Shown: positions 1 to 64,000 of the stretch, in pieces | Position numbering within the stretch: position 1 is the first letter of the stretch | How the letters are laid out: the number at the start of each line of letters is the position of its first letter | From: a virus | Lineage: Duplodnaviria; Heunggongvirae; Uroviricota; Caudoviricetes | Length of the DNA stretch: 64,000 bases | Virus record (IMG/VR): IMGVR_UViG_3300028413_000003 | Location: 104,465 to 168,464 of that record | Direction: 5' to 3' (one strand) | Program-made: the position numbers and the translations under genes | The notes under the pieces: model-generated | The model's database searches: none | Seen by the model: only the letters and a program-made list of their open reading frames with translations | What the model was told of the DNA's origin: nothing

Positions 1-35
1 TTAAAATACCATAAATATTTAAAACGGAGAACACA

Positions 36-692
36 ATGGCACTAGAACAAATTAATGTAGGTAATACACTAAATGACGGAACAGGCGATGACCTAAGGGC
101 TGCGTTTATTAAAATTAATCAAAACTTTCAAGGACTAGACGTTCTATCTGCTGTAAACACAGGTACCTCCGGTGCCGAAGTTTATGCCGGCGCAATAGAT
201 GGAGTTGCAAACTTTAGGAAATTAGTTGCTGGTAATAATATTGCACTAGACCAGCTTGCTAACACTATTGTTATCAATGGTGTAGCAACCAGCAGTCGAT
301 TTTCTATTACAGGTGATACAAGTAGTTTAATTGCAGGGAATGGAATTAATTTAAATATACAGGGCGCAAATGGTATAGTTGTAGGAGCCGATGCTAATAC
401 AAATACTATTATGATAACAAGCGGAATAAGTTCTCTTAATCAATCACTTGATGCAGACAACAACGACATATCCAACGTAGGAACATTAGCAACTGATAAT
501 ATTATTCCTACCAACATAAACGGGCTTGATTATAATACTATCATAGGAAGATACATCGAGGGGTTTGATTTTGGAACGTTTAATGTTAATTCGTTTAGTA
601 TTCTTGATTGGGTAGTAAGAGAAATTGGAGTCGAGCTGGGCACATTTTCTAATCCATCTCCTGTGTTAATCGACTTAGGTAACATTGTATAA
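36..692 (+). CDS. Baseplate wedge/tail-fibre connector protein, T4 gp9/gp10-like N-terminus
   Basis: N-terminus INVGNTLNDGTGDDLRAAFIKINQNF matches the T4 gp9/gp10 N-terminal motif; SD GGAG and an ATAAATA motif (11-17) upstream. Confidence 0.7.
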   Translation: MALEQINVGNTLNDGTGDDLRAAFIKINQNFQGLDVLSAVNTGTSGAEVYAGAIDGVANFRKLVAGNNIALDQLANTIVINGVATSSRFSITGDTSSLIAGNGINLNIQGANGIVVGADANTNTIMITSGISSLNQSLDADNNDISNVGTLATDNIIPTNINGLDYNTIIGRYIEGFDFGTFNVNSFSILDWVVREIGVELGTFSNPSPVLIDLGNIV

Positions 693-703
693 GGAGTTAT
701 AAT

Positions 704-3700
704 ATGCTGCCAGAATGGACCGTGGCTACAAATCACGAGCTAGGAATAATACAAGAACGAAATGCGGTCAATATAGCTTTACCGTTGGCCAACACCTCGG
801 GGATTACCACATCTATTATTAGTGGAGCACTGCCGGCCGGCTTACGACTCGAGGAAAATAGCATTGTCGGAAGACCTTTTGAAGTAACTACTAACAAGCT
901 GAGCAATTTTGTTATAAGAGCCGTAGGTTCTGACGGAATTGCAGACAGAACATTTAATGTGATTATCCACGGTCCTGATGAGCCAGTGTGGATCACAGCC
1001 GAAGGAAACTTGCCAGTTGGTCCTAACAATGTGTTCTTCATTCTGGACAGTAGTATAATTGATTATCAACTGTTGGCAACAGACACAGATTTGCCAGCAG
1101 GTGATACACTGCAATATTTTGTTGCAGACGGAAGTGGAGACTTGCCGCCGGGTATTGAACTTACATTAGGCGGAAGGCTAATTGGCGTTGTTGATCCTCT
1201 GCTTGCACTAGACCGAAACATAATAAACGGAGGATATGACGTTCCGGTATACGGAAGCTTTCCGTTTGATTATAGCGTGGTGAGCAACAGTGGATTAGAT
1301 AGTTTCTTTTATGATACTACATTGTATGATTTTAGCATTCCAACGCAGAATCCTAAAAAGCTTAATAGAAGATACGAATTCGAAGTAACTGTAACAGATG
1401 GCGATGATTTTGTAAAAAGACGATTTCAAATATACGTTGTTGGTGACGACTTTGCAAGAGCCGATAACACTATAATGAAAGCTGCTGACGGCGTGTTCAC
1501 TGCAGACATGACGTATGTAAGAGCTCCGATTTGGCTAACACCAGCAGACCTTGGTGTCAAACGTGCAGACAATTATATTACTGTTTATTTAGATACTCTT
1601 GAAACAGCGGATGTTACAGGAGAATTGTTTTACTTCTTGGAATCTTATAATCCAGACGGTACTCCTAGTTTACTGCCTTCTGGGATGGCAATTGATCAGC
1701 TAACTGGCGAAGTAGCAGGTCGAGTTTCTTATCAGCCAGCAGTTACTAGGGAATATAAATTTACAGTATCTGCTCAGAGATTTAATAAGTTAACAGGAGT
1801 GGTTACAGTCTTTGGATCGTACGTGTACGATGTGCTAGCAGGAAACACTACTATTAGAATAGGAAAACTTTCAACTTCCTTTACTGATGGCCTGAGTGAT
1901 TTACAGAACCTAGTTGATAAAAAAATTGTCATTGAAGGTACAGGGTATATTGTTGAGTCAGTTAACAATAGTAATCGAAATTATGATACAATTACACTAA
2001 CTACTCCTCTTCTGCCTACATATATTGCACCACCGTTAACAGTCAACCGAACTGCCAACGGGACAGACTTCTTTTTTATAGAGAGTTTGTCGTATAACAA
2101 TATCGATTTTTACTCTGGAAAAAGCTTAAACTTTGGCAGCAACGAATCATATCAAATTGACAACATCTATCCTTACATTGAATGGAAGATCACTTCGCCG
2201 TCTGCCTTAGAGATAGACGAAAACATGCTCAATGGCAGTACATTGGCGGAACATTTAAGTACACCCATTTACCCTGCATACATTACCAATGTGTCTAGTA
2301 CCGAGATTGTATTACTTATCCCAGCTATTGCTAGAAACAGAATCACCACAAATATCAAACAGTTATTTTATAATGCAGATAGCAGTAATGTAACTGCTGA
2401 AATTATTGCAGATGTTGACAGAGTTGCTGTTGACAATGCGTTAACACGGGTTTTTAACAAAGGCCGCACGTTGAGTTTTGGTACTTACACTGGCGGCTTC
2501 TTTACTAGGGCGTTTGCAAGAAACGAAATCGAAGCTGCTAAATCAGATAAGACATTTACGCTTAGATTACTCGGAGAAGTTGACAGTACTATTTCCTGGT
2601 TGACCAATGCTGACTTAGGAACTCTGCAGGCAAACAGAGTTAGCACTATTAGTGTTAATGCCACTACCTCAATCCCTGGGGGATTTTTAAGATACGCATT
2701 AGTCGAAGGCAGTCTTCCACCGGGAATTGTGCTCAAGGCCGACGGAGAACTAGTTGGAAAGGTTCCTGTTAACGGAACTCCAACAGCGCCAGGATTAACC
2801 TTTTTCGATACAGGACAAACTACGTTTGACGGAGGTACATCCACACTTGATAGAGTTTATACGTTTAGTATAATTGCCAGAGATAGATTTGGATTTAGTG
2901 CAATATCGCAGGAATTTACTTTGAGAATTAGCGACTTGGACAACTTGACATACAGTAATATCTTTGTTAGACCATTTTTAAATAGCACACAACGACAATC
3001 ATTCACTTCACTTATCAACAATTCAACACTTATTGATCCTGAAAACGTTTACAGACCAAGTGATCCAAATTTTGGCGTGCAACTAGATCTCAAGTCTTTG
3101 ATCTATGGCGGAATTGAAACATCTAGTATAGAAACCTTTGTAAGTGCCGTTGCTAAAAATCACAAACGCAAAAAGTTCTTTATGGGAAAACTTAAAACAG
3201 CAGTTGCTAAAAAGCCAGGCACATCCAACATTGTCTACGAAATTGTTTATATTGACTTGATTGATCCTGCGCATCCTTTTACAGGTCACACTAGGAATTC
3301 GTTTAGTATCAACAACGGTGCAAATAAAATTACAGCAGACACTAGTAGATATAATGCATTGGACGACATCCCTAGTGATCCTAGGAGATATAGGCCAGCT
3401 ACTGCAAATTCAATAACTGCCGATAGTGATGCAATAAAAATTTCGCAAAGTAGAGATGTAAAAAAGTATATTGCTAATATCGATAACATGCGAGAAAACA
3501 TCAAAGCAACAGGAACAAGTTCGCGAGACTTCTTGCCCTTATGGATGAGAACGGCACAAGATGGTGGGCAAGTTGAGCTGGGTTATGTTTTGGCAATTCC
3601 ACTAATTTACTGCAAGCCAGGAACTAGTAAGTTTATACAACAAAACATATTAAACGCCGGGTTTGACTTTACAAGTATTAACTACGATATAGATAGGTAC

Positions 3701-3772
3701 ATAGTTGACACTACAACTGGCAACAGCAACGAACAATATATATTGTTCGCAAATTATCAATTCAACGTGTAA
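704..3772 (+). CDS. Large virion/baseplate protein with repeated Ig-like modules
   Basis: 1022 aa; repeated G-x-LP-x-G-(L/I) starts of Ig/cadherin-like modules (GALPAGL, GDLPPGI, LLPSGM, GSLPPGI); SD AAGGAG; structural-gene context. Confidence 0.6.
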   Translation: MLPEWTVATNHELGIIQERNAVNIALPLANTSGITTSIISGALPAGLRLEENSIVGRPFEVTTNKLSNFVIRAVGSDGIADRTFNVIIHGPDEPVWITAEGNLPVGPNNVFFILDSSIIDYQLLATDTDLPAGDTLQYFVADGSGDLPPGIELTLGGRLIGVVDPLLALDRNIINGGYDVPVYGSFPFDYSVVSNSGLDSFFYDTTLYDFSIPTQNPKKLNRRYEFEVTVTDGDDFVKRRFQIYVVGDDFARADNTIMKAADGVFTADMTYVRAPIWLTPADLGVKRADNYITVYLDTLETADVTGELFYFLESYNPDGTPSLLPSGMAIDQLTGEVAGRVSYQPAVTREYKFTVSAQRFNKLTGVVTVFGSYVYDVLAGNTTIRIGKLSTSFTDGLSDLQNLVDKKIVIEGTGYIVESVNNSNRNYDTITLTTPLLPTYIAPPLTVNRTANGTDFFFIESLSYNNIDFYSGKSLNFGSNESYQIDNIYPYIEWKITSPSALEIDENMLNGSTLAEHLSTPIYPAYITNVSSTEIVLLIPAIARNRITTNIKQLFYNADSSNVTAEIIADVDRVAVDNALTRVFNKGRTLSFGTYTGGFFTRAFARNEIEAAKSDKTFTLRLLGEVDSTISWLTNADLGTLQANRVSTISVNATTSIPGGFLRYALVEGSLPPGIVLKADGELVGKVPVNGTPTAPGLTFFDTGQTTFDGGTSTLDRVYTFSIIARDRFGFSAISQEFTLRISDLDNLTYSNIFVRPFLNSTQRQSFTSLINNSTLIDPENVYRPSDPNFGVQLDLKSLIYGGIETSSIETFVSAVAKNHKRKKFFMGKLKTAVAKKPGTSNIVYEIVYIDLIDPAHPFTGHTRNSFSINNGANKITADTSRYNALDDIPSDPRRYRPATANSITADSDAIKISQSRDVKKYIANIDNMRENIKATGTSSRDFLPLWMRTAQDGGQVELGYVLAIPLIYCKPGTSKFIQQNILNAGFDFTSINYDIDRYIVDTTTGNSNEQYILFANYQFNV

Positions 3773-3806
3773 CAACGATAAATAATTAAAAGTTAAGGAT
3801 TAACAA

Positions 3807-4370
3807 ATGGCCAGTAAACTTATTAGTACAACAATAGACGAAAACTTCCCAGTAGCAGGGCAAGACAACGACAGTCAAGGATTCCGTGACAACTTCAATA
3901 TTGTCAAGACAGCATTGGGTATTGCAGGGGCGGAAATTACAGAATTACAAGAAGAATCTGTATCCAAAGTTGTCGACAACAACTTTGGTAATAATTCAAT
4001 TATACAAGCTAATTTTCAATCGTGTACAGTTGAATCAAACCTAACAGACGCAAATATTCCGTTAGTAGGCTCGGACTTAAATATTAGTTGGATAGACGGC
4101 CCGTCAGTATACGTTGTATCGGTTGATAACGATAGAACATTTAATATTTCTAATATGCCAGATGCGCAATATGCAGTAATGAGATTTGTTTTACTAGCCG
4201 ACGATACACCTAGAAACGTTATATTTTCTCTTGTAGATGGCACAGTAAAAGTTGGAAGTAACTCTGTTAACCCAGTGGTAGTAACATCATCAACTAATCC
4301 AGTTGTTGTTGAAGTTTTCAGTTATGACAACACAGTATTATTTTTAAGAACAATTGGTGAGTTTTCTTAA
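3807..4370 (+). CDS. Putative virion structural protein
   Basis: 187 aa ORF after a GATAAATA motif (3777-3784) and SD AAGGA; beta-rich C-terminus. Confidence 0.5.
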   Translation: MASKLISTTIDENFPVAGQDNDSQGFRDNFNIVKTALGIAGAEITELQEESVSKVVDNNFGNNSIIQANFQSCTVESNLTDANIPLVGSDLNISWIDGPSVYVVSVDNDRTFNISNMPDAQYAVMRFVLLADDTPRNVIFSLVDGTVKVGSNSVNPVVVTSSTNPVVVEVFSYDNTVLFLRTIGEFS

Positions 4371-4609
4371 TGCATCCTAATTTACAAGATCTGTTAGCAA
4401 TGACAGATCGCGATATCGAAAGTAAGATTGCAAGATTGAATTCTATTTACTTTATGACAACAGACGAAGATGTTCGACACCAAATGATATTGTTGCTGGA
4501 TACGTTTAAAGTAGAGCAACAAACTCGCACACTGGCTGCAAAGAAAAAACAAGCAGAAAACCGCAAACCCGGCGATAATGATCTTGACAGTTTAATAAGA
4601 GTAAGCTAA
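4370..4609 (+). CDS. Hypothetical protein
   Basis: 79 aa ORF coupled to the previous stop (TAATG). Confidence 0.6.
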   Translation: MHPNLQDLLAMTDRDIESKIARLNSIYFMTTDEDVRHQMILLLDTFKVEQQTRTLAAKKKQAENRKPGDNDLDSLIRVS

Positions 4610-4612
4610 TAT
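4584..4612 (+). promoter_or_regulatory. Sigma70-type promoter
   Basis: TTGACA-17 bp-TAATAT immediately before ATG 4618. Confidence 0.6.
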
Positions 4613-4617
4613 AAGCT

Positions 4618-5172
4618 ATGCTCTTAAAAACTGACGACCTAGGGGTCCTACGATTTAACAATAGAAATTTAATGGATATGATTTACCACGGACACTTGGA
4701 AAAGTGTCATATGGTCCTCTGTGATCCAAGCGACGATGTTGACAAGTTTAATGCAAGGGCAGAGGAACTAGGATGCAATCTACTTATGCAGTATGTGCCG
4801 ATTGATGTTGACCAAAAGACCTTTGACGGAGTATGTCAGAGTGAATGGTACATGCCAGCCGAGTACAAGAATTTGAATCTGTTATCCTACCTTAGAAACG
4901 CATGTGCAGCTCGTCTAGGATGCACTATAAACGAATTAGATCGTTATCCAAATTGGAATAGAACACTACAAGAATTAACAGAGTTTATCCAAAGAGGTAT
5001 GGAAAACGTGCTACGTTATATGGTTTATCTTGTGGACTTTATGCGCAAAAACGATATTGTATGGGGTGTGGGCAGAGGCAGCAGCGTTTCGAGTTACGTA
5101 TTGTTTTTAATTGGTGTACACCGAATTGACAGTGTTGAACACAACCTAGACTGGAAAGAATTTCTAAGATAA
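4618..5172 (+). CDS. Short DNA polymerase III alpha (DnaE)-like fragment
   Basis: YMVYLVDFMRKNDIVWGVGRGSSVSSYVLFLIGVHRIDS resembles the DnaE motif [23 protein letters not shown]; only 184 aa. Confidence 0.7.
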   Translation: MLLKTDDLGVLRFNNRNLMDMIYHGHLEKCHMVLCDPSDDVDKFNARAEELGCNLLMQYVPIDVDQKTFDGVCQSEWYMPAEYKNLNLLSYLRNACAARLGCTINELDRYPNWNRTLQELTEFIQRGMENVLRYMVYLVDFMRKNDIVWGVGRGSSVSSYVLFLIGVHRIDSVEHNLDWKEFLR

Positions 5173-5202
5173 AGAATTGTATTCCAGATGTTCAATTACT
5201 GA

Positions 5203-5231
5203 TTGACACTAGTCATAAGTAATGTTACATT
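5203..5231 (+). promoter_or_regulatory. Sigma70-type promoter
   Basis: TTGACA-17 bp-TACATT upstream of SD AAGGAG and ATG 5246. Confidence 0.45.
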
Positions 5232-5245
5232 ATAAGGAGATATAA

Positions 5246-5626
5246 ATGAAACAATCAGGTCGTAAAGTCTATAGAAGTGCTAATGGTAAGAACATTGACC
5301 TTGATCTCTTGATTTCTCGAAACGAACTAACTCCAGCAGTCGGTAATGCCAAAGTTAACGCACGCGGCGACGAACTAGGACCAGGTGGAAGAATAGTTCG
5401 AAAAAAAGAAGACGTATTAAAGGACTATTACACTCAGCAGTCAGGAGTAGCAGACGAACCTGTTATGAAGCAGACAACACTGTCTACGCCTCCATCTGAA
5501 GTAGTAGTAAAAAAAGAAATTGAGAAGCCAAAACCTACTACTGCACAACTCGACAAGTGGATCGAGGACGACGATGGAAATTTTGTTCAAGACAAATCTA
5601 AAAGTTCTACAGCTAAGAAAAGGTGA
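5246..5626 (+). CDS. Hypothetical protein
   Basis: 126 aa ORF with strong SD AAGGAG. Confidence 0.65.
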   Translation: MKQSGRKVYRSANGKNIDLDLLISRNELTPAVGNAKVNARGDELGPGGRIVRKKEDVLKDYYTQQSGVADEPVMKQTTLSTPPSEVVVKKEIEKPKPTTAQLDKWIEDDDGNFVQDKSKSSTAKKR

Positions 5627-5629
5627 TTA

Positions 5630-6037
5630 ATGGCAGGAAATTTTAACAAGGTTTTTAAAGGTGATTTAAAACCCATACACGACAGAGTTATTGTAAAAGA
5701 CATGCATTTTGGAGAACAAAAAACTCAAAGTGGATTGATTATAGGCGATGATAACGGAACAACGCGCGGCGTTTATGCACGTTGGGGACAAGTTCACGCC
5801 AAAGGAGCAACCAATAAAGACAGCTATAGTGTTGGCGATTGGATCCTAGTTGAACATGGTAGGTGGACCAGAGGTCTGAATGTCGACAGCGGATCCGGGC
5901 CTACTGAACTGCGCATGGTTGATCCAGCCGCAGTCATGGGGTGGCAGTCTGAAAAGCCAACTGGGTTAACATTTGGCAAAGAATACAAAGACGGAGAAGG
6001 CGCAACGTTTGATCCACAAGATTTTGTGAGAGTGTAA
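5630..6037 (+). CDS. groES: GroES-like co-chaperonin
   Basis: LKPIHDRVIVK...SGLIIGD...G.V.A.G...VGDWILV matches the Cpn10 pattern; C-terminal extension. Confidence 0.8.
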   Translation: MAGNFNKVFKGDLKPIHDRVIVKDMHFGEQKTQSGLIIGDDNGTTRGVYARWGQVHAKGATNKDSYSVGDWILVEHGRWTRGLNVDSGSGPTELRMVDPAAVMGWQSEKPTGLTFGKEYKDGEGATFDPQDFVRV

Positions 6038-6705
6038 TGGTAAAATTTTATAAATTATTAAATAATATTAGAATTTATTCAGAAAATGCAGTTGATCCAA
6101 CTACAAATGTTGAGGGTACTAGGTTTTTTCATATTAAAAAAGACGGTAACCCACAATACTTCCAGTGTAGATGTAGTGGCGAGATCTATACCGGGTGGGC
6201 CGCGTCTGTGTTAGAAGAAACAATCGATAAAGAATTAACAGCAGAAATAGAGAAGCATTTTATGACTACACATTACATCGAAACTGGCGATTTACCGACA
6301 GAAGAAGCTAAAGAATTTGTAGAATCTTACTACGCAAAGCATATAGAACCAGTGACTCCATTTAAAGATATTGATAACTTTCAAATAGCATGCGATCAAT
6401 TACCTAGTAAAGAAAATTACAACATGTACCTCAGTTTGATTGAGGAAGAATATGGTGAGTTGCAAGATGCTATTGACGACAATGATAAAGTAGAGCAACT
6501 AGATGCACTTATAGATATTCTAGTTGTAACTATGGGTGCTATTCGAACAGGTGGATTCGACGGCGAAGGCGCGTGGAAAGAAGTAATGCGCACCAACTTT
6601 GCCAAGGTAGACCCCGAAACAGGAAAAGTAAGGCGCCGTGAAGACGGGAAGATATTGAAACCGACCAATTGGCAAGGTCCAGCACTAGCACAATTTATAA
6701 AGTAA
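6037..6705 (+). CDS. MazG/PRA-PH-like NTP pyrophosphohydrolase with an unknown N-terminal domain
   Basis: C-half LIEEEYGEL...EQLDALIDILVVTMG...EVMRTNFAK...REDGKILKP matches all-alpha NTP pyrophosphatases. Confidence 0.75.
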   Translation: MVKFYKLLNNIRIYSENAVDPTTNVEGTRFFHIKKDGNPQYFQCRCSGEIYTGWAASVLEETIDKELTAEIEKHFMTTHYIETGDLPTEEAKEFVESYYAKHIEPVTPFKDIDNFQIACDQLPSKENYNMYLSLIEEEYGELQDAIDDNDKVEQLDALIDILVVTMGAIRTGGFDGEGAWKEVMRTNFAKVDPETGKVRRREDGKILKPTNWQGPALAQFIK

Positions 6706-6720
6706 CTTCTAAACTTTAAC

Positions 6721-6749
6721 TTGACTCCTTGATGATCGCATGTTAATAT
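6721..6749 (+). promoter_or_regulatory. Sigma70-type promoter
   Basis: TTGACT-17 bp-TAATAT, then SD AAGGAG (6761) and ATG 6774. Confidence 0.55.
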
Positions 6750-6773
6750 ATGTTATTATCAAGGAGTTTTTTT

Positions 6774-7313
6774 ATGGCCTTACATGGCACAATTGATTTG
6801 GAGACATTGGATGTTGTCCCAAGCGCGACAGTATTAAGTTTAGGTGCTGTAAAGTTTAACCCGTTCAGCATGACTGCTGAACCACATTCAGAACTGTATC
6901 TTAAAATATTAATAGACGATCAAGACAAACTGGGCAGGACCAGCAGTGACAGCACAATTGCATGGTGGGGGAAACAAGACCCTGCTATTATGGAAGAAAC
7001 TTTTGACCAGACAGGCGCTGTCACTGTTGAAGAAGCCCTTCAACAAGTAAGCAAATGGAGCATGGGAGTAGATGAGTTCTGGGGCCAAGGTTATGGCTTT
7101 GACTTTACAATGCTAGAAGATATGTATCGCAGCATCGGAAAACCTATTCCGTGGCAGTTTTGGCAGGTAATGGACAGTCGGACAATTACTAGACGCATGC
7201 CCAAGGACCCGCGCAAGGATATGCAAACTTCTTTGCACAACGCACTGGCCGATGCATACTACCAAGCAAAGTCAATTCAAATTATGTTTGATCACAACGG
7301 ATGGAAAAAGTGA
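6774..7313 (+). CDS. DEDDh 3'-5' exonuclease (RNase AS/Rv2179c-like)
   Basis: IDLETL...WGQGYGFDFTMLE...DSRT...HNALADAYYQA; start moved to ATG 6774 after the SD. Confidence 0.8.
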   Translation: MALHGTIDLETLDVVPSATVLSLGAVKFNPFSMTAEPHSELYLKILIDDQDKLGRTSSDSTIAWWGKQDPAIMEETFDQTGAVTVEEALQQVSKWSMGVDEFWGQGYGFDFTMLEDMYRSIGKPIPWQFWQVMDSRTITRRMPKDPRKDMQTSLHNALADAYYQAKSIQIMFDHNGWKK

Positions 7314-7492
7314 CAACAGTCGATCTACAATCATTAAACAACGAAGTCGGAATAGGAACGTTGGAAGCTGTTCAGTGGTTATTGTTTAATCACGGGCCCA
7401 TAAGTGAAGGCAAGTGGGACATGAAAGAACTAAGATACGTAACTTTTAAAAACGGCATTGATGCAACCTACTTTATATTGAAATGGAGTTAA
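7301..7492 (+). CDS. Small hypothetical phage protein
   Basis: 63 aa ending FKNGIDATYFILKWS, a F-x-x-x-x-D-x-T-x-F-x-LK motif also seen in 43094-43531. Confidence 0.55.
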   Translation: MEKVTTVDLQSLNNEVGIGTLEAVQWLLFNHGPISEGKWDMKELRYVTFKNGIDATYFILKWS

Positions 7493-7495
7493 TAC

Positions 7496-7765
7496 GTGGA
7501 TAAACACCGATTACAGGAATTAGCTGGCAACGCGCCAGTGCCGCTACCTATGCGATGGTTTGATTACTATGCAGTGTTTATAGTTGCTGACTGGTCATCG
7601 GTCTTGTTATTCACTGGTATTAATTACGAAGGCACTTACCGGATTGCACCAGTGCTGCTTGTAGGTGCTGCTGTTCTACTAATTCAAGCATGGATTAAAA
7701 TTTATTGTCCATTTCGAAGAGAACAAGAGCTAAAGAGGTTGTACAAATTCAATGACCAAGGATAA
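7496..7765 (+). CDS. Hypothetical membrane protein
   Basis: 89 aa with two hydrophobic segments. Confidence 0.55.
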   Translation: MDKHRLQELAGNAPVPLPMRWFDYYAVFIVADWSSVLLFTGINYEGTYRIAPVLLVGAAVLLIQAWIKIYCPFRREQELKRLYKFNDQG

Positions 7766-7815
7766 TGTCCAAACGTTTGAAACAAAGATTGAAAACTTAA
7801 AATAAAGGAACAGCA

Positions 7816-8040
7816 ATGGATAGCTTAGAAGATAGACTAACACAGTTAGCAGGCAGGCTAACAAAACTCGAAGAGCATTATACCAACACTACCAAAGAAG
7901 AGCTGACAGCCGAAGAGAAAGCACTCCTTGAGCAGTTAGATGCCACAATTAATTCATTGGACGAAGTATACCAAGAAGAAGCGGCTGCTAGACATGAACA
8001 AGCAGCGGATCCGCAAGACAAAGATGGGAACAGCATATGA
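7816..8040 (+). CDS. Hypothetical acidic coiled-coil protein
   Basis: 74 aa; SD AAAGGA; overlaps the next start. Confidence 0.55.
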   Translation: MDSLEDRLTQLAGRLTKLEEHYTNTTKEELTAEEKALLEQLDATINSLDEVYQEEAAARHEQAADPQDKDGNSI

Positions 8041-8957
8041 AAGAATTATGGACAGACAAGTACCGGCCTAAAACAATAGATGGGTATGTGTTTCGCGACG
8101 ACCAGCAACACTCGCAGGTAAAACAGTGGATAACCGGAAAGTCAATTCCGCATTTGATCTTATCTGGTACAGCGGGCACAGGAAAGACGTCAATGGCTAA
8201 AATGCTGATACACGAGCTTGATGTAGAAGACATGGATGTAATGGAAGTTAACGCTAGTAGAGAAACTGGAATTGACTTCATTCGTGATAGAATTGTTCCG
8301 TTCCTCAACACTATTCCATGGGGTGATTTCAAGGTAGTACTGTTAGACGAAGCAGACCGGCTGTCACCGCAGGGACAAGATTCACTGAAAGGTATCATTG
8401 AACAGTATTCTCCGTATGCTAGATTTATTATGACCACCAATAAGCCTAACATGATATCTCCGCCGTTGCACAGTCGATGCTTGCAATTCCACTTTGCTAA
8501 AATTGACCAAGTTGAATTTACTGCAAGAGTGGCACATGTTCTTATAGAAGAAAAAATACAGTTTGACATCGAAACGCTGGACAAGTATGTTAAAATTACA
8601 TACCCTGACTTACGGAAATGCATCGGTCTTATACAAGAGAATTCGATCAATGGATCTCTTACCTCTGCTGAGAAAGCTGACACCGGAATAGCTGACTGGA
8701 AAGTTAAAATGGTTGACTTGTTTAAAGAAGGCAAGATACACGATGCACGAAAGTTATTGTGCGGAACTGTTCGTTCAGACGATATGGAAGAAATTTATCG
8801 TTGGCTGTACGACAACATCGACTTGTTTGGCGAAGAAGAAAAACAGCAAAACGCAACACTTATAATCAAGCAGGGCCTAGTGGATCATACACTTGTGGCT
8901 GATCCTGAAATTAACCTAAGTGCAACCTTAATTAGATTGGCAAGATTAGATGTCTGA
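8037..8957 (+). CDS. Clamp loader AAA+ subunit (RFC small subunit/T4 gp44-like)
   Basis: LWTDKYRPKTI, Walker A GTAGTGKT, EVNAS, Walker B VLLDEAD, SRC motif. Confidence 0.92.
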   Translation: MKELWTDKYRPKTIDGYVFRDDQQHSQVKQWITGKSIPHLILSGTAGTGKTSMAKMLIHELDVEDMDVMEVNASRETGIDFIRDRIVPFLNTIPWGDFKVVLLDEADRLSPQGQDSLKGIIEQYSPYARFIMTTNKPNMISPPLHSRCLQFHFAKIDQVEFTARVAHVLIEEKIQFDIETLDKYVKITYPDLRKCIGLIQENSINGSLTSAEKADTGIADWKVKMVDLFKEGKIHDARKLLCGTVRSDDMEEIYRWLYDNIDLFGEEEKQQNATLIIKQGLVDHTLVADPEINLSATLIRLARLDV

Positions 8958-9207
8958 TAGAAAATTAAAGTTTATTTGGAAAACAGTATTAACTGCTATA
9001 AAATTTCCGTTTTTGATTTATATAGGAGTACTTCCATTTATTACAATATTTGGGCTTGCTCGAGGAATGCCTTTTCTTCCGGTGATGCTTACCCTATTAT
9101 TAATTGTTGGAATAATTTCCGAAGTAATTAGTGCTATACTACAAGCCAGAGATGTATTATTTCTTGAAAATAAGGATATGATTGCTACACTAAAAGGCAA
9201 GGAATGA
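8950..9207 (+). CDS. Hypothetical membrane protein
   Basis: 85 aa, two predicted TM helices. Confidence 0.55.
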   Translation: MSDRKLKFIWKTVLTAIKFPFLIYIGVLPFITIFGLARGMPFLPVMLTLLLIVGIISEVISAILQARDVLFLENKDMIATLKGKE

Positions 9208-9338
9208 CGTATATTGTAAACAATTTGGAGGATACACTAAATGCATCACACATTACATAAACATACGCAAGTATGTTCCGATCAGGGCCGGCAGTCCTGT
9301 ATAGGAGGCTTTGGCGGACTATGACATATATTGTAAAC
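9204..9338 (+). repeat. Duplicated ferredoxin start; upstream copy opens an 18-aa mini-ORF (9204-9260)
   Basis: ATGACGTATATTGTAAAC (9204) vs ATGACATATATTGTAAAC (9321), 17/18 identical, both encoding MTYIVN. Confidence 0.7.
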
Positions 9339-9665
9339 GACGCTTGCATTATGTGCAAGTATACAGATTGTGTTGAAGTCTGCCCTTAGCCAGTAGATTG
9401 TTTCTACGAAGGAGAGAACATGTTGGTCATACATCCGGACGAATGCATTGATTGCGGAGTGTGCGAGCCCGAATGTCCTGCAGATGCAATACTTCCTGAC
9501 ACTGCGCCAGGAGCAGAAGAATGGGTCGAATTCAATCTCAAATATTCTGAGATATGGCCTGTTATTATTAGTAAGAAAGACCAATTGCCGACTGCTGTCG
9601 AAATGGACGGAAAAGAAGGTAAAATGAAATATTTTTCAAAGGAACCCGGAAATGAAGATGAATAG
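9321..9665 (+). pseudogene. fdxA: 7Fe dicluster ferredoxin (FdxA-type) with a 6-nt in-frame insertion containing TAG; pseudogene or recoded gene
   Basis: From ATG 9321 (SD AGGAGG): [56 protein letters not shown]; TAG at 9387-9389. Confidence 0.85.
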
Positions 9666-9930
9666 AATATGGAAGAAATTTTTTAGCACAGTGCTTGAGA
9701 CAATAGCAGTTGGACTAATATGGATTGCAGGCTGCGGCGCCATCTTTGGCATTATTAGTTCTACACTGTATTTTGGGTTAGGAGTAAGCAACATAAACAT
9801 TATAATGTCACTGTCATTTGTATTACCACTTGTTCTAGGAGGTATATCATTTGCATTGCGGATAGTTTATATAGAGTCTAAGTACGAAGTTGAAAAAGAA
9901 AATCAAAAATTAATGAGAGACATAAATTGA
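9652..9930 (+). CDS. Hypothetical membrane protein
   Basis: 92 aa, two TM segments. Confidence 0.55.
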
Positions 9931-10415
9931 TTAGAGCAATACTAGCATGCGACGACAACTGGGGGATTGGCAAAGACGGTGGTTTGCCGTGGCCACATAA
10001 TCCTGCGGACTTAAAATGGTTCAAGGAATGCACAGTTGGTGCAGTGGTTGTAATGGGCAAGTCTACCTGGGACAGCTTACCGGTCAAGAGTCGGCCGTTG
10101 CCCAATCGCAACAACGTAGTAATCACCAGCAGTGTGATGGACAAAAATGGCCCGTATCATTATTTAACATTTGACGCTGCGACCAGTGGACTAATTGCAA
10201 TGTCCAAATTACAACATGTGTGGGTCATCGGCGGCGCCCAATTAGTTAATGGATTACTTCCGATCATTAACGAGATATGGCTGAGTCGTATTGATGGCAC
10301 ATTTGACTGCGATGTTGCACTTCCGGCAGAATTAATCAAAGAAAAGTTTCTTCTGGACGCAACTACACCCGGCACAGATATCAATATTGAAAAATGGATC
10401 AGAGACAGTGACTAA
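9927..10415 (+). CDS. folA: Dihydrofolate reductase
   Basis: ILACDDNWGIGKDGGLPW...DLKWFK...VVMGKSTWDSLP...RPLPNRNNVV...VIGG. Confidence 0.95.
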   Translation: MIRAILACDDNWGIGKDGGLPWPHNPADLKWFKECTVGAVVVMGKSTWDSLPVKSRPLPNRNNVVITSSVMDKNGPYHYLTFDAATSGLIAMSKLQHVWVIGGAQLVNGLLPIINEIWLSRIDGTFDCDVALPAELIKEKFLLDATTPGTDINIEKWIRDSD

Positions 10416-10563
10416 AGCCGTGATAAAAAGCCACCGGTGGGATTATTACCTCTTCTAACTAATGAACAAAAATACAAAGCATTAAATTGCACAGATAATT
10501 TATATTTTGGCCCAGCCGAATATCTTATAAATAAATTATCTAAAGATACAGGAGACGAATAAG

Positions 10564-10758
10564 ATGAAACATCTAGAAGAATTAGTAAGTGATAAAGAGC
10601 AGGTAATTGATGATAAAACTGCAACATTCCTTTCATTAAAGTATGGTGACGATTGGAGAGAAGAGTTAATTGATAACTATTACGTTGACGAAGGCATGCC
10701 AAGTAAGGCAAGAAGTATTGCCCTCGAAATTATTTTAAAACACGCAGGAGTTAAATAA
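10564..10758 (+). CDS. Hypothetical protein
   Basis: 64 aa ORF with SD AGGAG, directly before thyA. Confidence 0.5.
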   Translation: MKHLEELVSDKEQVIDDKTATFLSLKYGDDWREELIDNYYVDEGMPSKARSIALEIILKHAGVK

Positions 10759-10759
10759 G

Positions 10760-11626
10760 ATGAAGCAATACCATGAAGCTCTAGAATTTATTCTAGCCAA
10801 CGGCAAAGATCGCGACGACAGAACAGGTACAGGTACACGTGGAGTATTTGGATATCAAATGCGATTTGATTTACGCAAAGAATTTCCAGCAGTGACTACT
10901 AAGAAACTTGCATGGAAAAGTGTTGTTTCGGAATTGCTTTGGTTTTTAGAAGGCAGCACCGACGAACGTAGGCTTGCTGAAATACTATACGAAAAACCAA
11001 GAGAAGAACTAATAGGCAAGAATACCATATGGACTGCCAACGCAGACAAGCAGGCGCGAGACCTAGGATACAAGAACACCCCTACAGAGAAGGATCTAGG
11101 GCCCGTGTACGGCCATCAGTGGCGAACGTGGGATGCACAGCTAGGATACGTCGACCAGATAGCACAAGTGCTAGAAAGCTTGCACAATGATCCGTACAGC
11201 AGAAGACATATTGTAAATTCCTGGAATGTCGACCGTGTTCCTGTAATGGCGTTGCCGCCTTGTCATACCATGTTTCAATTTTATGTACAAGATGGAGAAT
11301 TAAGTTGCCAATTGTATCAGCGTTCAGCAGATGCACCACTTGGGTTGCCATTTAATATTGCCAGTTACAGTTTGCTTACACATATGTTTGCACAACTCCT
11401 TGGGCTAAAGGTTGGTGAGTTTATTCATACCTCTGGAGATTTACATATCTATCAAAATCAAATGGAAGGAATAAAAGAACAACTTAAGAGAGATCCGTTA
11501 CCAGGACCGACATTGGAAATGCCTGAGTTTTCAAATTTAGATGAGTTAATAAAAACAAAACCTAGTGATTATAAGTTGATAAATTATAATCACCATCCTG
11601 AAATTAAAATGCCGTTTGCTGTGTAA
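10760..11626 (+). CDS. thyA: Thymidylate synthase
   Basis: DRTGTGT, ELLWFLEG, GPVYGHQWR, MALPPCH, YQRSAD, PFNIASY. Confidence 0.97.
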   Translation: MKQYHEALEFILANGKDRDDRTGTGTRGVFGYQMRFDLRKEFPAVTTKKLAWKSVVSELLWFLEGSTDERRLAEILYEKPREELIGKNTIWTANADKQARDLGYKNTPTEKDLGPVYGHQWRTWDAQLGYVDQIAQVLESLHNDPYSRRHIVNSWNVDRVPVMALPPCHTMFQFYVQDGELSCQLYQRSADAPLGLPFNIASYSLLTHMFAQLLGLKVGEFIHTSGDLHIYQNQMEGIKEQLKRDPLPGPTLEMPEFSNLDELIKTKPSDYKLINYNHHPEIKMPFAV

Positions 11627-11632
11627 TTTTTC

Positions 11633-11675
11633 TTGCTGTTCCTTTCAATAAGATAGATAAAGAAAGGAACAGCAA
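11633..11675 (+). promoter_or_regulatory. RBS-sequestering hairpin upstream of the GIY-YIG remnant
   Basis: Perfect 14-bp inverted repeat TTGCTGTTCCTTTC / GAAAGGAACAGCAA; the right arm holds the SD and the A of ATG 11675. Confidence 0.7.
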
Positions 11676-11896
11676 TGCAAGGAATGTATTATATAGAAAA
11701 TACTAAAACTCAGCGTAGATATTATGGAAGCTCGTTTAATATAGAAAAAAAAAAACTAACTCAACATTAACAAGATTTAAAAAAAGGAAAACATCATAAT
11801 ATACAACTACAAAGAACTTATAACAAGTATAGCAAATTTACACGCAACGATAAATCGTATAAGACAAGGAAAACTCCCAACAAGGGGAACTTTTAA
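11675..11896 (+). pseudogene. Degenerate GIY-YIG homing endonuclease
   Basis: MQGMYYIENTKTQRRYYGSSFNIEK, frameshift in an A-run, then LTQH*QDLKKGKHHNIQLQRTYNKY; truncated. Confidence 0.8.
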
Positions 11897-11954
11897 AGGA
11901 GTAAGTATCTATGAAATATAACCCGATGCCTAGTATCAAAGCGCCAATGGCAGT

Positions 11955-12194
11955 ATGACAGGCAAAGTATCAATCAAAAACAAATATGCATGGTTACCAA
12001 AAAAGCTTACCAGCAGCAAGTGGGTGTGGCGGCGTCGTTATATAAAAATTAAGATGACCATTGCTCCGATTGCGGGAACACCGCTTCATGTAGTAACGGT
12101 GGAATCATACACACCAAATGACTATATGCTGTTATCGCTCACACGAGATTTTAAAAGAGAAGCAGAAGAAGGTAACCGTGCGTACTATTACTAG
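11955..12194 (+). CDS. Hypothetical protein, AWLP family copy 1
   Basis: KYAWLPKKLTSSKWVWRRRY, similar to 12620-12895. Confidence 0.6.
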   Translation: MTGKVSIKNKYAWLPKKLTSSKWVWRRRYIKIKMTIAPIAGTPLHVVTVESYTPNDYMLLSLTRDFKREAEEGNRAYYY

Positions 12195-12366
12195 TAGAGA
12201 AGAAGACAAAGCAGAGACCTGGAAAGCATTAAACAAGCTGCCAGTACAAGTACCAACAGATGCCGCTTTATTTTATTGTCCGTATATTCCGTTACAAATT
12301 GTCGGAGCCGTTCCTTCATCTACGACGCCCATAAAATTTAAAACACGGTATGAGATAACACAATGA
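12178..12366 (+). CDS. Mini-protein: REEDKAETW leader plus C-terminal fragment of a gp23-type major capsid protein
   Basis: DAALFYCPYIPLQ...FKTRY matches the T4-like gp23 C-terminal motif; GTG start at 12178 chosen. Confidence 0.7.
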   Translation: MRTITSREEDKAETWKALNKLPVQVPTDAALFYCPYIPLQIVGAVPSSTTPIKFKTRYEITQ

Positions 12367-12623
12367 GTAGAGAAGAAGATAAAGCAGAGACCTGGCGCAT
12401 AATAAGTCAGCCGCAGGAACGTCCTAATATTAAAGTATTAAAACAACAAGTACATAGCAAGTCGCGGGAATTGAGCGCAACGTGGGCCGTTGAAATGGAT
12501 GAAGAAATGGAGTCTTATTACGGAATAAATGTCAAGGAAGAACTGCAAAATGCTGTTATAAAGGAAATGGCCGATAGCATCGATCAAGAAATACTAAAAT
12601 CATTAAAGGGGAAGTTTAAATGA
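12363..12623 (+). CDS. Mini-protein: REEDKAETW leader plus central fragment of a gp23-type major capsid protein
   Basis: KQQVHSKSRELSATWAVEM...YGINVKEEL...EMADSIDQEIL aligns by eye to gp23 KQVIEAKSRQLKAAYSIEL...HGMDADAEL...EIMLEINREVV. Confidence 0.7.
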   Translation: MSREEDKAETWRIISQPQERPNIKVLKQQVHSKSRELSATWAVEMDEEMESYYGINVKEELQNAVIKEMADSIDQEILKSLKGKFK

Positions 12624-12895
12624 TGGGAGTTAATTCAGGATATACGCCAGGGCCTGCATTGCCAGAGCGTGCTATTCAGCAAAGATGGGCATGGCTTCCG
12701 CTCAAAAGCAACAGTGGTAAGTGGATTTGGAGAAGTTACTATGTACAGGTAAAAATTTACCAGGATGCTGATGGTAAGACACCGATAAAAGAAATTTACT
12801 GGAATTATATATTTACTGAAAATGAATATCTAGTATGGCTACTAAAGAATCCTGTGCCACTACCTCGAGGCAAGCTACAGAGTGTAGGAGTATAA
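12620..12895 (+). CDS. Hypothetical protein, AWLP family copy 2
   Basis: RWAWLPLKSNSGKWIWRSYY. Confidence 0.6.
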   Translation: MMGVNSGYTPGPALPERAIQQRWAWLPLKSNSGKWIWRSYYVQVKIYQDADGKTPIKEIYWNYIFTENEYLVWLLKNPVPLPRGKLQSVGV

Positions 12896-12955
12896 TTGCA
12901 AGTAAGCCAACTGCTAATGTGCCGCCAAAAGATCTTAGGCGGAGTTGGTTGATTA

Positions 12956-12985
12956 GCTAGGTCCCGTTGGGAACCTAGCATTTTT
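12956..12985. terminator. Probable intrinsic terminator between convergent genes
   Basis: GCTAGGTCCCGTTGGGAACCTAGC stem-loop followed by ATTTTT. Confidence 0.55.
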
Positions 12986-12986
12986 A

Positions 12987-13739
12987 TTAATAGTCGCCGT
13001 ATACCCGAAGGACTTCTTTAACAGCAGCATGTCTTTCGATGTCGCTGTGTTCAAACTCAACAACTGAAATATGAGTTGCATTAAATTCTTTCACTTGTTC
13101 AACAAAGTTAAGTAGTCCATTGTCTTTGAGCCTGTCTGCCTGTGCAAGGTCGCCGGTAACAGTCATCTTAGATCCTGTTCCGATACGTGTTAGCAACATC
13201 TTCATTTGATTAGGTGTTGCATTTTGCATTTCATCTGCAATAATATAGGCGTCTTTGAATGTTCTACCACGCATGTATGCAAGTGGAGAAATTTCAATCA
13301 CGCCTTCTGCAATCATGTTTTCAATTTCATTAGCGTAGAAGTATTCTCTAAATACATCAAAAATAGGTCGTGTCCAAGGAGCCATCTTTTGCTCTAGTGT
13401 ACCAGGCAGGAAGCCCAAATCTTCATCTGCGCTCACGGCTGGTCTTGTAACAACAATGCGATCAACATTCCCATCTAGAAAGCTTTTTACTGCCACCTGA
13501 CACGCCAACATGGTTTTGCCGGTTCCTGCAGGACCTATTCCGAAGACTATGTCTTTCTGCTCGTCCGTTAGTTGTAACACGTAAGTTTCTTGATTTCTAT
13601 TTCTTGGGATGATATCGACAGTTTTCTTCTTCTTTGGAAGAAAACTGTTAATTTTAACAACATTAGTGTTTGTGTTGTTGGTATTATTTTTCAAATAGTT
13701 CGATTGCTTTTTATTATTGTTAGCTCTAGCTTTACCCAT
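12987..13739 (-). CDS. phoH: PhoH family ATPase
   Basis: GPAGTGKT, TRPAV, LGFLPGTLEQKMAPW, YMRGRTF, DEMQN, GDLAQAD. Confidence 0.95.
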   Translation of the reverse strand: MGKARANNNKKQSNYLKNNTNNTNTNVVKINSFLPKKKKTVDIIPRNRNQETYVLQLTDEQKDIVFGIGPAGTGKTMLACQVAVKSFLDGNVDRIVVTRPAVSADEDLGFLPGTLEQKMAPWTRPIFDVFREYFYANEIENMIAEGVIEISPLAYMRGRTFKDAYIIADEMQNATPNQMKMLLTRIGTGSKMTVTGDLAQADRLKDNGLLNFVEQVKEFNATHISVVEFEHSDIERHAAVKEVLRVYGDY

Positions 13740-13807
13740 TCAGTCCTCCTGTAGGCAGTTTGACAGAGTGATTGGTCCTTAACAGGACGTTATATTCCCT
13801 GCACTTA

Positions 13808-13866
13808 TATTTATCCCCTAGTGTCGTGTTAAAACCACGCATTGAATACAAATGATAAATATAAGT
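13808..13866. promoter_or_regulatory. Divergent pair of T4-like late-promoter motifs (GATAAATATAAGT)
   Basis: GATAAATA on the minus strand (13815-13808) facing phoH and on the plus strand (13854-13861) facing 13887; both continue TAAGT. Confidence 0.55.
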
Positions 13867-13886
13867 AATACAATTTAGGAACTTTA

Positions 13887-14441
13887 ATGAGCAACATTCT
13901 TGACGAATTAGATGTAATTAAAAACATCGAAGGTATGTACGAAAGCAATAGTGCGTTTGAAGTATTAAAAGACTTCGAACGTGTACTCGATGAACTCGAC
14001 ATTTACGTTTACAAAAATTGGCAAGACGGCGAACTTGCTGCTGGCCCAACAATTGATAGACATTGGATTTCAGCTAAATTTTTCTGGAAGAGAGATAAGA
14101 TGCCAGACCCAATGGGCGGCAAGCGTCTTCTTGATTATGACTGTAAAGTGTCTTATGAAAAGTCGTACATTGCAAAACCAAGAAAAGTAAGAACTCAAGC
14201 CGACTTGCGGACTGGTACTAAAAAAGGAAAAATGGAAAAATCTCCTATATGGATTGTTGAAATTCGCATGCCCAAGAAATTGCTTGCTGACATGTATGCT
14301 GCTAACTTGGAAAACCTGGATGACATAACAGACGCCGATGTAGAAGAAGAACCGCAGAATGCACTACCGGACGAGATATCACCAGAGGCGGAAGATCAAG
14401 CAGCACCGGACGCTGCTGGCGACAACGGAGGTGCTTTGTAA
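13887..14441 (+). CDS. Hypothetical protein with acidic C-terminus
   Basis: 184 aa ORF with SD AGGA after the late-type motif. Confidence 0.7.
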   Translation: MSNILDELDVIKNIEGMYESNSAFEVLKDFERVLDELDIYVYKNWQDGELAAGPTIDRHWISAKFFWKRDKMPDPMGGKRLLDYDCKVSYEKSYIAKPRKVRTQADLRTGTKKGKMEKSPIWIVEIRMPKKLLADMYAANLENLDDITDADVEEEPQNALPDEISPEAEDQAAPDAAGDNGGAL

Positions 14442-15160
14442 TGGGTCTTGGCGCACGTGATTTAAATGACATGGTTGAACAGGTTTTTGAAATTGATTCG
14501 TACAGTAGTAAAATGGGAAACGATTCATCCATTGTTGTTGTAAGTTTTACTGTAAGAGAAGAGGCACCCGCACAGGACCTTGTGGCATTTATCGAAAAGG
14601 GCTACGGCTTTGTACTAGATGCTGATTGTTCAAGTGGTGAACAAGACGACGGCATGTATCGAGTGTTTGTTGAAATTGAAAGAGATCCAGAAGTTGTTGA
14701 ACAAATTATGGAATTAATGGATGGCGTTTCAAAACTTGCTGGAAGAAATGACTTTGAATTTCGGTATTACAAAGGTTTTGAAAGCAGACCTCTTACTGTA
14801 GAAGAATTAACAAATAGTATTCCTACTGACAAGACATCTTATGAATCTGTAGTAACTGAAACAAATATGAACAACTTTAAGAATTTCTTTAACCGAAGTT
14901 ATTTAGACGAAGTAACGCTTACGCACGACCAAACACTTAGTATAAAAAAAGTGTTTTCTGACCCAGTTGTATTTAAAGTCAAAGGGTTTGGCGAGAGTGT
15001 ACAGATAGATAATGCAATAAAGGAAAGAATAAACGTGGATGCATACGCCGAACTATTGTTTTTAACAAAATACATAGGCGATTATAATATAACAAAGTTT
15101 GGCGATCATACACTAACCTTTGAAAACAGCGGACACATGTTAGTCCTAGAAAGACTATAA
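14441..15160 (+). CDS. Hypothetical protein
   Basis: 239 aa ORF coupled by TAATG. Confidence 0.7.
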   Translation: MGLGARDLNDMVEQVFEIDSYSSKMGNDSSIVVVSFTVREEAPAQDLVAFIEKGYGFVLDADCSSGEQDDGMYRVFVEIERDPEVVEQIMELMDGVSKLAGRNDFEFRYYKGFESRPLTVEELTNSIPTDKTSYESVVTETNMNNFKNFFNRSYLDEVTLTHDQTLSIKKVFSDPVVFKVKGFGESVQIDNAIKERINVDAYAELLFLTKYIGDYNITKFGDHTLTFENSGHMLVLERL

Positions 15161-15174
15161 ACAAGGAATAGATA

Positions 15175-16002
15175 ATGACATTTAAATTTAATTTTGAAGA
15201 GAATATGACCATCGAGCTACTACGAGGTAACAGCGAAGCAGACGATTGGCATGATGCAATGTACGAGGTCCTGCCACTTTGGGACATAGATACAGTTAAT
15301 CGAGTCGCCGGATTTATATCACAATGCAGTCACGAATCAGGAAACTTTGCAAAGCTTTCTGAAAATATGAATTATAGCGCAGCTAGATTAAATGTAATAT
15401 TTCCAAAGTATTTTAAAAGGGCAGGACGTGATGCAAACTCATACCACCGTCGCCCAAGAGCTATTGCAAACGTAGTTTATGCAAACAGAATGGGCAATGG
15501 CGATGCAGCAAGCAACGACGGATGGAACTTTAGAGGCGGTGGCTTATTACACCTTACTGGAAGAAACAACTATACTGCATTTGGCAAAGCTGTTAGAATG
15601 TCGCCAGAGCAGGCTGCTGTATATGTAAGAACCAAGAAAGGTGCAGTCGATAGTGCATGTTGGTTCTGGGAAGAAAACAATCTCAACAAGTTTTGCGACA
15701 GCGGCGATGTTAGACAATTGTCAAAAACCATTAACGGTGGGTGGAATGGGTTGGCTCACAGGATAGAGAACTGGGATCACGCTATTGCAGTCCTTGGTGG
15801 CGAAGTTAACGTACGATTTGAGACAGTGCGCATAGGAAGCAGAGGCCCAACTGTTCGGGCAATACAAGAAGAACTTGAAATTACAGCCGATGGAATATTT
15901 GGAGTCGGAACCGAAGCGCACCTAAGAGCATGGCAACAAAGTGCCGGACTAGTAGTTGACGGAATTGCTGGACCAAACACATTAAAAAAGCTACTAGGAT
16001 AA
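15175..16002 (+). CDS. Endolysin: GH19 catalytic domain plus C-terminal peptidoglycan-binding domain
   Basis: AGFISQCSHESG, ANVVYANRMGNG, GWNFRGGGLLHLTGRNNY, INGGWNGLAHR; C-terminal DGIFG...DGIAGPNT. Confidence 0.88.
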   Translation: MTFKFNFEENMTIELLRGNSEADDWHDAMYEVLPLWDIDTVNRVAGFISQCSHESGNFAKLSENMNYSAARLNVIFPKYFKRAGRDANSYHRRPRAIANVVYANRMGNGDAASNDGWNFRGGGLLHLTGRNNYTAFGKAVRMSPEQAAVYVRTKKGAVDSACWFWEENNLNKFCDSGDVRQLSKTINGGWNGLAHRIENWDHAIAVLGGEVNVRFETVRIGSRGPTVRAIQEELEITADGIFGVGTEAHLRAWQQSAGLVVDGIAGPNTLKKLLG

Positions 16003-16006
16003 ACAC

Positions 16007-16462
16007 ATGAAAATAGCAGGTGTATTATTGATTGTTATTGCAGTACTGTGTGGAGGATTTTACTGGTATTATCAAAATTCACAGAGCAGAATCGAAGCTC
16101 TCAATGCCGATAATGCAACACTAACGATAGCAGTTGACTCAAACGAAGCTGCTATCGTTTCATTACAGCTGGACTACGAACTTGTTCAACAAGAGAGTCG
16201 CCGTGTAAATCGTGAGTTTGCAAATGTACGCAGACAAAACAATCTACTAGCCGAAAAACTAGGCGATTCTGATATTGGGTTCTTGGCTGCTAGCAAACCT
16301 GAATTAATCGAAAGACTAATCAACAGAGGAACAGAAAGTGCCGGACGATGTTTTGAAATACTGTCAGGTGCGCCTCTAACACAACAAGAAAGGAATGCAA
16401 CCGATGCGACATCTTTTAATGCTGAGTGTCCTTGGCTTTGGACTAATGGCATGCAGCCCTGA
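16007..16462 (+). CDS. Putative inner-membrane spanin (Rz-like)
   Basis: N-terminal TM helix then coiled coil, next to the endolysin, overlapped by a lipoprotein ORF. Confidence 0.6.
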   Translation: MKIAGVLLIVIAVLCGGFYWYYQNSQSRIEALNADNATLTIAVDSNEAAIVSLQLDYELVQQESRRVNREFANVRRQNNLLAEKLGDSDIGFLAASKPELIERLINRGTESAGRCFEILSGAPLTQQERNATDATSFNAECPWLWTNGMQP

Positions 16463-16781
16463 GCAAGAAGTTCTAAAAATTTCAACTACTCCTGTTGCTA
16501 GGCCAACACTGTTACTGCCGCAAGCAGACGAAGTAGTGGCGCGGCCGGTAGAATGGATAGTTATTACGCCCGACAACTTTGAAGAAAAGATGTCAGAACT
16601 TGCTGCATCGGGGGAAGCAGTTGTGGTGTTCGGAGTTACCGGCACCGGCTACGAAAATTTAAGTTTGAACTTATCAGACATACGGGCATTAGTTGAACAA
16701 CAACAACAAATTATTATAGCATACAATCGTTATTACAATCAATCAATCAGGGCACTAGACGGAGCAGTAATAATAGACTAA
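16395..16781 (+). CDS. Putative outer-membrane lipoprotein spanin (Rz1-like)
   Basis: Signal peptide ending in lipobox-like LMAC; overlaps the Rz-like gene. Confidence 0.6.
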   Translation: MQPMRHLLMLSVLGFGLMACSPEQEVLKISTTPVARPTLLLPQADEVVARPVEWIVITPDNFEEKMSELAASGEAVVVFGVTGTGYENLSLNLSDIRALVEQQQQIIIAYNRYYNQSIRALDGAVIID

Positions 16782-16804
16782 TACCGGCATTTAGGAGGGT
16801 ACCA

Positions 16805-17179
16805 ATGCCAAGAGAATTTCCAGAAGACGTTGAACTTGTTTCTCGCAATAGGCGCAATCTTACAAACAAAGATGCCGCGCACAACCAAGTCTTGCCCAGT
16901 CGCACAATCGAGCTAGACTCAGAAGTTGATGCTACTGCAAAAGACTTCGGGCCAAATCCTTATAAAAAATGGATACACATGGCTAGAGCATTTGATGCCT
17001 GGCGGCCATTTCCAAGACTGTTTATTGGTATATACATCTACATATTGCATCGTTCTATTGAATGGTACTTGGCGTTGCCTGACCCAACCTTGGAACAAAG
17101 CGGTTTTATTTCTGTTATCGTAGGAGCAGGCGCTGCATGGTTTGGTCTCTATGTCGGATCCGGTAGGCACAACAGATAA
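16805..17179 (+). CDS. Putative holin-like membrane protein
   Basis: Two C-terminal TM helices; lysis-cassette position. Confidence 0.4.
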   Translation: MPREFPEDVELVSRNRRNLTNKDAAHNQVLPSRTIELDSEVDATAKDFGPNPYKKWIHMARAFDAWRPFPRLFIGIYIYILHRSIEWYLALPDPTLEQSGFISVIVGAGAAWFGLYVGSGRHNR

Positions 17180-17197
17180 CCTTCAATAAGTATATGC

Positions 17198-17995
17198 ATG
17201 AACCATTACAGCATATTAGGCGTTTCTAACACAGCGAGTCAGGATGACATTAAGGTAGCATATCGAAAGCTTGCCAAGCAACATCATCCTGACACTGGTG
17301 GCGACGAAACAAAATTCAAAGAAGTTAACGAAGCATACCAAACTTTAAAAGACGAAGACAAACGACGTGCGTACGATCAACCGGCACAAGAAATGAACAT
17401 TGACCCGAACAACTTTGAGGATATGTTTTCATCATTCTTTAACCAGCGCACTGTACAACGACGCAACAGAGATATAAAGATCGCTATTAGTATCACGTTG
17501 GAAGAGGTTGCATCCGGCAAAGAAATAATAGCAAAATATGTATTAGCAACTGGCGAACATACAACTGCAACTATTAAGATACATCCTGGTGCCGAAAACG
17601 GCGAAGCAATTAGATACAAAGGGCTCGGAGACAATGCTGCTAGTCAATTGCCGCGCGGCGACTTGTTGGTATTCATAAATGTACTAAATCACGAAAAGTT
17701 TGACAGAGACAAAAATCACGTGTATACTACATATGAGATCAACGTACTTGACCTTATACTAGGCACAAAAATAAATATTCAAACATTATTAGGTCACAAT
17801 ATTGCAATTAATGTGCCTGCAGGCACACAACCCGGCACTATTATGAACGTAGCAGGGCACGGGTTACCTAACTTAAAGACCGGTGCCACTGGAAGTTTCT
17901 TTGTTGTGTTAAAAGGAAAAGTTCCAGTACTTCTCAAAGACGGCATTTTAACAAGGATCAAAGATATAAATGATGAAATTAATAACGGCGCCTAG
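17198..17995 (+). CDS. dnaJ: DnaJ/CbpA-type co-chaperone without zinc finger
   Basis: J-domain HYSILGV...[12 protein letters not shown]...FKEVNEAY; C-terminal GDLLV and G.G.P motifs. Confidence 0.9.
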
Positions 17996-18485
17996 TGTGT
18001 TGCTCGAGTCACCGGTGTTACCGTTTGACATAGAGAAAATGCATCCGGGGCCAATTGCACTAGACATGATAGACTTAATGAATGTACAAAGTGGGTTAGG
18101 GCTAAGTGCAAACCAGGTAGGGTTAAACGCACAAATATTTGTTATGAAAGCAATACTAAACAAAACTTATGGTTCGCCATTGGTGGTAATTAATCCAAAC
18201 ATAAAAAGTATAAGCAATGTAAGAGAAGAAGGCGTCGAAGGATGCCTTAGTCATCCAGGATTGTACTTAAAAGTCAAACGGCCAATAAGTGTTATAGTAG
18301 AATTTGAGACGTTGACAGACGACTCAAAGTCTGTTATAAATGTAGAGACCAAGTTTGATGACATTGATGCCAGAGTGTTCTTACACGAGTATGACCACTT
18401 ACATGGCATCCAATTTATTAATAGAGTCAGTAAACTTAAACTATCAATGGCTGAAAAGCGTAGAACCAAGAAAGAGCATATATGA
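17970..18485 (+). CDS. def: Peptide deformylase
   Basis: All three motifs present: [23 protein letters not shown]. Confidence 0.93.
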
Positions 18486-20734
18486 TTGACCCAAGTGAAG
18501 CGTTAAAAGTAGTATTCGACACGGCAGTAAAAGATGCTGTAAATAATCAGCACGAATATGTGACGCTGGAGCATTTGCTTAGTGCAATGGTAGACGATCC
18601 AGAGTTTAAAGATGTTATTATAGGATTTGGTGCAGTTCCGGATCTCATGAAGATTAACTTAGACAACTATGTTAAGAACAAGTTAGCCGACATCAAAACA
18701 GATGAGGAAAATTACAAGCCTAAAAAAACACAAACTGTGGAGCGGGTATTAAATCGTGCATTTGCGCAGATACTGTTTCAAGGGCGCGACCAAATTGAAG
18801 TATGCGATGTGTTTATTAGTTTGTTAACCGAAAAGCGGTCGTATGCATACTTTGTTACACAGCAAGCAGACATCGACAAAGAAAAGTTTCTTGCGTATAT
18901 TAGCGATGATGTCACTGAGGATGGCAGCGGCAAAGGCCCCGAGAATGCAGGGCCTGCTAACAAAGCGCTCAAGGCGTTTACATCAGACCTTAACCAAGAA
19001 GTAATTGATGGGAAAATTGATACCGTTATTGGTCGTACAGACGAAATTGAACAAGTTGCGCTAGCACTAGGGCGACGAAGTAAAAGTAACGTATTGCTAG
19101 TTGGCGATCCGGGCGTGGGTAAAACTGCTATTGCCGAAGGACTTGCATGGCGTATTCAAAACGGCGATGTTCCGAAGTTTTTGCTAGAGTACAAAGTGTT
19201 CAGCTTAGATATCGGTGCAATGCTTGCAGGATCCAAGTATCGAGGCGACTTTGAAGAACGCTTCAAGCTTGTGCTTTCTGCATTGCAGAAAAAAGGCAAA
19301 ACTATTATGTTCATCGACGAAGCACACATGATTAGCGGTGCAGGCTCAGGTGGACAAAACAGTGCAAACGATCTTGCCAACATGCTTAAACCTGCACTTA
19401 GCAAAGGCAACATCAAGGTTGTTGCATCAACAACTTGGGAAGAGTATCGTAAGTACTTCGAAAAGGACCGTGCGCTAATGCGTCGCTTCCAGAGAGTAGG
19501 GGTCGAAGAACCGTCTGAGCAAATGTCGGTGGATATCCTTAGAGGTATCCGCAAGTACTACGAAGACTTCCATAATGTTACCATCACAGATGAAGCAATT
19601 GACGAGGCTGTAAAACTAAGTATCAAGTATCAGCCAGATAAGAAGCTTCCAGACAAAGCAATTGATCTAATTGACGTTGCTTGTTCTCGCTTTAAAGTAA
19701 ATGAGCAAGAAAAAGACTGTGTGGTAAATGCAACAAATGTGCAGTTTGAACTTGCAAAGCTTGTTAACATCCCCGAAGACCGTATTGCTGAAAAAGAAAC
19801 ATCAAATCTTGTACACCTTGAGGGAAATCTCAAAGGCAGTGTATACGGACAGGATGAAGCAATCAACAACATTGTTGACAAGATTCTTGTCAACCAAGCC
19901 GGGCTAAAGCCAGACGACAAGCCAGTTGGCAGTTTTGTGTTTATGGGTCCTACAGGCACAGGCAAGACAGAGACTGCCAAGCAACTTGCACATCACCTTG
20001 GTGTAAAGCTTGTACGGTTTGACATGTCAGAATATCAAGAAAAGCACAGCCTTTCCAAGTTCATTGGATCTCCGCCGGGATACGTCGGATTTGATGACAA
20101 TGCCGGACAACTAATTGTAAAGCTGCAAGAAAATCCCAACTGTGTGCTGTTGCTAGACGAGGTTGAAAAAGCGCATCCAGACGTAACATCTGTGTTGCTT
20201 CAGCTTATGGACAATGGCAAAGTAACAGGGTCCAACGGCAAAGAAGCAGATGCGCGCAACTGTGTGTTGATCCTTACTACCAACTTGGGCGCAAAAGATG
20301 CCGAGAAGAACAACATTGGCTTTGGAGACTCTATGGAAAGAGAGTACGATAGTAGCGAGATGGAGAAATTCTTTGCCCCTGAGTTCCGTAACAGACTTGA
20401 CGCCACGATCACGTTTTCCAAACTAGGTAAACCGGTCATGTTAAAGATTGTTGGGAAATTCCTTGGCGAACTTAGAAAGCAAGTAGAAGCCAAGGGTATC
20501 AGCGTTACTGTTTCCAACGAAGCATTGGACTATCTTGTCGACAAGGGCTTTGATCCAAAGATGGGTGCAAGACCTTTGCAGCGTGTTATTGACAAGGACA
20601 TCAAGCGTCCGTTGTCGAGAATGATGCTATTCGGCGAACTTAAGAACGGCGGAACTATTAATATTGGCGTTGCCGATAGCAAAATTGATATTAAGGTAAC
20701 TGCACATGAGCAATCTGAAACTGCTGGAGTCTAA
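18482..20734 (+). CDS. clpA: ClpA-type AAA+ unfoldase
   Basis: Clp N-domain HEYVTLEHLL; GDPGVGKT, GSKYRGDFEER, GPTGTGKT, IGSPPGYVG, LLDEVEKAH, GARPL. Confidence 0.93.
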   Translation: MIDPSEALKVVFDTAVKDAVNNQHEYVTLEHLLSAMVDDPEFKDVIIGFGAVPDLMKINLDNYVKNKLADIKTDEENYKPKKTQTVERVLNRAFAQILFQGRDQIEVCDVFISLLTEKRSYAYFVTQQADIDKEKFLAYISDDVTEDGSGKGPENAGPANKALKAFTSDLNQEVIDGKIDTVIGRTDEIEQVALALGRRSKSNVLLVGDPGVGKTAIAEGLAWRIQNGDVPKFLLEYKVFSLDIGAMLAGSKYRGDFEERFKLVLSALQKKGKTIMFIDEAHMISGAGSGGQNSANDLANMLKPALSKGNIKVVASTTWEEYRKYFEKDRALMRRFQRVGVEEPSEQMSVDILRGIRKYYEDFHNVTITDEAIDEAVKLSIKYQPDKKLPDKAIDLIDVACSRFKVNEQEKDCVVNATNVQFELAKLVNIPEDRIAEKETSNLVHLEGNLKGSVYGQDEAINNIVDKILVNQAGLKPDDKPVGSFVFMGPTGTGKTETAKQLAHHLGVKLVRFDMSEYQEKHSLSKFIGSPPGYVGFDDNAGQLIVKLQENPNCVLLLDEVEKAHPDVTSVLLQLMDNGKVTGSNGKEADARNCVLILTTNLGAKDAEKNNIGFGDSMEREYDSSEMEKFFAPEFRNRLDATITFSKLGKPVMLKIVGKFLGELRKQVEAKGISVTVSNEALDYLVDKGFDPKMGARPLQRVIDKDIKRPLSRMMLFGELKNGGTINIGVADSKIDIKVTAHEQSETAGV

Positions 20735-21407
20735 GAAGCTACACTATAAAAAGTATCTTTACAAACTAAAAGTTTCAAACCCTGTTTCACATATCTTTCG
20801 TACAGAACGACAACGTGGTGGAAACCTAGAGTTTGCAAGGACTCAGCTCGATGAATATTTTGAAAGATACAACGCAGGCCAGCGTATAATTGCTTGGCGC
20901 TTCAGGTCAGGTGACGATGTTGAGATTAGGTTAATCGAAGAGGCTGATTCAATATATCATATACTACACAGCGCATCAGGATACCTGATGCGCTGTGAGT
21001 TCCGCACTATGATAATTTACTCTAACGACAAGCAGATGTTACTTGATATAAGTAAAAAAATAACCAGTAATGAAGTAGAACTTTGGGAACCAGACAAGTC
21101 TGTTGTAAAGTTTCTAACAAACAACGCAGATATAATTATCGTTGACAAGCCTACTGAGTTTCCTTATAAAATAACACTCGGACGAGAACCGGGCTCGCCG
21201 TCGCTTGCTAGTTGGATTAAAAATAACACTGACAAAGTTAAGATAGGATCAATCTTGCTTGAAAATTTGCGTGTTGGTACATCATGGATACAAGGTCAAT
21301 ACTTTTTTGTCAAAGACGAAAACATTATCTTGTTACTCCAGTTAATGATTAGTAAAAATATAAGCAGAATAGATAAGTTGGTGTACAAAGGAGATATAGA
21401 TAAATAG
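20706..21407 (+). CDS. Hypothetical protein
   Basis: 233 aa ORF overlapping the clpA end. Confidence 0.65.
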   Translation: MSNLKLLESKKLHYKKYLYKLKVSNPVSHIFRTERQRGGNLEFARTQLDEYFERYNAGQRIIAWRFRSGDDVEIRLIEEADSIYHILHSASGYLMRCEFRTMIIYSNDKQMLLDISKKITSNEVELWEPDKSVVKFLTNNADIIIVDKPTEFPYKITLGREPGSPSLASWIKNNTDKVKIGSILLENLRVGTSWIQGQYFFVKDENIILLLQLMISKNISRIDKLVYKGDIDK

Positions 21408-21411
21408 TTAT

Positions 21412-21774
21412 ATGTCGAATAGTAAAATCATATTATCTGGTCAATCATATTCTGGGGACGGAAGTCCCCAGAATGTCATCGGAGAACCATACAAAGGCGA
21501 CGGCTTCTACGGAAGATCCGACGGAGTACATACTGTACAATACAGCGTAGTAGAACTGATAGGAACTGTTGTAATGCAAGCAACACTCGAAACTAATCCT
21601 TCAGAATCTGACTGGTTTTCAGTTGCTGAATCAACCCATGCTAGCTTATCCACTAATAGCAACGAAAGTAATGGGTCTTATATTAAGAACTTTACAGGGA
21701 ACTATGTTTGGGTAAGAGCAATAATAAACAACTGGACCGACGGAACAGTATCAAGTGTACTACTAAATCATTGA
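21412..21774 (+). CDS. Putative virion protein (beta-sandwich)
   Basis: Preceded by GATAAATA (21399-21406); beta-rich, FTGNYVWVRA. Confidence 0.5.
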   Translation: MSNSKIILSGQSYSGDGSPQNVIGEPYKGDGFYGRSDGVHTVQYSVVELIGTVVMQATLETNPSESDWFSVAESTHASLSTNSNESNGSYIKNFTGNYVWVRAIINNWTDGTVSSVLLNH

Positions 21775-21783
21775 GGCAAAAAC

Positions 21784-22056
21784 ATGGATAACTTTATAAG
21801 CATAATTTGGAAAGAGGGCAAGTTGGACGAAAGTGCAGTTGTTGAATCAATTATAAATTTGGCAAACATACCACTTACTGAAGACGAAATTGATTACAAT
21901 CTTGAGGAAAGTATACACGGAGAAAATGTGTTGCGCATTGCAATAAGTGAAGCACTCGGTGACGAAGATAGTCACGCACTTGCAGAGTCAATTGCAGAAA
22001 AGGTATTCGACTCAGGGTTAACTAACTTTGACATAGAAATTAGTGCAAAGGAATAA
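21784..22056 (+). CDS. Hypothetical acidic protein
   Basis: 90 aa, SD GAGG. Confidence 0.6.
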   Translation: MDNFISIIWKEGKLDESAVVESIINLANIPLTEDEIDYNLEESIHGENVLRIAISEALGDEDSHALAESIAEKVFDSGLTNFDIEISAKE

Positions 22057-22058
22057 TT

Positions 22059-22400
22059 ATGAAAATTAACGAAATCGAAGACATGTCTGATCTCGATCCC
22101 AATGCACCGCTGCCGTGGAACATGGCAGATGATCTAATTTCTTATATGAAAAACGAATCTGGGTTCTATAGAAAACACTTGTATCCACTATTACTAGATG
22201 TACAAGAAGTTGTAGCAGGCGGTGGCAAGTATAATAAAAAAAACTTTATTCCAATTATTGAAATTGCAATCAAGCAATATGTTAAAAAGTTTAATATTAA
22301 TCGCAGACCCGAAACTGTAATGTCACCAGCAGACAAAATGGAATGTGTTAACAAACTTTTGGCCGACGAAGTTGAAAACTTACGAGCTGGAGAATATTAA
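22059..22400 (+). CDS. Hypothetical protein, possible internal head protein
   Basis: N-terminus MKINEIED. Confidence 0.6.
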   Translation: MKINEIEDMSDLDPNAPLPWNMADDLISYMKNESGFYRKHLYPLLLDVQEVVAGGGKYNKKNFIPIIEIAIKQYVKKFNINRRPETVMSPADKMECVNKLLADEVENLRAGEY

Positions 22401-23854
22401 TGCATTTAAGAAGTCTGTTTGAAAATAGCAACAAAACTGCGGTTGTTGCGTTTGGTCGTATGAACCCTCCTACAATTGGCCACAAAAAACTGGCCGAAGC
22501 AATGTCAAACTTACCCGGTGACAGTTTTATGTTCTTGAGTCATACACAAAAAGGTAAAACTGATCCGTTGGATTTTGATACCAAGCTGAGTTTTGCAGAA
22601 CAGTTTTTTCCCGAAGTTACAGTTGGCGATAGAAATGTTCGCACAATCATCGAAGCATTGAAGTCAGTTGAAGCACGTGGATACAGCAGTGTAATTTATG
22701 TTGCTGGGGAAGATCGCATTGACGAATTTGCCGAACTAATTCACAAATACAACGGAAGAGAATACAACTTTAGTAACATTCATATTGTAAGCGCAGGCGC
22801 ACGAGACCCTGACGCACTCGATGCCGCAGGTATGAGTTCTAGCAAGCTGCGACAAGCTGCAACAGACGGCGACCTTAATGAGTTCAGTAAAGGAGTGCCA
22901 GTCGTTAGCAACGCGCTTACAGCAGCGATGTACGAAGCTGTGCGCGCAGGACTTAGCACAAAACAAAGTACAATTACAGAAGTATTCGACCGTCCATATA
23001 ATTGGCAATGGACAAAAAATAGCAAGGATGCACTAACAGCACAATTTAATACCAAAGAGGCCGGTGCAGTTACAGTTGCAATTGCTGCAATGTCAAAAGA
23101 TAGTCCTAACTTTGAACTATCTTTTCAAAAGGGCGGCAGTATAAAGCGTAGCGGAGATGGCGACGAGTTCGCCATCTTTTCTACAGTAATGAGTATTATT
23201 GGTGCTTTTCTAAAGACGCGACCAGACGCACAGAGCATGTCATTTGTAGCAAGGCGTGAAGGAGCAGCAGCAGAAGATCCTAAAATTAGAGACAGCAGAG
23301 CATCGCTGTACAAAAAAATAGTTCAGCGGTTTGCTACGCAGAATAACTTTGAATTTGTTTGGGACGAAGTTGGAAGAATGACAGAATTCTTGATACGTAA
23401 AAAAGAAACTATTGACGAAGACGCATCTGTGCCAGATCTGCCAGCAATGCAACAACAGCCTAAGAAACAACAACAAACCGACAATCCGCACGCACCTGTT
23501 ACTCCTGCACTTCTAAAAAAGCTAGAACAGTATCTTGACAAGTTGTTTGCAAGACTAGGAATTGATGTCGAATTTACTAGACACTTCTTAGACAGAGTAA
23601 ACGATCAACGAAATGTAACACAGATTACCATACAAGAATTAGTTATATTGTTTAGAGCAACTTATAGCAAACACGGTAAAGCAATTGCAAAAATGGGGCC
23701 AGACGCACAAGCTGTTATCAAAGACATGCAAACTGACATAAATCTTCCGTTTGTTTTGAATTGGGACAATAAAAACAGAAAACTAGATCTTGTTGCTAAG
23801 ACGGTTATGCGCAAGAAAAATTTTAAGACACCGGATACGGAATTAAGAGTATGA
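22400..23854 (+). CDS. Cytidylyltransferase-like (HIGH-motif) nucleotidyltransferase fused to two further domains
   Basis: AVVAFGRMNPPTIGH, YVAGEDR, GMSSSKLR; separate central domain; C-terminal FTRHFLDRVND domain. Confidence 0.7.
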   Translation: MHLRSLFENSNKTAVVAFGRMNPPTIGHKKLAEAMSNLPGDSFMFLSHTQKGKTDPLDFDTKLSFAEQFFPEVTVGDRNVRTIIEALKSVEARGYSSVIYVAGEDRIDEFAELIHKYNGREYNFSNIHIVSAGARDPDALDAAGMSSSKLRQAATDGDLNEFSKGVPVVSNALTAAMYEAVRAGLSTKQSTITEVFDRPYNWQWTKNSKDALTAQFNTKEAGAVTVAIAAMSKDSPNFELSFQKGGSIKRSGDGDEFAIFSTVMSIIGAFLKTRPDAQSMSFVARREGAAAEDPKIRDSRASLYKKIVQRFATQNNFEFVWDEVGRMTEFLIRKKETIDEDASVPDLPAMQQQPKKQQQTDNPHAPVTPALLKKLEQYLDKLFARLGIDVEFTRHFLDRVNDQRNVTQITIQELVILFRATYSKHGKAIAKMGPDAQAVIKDMQTDINLPFVLNWDNKNRKLDLVAKTVMRKKNFKTPDTELRV

Positions 23855-24072
23855 TGGATGTCGAGGATCTTAAAAGACTAGCGGGTATAACAGGACAGGA
23901 TAGATATACCGAGATACAGTTTGAAGACCCACTTCGGGTTGCTGTCGACAACCGTGCAAGAGAAAAGAACGAAAACATTCACCCTGGAACCAAAGAGTGG
24001 ATGGGTATGTGGTTTGGTAATGCTAATCCGTACAGTAATCCTGTACAATTTAGAGGCCGTGCACGGAAATGA
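23851..24072 (+). CDS. Hypothetical protein
   Basis: 73 aa, ATGA-coupled, LKRLAGI motif. Confidence 0.6.
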   Translation: MMDVEDLKRLAGITGQDRYTEIQFEDPLRVAVDNRAREKNENIHPGTKEWMGMWFGNANPYSNPVQFRGRARK

Positions 24073-24332
24073 ACATCAGCGACTTGCTAAATGAAGATGG
24101 TAGGATAGTCAAGGGTGTTAATACTACTGTGGATGTCGGAACTAATCAAACCAAAATCGAAGCTGAAAAATTTAAAAACACAGTAACCATTGACGGATTC
24201 CCGCCTTTTTTGCGCAGCGATGGTAAAAAAGCTGTAGTCGAAAGAAGCATGATGGAACAAGCATGCATCGACGGCGGTCATGACATTAGCGACCTTTATT
24301 CTACAAAGCTGTTTGATTGGAATAAATACTAG
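24069..24332 (+). CDS. Hypothetical protein, possible internal head protein
   Basis: N-terminus MNISDLLNE. Confidence 0.6.
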   Translation: MNISDLLNEDGRIVKGVNTTVDVGTNQTKIEAEKFKNTVTIDGFPPFLRSDGKKAVVERSMMEQACIDGGHDISDLYSTKLFDWNKY

Positions 24333-24333
24333 T

Positions 24334-24525
24334 ATGTTAATAAGAGAATTCAGTACAGCAGCCGGATTTGCTATATTCATAGCCAATGTCAAGGTGCGGC
24401 AAAAATATTACAGCCAGTGGATACCAGTACAGATTTCTGCAAGAAACATGAACGAAGCAAGGAAAGCACTGTTGGCGCAATACGGGCCCGATGCTGTTAT
24501 TACCGGAATGAGGCAGTCAAAATGA
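24334..24525 (+). CDS. Hypothetical protein
   Basis: Start moved to ATG 24334 (MLIREF) after ATAAATA at 24322. Confidence 0.5.
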   Translation: MLIREFSTAAGFAIFIANVKVRQKYYSQWIPVQISARNMNEARKALLAQYGPDAVITGMRQSK

Positions 24526-25058
24526 AAATAGATGAAATCACATGCTGGAAGGGTTACCGCAAAGACGGAACTAAAAAAGGCAAAGGCGGCAAGCGCGTCA
24601 ACAATTGTGTTAAAGAAGAGAACCTTGATGAGATTGCACCATTTGTAGTAGGTGGCGGAGCAATTGCAGCAAGATGGGTATTTGGTTTTGCAATCAAGCG
24701 CGGCGGTGTTCCGCTGATTAAATGGTTGGCAAAGAAAGCGTTCAAGTGGGGATTAATTAGTGCAGGAGCAATCAAAGCTGCTGAATGGTCCTGGGACAAA
24801 GTTACAGAACTAGTAGGTGAAGAGATTGCAGCTTGGCTTGTAGAAAATAGAGTAGAGCTAGCCGTAGTAGTGGTGTTAATTGTAGCAGCGGTTAAGTTGA
24901 AAAGTTATGTCGAAAACAAGACGTACAGTCGCGCCGACGCAACAGAGATGTTAGAAATGTACAAGCAAAAGGACGGTGACTATGCAAAAGACAGCGATCC
25001 AAAACCAACAAAAAAGAAACGCGGGCCGCACCCACTCGGCGGAAAATTAGTAGGATAA
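24522..25058 (+). CDS. Hypothetical protein with CWKGY...NCVK motif and hydrophobic segments
   Basis: Start ATG 24522 overlaps the previous stop; MKIDEITCWKGYRKDGTKKGKGGKRVNNCVKEE. Confidence 0.6.
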   Translation: MKIDEITCWKGYRKDGTKKGKGGKRVNNCVKEENLDEIAPFVVGGGAIAARWVFGFAIKRGGVPLIKWLAKKAFKWGLISAGAIKAAEWSWDKVTELVGEEIAAWLVENRVELAVVVVLIVAAVKLKSYVENKTYSRADATEMLEMYKQKDGDYAKDSDPKPTKKKRGPHPLGGKLVG

Positions 25059-25060
25059 AA

Positions 25061-25249
25061 ATGAAAATTAATGATATAGTTACAGAAACAGCAAGTGCTG
25101 GCGCGAGTAGTGCAGGCGGTATTGCATCTGTTGCAGGCAGCATGAACACAATGCAAAAGCGCAATGCAGACGGTACTGCAAAGAATGCACTAGACCAGGA
25201 CAGCTTGTTTGGTCATGCGCCAAAGAAATCTAAAAAGAAGAAAGCGTAA
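25061..25249 (+). CDS. Small hypothetical protein, possible internal head protein
   Basis: MKINDIVTETASAG, basic C-terminus. Confidence 0.55.
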   Translation: MKINDIVTETASAGASSAGGIASVAGSMNTMQKRNADGTAKNALDQDSLFGHAPKKSKKKKA

Positions 25250-25255
25250 AATAAA

Positions 25256-25378
25256 ATGTTAAGAGCTAATAATAACACCCCTTCACCAGTTGTGCCCCAG
25301 ATAGTCGAAAAGAAGAAATCAGAAGCAGACCTAATTAGAGAAATGGGCGATAGACTAGCTGCTATCAACAAAGAGTAA
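25256..25378 (+). CDS. Small hypothetical protein (40 aa, below ORF-track cutoff)
   Basis: ATG 25256 to TAA 25378 fills the gap in a same-strand gene run. Confidence 0.35.
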   Translation: MLRANNNTPSPVVPQIVEKKKSEADLIREMGDRLAAINKE

Positions 25379-25438
25379 TTCTATATTTTGTACTGCGTAA
25401 ACAAAATGATAAATATATTAAAGTTTCCGGAGAAAACA

Positions 25439-25897
25439 ATGACAATTAAAAAAACAAGCCGTGGTAATTCTAATGCAAAACATACCGGGTCAGCTTCGTC
25501 AACAGGCGTTGCAGAAACCACCAACGAAGGACTTGGTATGATTGCTGACGAAGCAGAGCGCGATCATGAAGTGCAAATGGCACGGGCGCAGTTGTATAAG
25601 ATTGGAAAATATTCTATTCTGTTGAACAAGCTGTTGGCAAATATTACCGAAGAAGAAGGCCTCGAAGCATGGCAGCAATCCAAAATTACAATGGCAGCAG
25701 ATTATATCGACAGTGTGTATCATGCACTCGAAACTGATCCAAAGGTAATGTCGCCTGCTCCTACTGCGCCGCAGCCGATGCCTCCTATTGCAACAGGCAT
25801 GTCAGAATCTCAAATTAACAGTTACAAACAGAAATTAGCAAAGGCGCAACATACTGCCCACAAGAAGTTTATGGAAACACGTACTTCTTCAAAATGA
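25439..25897 (+). CDS. Hypothetical protein
   Basis: ATG 25439 with SD GGAG and GATAAATA at 25408. Confidence 0.6.
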   Translation: MTIKKTSRGNSNAKHTGSASSTGVAETTNEGLGMIADEAERDHEVQMARAQLYKIGKYSILLNKLLANITEEEGLEAWQQSKITMAADYIDSVYHALETDPKVMSPAPTAPQPMPPIATGMSESQINSYKQKLAKAQHTAHKKFMETRTSSK

Positions 25898-26499
25898 TTT
25901 TAGAAGATAGCGCCGAGGACCTGGTTTGGAAAACTATCGATGCCGACGACATATGGGTTCTTGACAAACTAATACTATCAAGAAAATTAGGGTATATATG
26001 TGGACCGGTTGGACTAGATGTCCCTGTGCCAGGTTACTATATAGTTAGACCGTGTGTGAATATGCTGGGCCTTGGACTAGGGGCGCAAAAGGTTTGGATA
26101 GACGATGACACCACAACATTGCCATTAGGATATTTTTGGTGCGAATGGTTCGAGGGCAAACACCTAAGTGTGGACTACAACAACGGATTGCAAAAGCTAT
26201 GTGTAGAAGGTATCAAAGAAGAAGATACATTTACAAAGTGGTCTGAGTGGAAACGGGTTGATGATCAAGTGCAGTGTCCAATTATTCTTAATAGTATAAT
26301 TCCACGATACAACTGGATTAACTGCGAATTCATTGATGGTAATCTCATCGAAGTACACTTACGACACAACGAAGACTTTGACGGTGACATACAACACTTT
26401 ATTCCTGTGTGGCATGACGAAGACACAACTCCGCCGGCTGGATTTAAGTACCGTGACTACCCTGATTTACACGGGCGTATTGGTGCATTTATTAAATAA
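25894..26499 (+). CDS. Hypothetical protein, possible ATP-grasp-like fold
   Basis: YIVRPCVN..G.G.GA, WCEWFEGKHLSVD, NCEFIDGNLIEVHLR resemble ATP-grasp elements. Confidence 0.4.
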   Translation: MILEDSAEDLVWKTIDADDIWVLDKLILSRKLGYICGPVGLDVPVPGYYIVRPCVNMLGLGLGAQKVWIDDDTTTLPLGYFWCEWFEGKHLSVDYNNGLQKLCVEGIKEEDTFTKWSEWKRVDDQVQCPIILNSIIPRYNWINCEFIDGNLIEVHLRHNEDFDGDIQHFIPVWHDEDTTPPAGFKYRDYPDLHGRIGAFIK

Positions 26500-26504
26500 A
26501 AACA

Positions 26505-26533
26505 TTGACAGAACCACGTTTATCTATTATAGT
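26505..26533 (+). promoter_or_regulatory. Sigma70-type promoter for the replication operon
   Basis: TTGACA-17 bp-TATAGT. Confidence 0.65.
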
Positions 26534-26558
26534 TAAGTAATTATAACGGAGATATTTA

Positions 26559-26825
26559 ATGAGCGATAGAGTCTATGGACCCGAAGAAAAAGATAAACTA
26601 GAGCGACTAATCAAAGAGGGCGTTGGCGTCCTTCAGGAAGTAGAAGATCTAAACGGCGGATTGAAAGACACCGTTAAAGCAGTTGCAGAAGAACTTGATA
26701 TCAAGGCAAGTCTTATCAATAAAGCAATTAGAGTAGCAAAGAATCGTGACTGGGACAAGCACCAGGATCAGTTTGAAGATCTCGAAGCAATACTTGCAAT
26801 TACTGGTTACGACACAGATGCCTAA
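26559..26825 (+). CDS. dsDNA-binding protein, T4 DsbA/GapR-like
   Basis: 88 aa helical protein, LKDTVKAVAEELDIKASLINKAIRVA. Confidence 0.55.
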   Translation: MSDRVYGPEEKDKLERLIKEGVGVLQEVEDLNGGLKDTVKAVAEELDIKASLINKAIRVAKNRDWDKHQDQFEDLEAILAITGYDTDA

Positions 26826-27054
26826 AGAAATTCCTGTACACAAGGACATTCTTGGTAATATAGTTGCGGTCGGTGACACTGTTGTTTATCCCGACCGCAA
26901 CGCACTAAGTATTGCAGTAGTTGAAAAACTTAATCCAAAAATGATCAACGTAACAGCGATCGGTCGCACTTATCCTGACAGGAAGTATCCAAGTGATCTG
27001 CTGGTTGTAAATGATCCAAAAATTACATTATACATGTTAAAAAACAGTAAATAG
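26818..27054 (+). CDS. Small hypothetical protein (SH3/KOW-like)
   Basis: KDILGNIVAVGDTVVY...VVEKLNPKMINV; start ATG 26818. Confidence 0.55.
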   Translation: MPKEIPVHKDILGNIVAVGDTVVYPDRNALSIAVVEKLNPKMINVTAIGRTYPDRKYPSDLLVVNDPKITLYMLKNSK

Positions 27055-27121
27055 TATACAGAATCGCTCACTATACGAGCAGGTTAATGGTATGCTGGCC
27101 AAAAGCAGCGTGGAGAAATAA

Positions 27122-36975: not shown

Positions 36976-37018
36976 ACCTCTAATATCTTTATAATTGTAC
37001 TATAGAGATATTAGAGGT
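36976..37018. terminator. Long intergenic hairpin
   Basis: 13-bp perfect inverted repeat ACCTCTAATATCT / AGATATTAGAGGT after the dpdA-like stop. Confidence 0.45.
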
Positions 37019-37082
37019 TGCTTATATGCTTGTTGCTGTGTATAGTAGTATAACGTAGATAAATACCAAAAAGGATTTAGCT

Positions 37083-37517
37083 ATGAACAATATAGAAAAT
37101 ATGCGCAACTTAATAGCACTAATCAACGAAAGCAAACAACTGCAAGTTAATCCAGCGTTTGCAATTTCGTTGATTAACAAGATATCACCAACAGTTAGAA
37201 ATGCAAAGGATAAAACAATGGAAGCAGGACTTGGATCAACAGTAGCATTTATTGCAGTGTTTCTCGGTGGAGTAGAAACCGCAAACATTGGGCCGCTTGA
37301 TACAAACAGCGCAATAAAAATGAAGCGTCAACTCACACAAGACATTCAGCGCTCATATGATTACAGCCATCCTAAAGGGTTCACTGACGGAAGTGGTACA
37401 ATATATCGCATGCAAGACTGGGATATTAATATTGAAACATGTCATTCATCCGAATGCAACAATATTATTGGACCACGAATGGATGCAATACGAGCTAGCC
37501 GCTCGGTAATTACATAA
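37083..37517 (+). CDS. Hypothetical late protein
   Basis: GATAAATA (37058) and SD AAGGA; MRNLIALINES near the N-terminus. Confidence 0.55.
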   Translation: MNNIENMRNLIALINESKQLQVNPAFAISLINKISPTVRNAKDKTMEAGLGSTVAFIAVFLGGVETANIGPLDTNSAIKMKRQLTQDIQRSYDYSHPKGFTDGSGTIYRMQDWDINIETCHSSECNNIIGPRMDAIRASRSVIT

Positions 37518-37529
37518 CAAGGTTTTATC

Positions 37530-38042
37530 ATGAAGAGACTATATAATACGCTTATCCCTACTGACGCAGCTACTATATTTGCTGGAGTCGAAGTTGAACA
37601 CACTCCGATGTTTGGACAACCTACACTGTTTGTAGTAGGCTGTCAGCCTCTGGAATATATCATTGAAACAATTAACATGCAAGGGGGCGTCCATCAACAC
37701 GTATACCTAGGGGCAAATCACAGCTTTGCCCCTAATGACCAATGGAACAAGGTAGTGAGCGGATTGCTAGAAGACGGACGGTGGGTTACACTAGATTTTG
37801 ATATCCAGCATGTTGAATGGGTATTGGATAATGGCTGGTCTGAACACAACAAATTTATTGCAATGGTTAGTGCAAAACTGCCTTACATCGAACAGTTAGG
37901 ATATAATGCATGTTTAAAACTCGACGACAAGGACTTTAATGCAACCAATCCAGGTGTATGGACCCACCGCATACACAATCTAAAAAATACTGATGTATTT
38001 ACAGATTGGTCTAAATACACCAAGGATGAAATCATTCGTTGA
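37530..38042 (+). CDS. Hypothetical protein in the deazaguanine region
   Basis: 170 aa; GVEVEHTP, VYLGANHSF. Confidence 0.65.
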   Translation: MKRLYNTLIPTDAATIFAGVEVEHTPMFGQPTLFVVGCQPLEYIIETINMQGGVHQHVYLGANHSFAPNDQWNKVVSGLLEDGRWVTLDFDIQHVEWVLDNGWSEHNKFIAMVSAKLPYIEQLGYNACLKLDDKDFNATNPGVWTHRIHNLKNTDVFTDWSKYTKDEIIR

Positions 38043-38067
38043 CAGATGTTGCAATTGCGTTTATAGT
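38039..38067 (+). promoter_or_regulatory. Sigma70-type promoter
   Basis: TTGACA-17 bp-TATAGT before 38079. Confidence 0.6.
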
Positions 38068-38078
38068 AGTAGATATCA

Positions 38079-38486
38079 ATGAGGAAATACATTTTGACAC
38101 AAATAACACCTACTAAAAGTATCTTTGTTCAATTTCGCAAAGAAGGCATACATTTGTATCCCGCTGCTGCTACTGATCCTAAACTTGCAACCGGCGATTG
38201 GGACGATGTAAGTTTTTTAGGACTGCTACACAGACACATCTTCCATTTCAGAGTACGCATTGAAGTCTTCCACAATGACCGCGACGTTGAATTTATACAG
38301 TTCAAACGCTGGTTAGAGAAGCTCTACAACGAAGAAATGCTCAAACTGGATCACAAGAGTTGCGAAATGATCAGCGACGACTTGTACAAAGAAATTTCTA
38401 CAAAGTATCCGGGTCGCTTTGTAGAAATTGAGATCGCCGAAGACGGCGAGAACGGCTCACTAACTTACTATCCTTCCAACGCCTAA
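38079..38486 (+). CDS. QueD-like T-fold enzyme (PTPS family)
   Basis: EGIH..P, HRHIFHFRV, SCEM, EDGENG; FolE and QueE nearby. Confidence 0.65.
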   Translation: MRKYILTQITPTKSIFVQFRKEGIHLYPAAATDPKLATGDWDDVSFLGLLHRHIFHFRVRIEVFHNDRDVEFIQFKRWLEKLYNEEMLKLDHKSCEMISDDLYKEISTKYPGRFVEIEIAEDGENGSLTYYPSNA

Positions 38487-38500
38487 CAAGGGGAATCTCA

Positions 38501-38689
38501 ATGGCTATTAACAACCCAACTATCAATAAAGTCTTCAACGATCTAGAAGAATTCAAAGATTTCTGCCGATTTGAAGGTCACGTTTTCAACGAAACGAATC
38601 TTTACAAGTCAGACAGCCGAGTATGGCAGGCTTTCACCAAGTGGAAGAACTGGATGAAAGCTAAAGCACGAAACAAAGGTAGAAGATAA
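38501..38689 (+). CDS. Small hypothetical protein
   Basis: 62 aa, SD GGGG, coupled to the next ATG. Confidence 0.6.
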   Translation: MAINNPTINKVFNDLEEFKDFCRFEGHVFNETNLYKSDSRVWQAFTKWKNWMKAKARNKGRR

Positions 38690-39852
38690 TGCGCAAGATA
38701 TTTTATATGGGTTTAGAAAAATATGAGGGAAGATACACACTTCAGTTAGAAGACTGGAGTAAGAGTGCATTTGCTCGGCGCGCAGTTGACTGGTATTCAG
38801 TACCTGGTGAAACCATTGACAATACCAAGTCTATTCAAGTAGGACAGGTACTTGATGCACACGGTCGCTCATACTTTGCTATGAGTCAAATGATGAATCT
38901 TGTGCAAATGATGCGCAACGGAGAAGTTACAAGCGAAGACGTTGTGTTCTTTGAAGACATGTTTCAACCAGGTATGGAGAGTCTTCCATACATCATGAAC
39001 CAGATTCCTAAAAGCCAGCGTCCTAAAGTTTGGGTACGTTGCTTGGCGCAGTCTATTGACCCTGATGACTTTGTGCATGTCTGGGGAATGAACAAGTGGA
39101 TGAGTTCATACGAGGCGATGTGCAACGACTTTGTTACAGGCGTGCTAGCAAGCAATGAAGAAATGGTTGCTAACATGAAAATTGCAAACTGGACTGCACC
39201 CATCTACAACATCAGTGGATTAGCATTTGACAAAGTTGAAGTGCAAGGTCGTGTTGCAGAACGCAAGCCGTTTGATGAAAGAGCCAACCGTGTTGTATTT
39301 GCAGCGCGCTGGGATCAAGAAAAGCAACCTGGTTTCTTTATGGATCTTGCAGAGCGATATGCTGACAAAGATGTTGAATTTGCTGTACTACAAGGTGGAC
39401 CATTGCGTTCCAACAATAGCGATTATGTAAATCGTGCAAAAGACCTTGTTAGAAAAGGTACATTGAAAGTATACGAAGATCTAAAAAAGGACGAATACTA
39501 CGAGATCCTTAATGATAGTCGTGTAATGATAAATAATGCATTACAGGATTGGACCAGCAATACTGTAAGCGAAGCAGATGCATTGGGTACTAATGTGTTA
39601 TATCCAGCATACCGCAGCTTCCCTGAGATCTTCAACAACGACCATACACGATTGTATGTTCCGTGGAGTCTTGACGATGCTGCTAACAAGCTAGATGTGC
39701 TACTCGAAGAGCAGCACGAAAAAGTTGGAGAGATCTCCGATTGGACAGATGGCACTATCGACCGGTGCCTTGATATCATGCAAGGCAACGGCGAGGAATG
39801 GAATAGAAACAATCCTCGCTACCGAGACGAAGTCTCTAAGGAGAAATACTAA
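38689..39852 (+). CDS. GT-B fold glycosyltransferase
   Basis: VVFAARWDQEKQPGFF...NTVSEADALGTNVLYP resembles the GT4-type C-terminal domain. Confidence 0.7.
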   Translation: MRKIFYMGLEKYEGRYTLQLEDWSKSAFARRAVDWYSVPGETIDNTKSIQVGQVLDAHGRSYFAMSQMMNLVQMMRNGEVTSEDVVFFEDMFQPGMESLPYIMNQIPKSQRPKVWVRCLAQSIDPDDFVHVWGMNKWMSSYEAMCNDFVTGVLASNEEMVANMKIANWTAPIYNISGLAFDKVEVQGRVAERKPFDERANRVVFAARWDQEKQPGFFMDLAERYADKDVEFAVLQGGPLRSNNSDYVNRAKDLVRKGTLKVYEDLKKDEYYEILNDSRVMINNALQDWTSNTVSEADALGTNVLYPAYRSFPEIFNNDHTRLYVPWSLDDAANKLDVLLEEQHEKVGEISDWTDGTIDRCLDIMQGNGEEWNRNNPRYRDEVSKEKY

Positions 39853-40475
39853 TGCCACAAATGAGAGTTAAAAGTATAAAATTTGGACTAGCAGTTGGAG
39901 ATCCTGTACCAAAGCAGGATCCAAAAGATCTCGGGAATGTAGGAAGATATCTAGAACATGTAATACAAAGTCAAGGCATTGTATTACAGAAAACAGGAAT
40001 AGATATTCCTTCTCTAAACATGGAAGTAAAGACTCGTAAAAATAGTGCGTTATCAGCATTAACTGTTTGTCGAATGCATGTGGACGATATTATATCAACT
40101 GATTATAACGATTCACTAGTTTGTCAAAGTGCCGAAAATCTTTTAATTGTTAGATACTGCGACGATGAAAATGTGGTAACTTCGGTCGAGGTACACAATT
40201 GGAATAAGCATTCGTTGGTAAAAGAGTTTATGTCTTCGTCATACGAAGCTGCAAGAAAACTGCTTGCTGCTGGAATACATAAAAAAAAGTATTATATCAG
40301 AGGCGACAGCACAAACCGTGCTTATTTCGAAAAGGCCAAGCCGAAAAAGAATAAAAAGAATAAAAAGAATAAAAAGAAGAAGAGTAATATGTATGCGTTT
40401 AGATTAGGAAAATCGTCTCTTATTAAAATGGAGAAGTGCAAAAATTCCGGCCTGCATTTGTTTGAGTACGGATGA
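39852..40475 (+). CDS. Putative PD-(D/E)xK nuclease (restriction enzyme/MutH-like)
   Basis: GNVGRYLE...GIDIP...MEVKTRK fits an E...D...ExK catalytic pattern. Confidence 0.4.
   Translation: MPQMRVKSIKFGLAVGDPVPKQDPKDLGNVGRYLEHVIQSQGIVLQKTGIDIPSLNMEVKTRKNSALSALTVCRMHVDDIISTDYNDSLVCQSAENLLIVRYCDDENVVTSVEVHNWNKHSLVKEFMSSSYEAARKLLAAGIHKKKYYIRGDSTNRAYFEKAKPKKNKKNKKNKKKKSNMYAFRLGKSSLIKMEKCKNSGLHLFEYG
40344..40379 (+). repeat. In-frame 9-bp tandem repeat (AAAAAGAAT) x3 plus one degenerate copy
   Basis: Encodes KKNKKNKKNKKK. Confidence 0.85.
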
Positions 40476-41344
40476 AAGTATTAGTCACAGGAGCAACTGG
40501 ATACATCGGAAGCCATGTTTGTAAGTTACTAAAACAACATGGACATCATGTAACTGCTTGGGATATTAATTTCTGGGGAGAACACAATGATATCAGCGGC
40601 TACTATGACCATTTTCTAACGTTTGATGTTACTAAGGAAGTATGCGGCGAGTTTGATGCTGTGGTACATTTGGCAGGACGAAGCCTAGTCGGCCCTAGTA
40701 TGAAGGCGCCAACTGAGTATTATCGAGTGAACGTTGCTGGTACTGCTAACTTGTTAGACAGAGTGCAAACAGATCACGTGTTGTTTGCAAGCACCAGCAG
40801 TGCTTGGGAAATGGCAAGTCCGTATGCAAGAAGTAAAGTAGCAGCAGAGGATGTAATCAAAGAGAAAGCAACCGGATATACTATCTTTAGGTTCTTTAAT
40901 GTAAGCGGAACTGACGGAACAAACAGACAACTAGGACCGCCTAGTCACCTTATAAAAATTGCAGCAATGGCTGCTGCCGGCAAGATACCACAAATAGAAA
41001 TATACGGCAATGATTATCCAACAAGAGATGGTACTTGTATTAGAGATTATGTTCATGTTGCCGACTTGTCCAAAGCTATTATAAAGGCTGTAGAAAGTGG
41101 ACCTACTAATACACCATACGAAAGTCTAGGTAGTAACCAAGGATATAGTGTTTTAGAAGTCCTAGACACAATGGAACTAGTGTCGGGTGTGAAATTAAAT
41201 ACAACCATTGTTGGCAGGCGGGCAGGAGATGCAGTAAGCTCGGTTGTCGACAAACTAAGTGACTTTATTACTTTAGAAAAGAGTATCAGCGACATGTGTT
41301 TAGATCAGTACAACTTTGAAAGAACATGCAATGGCAATGGGTGA
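40472..41344 (+). CDS. galE: NAD-dependent epimerase, UDP-glucose 4-epimerase-like
   Basis: GATGYIGSH, HLAG, YYRVNVAGT, YARSK, FRFFNVSG, DGTCIRDYVHV. Confidence 0.88.
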   Translation: MKVLVTGATGYIGSHVCKLLKQHGHHVTAWDINFWGEHNDISGYYDHFLTFDVTKEVCGEFDAVVHLAGRSLVGPSMKAPTEYYRVNVAGTANLLDRVQTDHVLFASTSSAWEMASPYARSKVAAEDVIKEKATGYTIFRFFNVSGTDGTNRQLGPPSHLIKIAAMAAAGKIPQIEIYGNDYPTRDGTCIRDYVHVADLSKAIIKAVESGPTNTPYESLGSNQGYSVLEVLDTMELVSGVKLNTTIVGRRAGDAVSSVVDKLSDFITLEKSISDMCLDQYNFERTCNGNG

Positions 41345-41570
41345 ACCAATCAGCATAGGTGATTTAAAGTACGACAGCGGCGGGCAGGCCAGCGTATGGG
41401 ATGGGTCCCAATGGGCTGTACTTGTTCACAAGACGCCAGAACTGTGGGTAGACACTTTACCAGATATCCACAAACTGGAACAGATGTGCAAAGATTATCC
41501 AGGATTAGGAAAGGCTTATGAAAATTTTAAAACAATGTATAGCATGGTTGAACACCACTGCAAAGACTAG
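41316..41570 (+). CDS. Small hypothetical protein, YPxL family
   Basis: MCKDYPGLGKAYENFK; true start may be slightly downstream. Confidence 0.55.
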   Translation: MKEHAMAMGEPISIGDLKYDSGGQASVWDGSQWAVLVHKTPELWVDTLPDIHKLEQMCKDYPGLGKAYENFKTMYSMVEHHCKD

Positions 41571-41587
41571 GAAAAGAGTAAGAAAAA

Positions 41588-41884
41588 ATGGTAAACAGTG
41601 TAATCACCGCAGTTGGATCAAATGAGACATTGTGGACAGCAACCAATTGTAATTCGGCAGTTATTAGCAACGTGGTTCCTAACGATAGGATAGTATCATC
41701 AAGCTTAACAGTAGATGGCAGAGATATTCTACAGGAACTAGATGAAGTTTGAAATACATTAATATTGTTAAACAGAGACGTTAACATGGAAGAAAAATAC
41801 CCAAAGTTAAAAGAACTGAAAGATGCATACGATCGGCAACTGTTAATCTACCAGACTTGGGATGCAGTAAAGGGAACAAAATGA
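41588..41884 (+). pseudogene. YPxL-family gene with one in-frame TGA
   Basis: ...GRDILQELDEV*NTLILLNRDVNMEEKYPKLKELKDAY...; TGA at 41750-41752; the final stop overlaps the next ATG. Confidence 0.6.
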
Positions 41885-42231
41885 CAGATTTTATAGAACG
41901 AGTCGAAGGCTCAGGCAGCATAACCGTGCAGCTAAACGGCGGTATAACTCCTGATTATACGCCAAATAGTAGTATTCCACTAGACGGCATGCTGCGAACT
42001 TTTAATGGTCGAGTAGAATATTACGACGGAAGCTTAAACCAATGGTATACATGGCACGGTGCGACATTAAGGGTAGAGCTTTTACCAGCATTTGAAGATG
42101 TAATGTGGTGGGCAATGGAAGAAAAACAAAAAGCAGAACAGCTGGAAGAGAAGATGAAGAAATTTCCCAGCTTGCGGTTAGCCAAGGAGAACTTTGACAT
42201 GGTAAAAGCGTTGGTTGAAAATGACAAATAA
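41881..42231 (+). CDS. Small hypothetical protein, YPxL family
   Basis: MKKFPSLRLAKENFDMVK; start ATG 41881. Confidence 0.6.
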   Translation: MTDFIERVEGSGSITVQLNGGITPDYTPNSSIPLDGMLRTFNGRVEYYDGSLNQWYTWHGATLRVELLPAFEDVMWWAMEEKQKAEQLEEKMKKFPSLRLAKENFDMVKALVENDK

Positions 42232-42254
42232 TAAATTAATTGGAGAAACGTACA

Positions 42255-42554
42255 ATGAACTGGATTAAGAGAAAAGTTATAAAGTGGATAAGCAACGGAC
42301 TATCTGCGCGCAACGACGCCTATGACACCGTAGATTGTTCATCCAGAGGCGTCTCGCGTCGCGAAGCCAATAGTCCGCGAGGTGATGCCCAACTTAGTTT
42401 TAGAATCTACAATGCAGTAAATGGACAGATTCTTGAATTCAACCATTACAACAGAGTAACTGACCGCGACGAAAATACAGTTTATCTTGTTGACAAAAGT
42501 GAAAAGATCGGCGATTATGTAACGAAGTGTCTTACCATCGAGATGATGAAATGA
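42255..42554 (+). CDS. Hypothetical protein
   Basis: SD GGAG, ATG 42255. Confidence 0.6.
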   Translation: MNWIKRKVIKWISNGLSARNDAYDTVDCSSRGVSRREANSPRGDAQLSFRIYNAVNGQILEFNHYNRVTDRDENTVYLVDKSEKIGDYVTKCLTIEMMK

Positions 42555-43093
42555 AGAAAAAGTATTACACATGGAACGATGTTGAAAGTGCAGCAACTTC
42601 AATTATGTCACAAATGTATGAGGATCAATGGCGGCCCGATTATATAGTAGGAATCACTCGTGGTGGACTCTGCCTTGCTACTATTCTAAGCCATATGAGC
42701 AAGATACGTATGCAAACGCTTAATGTTAGATTGCGCGACGGATTCAACGATTCTGAATCTAACCTGTGGATGGCCGAAGAAGCGTTTGGTGTCAATGACG
42801 GGTCAAAAGGCATAACCGGAGCAAGGTGGGATCCAATACATAGGAAGAACATTCTTATTGTAGACGACATCAATGATACCGGTGCTACGTTTGAGTGGAT
42901 CAAAGACGACTGGCAAAGTGGTTGCTTGGCAAATGAGAGTGATGTATGGAAAAACGTTTGGGGTAAAAGTGTCCGTTTTGCAACAATGACCGACAACACC
43001 GGAAGTGCGTTTGGCGATGTTAACTATACCTGGGACGAAGTAAACAAGTCCGAAGATGACCTTTGGCTTGTGTATCCATACGAAAATTACTAA
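42551..43093 (+). CDS. Type I phosphoribosyltransferase (purine PRTase-like)
   Basis: IVGITRGGL, PRPP-binding ILIVDDINDTGAT, W.VYPYE. Confidence 0.88.
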   Translation: MKKKYYTWNDVESAATSIMSQMYEDQWRPDYIVGITRGGLCLATILSHMSKIRMQTLNVRLRDGFNDSESNLWMAEEAFGVNDGSKGITGARWDPIHRKNILIVDDINDTGATFEWIKDDWQSGCLANESDVWKNVWGKSVRFATMTDNTGSAFGDVNYTWDEVNKSEDDLWLVYPYENY

Positions 43094-43531
43094 ATGCCCA
43101 GTATAGTCAACATATCTAAGATCGACAAGGTGGAAATTCAAGAATATTTACCAAATGCGACCATGCATAGAGAGCAGTGGACACTTGGGATCGAAGACGA
43201 ATATCCGTATATAGCACATGTTCTTGATTCCGACGAGAACGTCCGTATGCTGAAAAACATACGTGTATACATCGAACGTTACGGCATAGACGATGCTTTG
43301 TATCACATCGTCAATAAAGACTATCAATACTGCTGGAATGTTGACAAGGCAAAATATATGTAGGACGAGGACTGGAGTACAGTGTCTAATACATGGTGGA
43401 AGTTTTATTTTGCTTCTGAAAAAGATTTAACCATGTTGTTTTTAAAATACAGCAGAGTATTATACACAACACTACCTAAGTATCATCCAGGTTATGAATG
43501 GCACAACGAAACTAATACAAGACAACGGTAA
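43094..43531 (+). pseudogene. Hypothetical gene with one in-frame TAG
   Basis: ORF 43094-43363 continues 55 codons past TAG 43361-43363 (DEDW...YFASEKDLTMLFLKY...) to TAA 43531. Confidence 0.55.
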
Positions 43532-43545
43532 AAGGAGAAAATACC

Positions 43546-43746
43546 ATGAGAGAACAGATGTTAAAAGCAGCAGAATTACATGCCCAAGGGCATATCGAGA
43601 AGCACCGAATCAACATAGAGATTTATCTTAAGAATCCTATGGGTATCGGAGAGCACTCGGATATTATGGAATCTGTAGAAATTGAACTTGCAGAGATGGC
43701 CAAGTACCACGACCAACTAGAAATGCTCAAAAAATACTTTAATTAA
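43546..43746 (+). CDS. Small hypothetical protein
   Basis: SD AAGGAG; IGEHSD motif. Confidence 0.65.
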   Translation: MREQMLKAAELHAQGHIEKHRINIEIYLKNPMGIGEHSDIMESVEIELAEMAKYHDQLEMLKKYFN

Positions 43747-43749
43747 TGA

Positions 43750-43778
43750 TTGACAAAAATCTAAATATATGGTACAAT
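43750..43778 (+). promoter_or_regulatory. Sigma70-type promoter
   Basis: TTGACA-17 bp-TACAAT upstream of folE. Confidence 0.65.
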
Positions 43779-43838
43779 GTAAGTAAGTATATGTTGTACC
43801 ATATATTACGACATCCACGTCATTAACTCGGAGTAGAA

Positions 43839-44525
43839 ATGAAAACAAGTGAACTAATTAAAGTAAGAATTGAAGAAGCAGGCGCAAGATATTGGGCAGG
43901 CGATAATATTGCAAAATATATTAAAGAAGGCGAAAAAGATGAACTAATTGACGAACTGTCTGCTCAGTTTGAGCAGGTTCTAGATAGTTTGGTAATCGAC
44001 AGGTTAAACGACCCGAATAGCAAAGACACAGGCAGACGCCTTGCCAAAATGTACATCAAAGAAATTATGAGTGGTCGGTACAATGAAATACCAGCTGCGA
44101 CAGCATTTCCAAATGATTCAGTTACTGGATACAACGGTATGCTAGTTGTTCGTTCCGAACTAAAGAGCATGTGTTCGCATCATCATCAGCCAGTGTCCGG
44201 TGTAGCTTACATTGGTATTATTGCTGCTGACAAACTTATTGGACTGAGTAAGTATACTCGAATTGCGCAATGGTGTGCAAGACGCGGAACCCTGCAAGAA
44301 GAACTAGCAGTAGACATTGCTAAGGAAATTGGCAATGCTACGAAGTCCTGTGACATCGGAGTCTACATTCAGGCTCAGCACGGATGTTGCGAAAATAGAG
44401 GCATTATGGCAACTAGCAGTCTTACACAAACAACTGTGCTACATGGTGCATTTAAAGATGATGCAGGTACAAAGAAGGAGTTCTTTGACAATATTAAATT
44501 ACAGCAGGAGTTTGCCCTAAGATGA
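43839..44525 (+). CDS. folE: GTP cyclohydrolase I
   Basis: SMCSHHHQP, IGLSKYTRI, RRGTLQEEL, HGCCENRG. Confidence 0.93.
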   Translation: MKTSELIKVRIEEAGARYWAGDNIAKYIKEGEKDELIDELSAQFEQVLDSLVIDRLNDPNSKDTGRRLAKMYIKEIMSGRYNEIPAATAFPNDSVTGYNGMLVVRSELKSMCSHHHQPVSGVAYIGIIAADKLIGLSKYTRIAQWCARRGTLQEELAVDIAKEIGNATKSCDIGVYIQAQHGCCENRGIMATSSLTQTTVLHGAFKDDAGTKKEFFDNIKLQQEFALR

Positions 44526-45418
44526 AACTAAGATATTCCGAAGCATTTTACAGTGTGCAAGGCGAAGGAAAATTTGTAGGAGTACCTAGTGTGTTTCTGC
44601 GTACATTTGGCTGTAACTTTCGATGCATGAATTTTGGACTAGGTAAAGATGAACCTAGTCGAGCCGAGAAACATGCAAACGGTAATCGATACAACGACGA
44701 AGTTAAGGCGTTAATTGATGCTGACGTACATAAGACTACAGAAAAGTTCGAGGACCTACCAATCATCCATACCGGGTGCGACACGTATGCAAGTATCTAT
44801 CCAGAATTCAAACATCTTGTACACAACAGAACAGTTGACGAAGTTGTAGAACATCTGTTGTCACTTACGCCAGAAGGCAAGTGGACAATGAACAACGGTC
44901 AAGATATTCATTTAATTCTAACAGGCGGCGAGCCGTTGCTTGCTTGGCAACGTGTATATGTAGAACTGTTTGAACATCCGCGTATGCAGGATCTAAAGAA
45001 CATCACAGTTGAAACAAATACTACACAGCCGTTACACGACGAGTTTTTTGACTACCTTCATGATAACACCCGAATCACAGTAACGTGGAGTTGTTCGCCT
45101 AAACTTTCCGTTAGCGGCGAAGACTGGGACGAAGCAATCAAGCCCAGTGTTGCACTCGAATATACCTGTGTCGAAGGTAGTAATTTATATCTTAAATTTG
45201 TTGTTGCAGATCGCAGCGACATTGAAGAAGCTGGAAGAGCAGTGGAAGCGTATCGAGCAGTTGGTATTGAATGTCCAGTATACCTAATGCCACTGGGCGG
45301 CCGCTCAGAAGAATACAATCTCAATGTACAAGAGGTTGCAAATATTTGTATGGAAAAGGGTTGGAGATTTACGCCCAGACTACACATAGAATTATTTGGC
45401 AACGCCTGGGGAACTTAA
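44522..45418 (+). CDS. queE: 7-carboxy-7-deazaguanine synthase (radical SAM)
   Basis: EAFYSVQGEG, FLRTFGCNFRC...CDT with an insertion, LTGGEPL, ETN, SPK, RLHIELFG. Confidence 0.9.
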   Translation: MKLRYSEAFYSVQGEGKFVGVPSVFLRTFGCNFRCMNFGLGKDEPSRAEKHANGNRYNDEVKALIDADVHKTTEKFEDLPIIHTGCDTYASIYPEFKHLVHNRTVDEVVEHLLSLTPEGKWTMNNGQDIHLILTGGEPLLAWQRVYVELFEHPRMQDLKNITVETNTTQPLHDEFFDYLHDNTRITVTWSCSPKLSVSGEDWDEAIKPSVALEYTCVEGSNLYLKFVVADRSDIEEAGRAVEAYRAVGIECPVYLMPLGGRSEEYNLNVQEVANICMEKGWRFTPRLHIELFGNAWGT

Positions 45419-45447
45419 AAGTTCTCTATTAGAAAAAGGAAAAAAAT

Positions 45448-45615
45448 ATGAAAAATAAAATAAGTGAAGAAACAATTAACGATATAGTGTACTTTATGAG
45501 AAAAGGAACACTGCAATCATTACAGCAAGCAAACCTTCTACTCTCTGCAGAACTCGTTGCACAGTATCATAAAGAACCCAGTAGTGATATAACACAAGAG
45601 GCATGGTTAGTATGA
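45448..45615 (+). CDS. Small hypothetical protein (55 aa, below ORF-track cutoff)
   Basis: SD AAGGA; the stop overlaps ATG 45612. Confidence 0.45.
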   Translation: MKNKISEETINDIVYFMRKGTLQSLQQANLLLSAELVAQYHKEPSSDITQEAWLV

Positions 45616-45959
45616 GAAAGTTTTTAGAAACACACGCACTTGACCCAGCAACGTTCGAGTTAGTAACAAAACTAGTTGAAAAATACGATGATGGTACTAT
45701 TGTTCCTATTTCCGAACGTCGTGCTACAGGCTCGTCATCAAAGTATACACTTCAACAACAGGCTAATATTGACAGGGTTAATCAAACGTTGCGCGACTGC
45801 GGGATTGATATGATGACTGAAGAAGAAACAGATTACATGCTTGATCCAAGTGGTATGGTCAAGTATGGAGAACATGCAATAAAGAATGACAGCAATAGAG
45901 AAATGCAGGAACTTGCTGGATTTGTAGTTGAGAAGACAGTAAGGTACACCAACGAATGA
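45612..45959 (+). CDS. Hypothetical protein
   Basis: ATGA coupling at both ends. Confidence 0.55.
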   Translation: MRKFLETHALDPATFELVTKLVEKYDDGTIVPISERRATGSSSKYTLQQQANIDRVNQTLRDCGIDMMTEEETDYMLDPSGMVKYGEHAIKNDSNREMQELAGFVVEKTVRYTNE

Positions 45960-46480
45960 AAAATTGGATTAAAAAGGTCACAGGTATTGCAGATTTGGAG
46001 GCTGCGGCGCAAGCTGCTACAGATACCCGCATTGCCGAAGAGGAGCGGATGGTAGAACTTGTTAAACGGCGCGCTGCCGCTGACGAACTAGCAAGAGCAA
46101 CATCAGAAAAGTTTGCTGCCGATGCAGCCGACGCTGCAGAGCTTGCAAAAGAAGAAGCCAGGGTCGCCGAGATTGCAAAAATGTCCAATAAAGACCGTGC
46201 AACTGCAAACGGCGAAAGCTGGGTTAATGTACTTGACATTCATATAAACCAAGACGACATTCGAAATGGATTCTTTGAGCTAGATTGGAATGACTTTTTT
46301 ATTACAGACTTGGTACTAAACGGGTACGGGACCAACGACGATCCTGCAGAAGAAGTAGTTAATAGATGGTTTAAAGAGATTGTTTCTCAAATGCTCGGTG
46401 ACGAAGGGCTCGACCCAAGGCGCGGCAGCGGCTATATTAATGTAACACCCCTTAGTAAGGGCAAATCGGAGATTTCATGA
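45956..46480 (+). CDS. Hypothetical protein with Ala-rich coiled coil
   Basis: 174 aa; FFELDWND motif. Confidence 0.65.
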   Translation: MKNWIKKVTGIADLEAAAQAATDTRIAEEERMVELVKRRAAADELARATSEKFAADAADAAELAKEEARVAEIAKMSNKDRATANGESWVNVLDIHINQDDIRNGFFELDWNDFFITDLVLNGYGTNDDPAEEVVNRWFKEIVSQMLGDEGLDPRRGSGYINVTPLSKGKSEIS

Positions 46481-47463
46481 CCACATATATTTTAGTAGAT
46501 ACTGCTAATACATTCTTTCGGGCGCGCCATGTGGTCCGAGGAGATATTGATACAAAAGTTGGAATGGCACTACACATCACGCTTAACAGTGTTAAAAAAG
46601 CATGGACAGACTTTAATGCAGATCATGTTGTGTTTTGCCTCGAGGGGCGTAGCTGGCGTAAAGACTTCTACGAGCCGTACAAGCGTAACCGCAAAGAACA
46701 TAGGGATGCAATGACGCAGACCCAGCAAGAAGAAGATGTGGCATTTTGGGAGATATTTGACGAGTTCAAGGACTTTGTTACCGAGAAGACCAACTGTACT
46801 GTTATTCGAAATCCTGTACTAGAAGCAGATGACTTAATTGCAGGGTGGGTACAAGCACACCCCGATGACAATCACGTTATCATTAGCACAGACGGTGACT
46901 TTGCTCAGTTGGTTAGTCCTACTGTTCGTCAGTATAATGGCGTTAGCAATGTTACAATTACACACGAAGGGTACTTTGAAGACAACGGCAAGGCCGTTAT
47001 TGACAAGAAAACCAACGAAGTAAAGCCTGCGCCGGAACCAGCATTTATGCTGTTTGAAAAATGTATGCGAGGCGACGTAAGCGATAACGTGTTTAGTGCA
47101 TACCCAGGAGTTCGAAAGAAAGGCACCGCTAAAAAAGTTGGACTAATTGAAGCGTTTAATGATAAGACCAAGAAAGGATTTAGTTGGAATAATATGATGT
47201 TGCAACGATGGGTTGATCATAATGGCACTGAACACCGAGTGCTAGACGACTATAATCGAAATGTAGTGCTGTGTGACTTAACAGCGCAACCCGAGCACAT
47301 TCGTAAAGAGATCAACGATTCTATTGATGCAGTTAAACCAAAGGAAGTATCGCAAGTTGGACTTCGACTAATGAAGTTTTGCGCCAAGTGGGATATGCAA
47401 AGAATTGCAGACCAAGCAGCATCATATGCAACTGCATTAAATGCCAAATACCCAGGAAAATAA
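46477..47463 (+). CDS. rnh: 5'-3' exonuclease/flap endonuclease (T4 RNase H-like)
   Basis: LVDTAN, RKDFYEPYKRNR, EADDLI, ISTDGDFAQL, GDVSDNV. Confidence 0.88.
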   Translation: MTTYILVDTANTFFRARHVVRGDIDTKVGMALHITLNSVKKAWTDFNADHVVFCLEGRSWRKDFYEPYKRNRKEHRDAMTQTQQEEDVAFWEIFDEFKDFVTEKTNCTVIRNPVLEADDLIAGWVQAHPDDNHVIISTDGDFAQLVSPTVRQYNGVSNVTITHEGYFEDNGKAVIDKKTNEVKPAPEPAFMLFEKCMRGDVSDNVFSAYPGVRKKGTAKKVGLIEAFNDKTKKGFSWNNMMLQRWVDHNGTEHRVLDDYNRNVVLCDLTAQPEHIRKEINDSIDAVKPKEVSQVGLRLMKFCAKWDMQRIADQAASYATALNAKYPGK

Positions 47464-47464
47464 C

Positions 47465-47935
47465 ATGAAAGCAAAAGAAATATTAAAAGGCAAGTTTTGG
47501 ATCCTTGAAGAACACGGTGTTCGTATAGGAACACTGAGCAGAGACGAAGAAAAATTCATTTTTTCTAAAAAAGGCGAAGTGCATTTTTACAAAGACGAAA
47601 AGCAGCTAACCAATTACTTTGGCAAGAATCCGTTGACTGTAAAAATTACTGCTCCTAGGTCAGCAAGAGTTGAGTTGGATGTACACGGATATCCAACAAG
47701 GGCACATGCATACAACGGAATGTTTGATATGTCACGTAAGCTTCCGTTGTTTACTAAAAGTGAAAAGTCAAAAAGTGTGTACTGTGCAGGCTACTATCTG
47801 ATTAAGTTTAATGTGAATTGGCTTAAGAGTTTTTGTCCTAAATTAATTACCATTGAACGGAACGAATACCTCGGACCGTTTAAAACTCAAATTGAAATGA
47901 AAGCAGCGTTAACCAATGTCAATAGATCCAATTAA
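47465..47935 (+). CDS. Hypothetical protein
   Basis: Start ATG 47465; SVYCAGYY, CPKL motifs. Confidence 0.6.
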   Translation: MKAKEILKGKFWILEEHGVRIGTLSRDEEKFIFSKKGEVHFYKDEKQLTNYFGKNPLTVKITAPRSARVELDVHGYPTRAHAYNGMFDMSRKLPLFTKSEKSKSVYCAGYYLIKFNVNWLKSFCPKLITIERNEYLGPFKTQIEMKAALTNVNRSN

Positions 47936-48161
47936 CACATTACCCATCGAACAATTTATACAGAAAGTTAAAGCATCAGAGTCTAGCAACTCCAAAGAGG
48001 TCAGGATCGACGCTACTACTGCAAAGAACCTTGCATTTACATTAGGTTTAGTGATGAGTAGGTTGCACGGGGACCTAGAAAAGTTTGTAAGTGCAAATGC
48101 AGCTAGTAACAACGACGAAGTTATCAAGGTCGACCTCAATGGCGGCGGCGACTGGAAATAG
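47916..48161 (+). CDS. Small hypothetical protein
   Basis: 81 aa ending GGGDWK. Confidence 0.6.
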   Translation: MSIDPINTLPIEQFIQKVKASESSNSKEVRIDATTAKNLAFTLGLVMSRLHGDLEKFVSANAASNNDEVIKVDLNGGGDWK

Positions 48162-48204
48162 TCGGTTATAGATAAATATATACGTATATATCGGAGTACG
48201 TATA

Positions 48205-48486
48205 ATGAGTCGACCAAAGCCAACTGTGTTACTGGAATTTATCAATAGCCAAACCTACAGATGTGAGCAAGTACTAGAAGCCGATGCAATTTGGGCAGTT
48301 TTTTACAAAAAACACCCTTTTAATCTAAAGAGCTCTAATTCTCTAACAAACTACCCAGGACCTAAATATAAAAAGACTAGCTTTTCAAATCCAGGACACG
48401 CACACAATCTAGCCAAGAAACTTAATTCGACATTTAGGACCAGTGATTTTGCTGTTTTTAAACTAGTTGGCGAGGAAGTAAACTAA
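48205..48486 (+). CDS. Hypothetical protein
   Basis: GATAAATA (48171) and SD GGAG; MSRPKP, FSNPGHA. Confidence 0.65.
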   Translation: MSRPKPTVLLEFINSQTYRCEQVLEADAIWAVFYKKHPFNLKSSNSLTNYPGPKYKKTSFSNPGHAHNLAKKLNSTFRTSDFAVFKLVGEEVN

Positions 48487-48488
48487 AA

Positions 48489-48875
48489 ATGAACAAAGAA
48501 GTATATACTAAAATATTTCTACAACAGTTAGGCAAGACAGCAAATGACGACGCCGCAAAGGAATATCTCTCCTTATGGTGGCAAAATACTCGTAAAAAAG
48601 AAGGCAGCGGACTACGACTAACAGATCTAGGGTTAGAGATTGTTAATCAGCTAGAAATAGCAATATACAATATACCGTTTGTTGCCGACATGCCGCTCAC
48701 TGCTCAAGTGATCATCTTCTTAGATAAATTCATCGACTGTCCGTATCACCTAGACAAGCATAGCATCCATGTTACAAACGAACGTAAAGCAGTCGAGTTA
48801 GCACTGTTTAGCGGAGACTTGCGAAAATTCGGCATTGCCAAAGCGTTAACTAGGGCTAAAAAGCTCAATGACTAG
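48489..48875 (+). CDS. Hypothetical protein
   Basis: 128 aa; GLRLT motif. Confidence 0.6.
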   Translation: MNKEVYTKIFLQQLGKTANDDAAKEYLSLWWQNTRKKEGSGLRLTDLGLEIVNQLEIAIYNIPFVADMPLTAQVIIFLDKFIDCPYHLDKHSIHVTNERKAVELALFSGDLRKFGIAKALTRAKKLND

Positions 48876-48913
48876 TATACAATATAAAAATCTCACAATC
48901 TTTAAAAAAGTCG

Positions 48914-48942
48914 TTGACGTAGTGTGACACAGGTGCTATAAA
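48914..48942 (+). promoter_or_regulatory. Sigma70-type promoter
   Basis: TTGACG-17 bp-TATAAA before the MoxR gene. Confidence 0.5.
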
Positions 48943-48977
48943 GTACGTAGGCACTGCAACACATAGAAAGGATTACA

Positions 48978-50060
48978 ATGTCTGAGATTACTAGAACTGT
49001 TAGCCCAAATAAGGGTAAAGCTGCAATCCGTCATGCAATGATGAAACAACGTCCAATTTTCCTTTGGGGTCCTCCGGGCATCGGCAAGTCAGACATTGTA
49101 CATCAAATTGGTGCAGGACTTGACGCCCTTGTTATTGACATTCGTTTGTCATTGTGGGAACCAACTGATATCAAGGGCATTCCTTACTTCGACTCTAATA
49201 TCGGCAAGATGGTATGGGGCGCGCCAGTTGAGCTTCCGGACGAAGCAATTGCTGCAAAGCATAAGCACATTATCTTGTTCTTGGACGAGATGAACTCTGC
49301 GGCGCCAGCTGTACAAGCGGCCGCCTATCAGCTTATTCTTAACCGCAAGGTCGGCACTTATAAGCTGCCAGACAACGTAATGATCATTGCTGCTGGTAAC
49401 CGAGAGGCAGACAAAGGTGTTACTTACCGCATGCCGGCACCGCTTGCTAACCGATTTGTTCACCTTGAAATGGCTGTTGACTTTAACGACTGGTTCCAGT
49501 GGGCAGTCGACAACAAAGAACACAAGGACGTCGTTGGCTTCCTTCAGTTCTCTAAGAAAGACTTGTATGACTTTAGTCCTAAGTCAGCAAGCCGTTCATT
49601 TGCAACGCCACGTAGTTGGTCATTTGTGAGCGAACTTCTAAGCGACGATCTCGACGAAGGAACACTTACTGACCTGATTGCCGGTGCAGTCGGCGAAGGC
49701 CTTGCAGTCAAGTTCATGGCTCACCGAAAAGTTGCATCAAGCATGCCTGATCCAACTGAGATCCTTGCAGGACGCGTGAAAGAGATGAAGGCAAAAGAAA
49801 TCAGTGCCATGTATTCCTTGACTGTGTCTCTCTGCTACGAACTCAAAGAAGCAAACGACAAAGGCGATAAGAAGTTTGATGAGAAAGTTAACAACTTCTT
49901 AAAGTTTACTATGGACAACTTTGACACAGAACTTGTTGTAATGGGTATTAAGCTTGCCTTGTCACAATACGGTCTGCCAATTGACCCAGATGCAGTCGAA
50001 TGCTTTGACGAGTTCCACGATCGTTACGGCAAGTACATCAAGGCAGCGCAAGCTTCCTAA
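48978..50060 (+). CDS. MoxR-type AAA+ ATPase
   Basis: WGPPGIGKS, LFLDEMN, IIAAGNR, PLANRF, ATPRSW. Confidence 0.88.
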   Translation: MSEITRTVSPNKGKAAIRHAMMKQRPIFLWGPPGIGKSDIVHQIGAGLDALVIDIRLSLWEPTDIKGIPYFDSNIGKMVWGAPVELPDEAIAAKHKHIILFLDEMNSAAPAVQAAAYQLILNRKVGTYKLPDNVMIIAAGNREADKGVTYRMPAPLANRFVHLEMAVDFNDWFQWAVDNKEHKDVVGFLQFSKKDLYDFSPKSASRSFATPRSWSFVSELLSDDLDEGTLTDLIAGAVGEGLAVKFMAHRKVASSMPDPTEILAGRVKEMKAKEISAMYSLTVSLCYELKEANDKGDKKFDEKVNNFLKFTMDNFDTELVVMGIKLALSQYGLPIDPDAVECFDEFHDRYGKYIKAAQAS

Positions 50061-50068
50061 GGTGAGTC

Positions 50069-50096
50069 AAGTGGGCAGGATTAATCCTGCCCACTT
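50069..50096 (+). terminator. Perfect 28-bp palindrome, terminator-like
   Basis: AAGTGGGCAGGATTAATCCTGCCCACTT followed by TCTCTT. Confidence 0.65.
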
Positions 50097-50110
50097 TCTC
50101 TTACTAAAGG

Positions 50111-50140
50111 TTGACTCACACGAGAAAAAAATGCTACAAT
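50111..50140 (+). promoter_or_regulatory. Sigma70-type promoter
   Basis: TTGACT-18 bp-TACAAT before SD GAGG and ATG 50170. Confidence 0.55.
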
Positions 50141-50169
50141 GTTATATAGACAACACACATGAGGTTAAA

Positions 50170-51456
50170 ATGTCCGTTAAAGAAACAGCATCCAACGCTA
50201 AAAAGAACTGGGCGCCAAATCCAGATCTTACACCAGAAGAGCTCAGGACAATGGGCGAAGAAGTTTTAGACCGTATTATTATTGCACGTCTCGGTCTTCT
50301 TCTGCGTCATCCGTTTTTTGGTAACATGGCAACGCGCCTGCGGGTAGAAGCAGCCGACGACTGGTGTCCAACTGCGGCAACTGATGGGCGTCATTTGTAC
50401 TACAATACACAATTCTTCCATGCAATGAGCAACAAAGAGATTGAGTTTGTTATTGCACACGAAGTCCTGCATTGTGTGTTTGATCACCTCGGGCGGCGTG
50501 AAGAGCGGCATCCAAAGCTGTATAACATCGCAGCAGACTATATTGTCAACAACTTACTAGTACGTGATCGAATTGGTCACAAGCCGAAGTTGATTGACTG
50601 TTTCCAAGACTTTAAATACGATAAGATGACTTCAGAAGAAGTCTATGATCTGTTGTACAAGGATGCAGAAAAAAATGGCCAGAGTGCAATCGATGCGCTA
50701 GGAGAGATGCTGGACGAACACCTTAACTGGGGTGACGAGGACGGCGATGAAGGCAAAGACGGAAAAGGCAAAGGCAAAGGTCGTCCGCGTTACAACGACG
50801 ACGAAATGCGTGCTATCAAAGACGAGATCAAAGAAGCTATGCTTCAAGCGCATCAGGCTTCGGGCGCTGGTAACACACCGGGTGAAATCACTCGTATGAT
50901 CAAGGAACTAACTGAGCCCAAGATGAACTGGCGCGAGCTGCTTCGTCAACAGATTCAGAGCAGTATCCGCAGCGACTATTCATTTAGTCGCCCAAGTCGT
51001 AAAGGTTGGTCAACTGGTGCAATTCTTCCAGGTATGATGTTTGCAGAAACAATCGACCTCTGTGTGTGTCTTGATATGTCAGGATCAATCGGCGACGAAC
51101 AGGCACGCGACTTCTTAAGTGAAATCAAAGGCATTATGGAAGAATACCAGGATTATAAGATCAAGCTGTGGTGTTTTGATACAAAGGTCTACAACGAACA
51201 GGACTTTAGTGCAGATTGCGGCGAAGACTTAATGGATTATAAAATCATAGGCGGCGGCGGCACAGACTTTATGGTCAACTGGACTTACATGAAGGAACAC
51301 AGTATTGAACCTAAGAAGTTCATTATGTTTACAGACGGATATGCTTGGAATAGCTGGGGTGATGAAAATTACTGCGATACAATCTTTATCATCCATAGCC
51401 ACCATGACAAGACAGTCGAAGGACCGTTTGGTGTAACTGCACACTACGAGGCCTGA
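50170..51456 (+). CDS. Metallopeptidase-like (HExxH) plus vWA domain protein, MoxR partner
   Basis: TAATDG, IAHEVLH, MIDAS-like DMSGS, GGGGTDF, FTDG; start moved to 50170. Confidence 0.85.
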   Translation: MSVKETASNAKKNWAPNPDLTPEELRTMGEEVLDRIIIARLGLLLRHPFFGNMATRLRVEAADDWCPTAATDGRHLYYNTQFFHAMSNKEIEFVIAHEVLHCVFDHLGRREERHPKLYNIAADYIVNNLLVRDRIGHKPKLIDCFQDFKYDKMTSEEVYDLLYKDAEKNGQSAIDALGEMLDEHLNWGDEDGDEGKDGKGKGKGRPRYNDDEMRAIKDEIKEAMLQAHQASGAGNTPGEITRMIKELTEPKMNWRELLRQQIQSSIRSDYSFSRPSRKGWSTGAILPGMMFAETIDLCVCLDMSGSIGDEQARDFLSEIKGIMEEYQDYKIKLWCFDTKVYNEQDFSADCGEDLMDYKIIGGGGTDFMVNWTYMKEHSIEPKKFIMFTDGYAWNSWGDENYCDTIFIIHSHHDKTVEGPFGVTAHYEA

Positions 51457-51457
51457 T

Positions 51458-51736
51458 GTGAAACAGAAAAATGTTAACCCACTTAACGTTCATAAAGTAA
51501 GGAGGGCAGCATTTTGCCCTCCTTACTTTGAATCGGCACTGTTACCATCATTATCTAGAGTTGGAATGCCAAGAGAAATTGATGATTGGGTATATAAAAA
51601 CATGACAGGGCGCTACTTTATTGGAAGAACAGTTAACACAACCGACACTGGGTCAATATCAGTAGTTCCGTATATTGCATTTGAAAACCCAAGCGAATTA
51701 TCTATCTTTATGTTGTCTTGTCCATATCTGAAATAA
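51458..51736 (+). CDS. Hypothetical protein
   Basis: 92 aa; AFENPSELSIFML. Confidence 0.55.
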   Translation: MKQKNVNPLNVHKVRRAAFCPPYFESALLPSLSRVGMPREIDDWVYKNMTGRYFIGRTVNTTDTGSISVVPYIAFENPSELSIFMLSCPYLK

Positions 51737-51780
51737 TTAATAAGACACAGAGATATATATTAAGGACAAAGGAGATATTA

Positions 51781-52047
51781 ATGTCTGAACAAGAAACTAA
51801 CCCAAATGATCTTACAATTCAAGATCTTGCAACAATGAAGGGCATCATCGAAATTGCCAGTGAACGCAGTACATTTAAGCCTGCTGAAATGGCAGCCGTG
51901 GGGGTTGTTTATAACAAGCTTGATGCATTTCTAAAAGCTGTCGAAGCGCAACAAAAAGCAACAAAAGATATAGAAAGTGCAGAAGACACAGCAATTGTTG
52001 ATGCGGTTGCAGGGGCAAATACACACGAAAAAGAAGGATCAGCATAA
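51781..52047 (+). CDS. Hypothetical protein
   Basis: SD AAGGAG, ATG 51781; FKPAEM..VG..Y.KL..FL. Confidence 0.65.
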   Translation: MSEQETNPNDLTIQDLATMKGIIEIASERSTFKPAEMAAVGVVYNKLDAFLKAVEAQQKATKDIESAEDTAIVDAVAGANTHEKEGSA

Positions 52048-52781
52048 TGGCTAGTCTAAAACATATCGGAAGATTAAAGAAGAACAAGCGGCGCGCGATT
52101 GTTGCATATAGAACTGTGCCAGATGCGCCGACATATGCGCTAGTGGTGTTAACAGAGTCGTTGCCAGCAGACGAACATGATGCGCTGATTAAACTAGTTG
52201 AATCAGCTTCGGGACAGCTAGCGCACGAATTGGCAGATGCAATGTATCGAACAGTTATGCCCGATGGCAGAAATATGCTGGCTGCATTACATGCAACTGG
52301 ACAACTACGAAAGGTTGCAACCAACGAAATTGAAATGACTCCGGACACATACAGCTCAATTGGGCTCGATGAGCTCAACGAGATCATTGCAAAACAAAAA
52401 GGTGTTGCAATCGAAGACTTGGCAATTAAGCCAGTTATCAGTGAAGAAGTTAGACGCGTCGCTGAGAAAAAAAGATTACTAGCCGAAGAAGAGTTGGCTG
52501 CAACGGCGGTTACTAGTGATGATCCAATTGTCCACGCAATGAATCTTGCAGTTGCTAATAAGATGCCCACAGATGAAGCTGCAATGGAACCCACCGAAGT
52601 TGCACCGCTAACCAATGCTGAATTAGCTGTACAACTGCGAAGTCACGCAGATGCAATGTTCAAAGAAGCACAATCACTTAGAAAGCAAGCTGATACAATT
52701 GCACCGGCAGACAAACCAGCCGCAGTTAAACGGCGCGCGCCAGTAAAAAAGCCAGCCGCAAAGAATATATCGCGTGCCTAA
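52047..52781 (+). CDS. Hypothetical protein
   Basis: 244 aa; LKHIGR; C-terminal coiled coil and basic tail. Confidence 0.65.
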   Translation: MASLKHIGRLKKNKRRAIVAYRTVPDAPTYALVVLTESLPADEHDALIKLVESASGQLAHELADAMYRTVMPDGRNMLAALHATGQLRKVATNEIEMTPDTYSSIGLDELNEIIAKQKGVAIEDLAIKPVISEEVRRVAEKKRLLAEEELAATAVTSDDPIVHAMNLAVANKMPTDEAAMEPTEVAPLTNAELAVQLRSHADAMFKEAQSLRKQADTIAPADKPAAVKRRAPVKKPAAKNISRA

Positions 52782-53091
52782 AAAATCTAAAAAGGTAACA
52801 GTTAAAGGAGATGATTATTGGGATCCAATTTTTGACTCTATTGACATGGAATATCTTCCTCTGGAATACTTGGATAAAATTGTTCTTACGTTCGAAGACG
52901 GTACAAAGTGGGATATTGATCTTAAAGATAGTCGCCAGAATCAACCTATTGAACAAATTGAGGATAGCCTCGACAAACTATTTGAGGAATACAATCCTTA
53001 TATTGAAGCAATTGACTTTCGACTAGACATGGAACGTGTTAAAAAATATCTAACAAGCAGAGTTTTTAGATTTCTTAAATTAAATAAATAA
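52774..53091 (+). CDS. Hypothetical protein
   Basis: 105 aa, GTG start overlapping the previous stop. Confidence 0.55.
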   Translation: MPKKSKKVTVKGDDYWDPIFDSIDMEYLPLEYLDKIVLTFEDGTKWDIDLKDSRQNQPIEQIEDSLDKLFEEYNPYIEAIDFRLDMERVKKYLTSRVFRFLKLNK

Positions 53092-53148
53092 TATTCCTCC
53101 TAGGTGATAAATATATGTAACTATAATATCACCTAGGAGAAATACAAT

Positions 53149-54102
53149 ATGTCACTGAGATTAAGACGCGGAACTGACGCCGAAAGAGAAGCGATTGTCT
53201 TTGATGCCGGCGAACTTGTCTACACAACAGACTTCAAGGAGCTGTGGGCAGGCGATGGTAGCACACCCGGCGGCATACTTGTTTCCAGTGCGCAAATTCC
53301 AGATAAGTTAATCCAAAATTTAAATCTTAATAGTAATAATATTGCCGGAACAGGCAATATTATTATAAGTGGTATTGTTCAAGCAGATCAGTTTATTGGA
53401 GCATTAGTAGGCGACGTAGTAGGATCAGTTTTTTCTGATGATTCAACGATCATCGTTAACGGTCAAACTGGTGTTGTTACTGCTTCACTGATAGGCGACG
53501 TAGTAGGATCAGTTTTTTCTGATGATTCAACGATCATTGTTAACGGAAACAACGGCTCTATTACAACAAATCAAATATTTGGCGATGCTGCACTCACATG
53601 CAGTAACGGAATCGGAGTTACAATAGTAGACACTGACGATTTCTCAGCATTACGGTTTATAAGAAATCAGTTAGATGATGATATTGCTGATCCAAATGTA
53701 CCAACTGCTTACGGAGTAGTGCGTTGGGAAAGAAATGATCAAGGTGGTCTAGGGACCACCGTTTACATGCAGGGCGGCAGCGACGGCTACAAGATATTTA
53801 ACTTAACTGGTGGTGTGTTTGATACTACAAAACAACTTCACTTCGATATGGGCGGAAGTCTTGGTGTTGGGAAAAGTCCAACTACAAAATTAGATGTCAA
53901 CGGTGCAGGCGCGTTTAGCGAAGGCGTCGCTGCTGATTCAATTACGAGTTCGTCTTATGTCCAGTTTGGAAGTATTACAACCACAGCTCGCAATGCATTA
54001 ACAGCAGTCAACGGCATGGTTGTGTACAATACAACTGATGACAGATTTCAGGGATATCAGGCAGGTGCATGGATTAATCTCGACGACGGAACTGCTGCAT
54101 AA
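53149..54102 (+). CDS. Tail-fibre/virion protein
   Basis: N-terminal LRLRRGT...GELVYTTD..ELWAGDG fibre-anchor motif; GATAAATA at 53106. Confidence 0.65.
   Translation: MSLRLRRGTDAEREAIVFDAGELVYTTDFKELWAGDGSTPGGILVSSAQIPDKLIQNLNLNSNNIAGTGNIIISGIVQADQFIGALVGDVVGSVFSDDSTIIVNGQTGVVTASLIGDVVGSVFSDDSTIIVNGNNGSITTNQIFGDAALTCSNGIGVTIVDTDDFSALRFIRNQLDDDIADPNVPTAYGVVRWERNDQGGLGTTVYMQGGSDGYKIFNLTGGVFDTTKQLHFDMGGSLGVGKSPTTKLDVNGAGAFSEGVAADSITSSSYVQFGSITTTARNALTAVNGMVVYNTTDDRFQGYQAGAWINLDDGTAA
53408..53546 (+). repeat. 55-bp direct repeat, 84-bp period
   Basis: 53408-53462 and 53492-53546, one mismatch; encodes GDVVGSVFSDDSTIIVNG twice. Confidence 0.9.
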
Positions 54103-54105
54103 TTC

Positions 54106-54756
54106 GTGATTGAAATTGATTTACCATATGGTGTTTTAGAAGCGTTTACTAACTTATCCGCTAATGGTGTTAAGACGGTAATGAAAGACTTGTCTATAAT
54201 CGAAGAGCAAGAAACTATTAAAAGTATTGCAGACAAGTTTATAGACACGTCGTGCTTCCATTATGGAAATTTATTTAATCATACACAGCCGTTTGCAATA
54301 CACAGCGATGTTAGTATTAAAAAAGAATCAATATTATTAATTCCTATCTATGCTAGTGTAGAACAGAAGTTTATTGTTTTCGATCAAACTGTAGAGTCAG
54401 ACTCTGAGATATCGTGGATATATAATATTTTTGACGATAAATCCAACGAAGAACTAAAAGAAATGTATTACGATTCTTCAATTAAAAGCAGACCGTGCGA
54501 TACTAATTCAGTTAAGGGATGTACTAGAAACCCTGTATCAAATGGCCTATATAAGTTCTTACCGTATACCAAAGAGTTGTATCACGGACTTACAGGAATT
54601 GCATGGAATTACACACCAGGAAAAGCATTGTTATTTCCTGCAAATAGAATACATGCCACCGGAAGAATGTCTTCTAGTAAAATAGGATGTACTATTCAGT
54701 TTACTGATTCAGTAGACAATCTTTTGATTTCAGCATCAACACGCACCCTATCTTGA
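54106..54756 (+). CDS. Putative Fe(II)/2OG oxygenase-like protein, paralog of 54701-55375
   Basis: IHSD...QKFIVFDQ...RPCDT...YHGLTG...TPGK...IHATG...KIGC. Confidence 0.55.
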   Translation: MIEIDLPYGVLEAFTNLSANGVKTVMKDLSIIEEQETIKSIADKFIDTSCFHYGNLFNHTQPFAIHSDVSIKKESILLIPIYASVEQKFIVFDQTVESDSEISWIYNIFDDKSNEELKEMYYDSSIKSRPCDTNSVKGCTRNPVSNGLYKFLPYTKELYHGLTGIAWNYTPGKALLFPANRIHATGRMSSSKIGCTIQFTDSVDNLLISASTRTLS

Positions 54757-55375
54757 ATTTTGTTTGAATTCCAGTTCCGTGTAATTGACTGCTTTTGAAG
54801 ATCAATCCCTTCCCGGGAGTTTGCACCCATGAACTTCCAGTTAGTCCGTGATAAAAATTATGTACAAACGGCAAATCGTCCTTTATACTTTCGTTGACAG
54901 GCTGGTCAGTTAGATAATTAACTCCAACAGTATCACATGGTCGACGGTCAGTATAACAAATACTTTTGATATGATCGTTATCTTTTTTACTGCTAACTAA
55001 ATCACTTTCAAGAAGAGAAGTGTGACGTTTTTGTTCGACACCGTTAACTTGCCACTCACATCCTGATTGGTCAAACTCTTGATCAAACACAATAAATTTC
55101 TGTTGGGTGTCTAATACGTATATAGGAACATTTAGATTATATATAGCTTCTGAATTATATCTGTCTACGTGTAGAGGAATCGTTTCATCATGTGCATAGA
55201 TGTAGGCGGTGCTAACAGTGTTTAGATTTAATAGTTTTTTAAATGCGGTTTCTAGAAGATCTGAATTTACTTTTGTGTAAAATGGAAACTCTCCTAATGT
55301 TCTATTGCCCAAATTATTTATAACATGGGCGTATAAGACATCAACAGTTTCAAGTGGTATATCTAATTCAATCAT
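54701..55375 (-). CDS. Putative Fe(II)/2OG oxygenase-like protein, paralog of 54106-54756
   Basis: LHVD...QKFIVFDQ...RPCDT...YHGLTG...TPGK...LHGTG...KIGC. Confidence 0.55.
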   Translation of the reverse strand: MIELDIPLETVDVLYAHVINNLGNRTLGEFPFYTKVNSDLLETAFKKLLNLNTVSTAYIYAHDETIPLHVDRYNSEAIYNLNVPIYVLDTQQKFIVFDQEFDQSGCEWQVNGVEQKRHTSLLESDLVSSKKDNDHIKSICYTDRRPCDTVGVNYLTDQPVNESIKDDLPFVHNFYHGLTGSSWVQTPGKGLIFKSSQLHGTGIQTKFKIGCVLMLKSKDCLLNQ

Positions 55376-55983
55376 AGGTTCTCTAAATCGCAGGTGCCGT
55401 CTAAGCTAAACATTAGTGCAATACGAGGACTACTACTCATGTTGATCACAGCATGTGGATATCCAATGTTTAAGAAGTATGCATTGCCGTTTTCAAGATT
55501 ATATGCTTCAAGCTTGTCGTCACGACGAAAGAGATTTACTGCTTGTTTATCACCATAGATAGGTACTATACATCTCACAGCATAACTTACATCGTAGTCG
55601 ACGTGAAATGGTATAGTTTTGCCTGGAGCAAGTTTGGTGATACGTACACGACTAGCAGGCGCCTTACACTGCTGTATAACGCTCTGTATATAGCTGTTAG
55701 TATACTCGGCAGTTGGGATGTTGTAAAGATGCTCTTCTCTGCGTCTTAGTCGCTCTTTGATGCTTGAAGCATGTGGCAAAACCTCACTTGGCATAGTAAG
55801 GTTAATTTGTTCAAAGTTGTCATAAACATCCTTAACCAAGTCTTCGTGATTCATGCACAGTCCAGGGTTGGCTGTTCGCACGTCTACAAACTTGTCAGCC
55901 AGGAAATCACATTCTTTTCTTAATTCAGTTAGGTCAATATTTAAACCAAGGTTTGCTAAACTGGGTAATTGATGTTTATTCAT
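55372..55983 (-). CDS. Asp/Asn beta-hydroxylase-like 2OG-Fe(II) dioxygenase
   Basis: RVRITKLAPGKTIPFHVD...NIGYPHAVIN...PRIALM. Confidence 0.75.
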   Translation of the reverse strand: MNKHQLPSLANLGLNIDLTELRKECDFLADKFVDVRTANPGLCMNHEDLVKDVYDNFEQINLTMPSEVLPHASSIKERLRRREEHLYNIPTAEYTNSYIQSVIQQCKAPASRVRITKLAPGKTIPFHVDYDVSYAVRCIVPIYGDKQAVNLFRRDDKLEAYNLENGNAYFLNIGYPHAVINMSSSPRIALMFSLDGTCDLENL

Positions 55984-56590
55984 AATTTTGTTTCCATTTG
56001 TTAAAGACAATCTTGATATCTTCTATATCGTCAAAGTATTTTTCGTAATCTATAAAATCGGATAGTTTGTAGTATTTTTTACTTACAGTATCTAAATCTT
56101 CATAATAATGTACACTACCAACAGCGCTATCTAGTTGTTCTTTGATTGTAAAAAATTGTTCTAAGCTCTTATTATAATCATGATTTGTGCGTGTAATGAT
56201 ATTTAGTTGATTGGGCATGCCATCGGCTTTCATAACGGCTGCTGTTGTCCAGTTTGTACTATCTTGAAATAAAAAACTTAAAAACCATTTCCACGTATCT
56301 CTTCTTTTTAAAATAACGATCTTGTCGTCTTTGTAGAAGTTCTTAAACCACGTGTTGTAATAGTCACCAAGATAGTTTATATGATGTTTGAATGTATAAT
56401 CAACTCCGTCTAACTTTTTATCTTCGAGAAATTTTATCTTTTGTTCTAACGTCATCAAAGTCTTTGTTGGATCTAAGAATTCTTCAATACCGATGTATTT
56501 AACGGTTGGTAATGTTAAATTATATGTGTGAATTGATTCGTAAGCATATGACGATCCGGCTCTAGGTGCGCTCAATAATACTTGCATCAA
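55976..56590 (-). CDS. Sulfotransferase-like protein
   Basis: PAPS-binding-like SAPRAGSSY, LKRRD..KWFLS, YYEDL. Confidence 0.6.
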   Translation of the reverse strand: MMQVLLSAPRAGSSYAYESIHTYNLTLPTVKYIGIEEFLDPTKTLMTLEQKIKFLEDKKLDGVDYTFKHHINYLGDYYNTWFKNFYKDDKIVILKRRDTWKWFLSFLFQDSTNWTTAAVMKADGMPNQLNIITRTNHDYNKSLEQFFTIKEQLDSAVGSVHYYEDLDTVSKKYYKLSDFIDYEKYFDDIEDIKIVFNKWKQNYE

Positions 56591-57170
56591 AATCTCTTGT
56601 TATAAAATCACTGCTGGGTTGCCAAACGTAAGACGGATTATTCAGTCGTATACTATAAACATACTGCAATATATTACCCGTTTTAAACAAAAAGTCTCTT
56701 TCTAATTGTAATGTTTGATACCACTCGGTTTTAGTATACTCGGTAAATGTGTTAACTGTCATTCTTCTTTTACGCTGGTATAATGCATTTATAGCACGTT
56801 TGGTAACATCGTGTGTAATATATAATATCTCAAACTGTTTTTTTCTTGCCCACGCAATTTGATAATCGGCCATACGCAATCCACAATGTGTAAACCTGTA
56901 ATCTTTTAAAATATGATATCGACACACTCGTGCAGATATTTTTGGGTCATTGGTATAATGACTGTGTTCTACTACACTAATACTGATTAACTTGTCATTA
57001 ACAAAGCACATCCATGTTTCCGTGGCAGGGTCGTCAGGATTATAGTTTGAGGTGGTAATACTGTTGTTCCCTTCGAGCCGAGATTGTCGTATAAAAGGAT
57101 AGATTAAATCCCTGTGTTTGTCGACATCCTCACTGTAAGTCTTAATTAAAATGGGATGTTGTAATTGCAT
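56562..57170 (-). CDS. GNAT-type acetyltransferase-like protein
   Basis: RVCRYHILKDYRFTHCG...QIAWARKKQFEILYIT...RAINALY. Confidence 0.5.
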   Translation of the reverse strand: MQLQHPILIKTYSEDVDKHRDLIYPFIRQSRLEGNNSITTSNYNPDDPATETWMCFVNDKLISISVVEHSHYTNDPKISARVCRYHILKDYRFTHCGLRMADYQIAWARKKQFEILYITHDVTKRAINALYQRKRRMTVNTFTEYTKTEWYQTLQLERDFLFKTGNILQYVYSIRLNNPSYVWQPSSDFITRDFDASIIERT

Positions 57171-57930
57171 ATTCTTTATACCTTTGATAACTCTTTTCTA
57201 GTAGTTCATGCCATAGTGGTAAATCATATACGCCATGAATTACAAGCTGCGCACGATCAGTGAAACTAAATCCTTTGTCGACACCGTGCTCAAATGTTGC
57301 GCCGTCGTACGCAAATGCATTTGTTTCTGGCGGCAACATTGGAAATATTCTAGTAGCACCGCTGTCTTTACTCATGTAAAAATGTTCTTTCTTCCAATCA
57401 GTTACATTACTCCATCTAAAATGCAAATGACTAGGGGCTTGTGCTTGCAATAATCCTTCTAAGAGTTTTTCTTCGTCGTAGTGCGGAGGAATTGGAGTAG
57501 GTGTTTGTACAAAAAAGATTTGATGAATACTCTTAAAAGGCAATGCTTCTACGTACTCAATAAGATCTGGAAATTCATCTCTAGCCCAGTTAAACCATTC
57601 GGGATTACTTCCTGGTGTACCACAATTATTAGATTTTAAAAACATCAAGGTTCCTACGTTTTCAGTTTTGTAAAAATCTTTCTGTTTTTGTTGATCGTTG
57701 TAGATCTGTGCAATACGTGCAAGGTTGATGTCTAAATACGGTAAGTCTATTGGTGTCCAAACCATATCTCTATATCCAACGTAATCGTTGTGTAAGCTGA
57801 GATCTTCCCAATTCGGCCTGTCTGGCCCAGGATTTCCTGGATCATTGTTTAAATATTGCCTATTAGGAATGTTATGTTCGTCATATTCTAACTTATGGTA
57901 TGTTTTTCTAAAGTTATTAGTATTCAACAT
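57142..57930 (-). CDS. Putative 2OG-Fe(II)/cupin oxygenase
   Basis: IPPHYDE...FEHGVD...RAQLVIHG (HxD...H...R). Confidence 0.55.
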   Translation of the reverse strand: MLNTNNFRKTYHKLEYDEHNIPNRQYLNNDPGNPGPDRPNWEDLSLHNDYVGYRDMVWTPIDLPYLDINLARIAQIYNDQQKQKDFYKTENVGTLMFLKSNNCGTPGSNPEWFNWARDEFPDLIEYVEALPFKSIHQIFFVQTPTPIPPHYDEEKLLEGLLQAQAPSHLHFRWSNVTDWKKEHFYMSKDSGATRIFPMLPPETNAFAYDGATFEHGVDKGFSFTDRAQLVIHGVYDLPLWHELLEKSYQRYKEYAITTSHFN

Positions 57931-58468
57931 CTATTATTGTCCTTTTTCCTACTTGTATATTCAAATCTAAGTTTATTATATTGCATTTATAATTTTTAGA
58001 AAAGTAATCCAGGTCTGTATACTGCAAATCTTCTGTGTTACTGTTGGTTACTTCGTGTACTATTGCATGCTTGGGTTTATAAAAGTCACATATACGGTTA
58101 AACATCTCGTGTGGCTTATTATCGTATATCAGTACACTGCTAAAAACAACTACATCAACATCAAACATAGGACGAATTAAGTATTTCCACGACCTAACAC
58201 AAAATTGGTGCTCTGGATACACTGTCATTGCCTTTTCGATAGGTTCTCTGCTGGTATCAAATCCGTAGTAATTATACTCGTAATTTGTTAAAAACTTGTT
58301 TAATGTGCCAACACGGCAACCAACATCTACTATACTTGTTAATTTGTTGCATTTAATAATATCTGCCATCGTCTTGTAAATTGGACTAGCATCAGGGCCG
58401 TCCAAATATGACATATCGGCAATACGGTATTGCTCATGAAGATTAGCAGTGCTGATAGTCACAAGCAA
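57917..58468 (-). CDS. Class I SAM-dependent methyltransferase
   Basis: SIVDVGCRVG, YYGFDTS, DVVVFSSVL. Confidence 0.75.
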   Translation of the reverse strand: MLVTISTANLHEQYRIADMSYLDGPDASPIYKTMADIIKCNKLTSIVDVGCRVGTLNKFLTNYEYNYYGFDTSREPIEKAMTVYPEHQFCVRSWKYLIRPMFDVDVVVFSSVLIYDNKPHEMFNRICDFYKPKHAIVHEVTNSNTEDLQYTDLDYFSKNYKCNIINLDLNIQVGKRTIIDVEY

Positions 58469-59240
58469 CCCTCCAGAGTAAGCGGTTTCTGTCTAGAACA
58501 GGAGTTCTTCGATGCAATGTAGTAAACTGATCCATCATAAGCAGATCACCTTTTTTAAATATATGGTGATACATGTGCCTAGACTTAAATATGTTTGGTT
58601 GTAACTTATCAATCATTTGTCGATGATCGATTTTTGTTTTTCCTTCCCATGCACCTACAATAAAGTGATACGGAAAGTAAAAATAATATTTGCCAGTATG
58701 AGGATGTATACCCACTAAATCACGTATGCTACCTTTATTCTTTTCCATGAATTCTAGTTCAGGATCGCCTTCATCTAAATTATACATGGTGTTATTTTGA
58801 AATTTTATTCGAATCTTAATACTTTTCCAATACTCCTGTTCGTCTTTGCTCATATCGTAGAACGGGTCGCTCGTATTGCAGACACTCAATGTGGTATTAA
58901 CATCTTCTTCTATACAATATAACGAAATTAATATCTTGTCAATTTGATGTCTGCTGTTACCGTTACTGTGCCATCCTAGCTCGGTGTCACCAAACATACC
59001 GACCTTATTACCATCGGTGTCTTTTTTTCCAGTTACTAGAAATATTTCAGGATGGTTCTTTGAATTCATAAACAAGTTAGGAGTTTCGCACTCTCCAAAC
59101 TGTTTCATTATGTCAACATATGTCTGCTCGGTCAGTTTCTGGTCATAAAATAATGCAAATCCAGTTGTTTGAATAGTGTGTGCTAGTTTACTAGGGCATA
59201 ACGTTGTTACGTCCTCGCTAGTTTTATATGGTGCTATCAA
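58443..59240 (-). CDS. TauD/TfdA-family 2OG-Fe(II) dioxygenase
   Basis: GWHSNG (N in place of the usual D), HPHTGK, GDLLMMDQFTTLHRR, R.LWR. Confidence 0.75.
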   Translation of the reverse strand: MIAPYKTSEDVTTLCPSKLAHTIQTTGFALFYDQKLTEQTYVDIMKQFGECETPNLFMNSKNHPEIFLVTGKKDTDGNKVGMFGDTELGWHSNGNSRHQIDKILISLYCIEEDVNTTLSVCNTSDPFYDMSKDEQEYWKSIKIRIKFQNNTMYNLDEGDPELEFMEKNKGSIRDLVGIHPHTGKYYFYFPYHFIVGAWEGKTKIDHRQMIDKLQPNIFKSRHMYHHIFKKGDLLMMDQFTTLHRRTPVLDRNRLLWRVACDYQHC

Positions 59241-60012
59241 GGTATTGTTCCTTTATTAAGTCGGCTATGCATAACCGGTTGGTTTGATTTCTTTTAAATT
59301 TGTTGTATATTGGGTTATCTGATGATGCTAACCATATTACATCACTTGATATTAAATCTAATTCAGTACATACTGTATCTTGATAGGGCTTAAGAGTGTT
59401 ATAAACCAAGTCAATCGGTATAGTTTCAATTAATCTTTCGCCTAGGCCCATGCTGTAGTAATTATAATATTTTGCATTTACATTTAATGGTTCTAAACAT
59501 CGATCTGGAGTTCTACTCCAGTAATAGCCAATTCGGTAGTTACGCAAGCCAAAACATTTACTAAAACTAAAGAATACCTTCTCGACGTTGTCAGGTATTT
59601 TAAAGTTGGTTACCCTTGTGCTTAACAAGTATGCAAGATCAAGTACAACAGGTTTATCAGTTGGAATGCTACAATAATTTCCATTAAAGCTAGCCGGATT
59701 TGTCCAATAATGTACGTCGCCAGTCTCCTGGCCACTTACCCATACGTAGTCACCTTTACGAATCTGTATTGCACGTTTTTCGTCTGTCATCCAGTAGTTT
59801 AATCCTTCTGTGATGCCGTTTAACGGATATAAATATTCAAATCCACTTAAATCACAGTACGGTTTTAAATATTCAGATATGTTACTAGAAAAGACACTAA
59901 CCTCGTCATGTTTTGTTAATGAAAAGTCATCAACAACATTAACTATTTCTTTAATAGGAAAACTACGTATTGCCATACTTTGCTGCATAAGCTGTGCGAT
60001 TCTGTCATTCAT
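59224..60012 (-). CDS. PLP-dependent aminotransferase-like protein
   Basis: NGITEG, NP, DLAY, SFSKCFGLRNYRIGY with the PLP lysine. Confidence 0.75.
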   Translation of the reverse strand: MNDRIAQLMQQSMAIRSFPIKEIVNVVDDFSLTKHDEVSVFSSNISEYLKPYCDLSGFEYLYPLNGITEGLNYWMTDEKRAIQIRKGDYVWVSGQETGDVHYWTNPASFNGNYCSIPTDKPVVLDLAYLLSTRVTNFKIPDNVEKVFFSFSKCFGLRNYRIGYYWSRTPDRCLEPLNVNAKYYNYYSMGLGERLIETIPIDLVYNTLKPYQDTVCTELDLISSDVIWLASSDNPIYNKFKRNQTNRLCIADLIKEQYLDSTI

Positions 60013-60656
60013 ATTACTTTGAATATTCTCTGTGCTATTAATTGCTGTGCTACCCAGCCCCCGGTGTCGTATTTGTGTAACCGTATTTTTCTAAAATTAT
60101 TATGGTGCTCTAAATGATATCCTTCGCCTGCTATTAACAAATTCAGCCAAGCATTATTTGTTGGGCCATCTTTGTGTCCTAGTGTGTTAAGTAAGCCAAA
60201 TCCTAGTTTAGCATGAACAAAGGGCATTAGTGCAAATGCAACAAAAAACTTAATCCCAATTAACAAAGACACAATCCAAACAACTATAATAATCTTAAAC
60301 CAATGCTTGTGGCAGAATACTAACATAGAGTTCTGATACAAGTCCTTTGCATACTTAATTGGAATACGAGGAATGTTCCACGTAGTACTTAACACTTTCC
60401 AGAATCCAATATGCTTAGGAGAGTGCGGGTCGTGTTCGGTGTCAGCATGCGCATGGTGTAATCGATGACTAGCTATCCATCCAATTGGCGATTTTATAAC
60501 AACAACCATTAACATTGCCAGTCCAATTGCTTCAAACCATTTTGGTACTGCAAATTGTCTGTGACAATAATATCGATGTAGCAGAATACTTGCTGCCCAG
60601 TGAGATATAATAGTTCCCCATAATAGACCAAGGAGTATAACATAAATCCAATCCAT
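60009..60656 (-). CDS. Membrane fatty acid desaturase
   Basis: Three His boxes HRYYCH, HRLHH, EGYHLEHH; TM segments. Confidence 0.88.
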   Translation of the reverse strand: MDWIYVILLGLLWGTIISHWAASILLHRYYCHRQFAVPKWFEAIGLAMLMVVVIKSPIGWIASHRLHHAHADTEHDPHSPKHIGFWKVLSTTWNIPRIPIKYAKDLYQNSMLVFCHKHWFKIIIVVWIVSLLIGIKFFVAFALMPFVHAKLGFGLLNTLGHKDGPTNNAWLNLLIAGEGYHLEHHNNFRKIRLHKYDTGGWVAQQLIAQRIFKVI

Positions 60657-61372
60657 TATATGTTTCTCACAATGTCAATACTATCTTGCCACGTCTTTGT
60701 ATTACTTTCAAAATTAATATTACAAATCACCCGATGTTTTGTTCCAGTATTAATTGCTTCATGCCACTGCTTGACATTCCACAATACCGGTTTATCAACT
60801 AGCGCATATCTACAAGCAACATCGTCATTTGTAAACAAGTACTTGTCAGATCCTTTGTTATATTTTTTCCAGTAATATTCGCTCCAGTATACTCCGACAT
60901 TTGGATCTTCTGGAATATAGCCGTCTACGTCTTCATACATAGGCCAACTTGTTAGTGTATTTTCGTCGCAGCCTGCAACTGGAAATATTAAACTTGCTAC
61001 ACTTGTTTTTGTATGGTGCCTGTGTCCAAAAAATAAGTGCTCAACTGCTTTGAATTCAGGCTGAGTCGGATCTGCTTGGAAGAACTTTAGGCTTTGTGTA
61101 AAACCGTGTTTGTGCAGGGCTTGTGAAAGTTCTTTATGCTCAATTAAGTCAGAGGTATTAATAACTTGCATAACCGGCTTGTCCGGATCATACAAGTTAT
61201 AATGGTCTTTATAGTTATTGATAAAGTAGTTGGTTTCTGGATGTTGTGTATATATGTTAGGAAGGTGTGCAAATATTTGCTGTATTTGCTCATATATAAA
61301 TTCTAAGCCGGGCGTCCACTCTAATTCATGTACAAAATCTTTTGCAAGTACTGGATCTGTTAATATTGGCAT
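60656..61372 (-). CDS. Putative cupin/2OG oxygenase
   Basis: GHRHH...NVKQWHEAINTGTKHRVICNI. Confidence 0.45.
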   Translation of the reverse strand: MPILTDPVLAKDFVHELEWTPGLEFIYEQIQQIFAHLPNIYTQHPETNYFINNYKDHYNLYDPDKPVMQVINTSDLIEHKELSQALHKHGFTQSLKFFQADPTQPEFKAVEHLFFGHRHHTKTSVASLIFPVAGCDENTLTSWPMYEDVDGYIPEDPNVGVYWSEYYWKKYNKGSDKYLFTNDDVACRYALVDKPVLWNVKQWHEAINTGTKHRVICNINFESNTKTWQDSIDIVRNI

Positions 61373-61941
61373 TATCGATTTCCTATTATTGTTGCTACTA
61401 AATGCGATCGAACACTTTTACTACCGTTGAAGACCGAATGCAAAATAGTAGTATCGGTAAAATACCATTTATTTTTTTCTAAATGCTTCACTTGATCATC
61501 AATTACCATAAAACACCCAGTGTGTGTGTCTATTGGGAAATGCACTCTTGGATGGTAGTCAACATGCCAAGACAAACATGTCTTGGGATGTAGATTCATT
61601 ATGCGCACTCTACCTAGGATATACTTATCACTAAGCGCATTGTATACTTTTTCAAAACTTGTATTTATAAATTGGTCACATAATATTGTAAAGTCGGATT
61701 CGTTAAGTATAACTTTATTTACAGGAACGTCAATATTTCCATCTTTGTCAACCGTTGAGTTATCCCAGTCGTAATACAAGCTACCGGTTCCTAATAAGTA
61801 GTCGGTATTTTTTCCTGGAAGAGTATTTAAACAAATTTGTGAACCATTATTATACTTAATAATGTTGTCATCTACTAATTTCGTTAGGTCGGTATGTAAG
61901 TCAAAGACCGGTAAGTCAGCAAGTTCAGTGAAATGTTTCAT
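61372..61941 (-). CDS. Asp/Asn beta-hydroxylase-like 2OG-Fe(II) dioxygenase
   Basis: GRVRIMNL...SWHVD...RVHFPI...DTTILHSVFNG...RSHLV; start moved to 61941 after ATAAATA. Confidence 0.75.
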   Translation of the reverse strand: MKHFTELADLPVFDLHTDLTKLVDDNIIKYNNGSQICLNTLPGKNTDYLLGTGSLYYDWDNSTVDKDGNIDVPVNKVILNESDFTILCDQFINTSFEKVYNALSDKYILGRVRIMNLHPKTCLSWHVDYHPRVHFPIDTHTGCFMVIDDQVKHLEKNKWYFTDTTILHSVFNGSKSVRSHLVATIIGNR

Positions 61942-61954
61942 ATTAGTATTTATG

Positions 61955-62922
61955 TTAAGGCAGTTTACGTTTTGGAATTTTAGAATCGGCACTGCTTACA
62001 CAACTGTCTGTTATGCACGGCATTGCTTTGTTAAATAATTTAAACCCAGTTTCGACATTACCGAGCGGCACATCATGACATGAGTAGCTTCGTTTAACCG
62101 ATCCGTCGGGTTCACGTATTATAATTCCTTGATACCCAGCGTTGCAACTCCATCCTTTGAATTTATTGAAGTTAAAAGCATTGAATCGTTCAGCTTGATC
62201 CATGTACCATTTTGTACCGTCCTTGTCTTTGAGTTCTATCTGCATATGCCACGGAACACTTGCGTCGTTGTTGCCTACTACTTCTTTTGGTATTTCAAAA
62301 GTTGCTTTGGGACGATTAGCCCATGTGCGTTTAGATTCTGTATAGGCGCGCTGCGGCATGCCGTTGTGCAATGCCTTGAGTATTTCTTCGGAATAACCGT
62401 CTACAATTCGAGAAGCAGTTGGGTCACTCATCGGCTTGAGCGTAACATTAATTCCTTGCTCATGAAAGAATAATGCGTTATTCCAATCTTTGTCGAACCA
62501 TTCAGGAACCATAACCATATTAATGGTAACTTGTACATCGTGTTCTTGGCAATATATCAACTTGTCTGCAAAGTCTTGCATTTTTGCAGTCGTGTCCAAG
62601 TGCTCTGTGTGCAAACTTGCAGTAATACTTGCGCGATGGAATGACTTTGTAATTTCTACATACTCCTCAAACCAGCTCATAGGGCGCGAGCAATTGCTGG
62701 TCATGTGTGTTGATGTGTAATTTGTAGACCCGACGTCAGCAGCAAGGTGTTTGAGCATGTCAAGGTACCCTGGGTGGAACGTGGGTTCGCCACCGCTCAA
62801 CGAAAAGTGAAAGCTGTTAAAGCCATTTTCTCTAGCTTGTCGTTTGATCTCGTCAATTGTTTTTAAACAAAGCTCGGTTGGCCTGTGATCTTTTTTATCA
62901 GATCGAGCGTAAGGCCAGCAAT
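61955..62922 (-). CDS. Radical SAM enzyme, exon 2
   Basis: (Y)CWPYARS...SLSGGEPT...TSN...SLHTE; C-terminal CNAGY...SYSC...C...CVSSAD; spliced product 371 aa. Confidence 0.85.
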
Positions 62923-63177
62923 CATATTGTTCAAACAGTGTCGTTAATACTGTCCCGGAACGTATCCAGCTGCATGTTACCATGCAGATCAGACTATATC
63001 ATCATCCCAGTTGTGGGATGCTCCCCGTTTCGACTCACATGAGCCTACGTCTTTCGACTAGTCGTTGAACCTTCTTTGTGTAACAAAGCTTGGCTGCTGA
63101 TTGCCCAAAAGCATGGGGTTTCCAGCAATTAAAGGAGTTTTCGACCATTGTTACCAATGGAAGTCGCATTGATGTTT
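62923..63177 (-). ncRNA. ORF-less group I intron (255 nt) in the radical SAM CxxxCxxC motif
   Basis: Same core as the polB intron; exon ends TCGT paired with GCGA; terminal G; removal restores CNYRCSYC. Confidence 0.92.
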
Positions 63178-63325
63178 ACGAACAGCGGTAGTTACAGAAG
63201 CGGCCCAAGATCCAGCTCACTGTAAATAGATCTCTGTATAGCATTGTTCGTTGCCCAACACTTACTATATCATCAAATGGTATTTTTGTGAAGTCATATT
63301 CACTCCATTTTAAATTATTGTTCAT
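63178..63325 (-). CDS. Radical SAM enzyme, exon 1 (missed by the ORF track)
   Basis: MNNNLKWSEYDFTKIPFDDIVSVGQRTMLYRDLFTVSWILGRFCNYRCS plus 1 nt; SD AAGGA. Confidence 0.85.
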
Positions 63326-63383
63326 ATATTTGCCATCCTTTGCATGATTTGGTTTGCTGTAATAAATCTTCTGTCATACGTTT

Positions 63384-63412
63384 AGTATAACACCATTGTA
63401 ATATTATGTCAA
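63384..63412 (-). promoter_or_regulatory. Sigma70-type promoter for the minus-strand enzyme cluster
   Basis: TTGACA-17 bp-TATACT on the minus strand. Confidence 0.6.
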
Positions 63413-63421
63413 CTATTTACT

Positions 63422-64000
63422 TTATAGCTGCTGTTTGGTAAAATGGTCACGATTATTTTGCTTGCACGCCTGTATACATTTGGGTATCTTGTTATCACTA
63501 TCCCACGAATTCATAATATCAGTAAATACCTTTCCGTGTAGTGCCTGCTTAACAGACACATTTGCCAAGTTAATATCATTTTTGTAATCGTTGTCAACTA
63601 GTATTTCTTCAAATCTATCCTTTGATTTTTCTGTTACTGAAAACTCCATCATCTTACTGTTGAGATGACAGCACGGAATGACATTACCCATGTGATTAAC
63701 AAATATACGCTTTTGGCCACTGTATTTGCAAGATATACATGGTGACTCATCAGCCTCTATTTTTTTGTGCGTTATACCACTAGTATCAGGTCGATGACTA
63801 ATAATGGTTTTAAAATCTTTAAACCCTTCGTCCTTGGCCAGTTGTTTTGCTATATGAGTTTGGTGCTGATTGTGTTCAAATTCAATATATTGCCAAACTG
63901 ATTGGCCGCCTGCTGCAATAAACGATCTATAATTGGTTTGTACCTTTTTAAAACTACTGCCTTCTCGGTAGATCTCACTTGTTTCGTCAGCTCCGTCGAT
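63422..64000 (-). CDS. Radical SAM enzyme with C-terminal Cys-rich (SPASM/twitch-like) domain, 5' end outside the window
   Basis: Frame open from the window edge: IDG...IYR...AGG...WQYI.F.HN.HQ, then C...GNVIPCC...C..AC. Confidence 0.75.
   Translation of the reverse strand: MDGADETSEIYREGSSFKKVQTNYRSFIAAGGQSVWQYIEFEHNQHQTHIAKQLAKDEGFKDFKTIISHRPDTSGITHKKIEADESPCISCKYSGQKRIFVNHMGNVIPCCHLNSKMMEFSVTEKSKDRFEEILVDNDYKNDINLANVSVKQALHGKVFTDIMNSWDSDNKIPKCIQACKQNNRDHFTKQQL

Follow-up and report, generated by a model that had tools for sequence, protein, structure and literature searches.

A six-base insertion, TAG CCA, interrupts the ferredoxin gene of a giant, T4-like phage directly after codon 22. 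Comparison with related loci indicates that these six bases (9387-9392) are almost certainly the conserved junction spacer at the right end of a homing-endonuclease cassette, and on the comparative evidence the canonical full-length ferredoxin would rather probably be made by a hop of tRNA-Pro over the stop codon. The explanation that we favour as a whole, and hold to be somewhat probable, combines three elements: a spacer that marks the right end of the cassette, a role for that spacer in immunity to the nuclease, and a tRNA-Pro hop that is probably assisted by an RNA helix. Positions are given in the window, which is the whole stretch of 64,000 nucleotides that was analysed, unless a locus is named.

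The window is taken from an IMG/VR virus record of 251 kb that is estimated to be 71% complete. The ferredoxin gene occupies 9321-9665 on the plus strand, with a gene for a clamp-loader subunit upstream and those for DHFR and thymidylate synthase downstream; it consists of 114 codons and a final stop (9663-9665), and contains one internal stop, the TAG at 9387-9389. The DNA from 9381 to 9401 reads TGC CCT TAG CCA GTA GAT TGT, where spacer-free relatives have TGC CCN GTN. An earlier note on this DNA had described a 6-nt in-frame insertion in an FdxA-type gene, and that description is exact: the closest relatives among viral contigs, L002 (95% aa) and L003 (85% aa), both encode CPVDC and are without the six bases, and dropping the six bases from the window gene gives CPVDC as in L002 and more than 60 insert-free relatives. 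The rest of the gene, its cysteines and its Shine-Dalgarno sequence had also been called intact, as they are; all nine cysteines are kept, in the same pattern as in uninterrupted relatives, and GGAGG is present at 9304-9308. The protein has the FdxA/7Fe architecture, with Fer4-type 4Fe-4S dicluster domains and DUF3470 (4.5e-14, Pfam). When the two window segments are joined without the spacer, they give the pattern CxxCxxxxCxxxCPVDC...CxxCxxCxxxCP of the Azotobacter-type FdxA (Fer4 + DUF3470), although, unlike that gene, the window gene is phage-borne and interrupted. A BLASTN search of GenBank phages with the ferredoxin region gave no match, and neither did Rfam for 8900-9800 at E<=1. Two small ORFs flank the gene, at 8950-9207 (85 aa) and 9652-9930 (92 aa). 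Both have a hydrophobic, membrane-like look and no Pfam match, and the stop of the first overlaps the relic ferredoxin ATG at 9204.

The insertion is found in many other contigs. Viral contigs were scanned with the pattern TGY CCN TAG NNN GTN GAY TGY TTY TAY GA, which was found in 13 further contigs; versions of the same pattern with TAA or TGA were found in none of the viral contigs, and the TAG pattern was absent from 185,579 prokaryote species (one genome per species). When any six bases were allowed at the site, the viral contigs returned the same 13 only, and the metagenome contigs returned 45 matches, of which 40 are ferredoxins, all with CCN TAG CYN, and five are unrelated chance matches. 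Six-base inserts made of two sense codons were found at the site in neither the viral nor the metagenome collection. Extra alleles came from loci fetched via the nuclease protein described below and from a variable-gap scan; some of these have other downstream residues and some have a 5-nt spacer. In total, 43 distinct alleles were obtained from 72 fetched loci, and every one is either CCN-TAG-CYN or CCG TAGCG: CCT TAG CCA (14 alleles), CCT TAG CTT (11), CCT TAG CTA (9), CCT TAG CTG (1), CCT TAG CCG (1), CCG TAG CCG (3), CCG TAG CTG (1) and the 5-nt form CCG TAGCG (3). The downstream frame is intact, with all cysteines present, in each allele that is not cut by a contig end. An assembly error is excluded by the presence of the same kind of insert at the same site in many independent assemblies (13 viral and 40 metagenome contigs), and the insertion, being common to 43 alleles, is not private to this genome as it might have been.

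The surroundings of the spacer identify it as one end of an element. In loci with an intact nuclease, the full element is made up, in order, of resident ferredoxin codons 1-23 with a stop, a gene for a 257-aa nuclease, a GGAGG ribosome-binding site, a duplicate of codons 1-22, the TAG CYN spacer, and the resident gene from codon 23 onward; the point of insertion is exactly between CCN (Pro22) and GTN (Val23). An intact 257-aa ORF adjoins the spacer-bearing ferredoxin in L087, L109, L125, L130, L147 and L150-L156, and in the first four of these loci the resident codons 1-23 and stop are seen about 890 nt upstream; what is found in the window and in most other loci is a nuclease remnant. All insert-bearers have a common conserved sequence directly upstream of the ferredoxin ATG, which in L087 is the 3' end of the 257-aa ORF. 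The intact ORF in that locus (L087:3658-4431) matches PHROG 681, endonuclease (5.6e-36), and PHROG 559, HNH endonuclease (4e-26). Around 70 full-length relatives of the nuclease carry PF05265 (DUF723) in precomputed annotation, and farther relatives add PF14311, T5orf172 and MUG113. No significant match to the ORF was obtained in direct Pfam and NCBIfam scans and a PDB sequence search was likewise empty; the family assignment is based on the PHROG matches together with the precomputed PF05265 in homologues.

The features of the cassette and junction in the window are listed in Table 1. Aligned with the intact loci, the relic of codons 1-6 is what was left upstream at cassette insertion, with the nuclease gene deleted later. 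The deletion junction in L084 is identical to that in the window, and this locus too retains just six resident codons; other loci have different nuclease deletions, and therefore the nuclease gene has decayed repeatedly. By exact scan the remnant motif was found in 11 of the 13 other insert-bearing viral contigs and in just one insert-free ferredoxin, and the conserved leader accompanies the spacer in 35/35 alleles with upstream sequence. The insert-free case, L002/L099 (IMGVR_UViG_3300037285_000088; ferredoxin start at L002:3001), still has the nuclease remnant and the leader but lacks the spacer. Its gene is identical to that of the window over nt 1-43 and then divergent, so that it looks like a locus where recombination removed the spacer or a conversion tract ended short of it. 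A small hairpin, AGGG...CCU, is found inside the nuclease remnant (9284..9298, plus strand), with GC at its pair 27/39 in 10 sequences and AU in 8, a compensatory change.

Table 1. Coordinates of the cassette, junction and helix features in the window
Feature	Position	Strand	Remarks
Relic of the resident ferredoxin start, codons 1-6 ATGACGTATATTGTAAAC	9204..9221	+	Six codons kept, fused to nuclease remnant
3' remnant of nuclease gene, last 26 codons and stop (TAG 9302-9304)	9224..9304	+	Aligns with the C-terminus of the L087 ORF
Shine-Dalgarno GGAGG of the cassette-borne ferredoxin start	9304..9308	+	Overlaps the nuclease stop; kept in nearly all alleles
Helix 5' strand: leader GGCGGACU, then AUG and codons 2-3	9313..9328	+	
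Cassette-borne duplicate of ferredoxin codons 1-22 (first reading segment)	9321..9386	+	
Helix 3' strand: codons 17-18 and 19.3-22.1, UGUGUU..AGUCUGC C, ending at the take-off codon	9369..9384	+	Third-position homozygosity 0.88-1.0, against 0.31-0.61 in insert-free genes
Take-off codon CCU (Pro22)	9384..9386	+	CCT in 36/43 alleles, CCG in 7/43
UAG stop	9387..9389	+	Invariant (43/43 alleles), directly 3' of CCN
Landing codon CCA, proposed site of peptidyl-tRNA-Pro re-pairing	9390..9392	+	In the family CCA, CCG, CUA, CUU, CUG; GCG in the 5-nt form
Resident ferredoxin codons 23-end (second reading segment)	9393..9665	+	Intact unless cut by a contig end

Since the spacer sits exactly at the point of cassette insertion, between codons 22 and 23, it may have a role in immunity. 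Joining the duplicated codons 1-22 to codon 23 onward rebuilds the CP|VDC sequence, and the spacer would keep this from being an intact target of the nuclease; by analogy with T4 MobA and the gap of gene 60, it probably protects the element's genome from the element's own nuclease. In T4 the gene 60 gap blocks self-cleavage by MobA (bioRxiv 10.1101/2022.08.31.505936). One of the alternatives raised in the earlier note, a transposon-like footprint that inactivated the gene, is borne out in its first part, since a mobile-element junction is what the six bases represent, but not in its second, as the gene looks not to be inactivated.

The nine bases made up of the take-off codon, the stop and the landing codon vary in a restricted manner. 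Changes are seen only at the take-off wobble base, at landing position 2, which is C or U only, and at the landing wobble base; across at least six mutational steps the CC of the take-off codon, the TAG and the C of the landing codon never changed. Either base at landing position 2 is pairable with G35. The two wobble positions are matched, in that the landing codon is NNG in 7/7 alleles with a CCG take-off codon compared with 2/36 with CCU (Fisher p = 1e-6, uncorrected for phylogeny), and the CCG alleles belong, as judged by their leaders, to at least four cassette lineages. A tRNA-Pro(CGG) reads G-ending codons only, and a U34 tRNA-Pro reads A, U and G; the matching of CCG with NNG would be expected if one peptidyl-tRNA must pair with both codons. 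The phage encodes a tRNA-Pro(UGG), which can read both CCU and CCA.

Other features of the landing codon are less favourable to a hop. It specifies proline in 18/43 alleles, and the remainder have CUN or GCG, where two of three positions are paired or a G-U pair is needed. The Leu codons CUA, CUU and CUG need this G-U pair at the middle position, and the 5-nt form lands on GCG with a first-position mismatch; both count against the hop. The earlier note had asked whether relatives keep matched codons around the stop: the UAG is kept in 43/43 alleles, but strict matching is not required, CUA, CUU and CUG being common landing codons. The 5-nt spacer, CCG TAGCG GTA, occurs at L154:1342-1443, in L155, at L188:10212-10313 and at L193:1998-2099. 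These represent three diverged alleles (L154/L155, L188 and L193), in which the downstream frame is shifted with respect to the start, yet is intact and conserved; they differ mainly at synonymous sites, and downstream of the spacer L154 and L193 show eight synonymous and no nonsynonymous differences.

The junction is also constrained as RNA. In insert-bearers the third-codon positions are frozen at codons 2, 8, 16-18 and 20-22 only, with a homozygosity of 0.60-1.0 at these codons against 0.30-0.61 in 61 insert-free genes, and the remaining codons are equally variable in both groups. A long-range helix accounts for most of the frozen positions, which fall on its two strands; in this helix the leader GCAGAC(U), lying between the Shine-Dalgarno sequence and the AUG, pairs with (A)GUCUGC directly abutting the take-off codon. 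The partner of codons 17-18 is ambiguous and could be either the AUG with codons 2-3 or codons 14-15. In 35 alleles the 18 helix pairs are 87% paired, compared with 31-44% for slid controls, and for the 13 pairs of the core (columns 17-32) the value is about 98%. Four helix pairs have changed on both sides, in a compensatory manner, and in L150, where the nuclease is 54% identical, GCAAGAA stands opposite UUCUUGC, a compensatory switch at four positions. The same core helix was recovered independently by RNAalifold, and window 9296-9400 folded alone also gives the helix (MFE -36.6 kcal/mol, z = -3.83). As G-U pairs are abundant, the helix is one of sense-strand RNA. Together, the synonymous freezing and the compensatory changes indicate, by comparison of alleles, selection on the RNA of the junction, and the frozen third base of codon 8 in insert-bearers is a hint that all 22 codons of the segment fold together into a single rod.

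Within the 22-codon segment, the two Cys codons of the CxxC motif form an inner hairpin, UUGCA...UGCAA, at 9342-9358 (codons 8-13). The distance from the GGAGG to the ferredoxin AUG is 12 nt (window 9304-9323), which is unusually far, and the bases between them are those of the helix 5' strand. Three further pairings were considered. One hairpin immediately before the take-off codon and another that spans the gap, with CCU-UAG-CCA in its loop, are each about 88% paired, the first with zero compensatory change and the second with no covariation, and neither was relied on; a pairing of the stop with the leader (GCUA with UAGC) was rejected as a general feature since only about half of the alleles have it.

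In the mechanism that we propose, the ribosome would pause when peptidyl-tRNA-Pro sits on CCU and the A site holds UAG; the tRNA would then unpair and the mRNA slide by 6 nt, after which re-pairing of the tRNA on CCA would let decoding restart at GUA. One proline would thus be specified by 9 nt. Help for the hop probably comes from the helix, which links the leader and start region with the 7-16 nt immediately before the take-off codon, and the helix might act in several ways. It could re-form on the exiting mRNA and bias the slide forwards, in line with a proposal made for gene 60 that pairing in the exiting mRNA is a driver of forward bypassing (bioRxiv 10.1101/2024.12.09.627546); it could fix the landing register as a ruler 7-13 nt behind the landing codon; or it could gate initiation or space ribosomes so that trailing ones do not interfere. 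It counts against a helix-assisted hop that the 3' strand of the helix lies inside the ribosome at take-off, so that the mechanics are not obvious. Alternatively, the helix could be a translational regulator unrelated to bypass. A hop from CCU to CCA that yields the canonical protein, as had been put forward for this gene, is supported, in that all of the comparative tests run favour a stop-hop over the alternatives offered. Outside the window, the phage record also contains a tmRNA (G000:C1:12621-13005) with the tag peptide ATDNANTVEMALAA, which could matter for ribosomes stalled at Pro-UAG, and a region (G000:C1:27344-87738) with 28 tRNA genes that include tRNA-Pro(UGG) and tRNA-Leu(UAG), together with one weak prediction with an 8-nt anticodon loop (ttgt).

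The alternative that survives best, although we consider it unlikely, is that the cassette killed the gene. The product would then end at the UAG after 22 residues, the ferredoxin would be dispensable, and the downstream ORFs would be leftovers of recent invasions by a costly selfish element. In the ferredoxin tree insert-bearers turn up in many places, often with insert-free genes as their sisters, as would fit invasion that was recent and repeated; furthermore, ferredoxin is an auxiliary gene, the window genome tolerates many selfish elements, and L002 suggests that the spacer can be lost by recombination. The downstream dN/dS among insert-bearing alleles is 0.03-0.25, with synonymous divergence often saturated, but because insert-bearers are scattered beside insert-free sisters much of this divergence may predate each invasion, which weakens the dN/dS argument. 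The window and L084 can be compared after invasion since they have the nuclease deletion in common: the relic and remnant are now 80% identical (20% diverged), yet the spacer and the ORF are kept in both, with a dN/dS of 0.10 and no stops. A second lesion is found in 0/43 alleles, while the nuclease gene has independently decayed or been deleted in most loci, and the unit of new start, leader and spacer has been removed by deletion in none of 35 alleles. A dead gene would also leave unexplained why the nine-base junction varies only at tRNA-compatible positions with its wobble matching maintained, and is at odds with the selection on junction RNA to which the frozen and compensatory positions point. 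Re-initiation at Met34 (window 9420) was considered separately and rejected, since several alleles, L083 and L087 among them, lack this Met.

Less probable again is readthrough of the UAG by a suppressor or near-cognate tRNA in a slow Pro-UAG-C context, which would give CP-X-P-VDC with two extra residues. Termination is known to be slow when proline occupies the P site and a stop the A site, the C after the stop adds to this, and the C after TAG is invariant; it is also conceivable that a loop insertion would be accommodated, as the insert follows directly on a ligand Cys and precedes a Cys that is not a ligand in Azotobacter FdI. Against this, a CUA anticodon is found in 0/28 tRNA genes of the 251-kb record (71% of the genome by estimate), which shows neither stop-codon reassignment nor suppressor decoding of TAG, and TAG is a working terminator that ends 9/92 ORFs of at least 100 aa in the window. 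Of the nine codons one base away from TAG, eight are sense codons, and a change to any of these would raise the output of the protein with two extra residues to 100%; if that protein worked, such changes ought to have spread, but the viral and metagenome collections contain none. Since there is no change of TAG to sense and no sense two-codon insert at the site in the collections scanned, the longer protein is probably not what is selected. Furthermore, the 5-nt spacer cannot be repaired in frame by readthrough and therefore simple readthrough is ruled out for those alleles, and the matching of CCG with NNG is not explained by it. Amber suppression, a further alternative in the earlier note, is disfavoured on these grounds. 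TAG was not enriched between same-frame ORFs, and the genome-wide screen of one-stop ORF pairs was too noisy to show other recoded genes.

We give slightly less weight still to the possibility that the helix and stop form a regulatory device, in which the start codon is hidden and what is made is a 22-residue peptide or a throttled trace of protein, any full-length form being due only to background events that nothing assists, for example a -1 slip on C-CCG where the spacer has 5 nt. Hairpins that sequester the ribosome-binding site are common around phage homing-endonuclease genes and provide a precedent, and the helix does cover the AUG and the long, 12-nt spacer before it, but the conserved TAG, the landing C, the wobble matching and the abutment of the 3' strand on the take-off codon would all be left unexplained, and the -1 slip works for the 5-nt form only and would add two residues.

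The stop-hop reading has established precedents in the gene 60/MobA cassette and in synthetic stop-hops (PMC5009743; bioRxiv 10.1101/2022.08.31.505936). As in T4, a homing-endonuclease cassette is found in a conserved phage gene, where the nuclease often decays and the bypass insert stays; an untranslatable insert lies at the end of the element and opens with a UAG that follows the take-off codon immediately, and one tRNA can read both the take-off and the landing codon of the window. In T4 self-cleavage is prevented by the insert, whereas for the ferredoxin cassette the same would hold by the analogy drawn above. The differences are also considerable. The gap is 5-6 nt rather than 50 nt, take-off and landing are on Pro (CCN) rather than Gly (GGA), the host gene is a ferredoxin rather than a topoisomerase, and the nuclease is of DUF723 type, with T5orf172/MUG113 as distant relatives, rather than the HNH MobA. 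[quoted passage not shown] Neither homology to MobA (HNH) nor a 50-nt gap with take-off stem-loop and mini-SD is found here; judged by these sequence features, the ferredoxin cassette is an analogue, not a member, of the T4 gene 60/MobA type.

Synthetic stop-hops in E. coli (Weiss et al. 1987 and O'Connor et al. 1989, per PMC5009743) resemble the ferredoxin case in that matched or near-matched codons flank a stop, 9 nt are read as one amino acid and re-pairing is 6 nt downstream. They were, however, engineered and low-level and had no stimulatory signals (PMC5009743), whereas the ferredoxin case is natural, with 43 alleles and a covarying helix. The byp elements of Magnusiomyces capitatus are likewise short mobile inserts in coding genes that translation skips, sometimes with imperfect take-off and landing, but they are mitochondrial, occupy dozens of sites, have an unused A-site codon and are apparently independent of context (PMC5009743); the ferredoxin insert is at one defined site, is read by a bacterial-type ribosome, has a UAG stop and is linked to a nuclease gene. 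A 2016 review stated of natural stop-hopping that 'no occurences are known', with synthetic constructs only (PMC5009743), and a literature search found no later report of a natural stop-hop.

A broader proposal can be made more tentatively, and we would not yet press it. The alleles may represent a natural, selected family of 5-6-nt stop-hops in which an intramolecular helix between the SD-AUG spacer and the take-off region (7 nt abutting the codon), and not a nascent peptide or SD:anti-SD pairing, drives or measures the slide; this would be a minimal, portable bypass module by which homing-endonuclease cassettes disguise their junctions in essential motifs, and one of several such phage families.

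Programmed bypassing has so far had essentially one well-studied bacterial example, T4 gene 60. A natural 6-nt hop, if true, would be a far simpler system in which to dissect take-off, sliding and landing, and natural variants are built in, with three take-off/landing wobble classes, two spacer lengths and helix covariants. It would also serve as a warning for annotation, as such genes are called as pseudogenes or truncated ORFs; in the insert-bearing loci gene callers report the 78-85-aa downstream piece only. For the phages themselves, if the hop is true, homing-endonuclease cassettes could enter a small protein at its most conserved motif and yet spare the protein.

Follow-up and report, generated by a model that had tools for sequence, protein, structure and literature searches.

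Why does an uncultured giant phage related to T4 that holds a complete gene for its major capsid protein gp23 also hold, within an operon for nucleotide metabolism, two very small genes that attach one and the same short peptide to different pieces of this protein? We investigated this question for a stretch of 64,000 nucleotides (the window), which represents positions 104465-168464 of a 251-kb IMG/VR virus record with an estimated completeness of about 71%.

The cassette between td and phoH

Downstream of genes for DHFR and thymidylate synthase (td, 10760-11626, + strand, assigned by a Pfam match) there are four small, tightly packed ORFs on the + strand, and a convergent gene for a PhoH-like ATPase (phoH, 12987-13739, - strand) closes the td-phoH slot. 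The first gene of this coupled cassette, X1 (11955-12194), has td as its upstream operon neighbour and encodes a basic protein of 79 aa (pI 10.0), and the last one, X2 (12620-12895), encodes its basic paralogue of 91 aa. Between them lie the two genes in question, F1 (12178-12366, 62 aa) and F2 (12363-12623, 86 aa). X1 runs 17 nt into F1, and the F1/F2 and F2/X2 overlaps consist of an ATGA each. F1 starts with GTG in the window and with ATG at the same position in the related lineage L005, in which the stop codon of td also overlaps the start of X1. The predicted products of F1 (pI 8.9) and F2 (acidic, pI 5.2) carry complementary charges. A previous reading of the window, made from the sequence only, had described tandem ORFs of 62 and 86 aa as intact and coupled and as lying far from any head gene. 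This description is accurate in all its parts, the real gp23 gene (393 aa) being located at a distance of about 121 kb in this record. The genome region also has DnaJ-, ClpB- and deformylase-like genes.

F1 comprises a 5-residue N-terminus, the ten-residue peptide SREEDKAETW (called the handle in the following), a short linker and the C-terminal P-domain hairpin of gp23 (FYCPYIPL ... P-loop ... FKTRY), which according to the Pfam alignment occupies residues 26-60 (12253-12357, + strand). In F2, the handle follows right behind the initial methionine, and after a linker the gp23-derived block (residues 16-81 in the Pfam alignment; 12408-12605, + strand) consists of a P-domain strand (KSRxLSAxW), a short acidic helix and the spine helix. 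A fusion of F1 and F2 by -1 frameshifting was considered and rejected, since stop codons occur in the F2 frame up to 4 codons before the ATG and there is no in-phase slippery site. Scanning of the locus for sigma-70 and T4 late promoters yielded nothing, and the same result was obtained when the locus was searched by megablast against phage records, against Rfam, or for look-alikes in the Atlas.

The flanking proteins X1 and X2 are 33% identical (BLASTP, E = 2e-7) and belong to a widespread family of phage proteins of 60-126 aa with 61 representatives in 1.84 billion proteins and the consensus K-F/Y-A-W-x-P ... S-G-K-x-I-W ... Y-T-x-N-E-Y-L. For an AF2 model of X2 (pLDDT 77; three strands and one helix) there was no convincing fold match. 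The slot has other contents in other lineages (td-55aa-X-X'-phoH in L028/L029, td-X-78aa in L026, and an arrangement without X1-F1 in L017), and comparison of these variants indicates that it is a turnover hot spot. We considered X1 and X2 as dedicated partners of F1 and F2; since more distant relatives hold X genes in the slot without any fragment gene, this idea is weakened and the X proteins probably are not dedicated partners.

Behind td, positions 11633-11958 of the window have the appearance of a homing-endonuclease footprint, which is absent from L005, L007 and L017. A perfect stem of 14 bp (11633-11646/11662-11675) ends at the ATG of a truncated GIY-YIG ORF (11675-11770), and more GIY-YIG-like sequence extends past the stop codon of this ORF to about position 11895. 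Positions 11911-11958 are a relic of the last 13 codons of an L005/L007-type td (YNPMPSIKAPMA is identical), and the TGA of this relic overlaps the ATG of X1 exactly as intact td does in L005. When compared to the td DNA of L005, td of the window is a mosaic (89-99% identity over nt 1-540 and 59-70% from about nt 540 to the end), which looks like a co-conversion tract brought along with the endonuclease cassette. Also, just downstream of the real gp23 gene there is an ORF of 441 aa (L001:2587-3912, - strand) with an EFNGIYWH-type motif that by eye is Vsr/endonuclease-like and which is probably a homing endonuclease; an HNH homing endonuclease is annotated at the matching place beside gp23 in phage MIJ3.

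Descent of F1 and F2 from gp23 and selection on both genes

Residues 26-60 of F1 match positions 312-348 of the Gp23 profile PF07068 with 30.7 bits (E = 2.8e-7), residues 16-81 of F2 match positions 129-194 with 47.1 bits (E = 2.9e-12), and both scores exceed the cut-off of 24.4 bits for this profile. PHROG 138 (major head protein) agrees for both proteins. In BLASTP comparisons with the resident gp23, F1 is 54% identical over 35 aa, its block corresponding to resident residues 327-361, and F2 is 43% identical over 63 aa (E = 1e-14), its block corresponding to residues 148-210. These data bear out the earlier proposal of a C-terminal gp23 piece in F1 and a central one in F2.

The resident gp23 is 67-71% identical to gp23 of Vibrio phage 2.275.O, Phosso, CBB, GAP32 and MIJ3, which are giant myoviruses of 290-470 kb. 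In the F1 and F2 blocks, the gp23s of five relatives are much closer to each other than to the fragments; identity between the fragments and the resident gp23 amounts to 43-57%, and all gp23s of the clade (five relatives compared) are about equally distant. This indicates that the fragments either are old or evolve fast, and it does not allow their donor to be named. In the alignment of F2 with gp23, the strand pattern K-x-R-x-L-x-A-x-W and spaced positions of the spine helix are invariant, and the short helix between them differs, being more acidic in F2 (EMDEEMES) than in gp23 (EAAQDAQA). F1 retains FKTRY as in T4 gp23, and the resident clade has F-M/L-T/S-R-Y at this place.

With the retained strand pattern, spine-helix heptads and CPYIPL...TRY hairpin, F1 and F2 resemble the family of gp23 and the vertex protein gp24 (PF07068, HK97 fold). 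In contrast to full Gp23, they cover only 35 and 66 of the 376 profile positions, lack the A domain, the N-arm and the propeptide, and are separate coupled ORFs with a foreign handle, placed in the td operon 121 kb from the head genes. Both ORFs end straight after their blocks, short of a complete HK97-type fold, and full-length gp23 is a separate gene. Since A domain, N-arm and propeptide are missing, F1 and F2 are unable to form capsomers. Judged by their sequences they belong to the Gp23 family, but as fragments they fall outside its structural definition.

The handle is encoded by a direct repeat of 30 nt (12193-12222 in F1 and 12366-12395 in F2, both on the + strand), 29 of the 30 positions being identical, so that the shared block with a single mismatch that had been noticed before is real and specifies the same peptide in both ORFs. 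Comparison across lineages shows that the shared N-terminal part continues in a weaker form for about 7 residues beyond these ten (K/R-A/I-L/I-N/S-x-x-P). Among six copies from three lineages the handle peptide is invariant, seven synonymous sites and no nonsynonymous site differing, and pairwise comparisons count 0 nonsynonymous versus 45 synonymous differences (pN 0, pS 0.64), which makes the handle the most constrained part of F1 and F2. The two copies share their synonymous variants by lineage, AAA-GAG-ACC in the window and AAG-GAA-ACT in L007 (592-621/768-797), and the three variants of L007 occur in neither copy of the window. This pattern suggests occasional homogenisation or gene conversion between the repeats, which are 173 nt apart.

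Beyond these two, no further copy of the handle was found in the 251-kb genome at the protein or DNA level, and within IMG/VR the pattern EEDKAETW was encountered only on an L005-type contig. These results give no support to a broad modular system of a leader joined to various capsid epitopes, such as the sequence-only reading had envisaged. There are exactly two fusions, and a third gp23 fragment gene of the genome (see below) lacks the leader. Two readings of the handle were discarded. Local alignments of the handle to the N-termini of five gp23s were no better than those of shuffled handles (p 0.46-1.0), so that an origin from the N-terminus of gp23 is unsupported. As a short N-terminal peptide common to several small proteins of a T4-related phage, the handle is reminiscent of the capsid-targeting sequence of T4 internal proteins. 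However, the latter is an N-terminal leader that is removed by gp21 and ends in an (L/I)-x-E site, whereas SREEDKAETW is acidic, lacks any (L/I)-x-E cleavage motif and is not N-terminal in F1, where 5-10 residues precede it. The resident gp23, by contrast, has Y-L-S-E ahead of its mature part.

A profile search of the whole record detected the real gp23, F1, F2 and a third fragment gene, P0071 (130 aa; G000:C1:61283-61675, equivalent to L002:1489-1881), which lies outside the window, 55 kb from F1 and F2 in the same genome and within a run of small + strand ORFs. P0071 matches positions 2-90 of the Gp23 profile; its first 45 residues or so represent the most conserved N-terminal block of gp23 and are followed by an unrelated conserved domain (KKHYQHF ... 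FAYDKD). Full-length homologues with 45-83% identity exist in five other lineages (pN/pS 0.35-0.55), and none was found in cultured phages. In an all-against-all comparison of the 1885 ORFs of the 251-kb record, gp23 was the only gene with fragment copies. On the basis of these homologies, the genome holds a small set of gp23-derived mini-genes.

Dozens of further 'small Gp23 proteins' (P0009-P0070) are encoded on ENA contigs of 100-334 kb. Nearly all of these candidates, on contigs of 320-333 kb, are near-identical to gp23 over 40-70 residues and then continue as junk, and we rejected them as frameshifted gene calls. Most likely they reflect frameshift errors in the assembled genomes of related giant phages, and they are a trap for anyone counting capsid mini-genes.

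A length-restricted search for F2 homologues among 5.8 billion proteins yielded proteins of equal length with 80% and 64% identity from the L005 and L007 lineages, and F1 is intact in the same lineages (84% and 65% identity). Both have the complete cassette td-X1-F1-F2-X2-phoH with four intact ORFs, and start codons and overlaps are kept. The more distant lineage L017 has the order td-F2'-X2'-phoH, in which F2' (68 aa) displays the handle MSREDKAETW and lacks the second half of the spine helix. The pair F2-X2 is thus kept in a fourth lineage, and X2 is found behind F2 wherever F2 has the handle. Neither F1 nor F2 is present in L026 and L028, which are more distant relatives, or in any cultured relative. 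An unrelated phage contig (L018:2908-3132) contains an ORF of 74 aa in which an F2-type core (K-K-R-A-L-T-C-K-W-T-V-E-M-D-Q-E-L) is combined with a different N-terminus, MNKRNFLKSIFGLSIL, that resembles a weak twin-arginine (Tat) export signal.

Pairwise dN/dS values were 0.37-0.47 for F1, 0.41-0.61 for F2, 0.37-0.51 for X1 and 0.23 for td, and all indels among the cassette lineages are multiples of three. When neutral evolution was simulated at the observed divergence, both ORFs remained open in 6% of the trials for the window and L005 and in 0.7% for the window and L007; with nucleotide divergences of 11-28% across the three lineages, the joint neutral expectation for F1 and F2 to be open is <1e-3. 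In view of their conservation, the dN/dS values, the simulation and the constraint on the handle, we regard both as proteins that are translated and subject to purifying selection.

It is in this light that a trivial explanation has to be judged, namely that F1 and F2 have no function, are left over from a broken gp23 duplicate or from the traffic of homing endonucleases, and are open by chance. Remnants of an endonuclease and a true relic of the 3' end of td are indeed present in the slot, and a homing-endonuclease-like gene adjoins the real gp23. However, both ORFs have stayed intact in three lineages in spite of their divergence, and dN/dS values below 1, indels in threes, the pN of 0 for the handle and the kept start codons and overlaps contradict neutral decay and are unlike what pseudogenes display. 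Also, the order of the blocks is reversed in the locus, the C-terminal block preceding the central one, no decayed sequence lies between them, each block is preceded by the same in-frame handle, and a further piece, joined to another domain, is located 55 kb away, which excludes simple remnants of one broken capsid duplicate. We therefore consider relics a very improbable explanation that is largely refuted.

Segments of the capsomer edge and their possible roles

The resident gp23 was aligned to the solved T4 gp23 chains, and the numbering was checked against the residues named in PMC9546572. The F2 block corresponds approximately to residues 254-311 of T4 gp23 (P-domain beta-strand, short negatively charged P-domain helix and spine helix). 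Mutations that change head length are located in it at A268, A275, D285 and D287, two further residues (H282 and M284) are portal-whisker ligands, and G292, V306 and V307 are sites of gp31 bypass. The F1 block corresponds approximately to residues 445-479 (P-domain strand, P-loop and return strand FKTRY) and holds the bypass site A455 and the P-loop length sites T457, R460 and G461. The block of P0071 is equivalent to about residues 88-135, with the length sites A94 and G97, Met98, and the Gol region, which we take to be numbered 93-122 (P93-G122) in T4 gp23.

In this alignment, the blocks of F1, F2 and P0071 are the three discontinuous segments of the P domain, the outer edge of the capsomer, and each of the three clusters of T4 head-length mutations falls on one of them. 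By our analysis, the epitopes that CapRel and Lit recognise fall on these segments as well. The pattern cannot be put down to detection bias, because F1 and F2 contain essentially only handle, linker and block. The well-characterised T4 length mutations all cluster near the quasi-threefold axes, where capsomers are joined through their P-loops and through charge interactions of the acidic P-domain helix with basic P-domain strands (PMC9546572). The mapping makes each of the roles proposed in the sequence-only reading (decoy, dominant-negative inhibitor or assembly modulator) plausible and separates none of them. An AF2 model of F2 alone was of low confidence (pLDDT 55), with helices at residues 3-15, 48-53 and 57-84 and an unstructured strand region. 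The predicted complex of F2 with F1 scored 0.00, with an uncertain fold of the partner, and counts neither for nor against binding.

The position of the blocks within the capsomer contacts could mean that the fragments are poison subunits: such edge pieces would bind to the P-domain edges of gp23 capsomers of co- or superinfecting relatives and block growth of the lattice, and the resident gp23 would be protected by its divergence. In agreement with this idea, the retained blocks make the inter-capsomer contacts at the T4 quasi-threefold axes (PMC9546572), the acidic helix of F2 exceeds that of gp23 in acidity, the K/R residues of the strands are invariant, the fragments are equidistant from all gp23s of the clade, F1 shares FKTRY with T4 and departs from the motif of the resident clade, and the distribution of the genes is that of an accessory gene. 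On the other hand, self-poisoning must be avoided, the genes belong to a nucleotide-metabolism operon, and no natural phage precedent was found in the literature, so that on balance we regard poison subunits as unlikely.

The coincidence with sites of length mutations may instead point to a helper in the phage's own head assembly, which could serve as a folding template in trans, as an edge cap against premature polymerisation, as a modulator of size or curvature, or as a cement for a very large capsid. All three T4 length-mutation clusters and the gp31-bypass sites lie within the three fragment blocks, the residues that pack the core of the blocks are conserved, and the genome region encodes the DnaJ-, ClpB- and deformylase-like proteins mentioned above. 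However, the genes are situated 121 kb from the head module inside the td operon, and F1 and F2 evolve faster than td. L026 and L028, which have the same slot, do without them, as do all cultured relatives, and F1 and F2 are therefore not essential for this type of capsid. An assembly helper thus seems likewise unlikely to us.

Our favoured reading, which we hold tentatively and short of even confidence, is that F1 and F2 provide a free mimic of the capsomer edge that acts as a decoy. The fusion of a short, acidic, Trp-containing handle to two non-adjacent pieces of gp23 would have created F1 and F2, and translational coupling would supply the basic F1 and the acidic F2 in equal amounts. We infer that the two would pair and present a free copy of the P-domain edge, which could compete with real gp23 for whatever binds this edge. 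The likeliest partner would be a host sensor of the CapRel or Lit type that reads the P domain or short gp23 motifs. Made together with the enzymes of nucleotide metabolism, F1 and F2 would presumably be present before the late capsid protein and might thus function as an early immune decoy or blocker. Capsomers of gp23 themselves, rival or own, form a second plausible class of partners.

Three features make us favour a decoy for sensors: the fragment genes sit in this particular operon, they are distributed patchily like accessory genes, and they evolve faster. Their accessory character is evident from their location in the td operon and in the variable td-phoH slot and from their absence in L026 and L028. 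Also in favour of a decoy, P0071 is conserved in five more lineages and no gene of the 251-kb genome other than gp23 is represented by fragment genes. Lit, which reads the Gol region, and CapRel are described as readers of short motifs, unlike Avs7/8/10, which envelop the fold (PMC13581612), and Gol, a region of 29 residues in the first quarter of gp23, is the most conserved part of this protein and is active on its own (PMC3014915). Against a decoy stands the observation that the block surface has diverged from the resident gp23 while the core is kept, which fits a requirement for fold or packing better than mimicry of resident epitopes. In addition, a fragment that binds a CapRel-type sensor might activate rather than block it. 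A natural self-epitope decoy of this kind was not described in the literature searched, and PADLOC and NCBIfam contained no match for F1 or F2.

The diverged block surface would also be compatible with exaptation of F1 and F2 to a job unrelated to the capsid, in which the blocks may serve as a scaffold that binds EF-Tu, the chaperonin or another abundant host protein, or in which the handle may be the active part and the blocks its carriers. The handle is the most constrained part (pN 0), Gol binds EF-Tu (PMC3014915), and folding of gp23 depends on GroEL-gp31, with bypass sites located within the blocks. However, three mini-genes each keep a different segment of the P domain, and gp23 is the only gene of this genome from which pieces were taken, which would be surprising if descent from a capsid protein did not matter, and we consider exaptation decidedly unlikely.

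Returning to the decoy, a wider version would include P0071: as stand-alone early proteins, F1, F2 and P0071 might constitute a joint self-epitope decoy that blinds sensors of the CapRel, Lit or Avs type before the real capsid protein appears. We judge this extension to be rather unlikely; if true, the self-epitope decoy would be an anti-defence class not yet described.

Relation to known capsid-derived and capsid-directed systems

To judge from conservation and homology, F1 and F2 are a real, selected, clade-restricted pair of fragment proteins of the capsid P domain, to which P0071 adds a third; they belong to a known protein family and are not a proven new system. No trigger of bacterial immunity is better documented than the major capsid protein (Lit, CapRel, Avs7/8/10), whose P domain controls how capsomers contact each other and how large the head becomes. 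With 62 and 86 residues, F1 and F2 are natural compact reagents for asking whether isolated capsid epitopes block sensors, poison rivals or tune assembly, and this question is testable since cultured relatives with 67-71% identical gp23 exist.

Among known systems, the Gol region of T4 gp23 is similar in that a short segment of gp23 has an activity of its own, and a block homologous to it is present in P0071 (PMC3014915). Gol activates the e14-encoded Lit protease through EF-Tu (PMC3014915). It differs in being a part of gp23 and not a separate gene and in turning a defence on; F1 and F2 carry other blocks of gp23, and only P0071 carries the block that defines Gol. The trigger of CapRel(SJ46), Gp57, is a capsid protein with HK97 fold as well, but it is from a capsid family different from that of gp23 and is sensed as a whole protein with extra contacts in the A domain (PMC9712102), whereas F1 and F2 are fragments. 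Mini-genes for capsid fragments were not described in any paper found by full-text searches of the literature. Sid of P4, CpmB of SaPIs and Ccm of PICIs are small or alternative proteins that redirect or block head assembly through the contacts of capsomers. These redirectors are encoded by satellites, and Sid and CpmB are not capsid fragments, while Ccm is a full-length capsid homologue. In contrast, F1 and F2 are encoded by the phage itself.

Follow-up and report, generated by a model that had tools for sequence, protein, structure and literature searches.

What do the tailoring enzymes encoded beside a tail-fibre gene of an uncultured marine jumbo phage act on, and do they serve a single pathway? 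The question is raised by positions 54106-64000 of the window, a 64,000-nucleotide stretch of the phage genome, where an earlier note had seen about 13 overlapping minus-strand genes and one convergent gene, taken together as one 10-kb pathway. The layout is borne out by ORF calls, which give 13 abutting minus-strand genes (B-N) and one convergent plus-strand gene (A), with overlaps of 1-38 nt between every successive gene pair from M exon 2 to B (Table 1). It was also correctly noted that no scaffold synthase is visible, since no NRPS, PKS or other such synthase was found within the window. The proposed bounds and the single pathway fare less well. Soluble tailoring enzymes continue beyond 64000 to ~84.1 kb, making up an island of ~30 kb (54.7-84.1 kb in window-equivalent coordinates) of which the segment forms the promoter-distal third, and its gene distribution separates two independently inherited modules, an oxygenase operon and the end of a radical-SAM array. 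The first is a mobile iron-oxygenase operon with the gene order L-K-J-I-H-G-F-E-D-C-B, together with the convergent paralogue A. The second is represented by M and N, the last two genes of a seven-gene radical-SAM array continuing past the window.

The island encodes seven radical SAM proteins, every one with CxxxCxxC, together with a UDP-glucose dehydrogenase, two SGNH-like paralogues, two paralogous DxD proteins (AA and AC, neither with a Pfam or PDB sequence match) and a PP-loop QueC-like protein with an invariant SGGxDS, whose family recurs within the island. A conserved 81-aa ORF lies between two island genes (window-equivalent 75525-75770). The island is bordered by tail-fibre/baseplate genes at one end and, at the other, by a tail-fibre-like gene in convergent orientation. 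The latter is the adjacent tail-fibre gene announced earlier, and its identity is supported by Mtd_N and by a match to a PHROG tail-fibre family (E 3.8e-6); its homologues are found at the equivalent place, again convergent, in 24 related loci. Genes on the same strand upstream of the island encode a tail Collar protein, a Peptidase_G2 C-terminus, a 4451-aa protein and a tail-lysozyme hub.

Table 1. Features of the enzyme cluster and its immediate flank, in window coordinates
Feature	Position	Strand	Evidence
Tail-fibre-like gene, 317 aa, converging on the island	53149..54102	+	Pfam Mtd_N 27.1 bits (cut-off 26.3)
A, paralogue of B with putative Fe/2OG facial triad	54106-54756	+	Invariant H68-x-D70...H198
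B, putative Fe/2OG oxygenase, last operon gene	54701-55375	-	Paralogue of A; invariant H68-x-D70...H198
C, Asp/Asn beta-hydroxylase-type Fe/2OG oxygenase, core	55372-56010	-	Pfam PF05118 (Asp_Arg_Hydrox) 30.7 bits
D, sulfotransferase-like, long form only	55976-56590	-	Atlas features 0.95-0.97 to Stf0/Sulfotransfer_3 clusters
E, GNAT-like acyltransferase (weak call)	56562-57170	-	Pfam Acetyltransf_1 E 0.17
F, putative Fe/2OG oxygenase	57142-57930	-	Invariant H149-x-D151...H214...R225; Atlas P4H/AspH lead
G, class I SAM methyltransferase, core	57917-58468	-	Pfam Methyltransf_23 41 bits
H, TauD/clavaminate-synthase-type Fe/2OG dioxygenase, core	58443-59240	-	Pfam TauD 72.7 bits
I, short (262 aa) fold-type-I PLP enzyme, core	59224-60012	-	Profile matches (weaker evidence)
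J, membrane di-iron fatty-acid-desaturase-family protein, core	60009-60656	-	Pfam FA_desaturase 40.6 bits
K, double-stranded beta-helix (Fe/2OG-oxygenase-like), long form only	60656-61372	-	Foldseek
L, Asp/Asn beta-hydroxylase-type Fe/2OG oxygenase	61372-61992	-	Pfam PF05118 (Asp_Arg_Hydrox) 42.8 bits
M, radical SAM, split gene	61955-63325	-	Pfam Radical_SAM
M exon 2, residues 50-371	61955..62922	-	Pfam Radical_SAM
Group I intron, 255 nt, no ORF	62923..63177	-	Rfam RF00028 100.2 bits
M exon 1, residues 1-49 and first base of Tyr50 codon	63178..63325	-	Carries the first two CxxxCxxC cysteines
Region's closest match to a sigma-70-like promoter (TTGACA-17-TATACT, plus TG)	63384..63412	-	Consensus match only
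N, radical SAM/SPASM, C-terminal part in window	63422->64000	-	Pfam Radical_SAM and SPASM

The enzyme inventory given earlier stands in its main part. Pfam matches above cut-off were obtained for C, L, H, G, J, M and N, which upholds two radical SAMs, two Asp/Asn-hydroxylase-type enzymes, a TauD-type enzyme, a desaturase and a methyltransferase, while the PLP enzyme, the GNAT, the sulfotransferase and four more oxygenases rely on weaker evidence. Accordingly, 'about seven' oxygenases resolve into three firm ones, one by fold (K) and three by motif (A, B and F), with weaker support beyond the first three. The HxD segment of A/B could be aligned to the AspH family by hhalign (E 0.0086, with a probability of just 4.7%), and the corresponding comparison for F was not significant. 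The model of K is mediocre (pLDDT 63), and its Foldseek matches, nearly all of them Fe/2OG oxygenases, include P4H, PolD, OGFOD1 and AspH (E 7e-5 to 1e-3; TM about 0.4). D has an invariant P-R-x-G-S-S loop (P8, R9, G11, S12, S13) and matches neither Pfam nor PDB sequences. For E, all Foldseek matches are GNAT proteins, with E >= 2e-3 and a poor model (pLDDT 53). The profile of I finds HisC-like and Thr-phosphate-decarboxylase-like chains (E 1e-3 to 5e-3), and its residues D124, Y127, S148, S150 and K151 are invariant (S-x-S-K151 motif). J has three His boxes and 4 hydrophobic segments. In NCBIfam, G and J give weak UbiG-like and DesA-family matches, respectively, and no cassette gene has an equivalog. 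The GC content of the cassette is 0.36, versus 0.40 for the genome.

The distribution of these genes in relatives separates the two modules. Cassettes were counted at 20 loci with distinct H orthologues, where C occurs in 19 and I, G and J in 18 each; the core J/C/H/I/G is complete in 15 loci, and 6 have the long form, to which B is confined. Only 6 of the 20 have M within 10 kb of the cassette. The short form, which carries an FMN reductase and a peroxiredoxin, is found inside a replication/nucleotide module, where the 10 kb around it contain no fibre gene; a UDP-sugar dehydrogenase (UGDH) and an epimerase are located near it. The long form, in contrast, abuts Mtd_N-type fibre genes in this window, in the relatives L105, L108 and L140/141, and in phage Mosig. 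In L056 the cassette is inverted. Because M so rarely accompanies the cassette and the short form stays away from fibre genes, the two modules are taken to be inherited independently, and the single pathway of the earlier note is not supported. M, for its part, is present in 92/92 loci at about 81% identity, adjoining arrays of P-type radical SAMs, and L is found in 38 of 75 distinct M loci, mostly directly after M. Gene order across relatives, to which the earlier note had looked as a check, does not refute its proposal: content is heavily shuffled around M, but conserved cores exist nonetheless, namely J/C/H/I/G and the pair of M with a P-type radical SAM (67/75 distinct M loci). In the window, the genes appear to be read as one operon from a promoter-like site upstream of M, in the sole intergenic gap of the region, as judged from the gene overlaps and the consensus promoter match.

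A link to the variable regions of marine T4-related phages had been proposed and is supported by two comparisons. The first is with the cultured phage Mosig EXVC030M (MT647606.1, Kyanoviridae, host Ca. Pelagibacter ubique HTCC1062), in which Mosig_00072-00081 are the counterpart of the cassette, a cluster annotated and not discussed in the genome announcement. Six genes share the same order, J (64%), I (54%), H (67%), G (45%), E (59%) and C (68%), annotated as FA desaturase, aminotransferase-like, TauD, methylase, N-acetyltransferase and Asp_Arg_Hydrox, and in this pelagimyophage the cluster lies immediately upstream of tail-fibre genes and is bordered at its other end by radical SAM ('MoaA-like') genes. 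Unlike the window, Mosig belongs to another phage lineage, has the FMN reductase and peroxiredoxin within its cassette, and lacks K, F, D, B and A as well as the M and P radical SAMs. The second comparison is with the host recognition cluster (HRC) of pelagimyophages and cyanomyophages, a descriptive, mechanism-free term for a region between vrlC and gp14 in T4-like myophages of ~140-200 kb (Zaragoza-Solas et al. 2020, PMC7029224). Both are large, non-syntenic islands inside the structural module, hypervariable between relatives, in which tail fibres are accompanied by many enzymes with no obvious relation to one another, among them radical-SAM cassettes, UDP-glucose dehydrogenase and Asp/Asn hydroxylase; as in the HRC, the island lies between tail-fibre genes (PMC7029224). 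However, a cyanophage-type T4-like identity of the present phage is ruled out, its PolB being nearest (44-48%) to those of PA5oct/Atu_ph07-type jumbo phages.

For the function of the island, an explanation to which we give an even chance is that the enzymes of the operon modify a single small lipid or amphiphile carrying an amine, the array belonging to a separate, sugar-type pathway. In the infected cell, the operon would act on one common low-molecular-weight compound: the PLP enzyme (I) may install or move an amine, the membrane di-iron desaturase/hydroxylase and five to seven Fe/2OG oxygenases would oxidize C-H bonds, and the GNAT, methyltransferase and sulfotransferase could cap the product, so as to alter the host envelope or a metabolite pool rather than virion proteins. 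The array would most likely edit a sugar-type substrate. Among the candidate substrates, we would put a lipid or small amphiphile at the head of the list for the operon, and a glycan for the array. A lipid substrate is a reasonable proposal because J is the sole membrane protein of the island and a core member of the cassette. Fatty-acid desaturases handle hydrophobic substrates, and small molecules are the substrates of PLP aminotransferase-type and TauD-type enzymes. The FMN reductase and peroxiredoxin of the short form would be redox helpers and, like the lack of any transporter, flippase or polymerase in the island, are counted in favour of a lipid or small-molecule substrate. Against it count the family calls for A, B, D, E, F and K, which are weak, and the missing NCBIfam equivalogs. 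Moreover, enzymes with Asp/Asn hydroxylase and P4H-type folds typically hydroxylate proteins, and an aminotransferase, an acetyltransferase, a methyltransferase and a sulfotransferase also form a typical sugar-tailoring set.

Alternatively, both modules might jointly decorate a glycan destined for the virion or the host surface, the cassette aminating, N-acetylating, O-methylating, sulfating and hydroxylating nucleotide-sugars or a sugar chain built by GT-like proteins encoded up-island. The UDP-glucose dehydrogenase, the SGNH-like and DxD paralogues and the PP-loop protein, which is amidotransferase-like, would fit, as would the UGDH and epimerase near the short form and, in Mosig, an ArnB-type sugar aminotransferase and a carbamoyltransferase adjoining the cassette. 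Bacterial relatives of the array point the same way. Homologues of M (55-63% identity) occur in Bdellovibrio-type and Parcubacteria MAGs, among radical SAMs and with GT2 glycosyltransferase genes adjoining in 4/4 contexts examined (two Bacteriovoracaceae, one Bdellovibrionales and one Parcubacteria), and homologues of P, Y, Z, AA and AC cluster with them. P matches the corresponding family NF033640 (N_Twi_rSAM) of NCBIfam with 417.7 bits (family cut-off 170), a family whose function is not described in the literature searched. These bacterial arrays, unlike the island, have recognizable GT2 and GT-C genes and no oxygenase cassette; AA and AC have only a putative GT-A fold. Since the cassette also moves independently of GT and radical-SAM genes, its PLP enzyme is HisC-like and not of the DegT/ArnB sugar-aminotransferase type, and sugar tailoring does not normally involve a membrane protein of the desaturase family, a joint glycan pathway is considered unlikely.

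It is judged distinctly improbable that the enzymes hydroxylate, methylate, acetylate and sulfate virion proteins, above all the tail fibres encoded next to them, and so change receptor binding or stability. The long cassette does adjoin Mtd_N/Laminin_G fibre genes in several independent contexts, other contigs and Mosig among them, which fits a virion-directed role equally well, and A begins 4 nt after the fibre-like gene (its 3' end overlapping the convergent B by 56 nt). AspH and P4H folds are those of protein hydroxylases. But the position of the short form argues against such a role, the neighbouring fibre genes have no collagen-like repeats, and PLP enzymes, TauD-type enzymes and membrane desaturases are not protein-modifying families.

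It is very unlikely that the radical SAM/SPASM maturases and the hydroxylases tailor a small ribosomal peptide in a RiPP-like pathway. SPASM/twitch radical SAMs are typical peptide maturases, many weak NCBIfam matches to such enzymes were obtained, and the 81-aa ORF is conserved; yet these matches are all far below cut-offs, a precursor-like short ORF is absent in or beside the window part, no protease, transporter or recognizable leader-binding protein was found in the island, and the bacterial homologues are accompanied by glycosyltransferases, not peptides. Modification of phage DNA or RNA bases, as by TET/JBP-type 2OG oxygenases and QueE-type radical SAMs, is hardly credible, since the recurrent QueC-like family is set against oxygenases devoid of Pfam matches to TET/JBP or AlkB families, radical SAMs that all miss the QueE cut-off, and an island without DNA transglycosylase or glucosyltransferase.

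The two radical SAM genes of the window merit a last comment. N continues to 64363 in window-equivalent coordinates (313 aa in full). M had no match in the phage collection searched, and is predicted to be translatable only once a 255-nt group I intron inside its CxxxCxxC codons is removed. Exon 2 shows 80-88% identity to several thousand uninterrupted homologues of ~370 aa. To place the intron boundaries, the sequence was compared with its sister in the polB gene of the same genome (81% identity), and the spliced product was matched to homologues; the intron follows U63178, ends with G62923 and has a fold z-score of -3.5. No report of a group I intron splitting a radical-SAM Fe-S motif was found in the literature searched. 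Like other phage group I introns (T4 td, nrdB and nrdD, and polB here), it matches RF00028, has U before the 5' splice site and G at the 3' end, lacks an internal ORF and is sporadic; unlike them, it resides in a radical SAM gene, not one of nucleotide metabolism or replication, and interrupts an Fe-S cluster motif. It is present in 2 of about 90 homologous genes, the one in L043 occupying the same site with compensatory changes.

The minus-strand genes at the end of the window belong to an island that is real and well delimited, of a kind already known and with a mechanism that is unexplained. Here, in the fibre region of the genome, lie two densely packed sets of genes for soluble enzymes that are inherited independently of each other, together with one membrane enzyme; in marine phages, islands with oxygenases and radical SAM enzymes rank with the most abundant gene sets that lack an explanation. 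The window corresponds to bases 104465-168464 of a 251-kb IMG/VR record, 71% complete by CheckV, and the PolB encoded in it has its nearest relatives in PA5oct, Atu_ph07 and Vibrio jumbo phages (44-48% identity). Thirteen minus-strand ORFs run from 54701 to the window end, with neighbours that abut or overlap by 1-38 nt; the only intergenic gap is found upstream of M, a radical SAM gene split by an intron.

An earlier note had listed two radical SAM enzymes, about seven Fe(II)/2OG or cupin oxygenases (one of the TauD type), a fatty acid desaturase, a PLP enzyme, a methyltransferase, a GNAT and a sulfotransferase-like protein, and this inventory stands, with a confidence graded gene by gene from Pfam, alignments and Foldseek. 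Scores above Pfam cut-offs were obtained for C and L (Asp/Asn-hydroxylase-type Fe(II)/2OG oxygenases), H (TauD), G (class I methyltransferase), M and N (radical SAM, with a SPASM domain in N) and J, a member of the fatty-acid-desaturase family PF00487 (40.6 bits versus a cut-off of 29.7) that displays three histidine boxes (HxxxxH, HxxHH, HxxHH) and four hydrophobic segments. For unannotated genes, family alignments were made from related contigs, and the H-x-D...H triad is invariant in those of the F family and of the A/B paralogue family. Gene I reads as a shortened fold-type-I PLP enzyme, with HisC-like profile matches (E about 1e-3) and an invariant Asp and S-x-S-K. Membership in the Fe(II)/2OG oxygenases is firm by Pfam for C, L and H; for K the fold is the one indication, a putative double-stranded beta-helix (mediocre model, pLDDT 63) that is taken as a lead, its neighbours in Foldseek being Fe/2OG oxygenases with few exceptions. 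Assignment of D as a candidate sulfotransferase is likewise a lead, accompanied by a conserved PAPS-loop-like motif, and the similarly mediocre model of E (pLDDT 53) gives a weakly GNAT-like fold, also a lead; its orthologue in a GenBank phage, Pelagibacter phage Mosig EXVC030M (MT647606.1), is 59% identical and was annotated separately as an N-acetyltransferase. Family profiles of D, F, K, A/B, E and the more distant island genes Z and AC had no match among PDB sequences, hhalign comparisons of F and K with the AspH family were not significant, PHROGs did not help with the unannotated genes, and NCBIfam returned no equivalog for any gene of the oxygenase cassette (L to B, plus A). Megablast of the 10-kb block against GenBank phages returned one short intron-related match only.

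Past the window, the minus-strand block reaches window-equivalent ~115 kb. Its 5' end is occupied by genes for the baseplate hub, a 4451-aa protein, a tail collar and a Peptidase_G2-type fibre; some 37 genes of enzyme type then follow, between ~84.1 and 54.7 kb. Five more radical SAMs are encoded past the window, making seven in the island, all with CxxxCxxC, as are a UDP-glucose dehydrogenase and two paralogous DxD proteins (hhalign E 2e-52). The paralogues T and W resemble SGNH/GDSL hydrolases with Cys replacing Asp, and the family of the QueC-like gene Q recurs beside radical SAMs, often in multiple copies. J is the sole island protein with membrane segments, and no transporter or membrane exporter was found in the island. 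The window holds no candidate gene for a RiPP precursor peptide, every match to NCBIfam peptide-maturase models was far under the cut-off, and one conserved 81-aa ORF is located far upstream in the island. Far from the island, at the contig end (genome ~249,990, window-equivalent ~145,526, plus strand), lies a long collagen-like Gly-X-Y ORF.

Coordinates of island features and of insertions in related loci (window or window-equivalent positions unless a locus is named)
Feature	Position	Strand	Remarks
A	54106-54756	+	starts 4 nt past fibre-like gene, convergent on minus-strand block
M exon 2	62922-61955	-	from comparison with polB intron
M intron	63177-62923	-	255 nt, no ORF
M exon 1	63325-63178	-	from comparison with polB intron
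Q (PP-loop SGGxDS, QueC-like)	67021-67881 = L003:4021-4881		C-terminal CxxCxxC, like QueC
T (SGNH-like paralogue)	69626-70228		begins with G-C-S-Y-T-x-G-H-G-L block
W (SGNH-like paralogue)	72643-73242		begins with G-C-S-Y-T-x-G-H-G-L block
B12-type radical SAM insertion	L105:2320-3861
B12-type radical SAM insertion	L108:7695-9230
B12-type radical SAM insertion	L133:13277-14719
B12-type radical SAM insertion	L111:6404-7843

Of the sigma-70-like promoter matches in the region, the best (63384-63412, minus strand; 11/12 plus TG) is a consensus match situated in the sole intergenic gap, just upstream of M, and the 12 genes from M to B may therefore be transcribed as a separate unit. No enrichment of the T4 late promoter TATAAATA is seen (4 copies against 5.6 expected), and shuffled sequence has terminator-like sites at least as often.

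That the oxygenase genes form a unit of their own is seen from a search anchored on H, which retrieved 32 viral loci, 20 of them with distinct H orthologues. Each of C, I, G and J is present in 18-19 of these 20; the core J/C/H/I/G is complete in 15 and the full long form, which includes K, D and B, in 6. M lies within 10 kb of the cassette in only 6 of the 20, one locus (L107) has the cassette without any radical-SAM array, and in another (L056) the cassette is inverted. A short form with an FMN reductase and a peroxiredoxin, both of which are found in Mosig, L004 and L137, sits amid ThyX/DnaB/UvsX genes. In other relatives, B12-binding radical SAM genes (480-514 aa), absent from the window, split the cassette at two points, J/I and D/C. 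The GC content of the cassette is 0.36 versus 0.40 for the genome. Compared with the closest relative, L105, the segment 54106-61992 is 90-96% identical from F to A and 65-79% in I, H and G, an identity mosaic that suggests recombination inside the operon. On one metagenome contig, L140 (ENA ERZ27295564 k141_1280142, 29,993 bp), the complete cassette of 12 genes and fibre genes of the Mtd_N/Laminin_G kind are linked to atpB, atpE, psbK, ycf9 and a gene resembling ClpC, as one would expect to find together in a plastid or a cyanobacterium; the contig is a chimera of assembly or else the phage has unusual cargo. The island is thereby resolved into two units of different inheritance, and the oxygenase unit is given a defined core: J, C, H, I and G.

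The second unit is the radical-SAM array anchored by M. A search with M retrieved 80 viral and 11 'bacterial' loci, with M at about 81% identity throughout, P-type radical-SAM arrays nearly always alongside, and the genes after M highly variable, their content being shuffled among 92 loci. M is found at 55-63% in MAGs of Bacteriovoracaceae, Bdellovibrionales and Parcubacteria, one a 2.9-Mb chromosome, and in 4/4 contexts examined it lies within radical-SAM arrays adjoining GT2 glycosyltransferases. Because this bacterial neighbourhood is constant and the phage island has sugar-type genes, the data point to a sugar-type substrate for the array. Two 'bacterial' contigs (L087 and L088), in MAGs labelled Gammaproteobacteria MED685 and Rickettsiales MED657, carry M (72-82%) with phage-type neighbours, among which is a homologue of the gene at 52047 in the window; probably these contigs come from phages and were binned with the bacteria. 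In the GenBank phage collection searched, nothing matched M. Against NCBIfam NF033640 N_Twi_rSAM (cut-off 170 bits), M (27.2) and N (45.3) fail and P, past the window, passes with 417.7; no description of the function of this family was found in the literature searched. About 80% conserved over thousands of environmental sequences and present in predatory bacteria as well, M is a good target for enzymology.

For the oxygenase operon, the favoured substrate is one small amine-bearing lipid or amphiphile. This reading relies on the presence in the core of a membrane desaturase-family enzyme, a small-molecule-type PLP enzyme and a TauD-type dioxygenase, on the redox helpers that the short form carries, and on contexts in which the cassette occurs without fibres or glycosyltransferases. 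Modification of tail fibres and tailoring of glycans by the cassette are serious rivals; the long form repeatedly adjoins Mtd_N-type fibre genes, a fact that the lipid or amphiphile reading leaves unexplained, and sugar-type genes are present elsewhere in the island. A more ambitious version, to which a low probability is attached, is that the operon would encode a whole phage pathway, passed on horizontally, for a modification not yet described of a membrane amino-lipid or lipid headgroup (aminated, N-acylated, methylated, sulfated and multiply hydroxylated), put in the host envelope late in infection by phages of very different lineages. If so, the envelope amino-lipid could, for example, block superinfection or free progeny from receptor-bearing debris, and this would explain why the long form travels with tail-fibre genes. 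An ornithine-lipid or LpxO-type assignment, considered on family grounds, found no specific support in NCBIfam and is kept as a possibility only. Because the neighbouring fibre genes lack Gly-X-Y runs, they were dismissed as collagen-like targets of the hydroxylases.

Among described entities, the closest is the 'host recognition cluster' (HRC), a descriptive term for pelagi- and cyanomyophages (Zaragoza-Solas 2020, PMC7029224). Like an HRC, the window has a large non-syntenic island in the structural module, with fibre and baseplate genes upstream and a convergent fibre-like gene downstream; however, the HRC lies between vrlC and the neck gene gp14 of pelagi- and cyanomyophages, and the window phage, with its jumbo-type PolB, is of another lineage. 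The nearest concrete relative is the cluster of Mosig, annotated and left without discussion in the genome announcement; in it, J, I, H, G, E and C are collinear with the window (45-68% identity by tblastn), directly upstream of the tail fibres. The Mosig cassette has an internal FMN reductase and peroxiredoxin, whereas that of the window lacks both. No paper treating the cassette as a unit was found in the literature searched. Since a collinear copy exists in the cultured pair Mosig/Pelagibacter ubique HTCC1062, lipidomics or metabolomics of this pair offers a direct way to look for the product of the cassette.

M itself is interrupted by a predicted group I intron. Rfam RF00028 matches 62970-63239 on the minus strand with 100.2 bits versus a gathering score of 50, and a sister copy, 81% identical, lies in the split polB. 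Splice sites were deduced by aligning the two copies and requiring the polB splice to restore the K-x-x-x-N-S-L-Y-G motif; one follows TCGT and the other ...AAT(A)TG, about 48 nt past the Rfam end. The predicted splice (T63178/A...G62923/A) has U at the 5' splice site and a terminal G, and its junction falls within a Tyr codon, giving the canonical radical-SAM motif CNYRCSYCW in a 371-aa product, so that M gains CxxxCxxC (residue 44) only once spliced. Uninterrupted M homologues (369-383 aa) match this product residue for residue across the junction. A 3' splice site at 62970, where the Rfam match ends, was rejected, as it brings a stop codon or loses the third Cys. The predicted fold beats all 200 shuffles (z = -3.5). 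Score, splice-site bases and restored reading frame all place the element among group I introns. The gene is uninterrupted in 88/92 related loci; L043 has an intron at the same site, 76% identical (Rfam 94.8 bits), in which two hairpins show compensatory changes. The literature searched contained no report of such an intron in any gene for a radical SAM enzyme, and the element, located in the Fe-S motif of M, widens the known range of host genes for phage group I introns past DNA and nucleotide metabolism. PolB (window 27122-32209) is fragmented and accompanied by a homing-endonuclease gene and the sister intron (Rfam match 30152-30366), of which, by our reading, the true 3' splice site would also lie about 48 nt past the Rfam end, joining KINLNS/LYGA. 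In L043 (IMGVR_UViG_3300037285_000249), a second copy of exon 1 (8836-8958; codons 1-41, 90% identical), about 640 nt upstream of the real one, may be a scar left by the activity of the intron or of an endonuclease.
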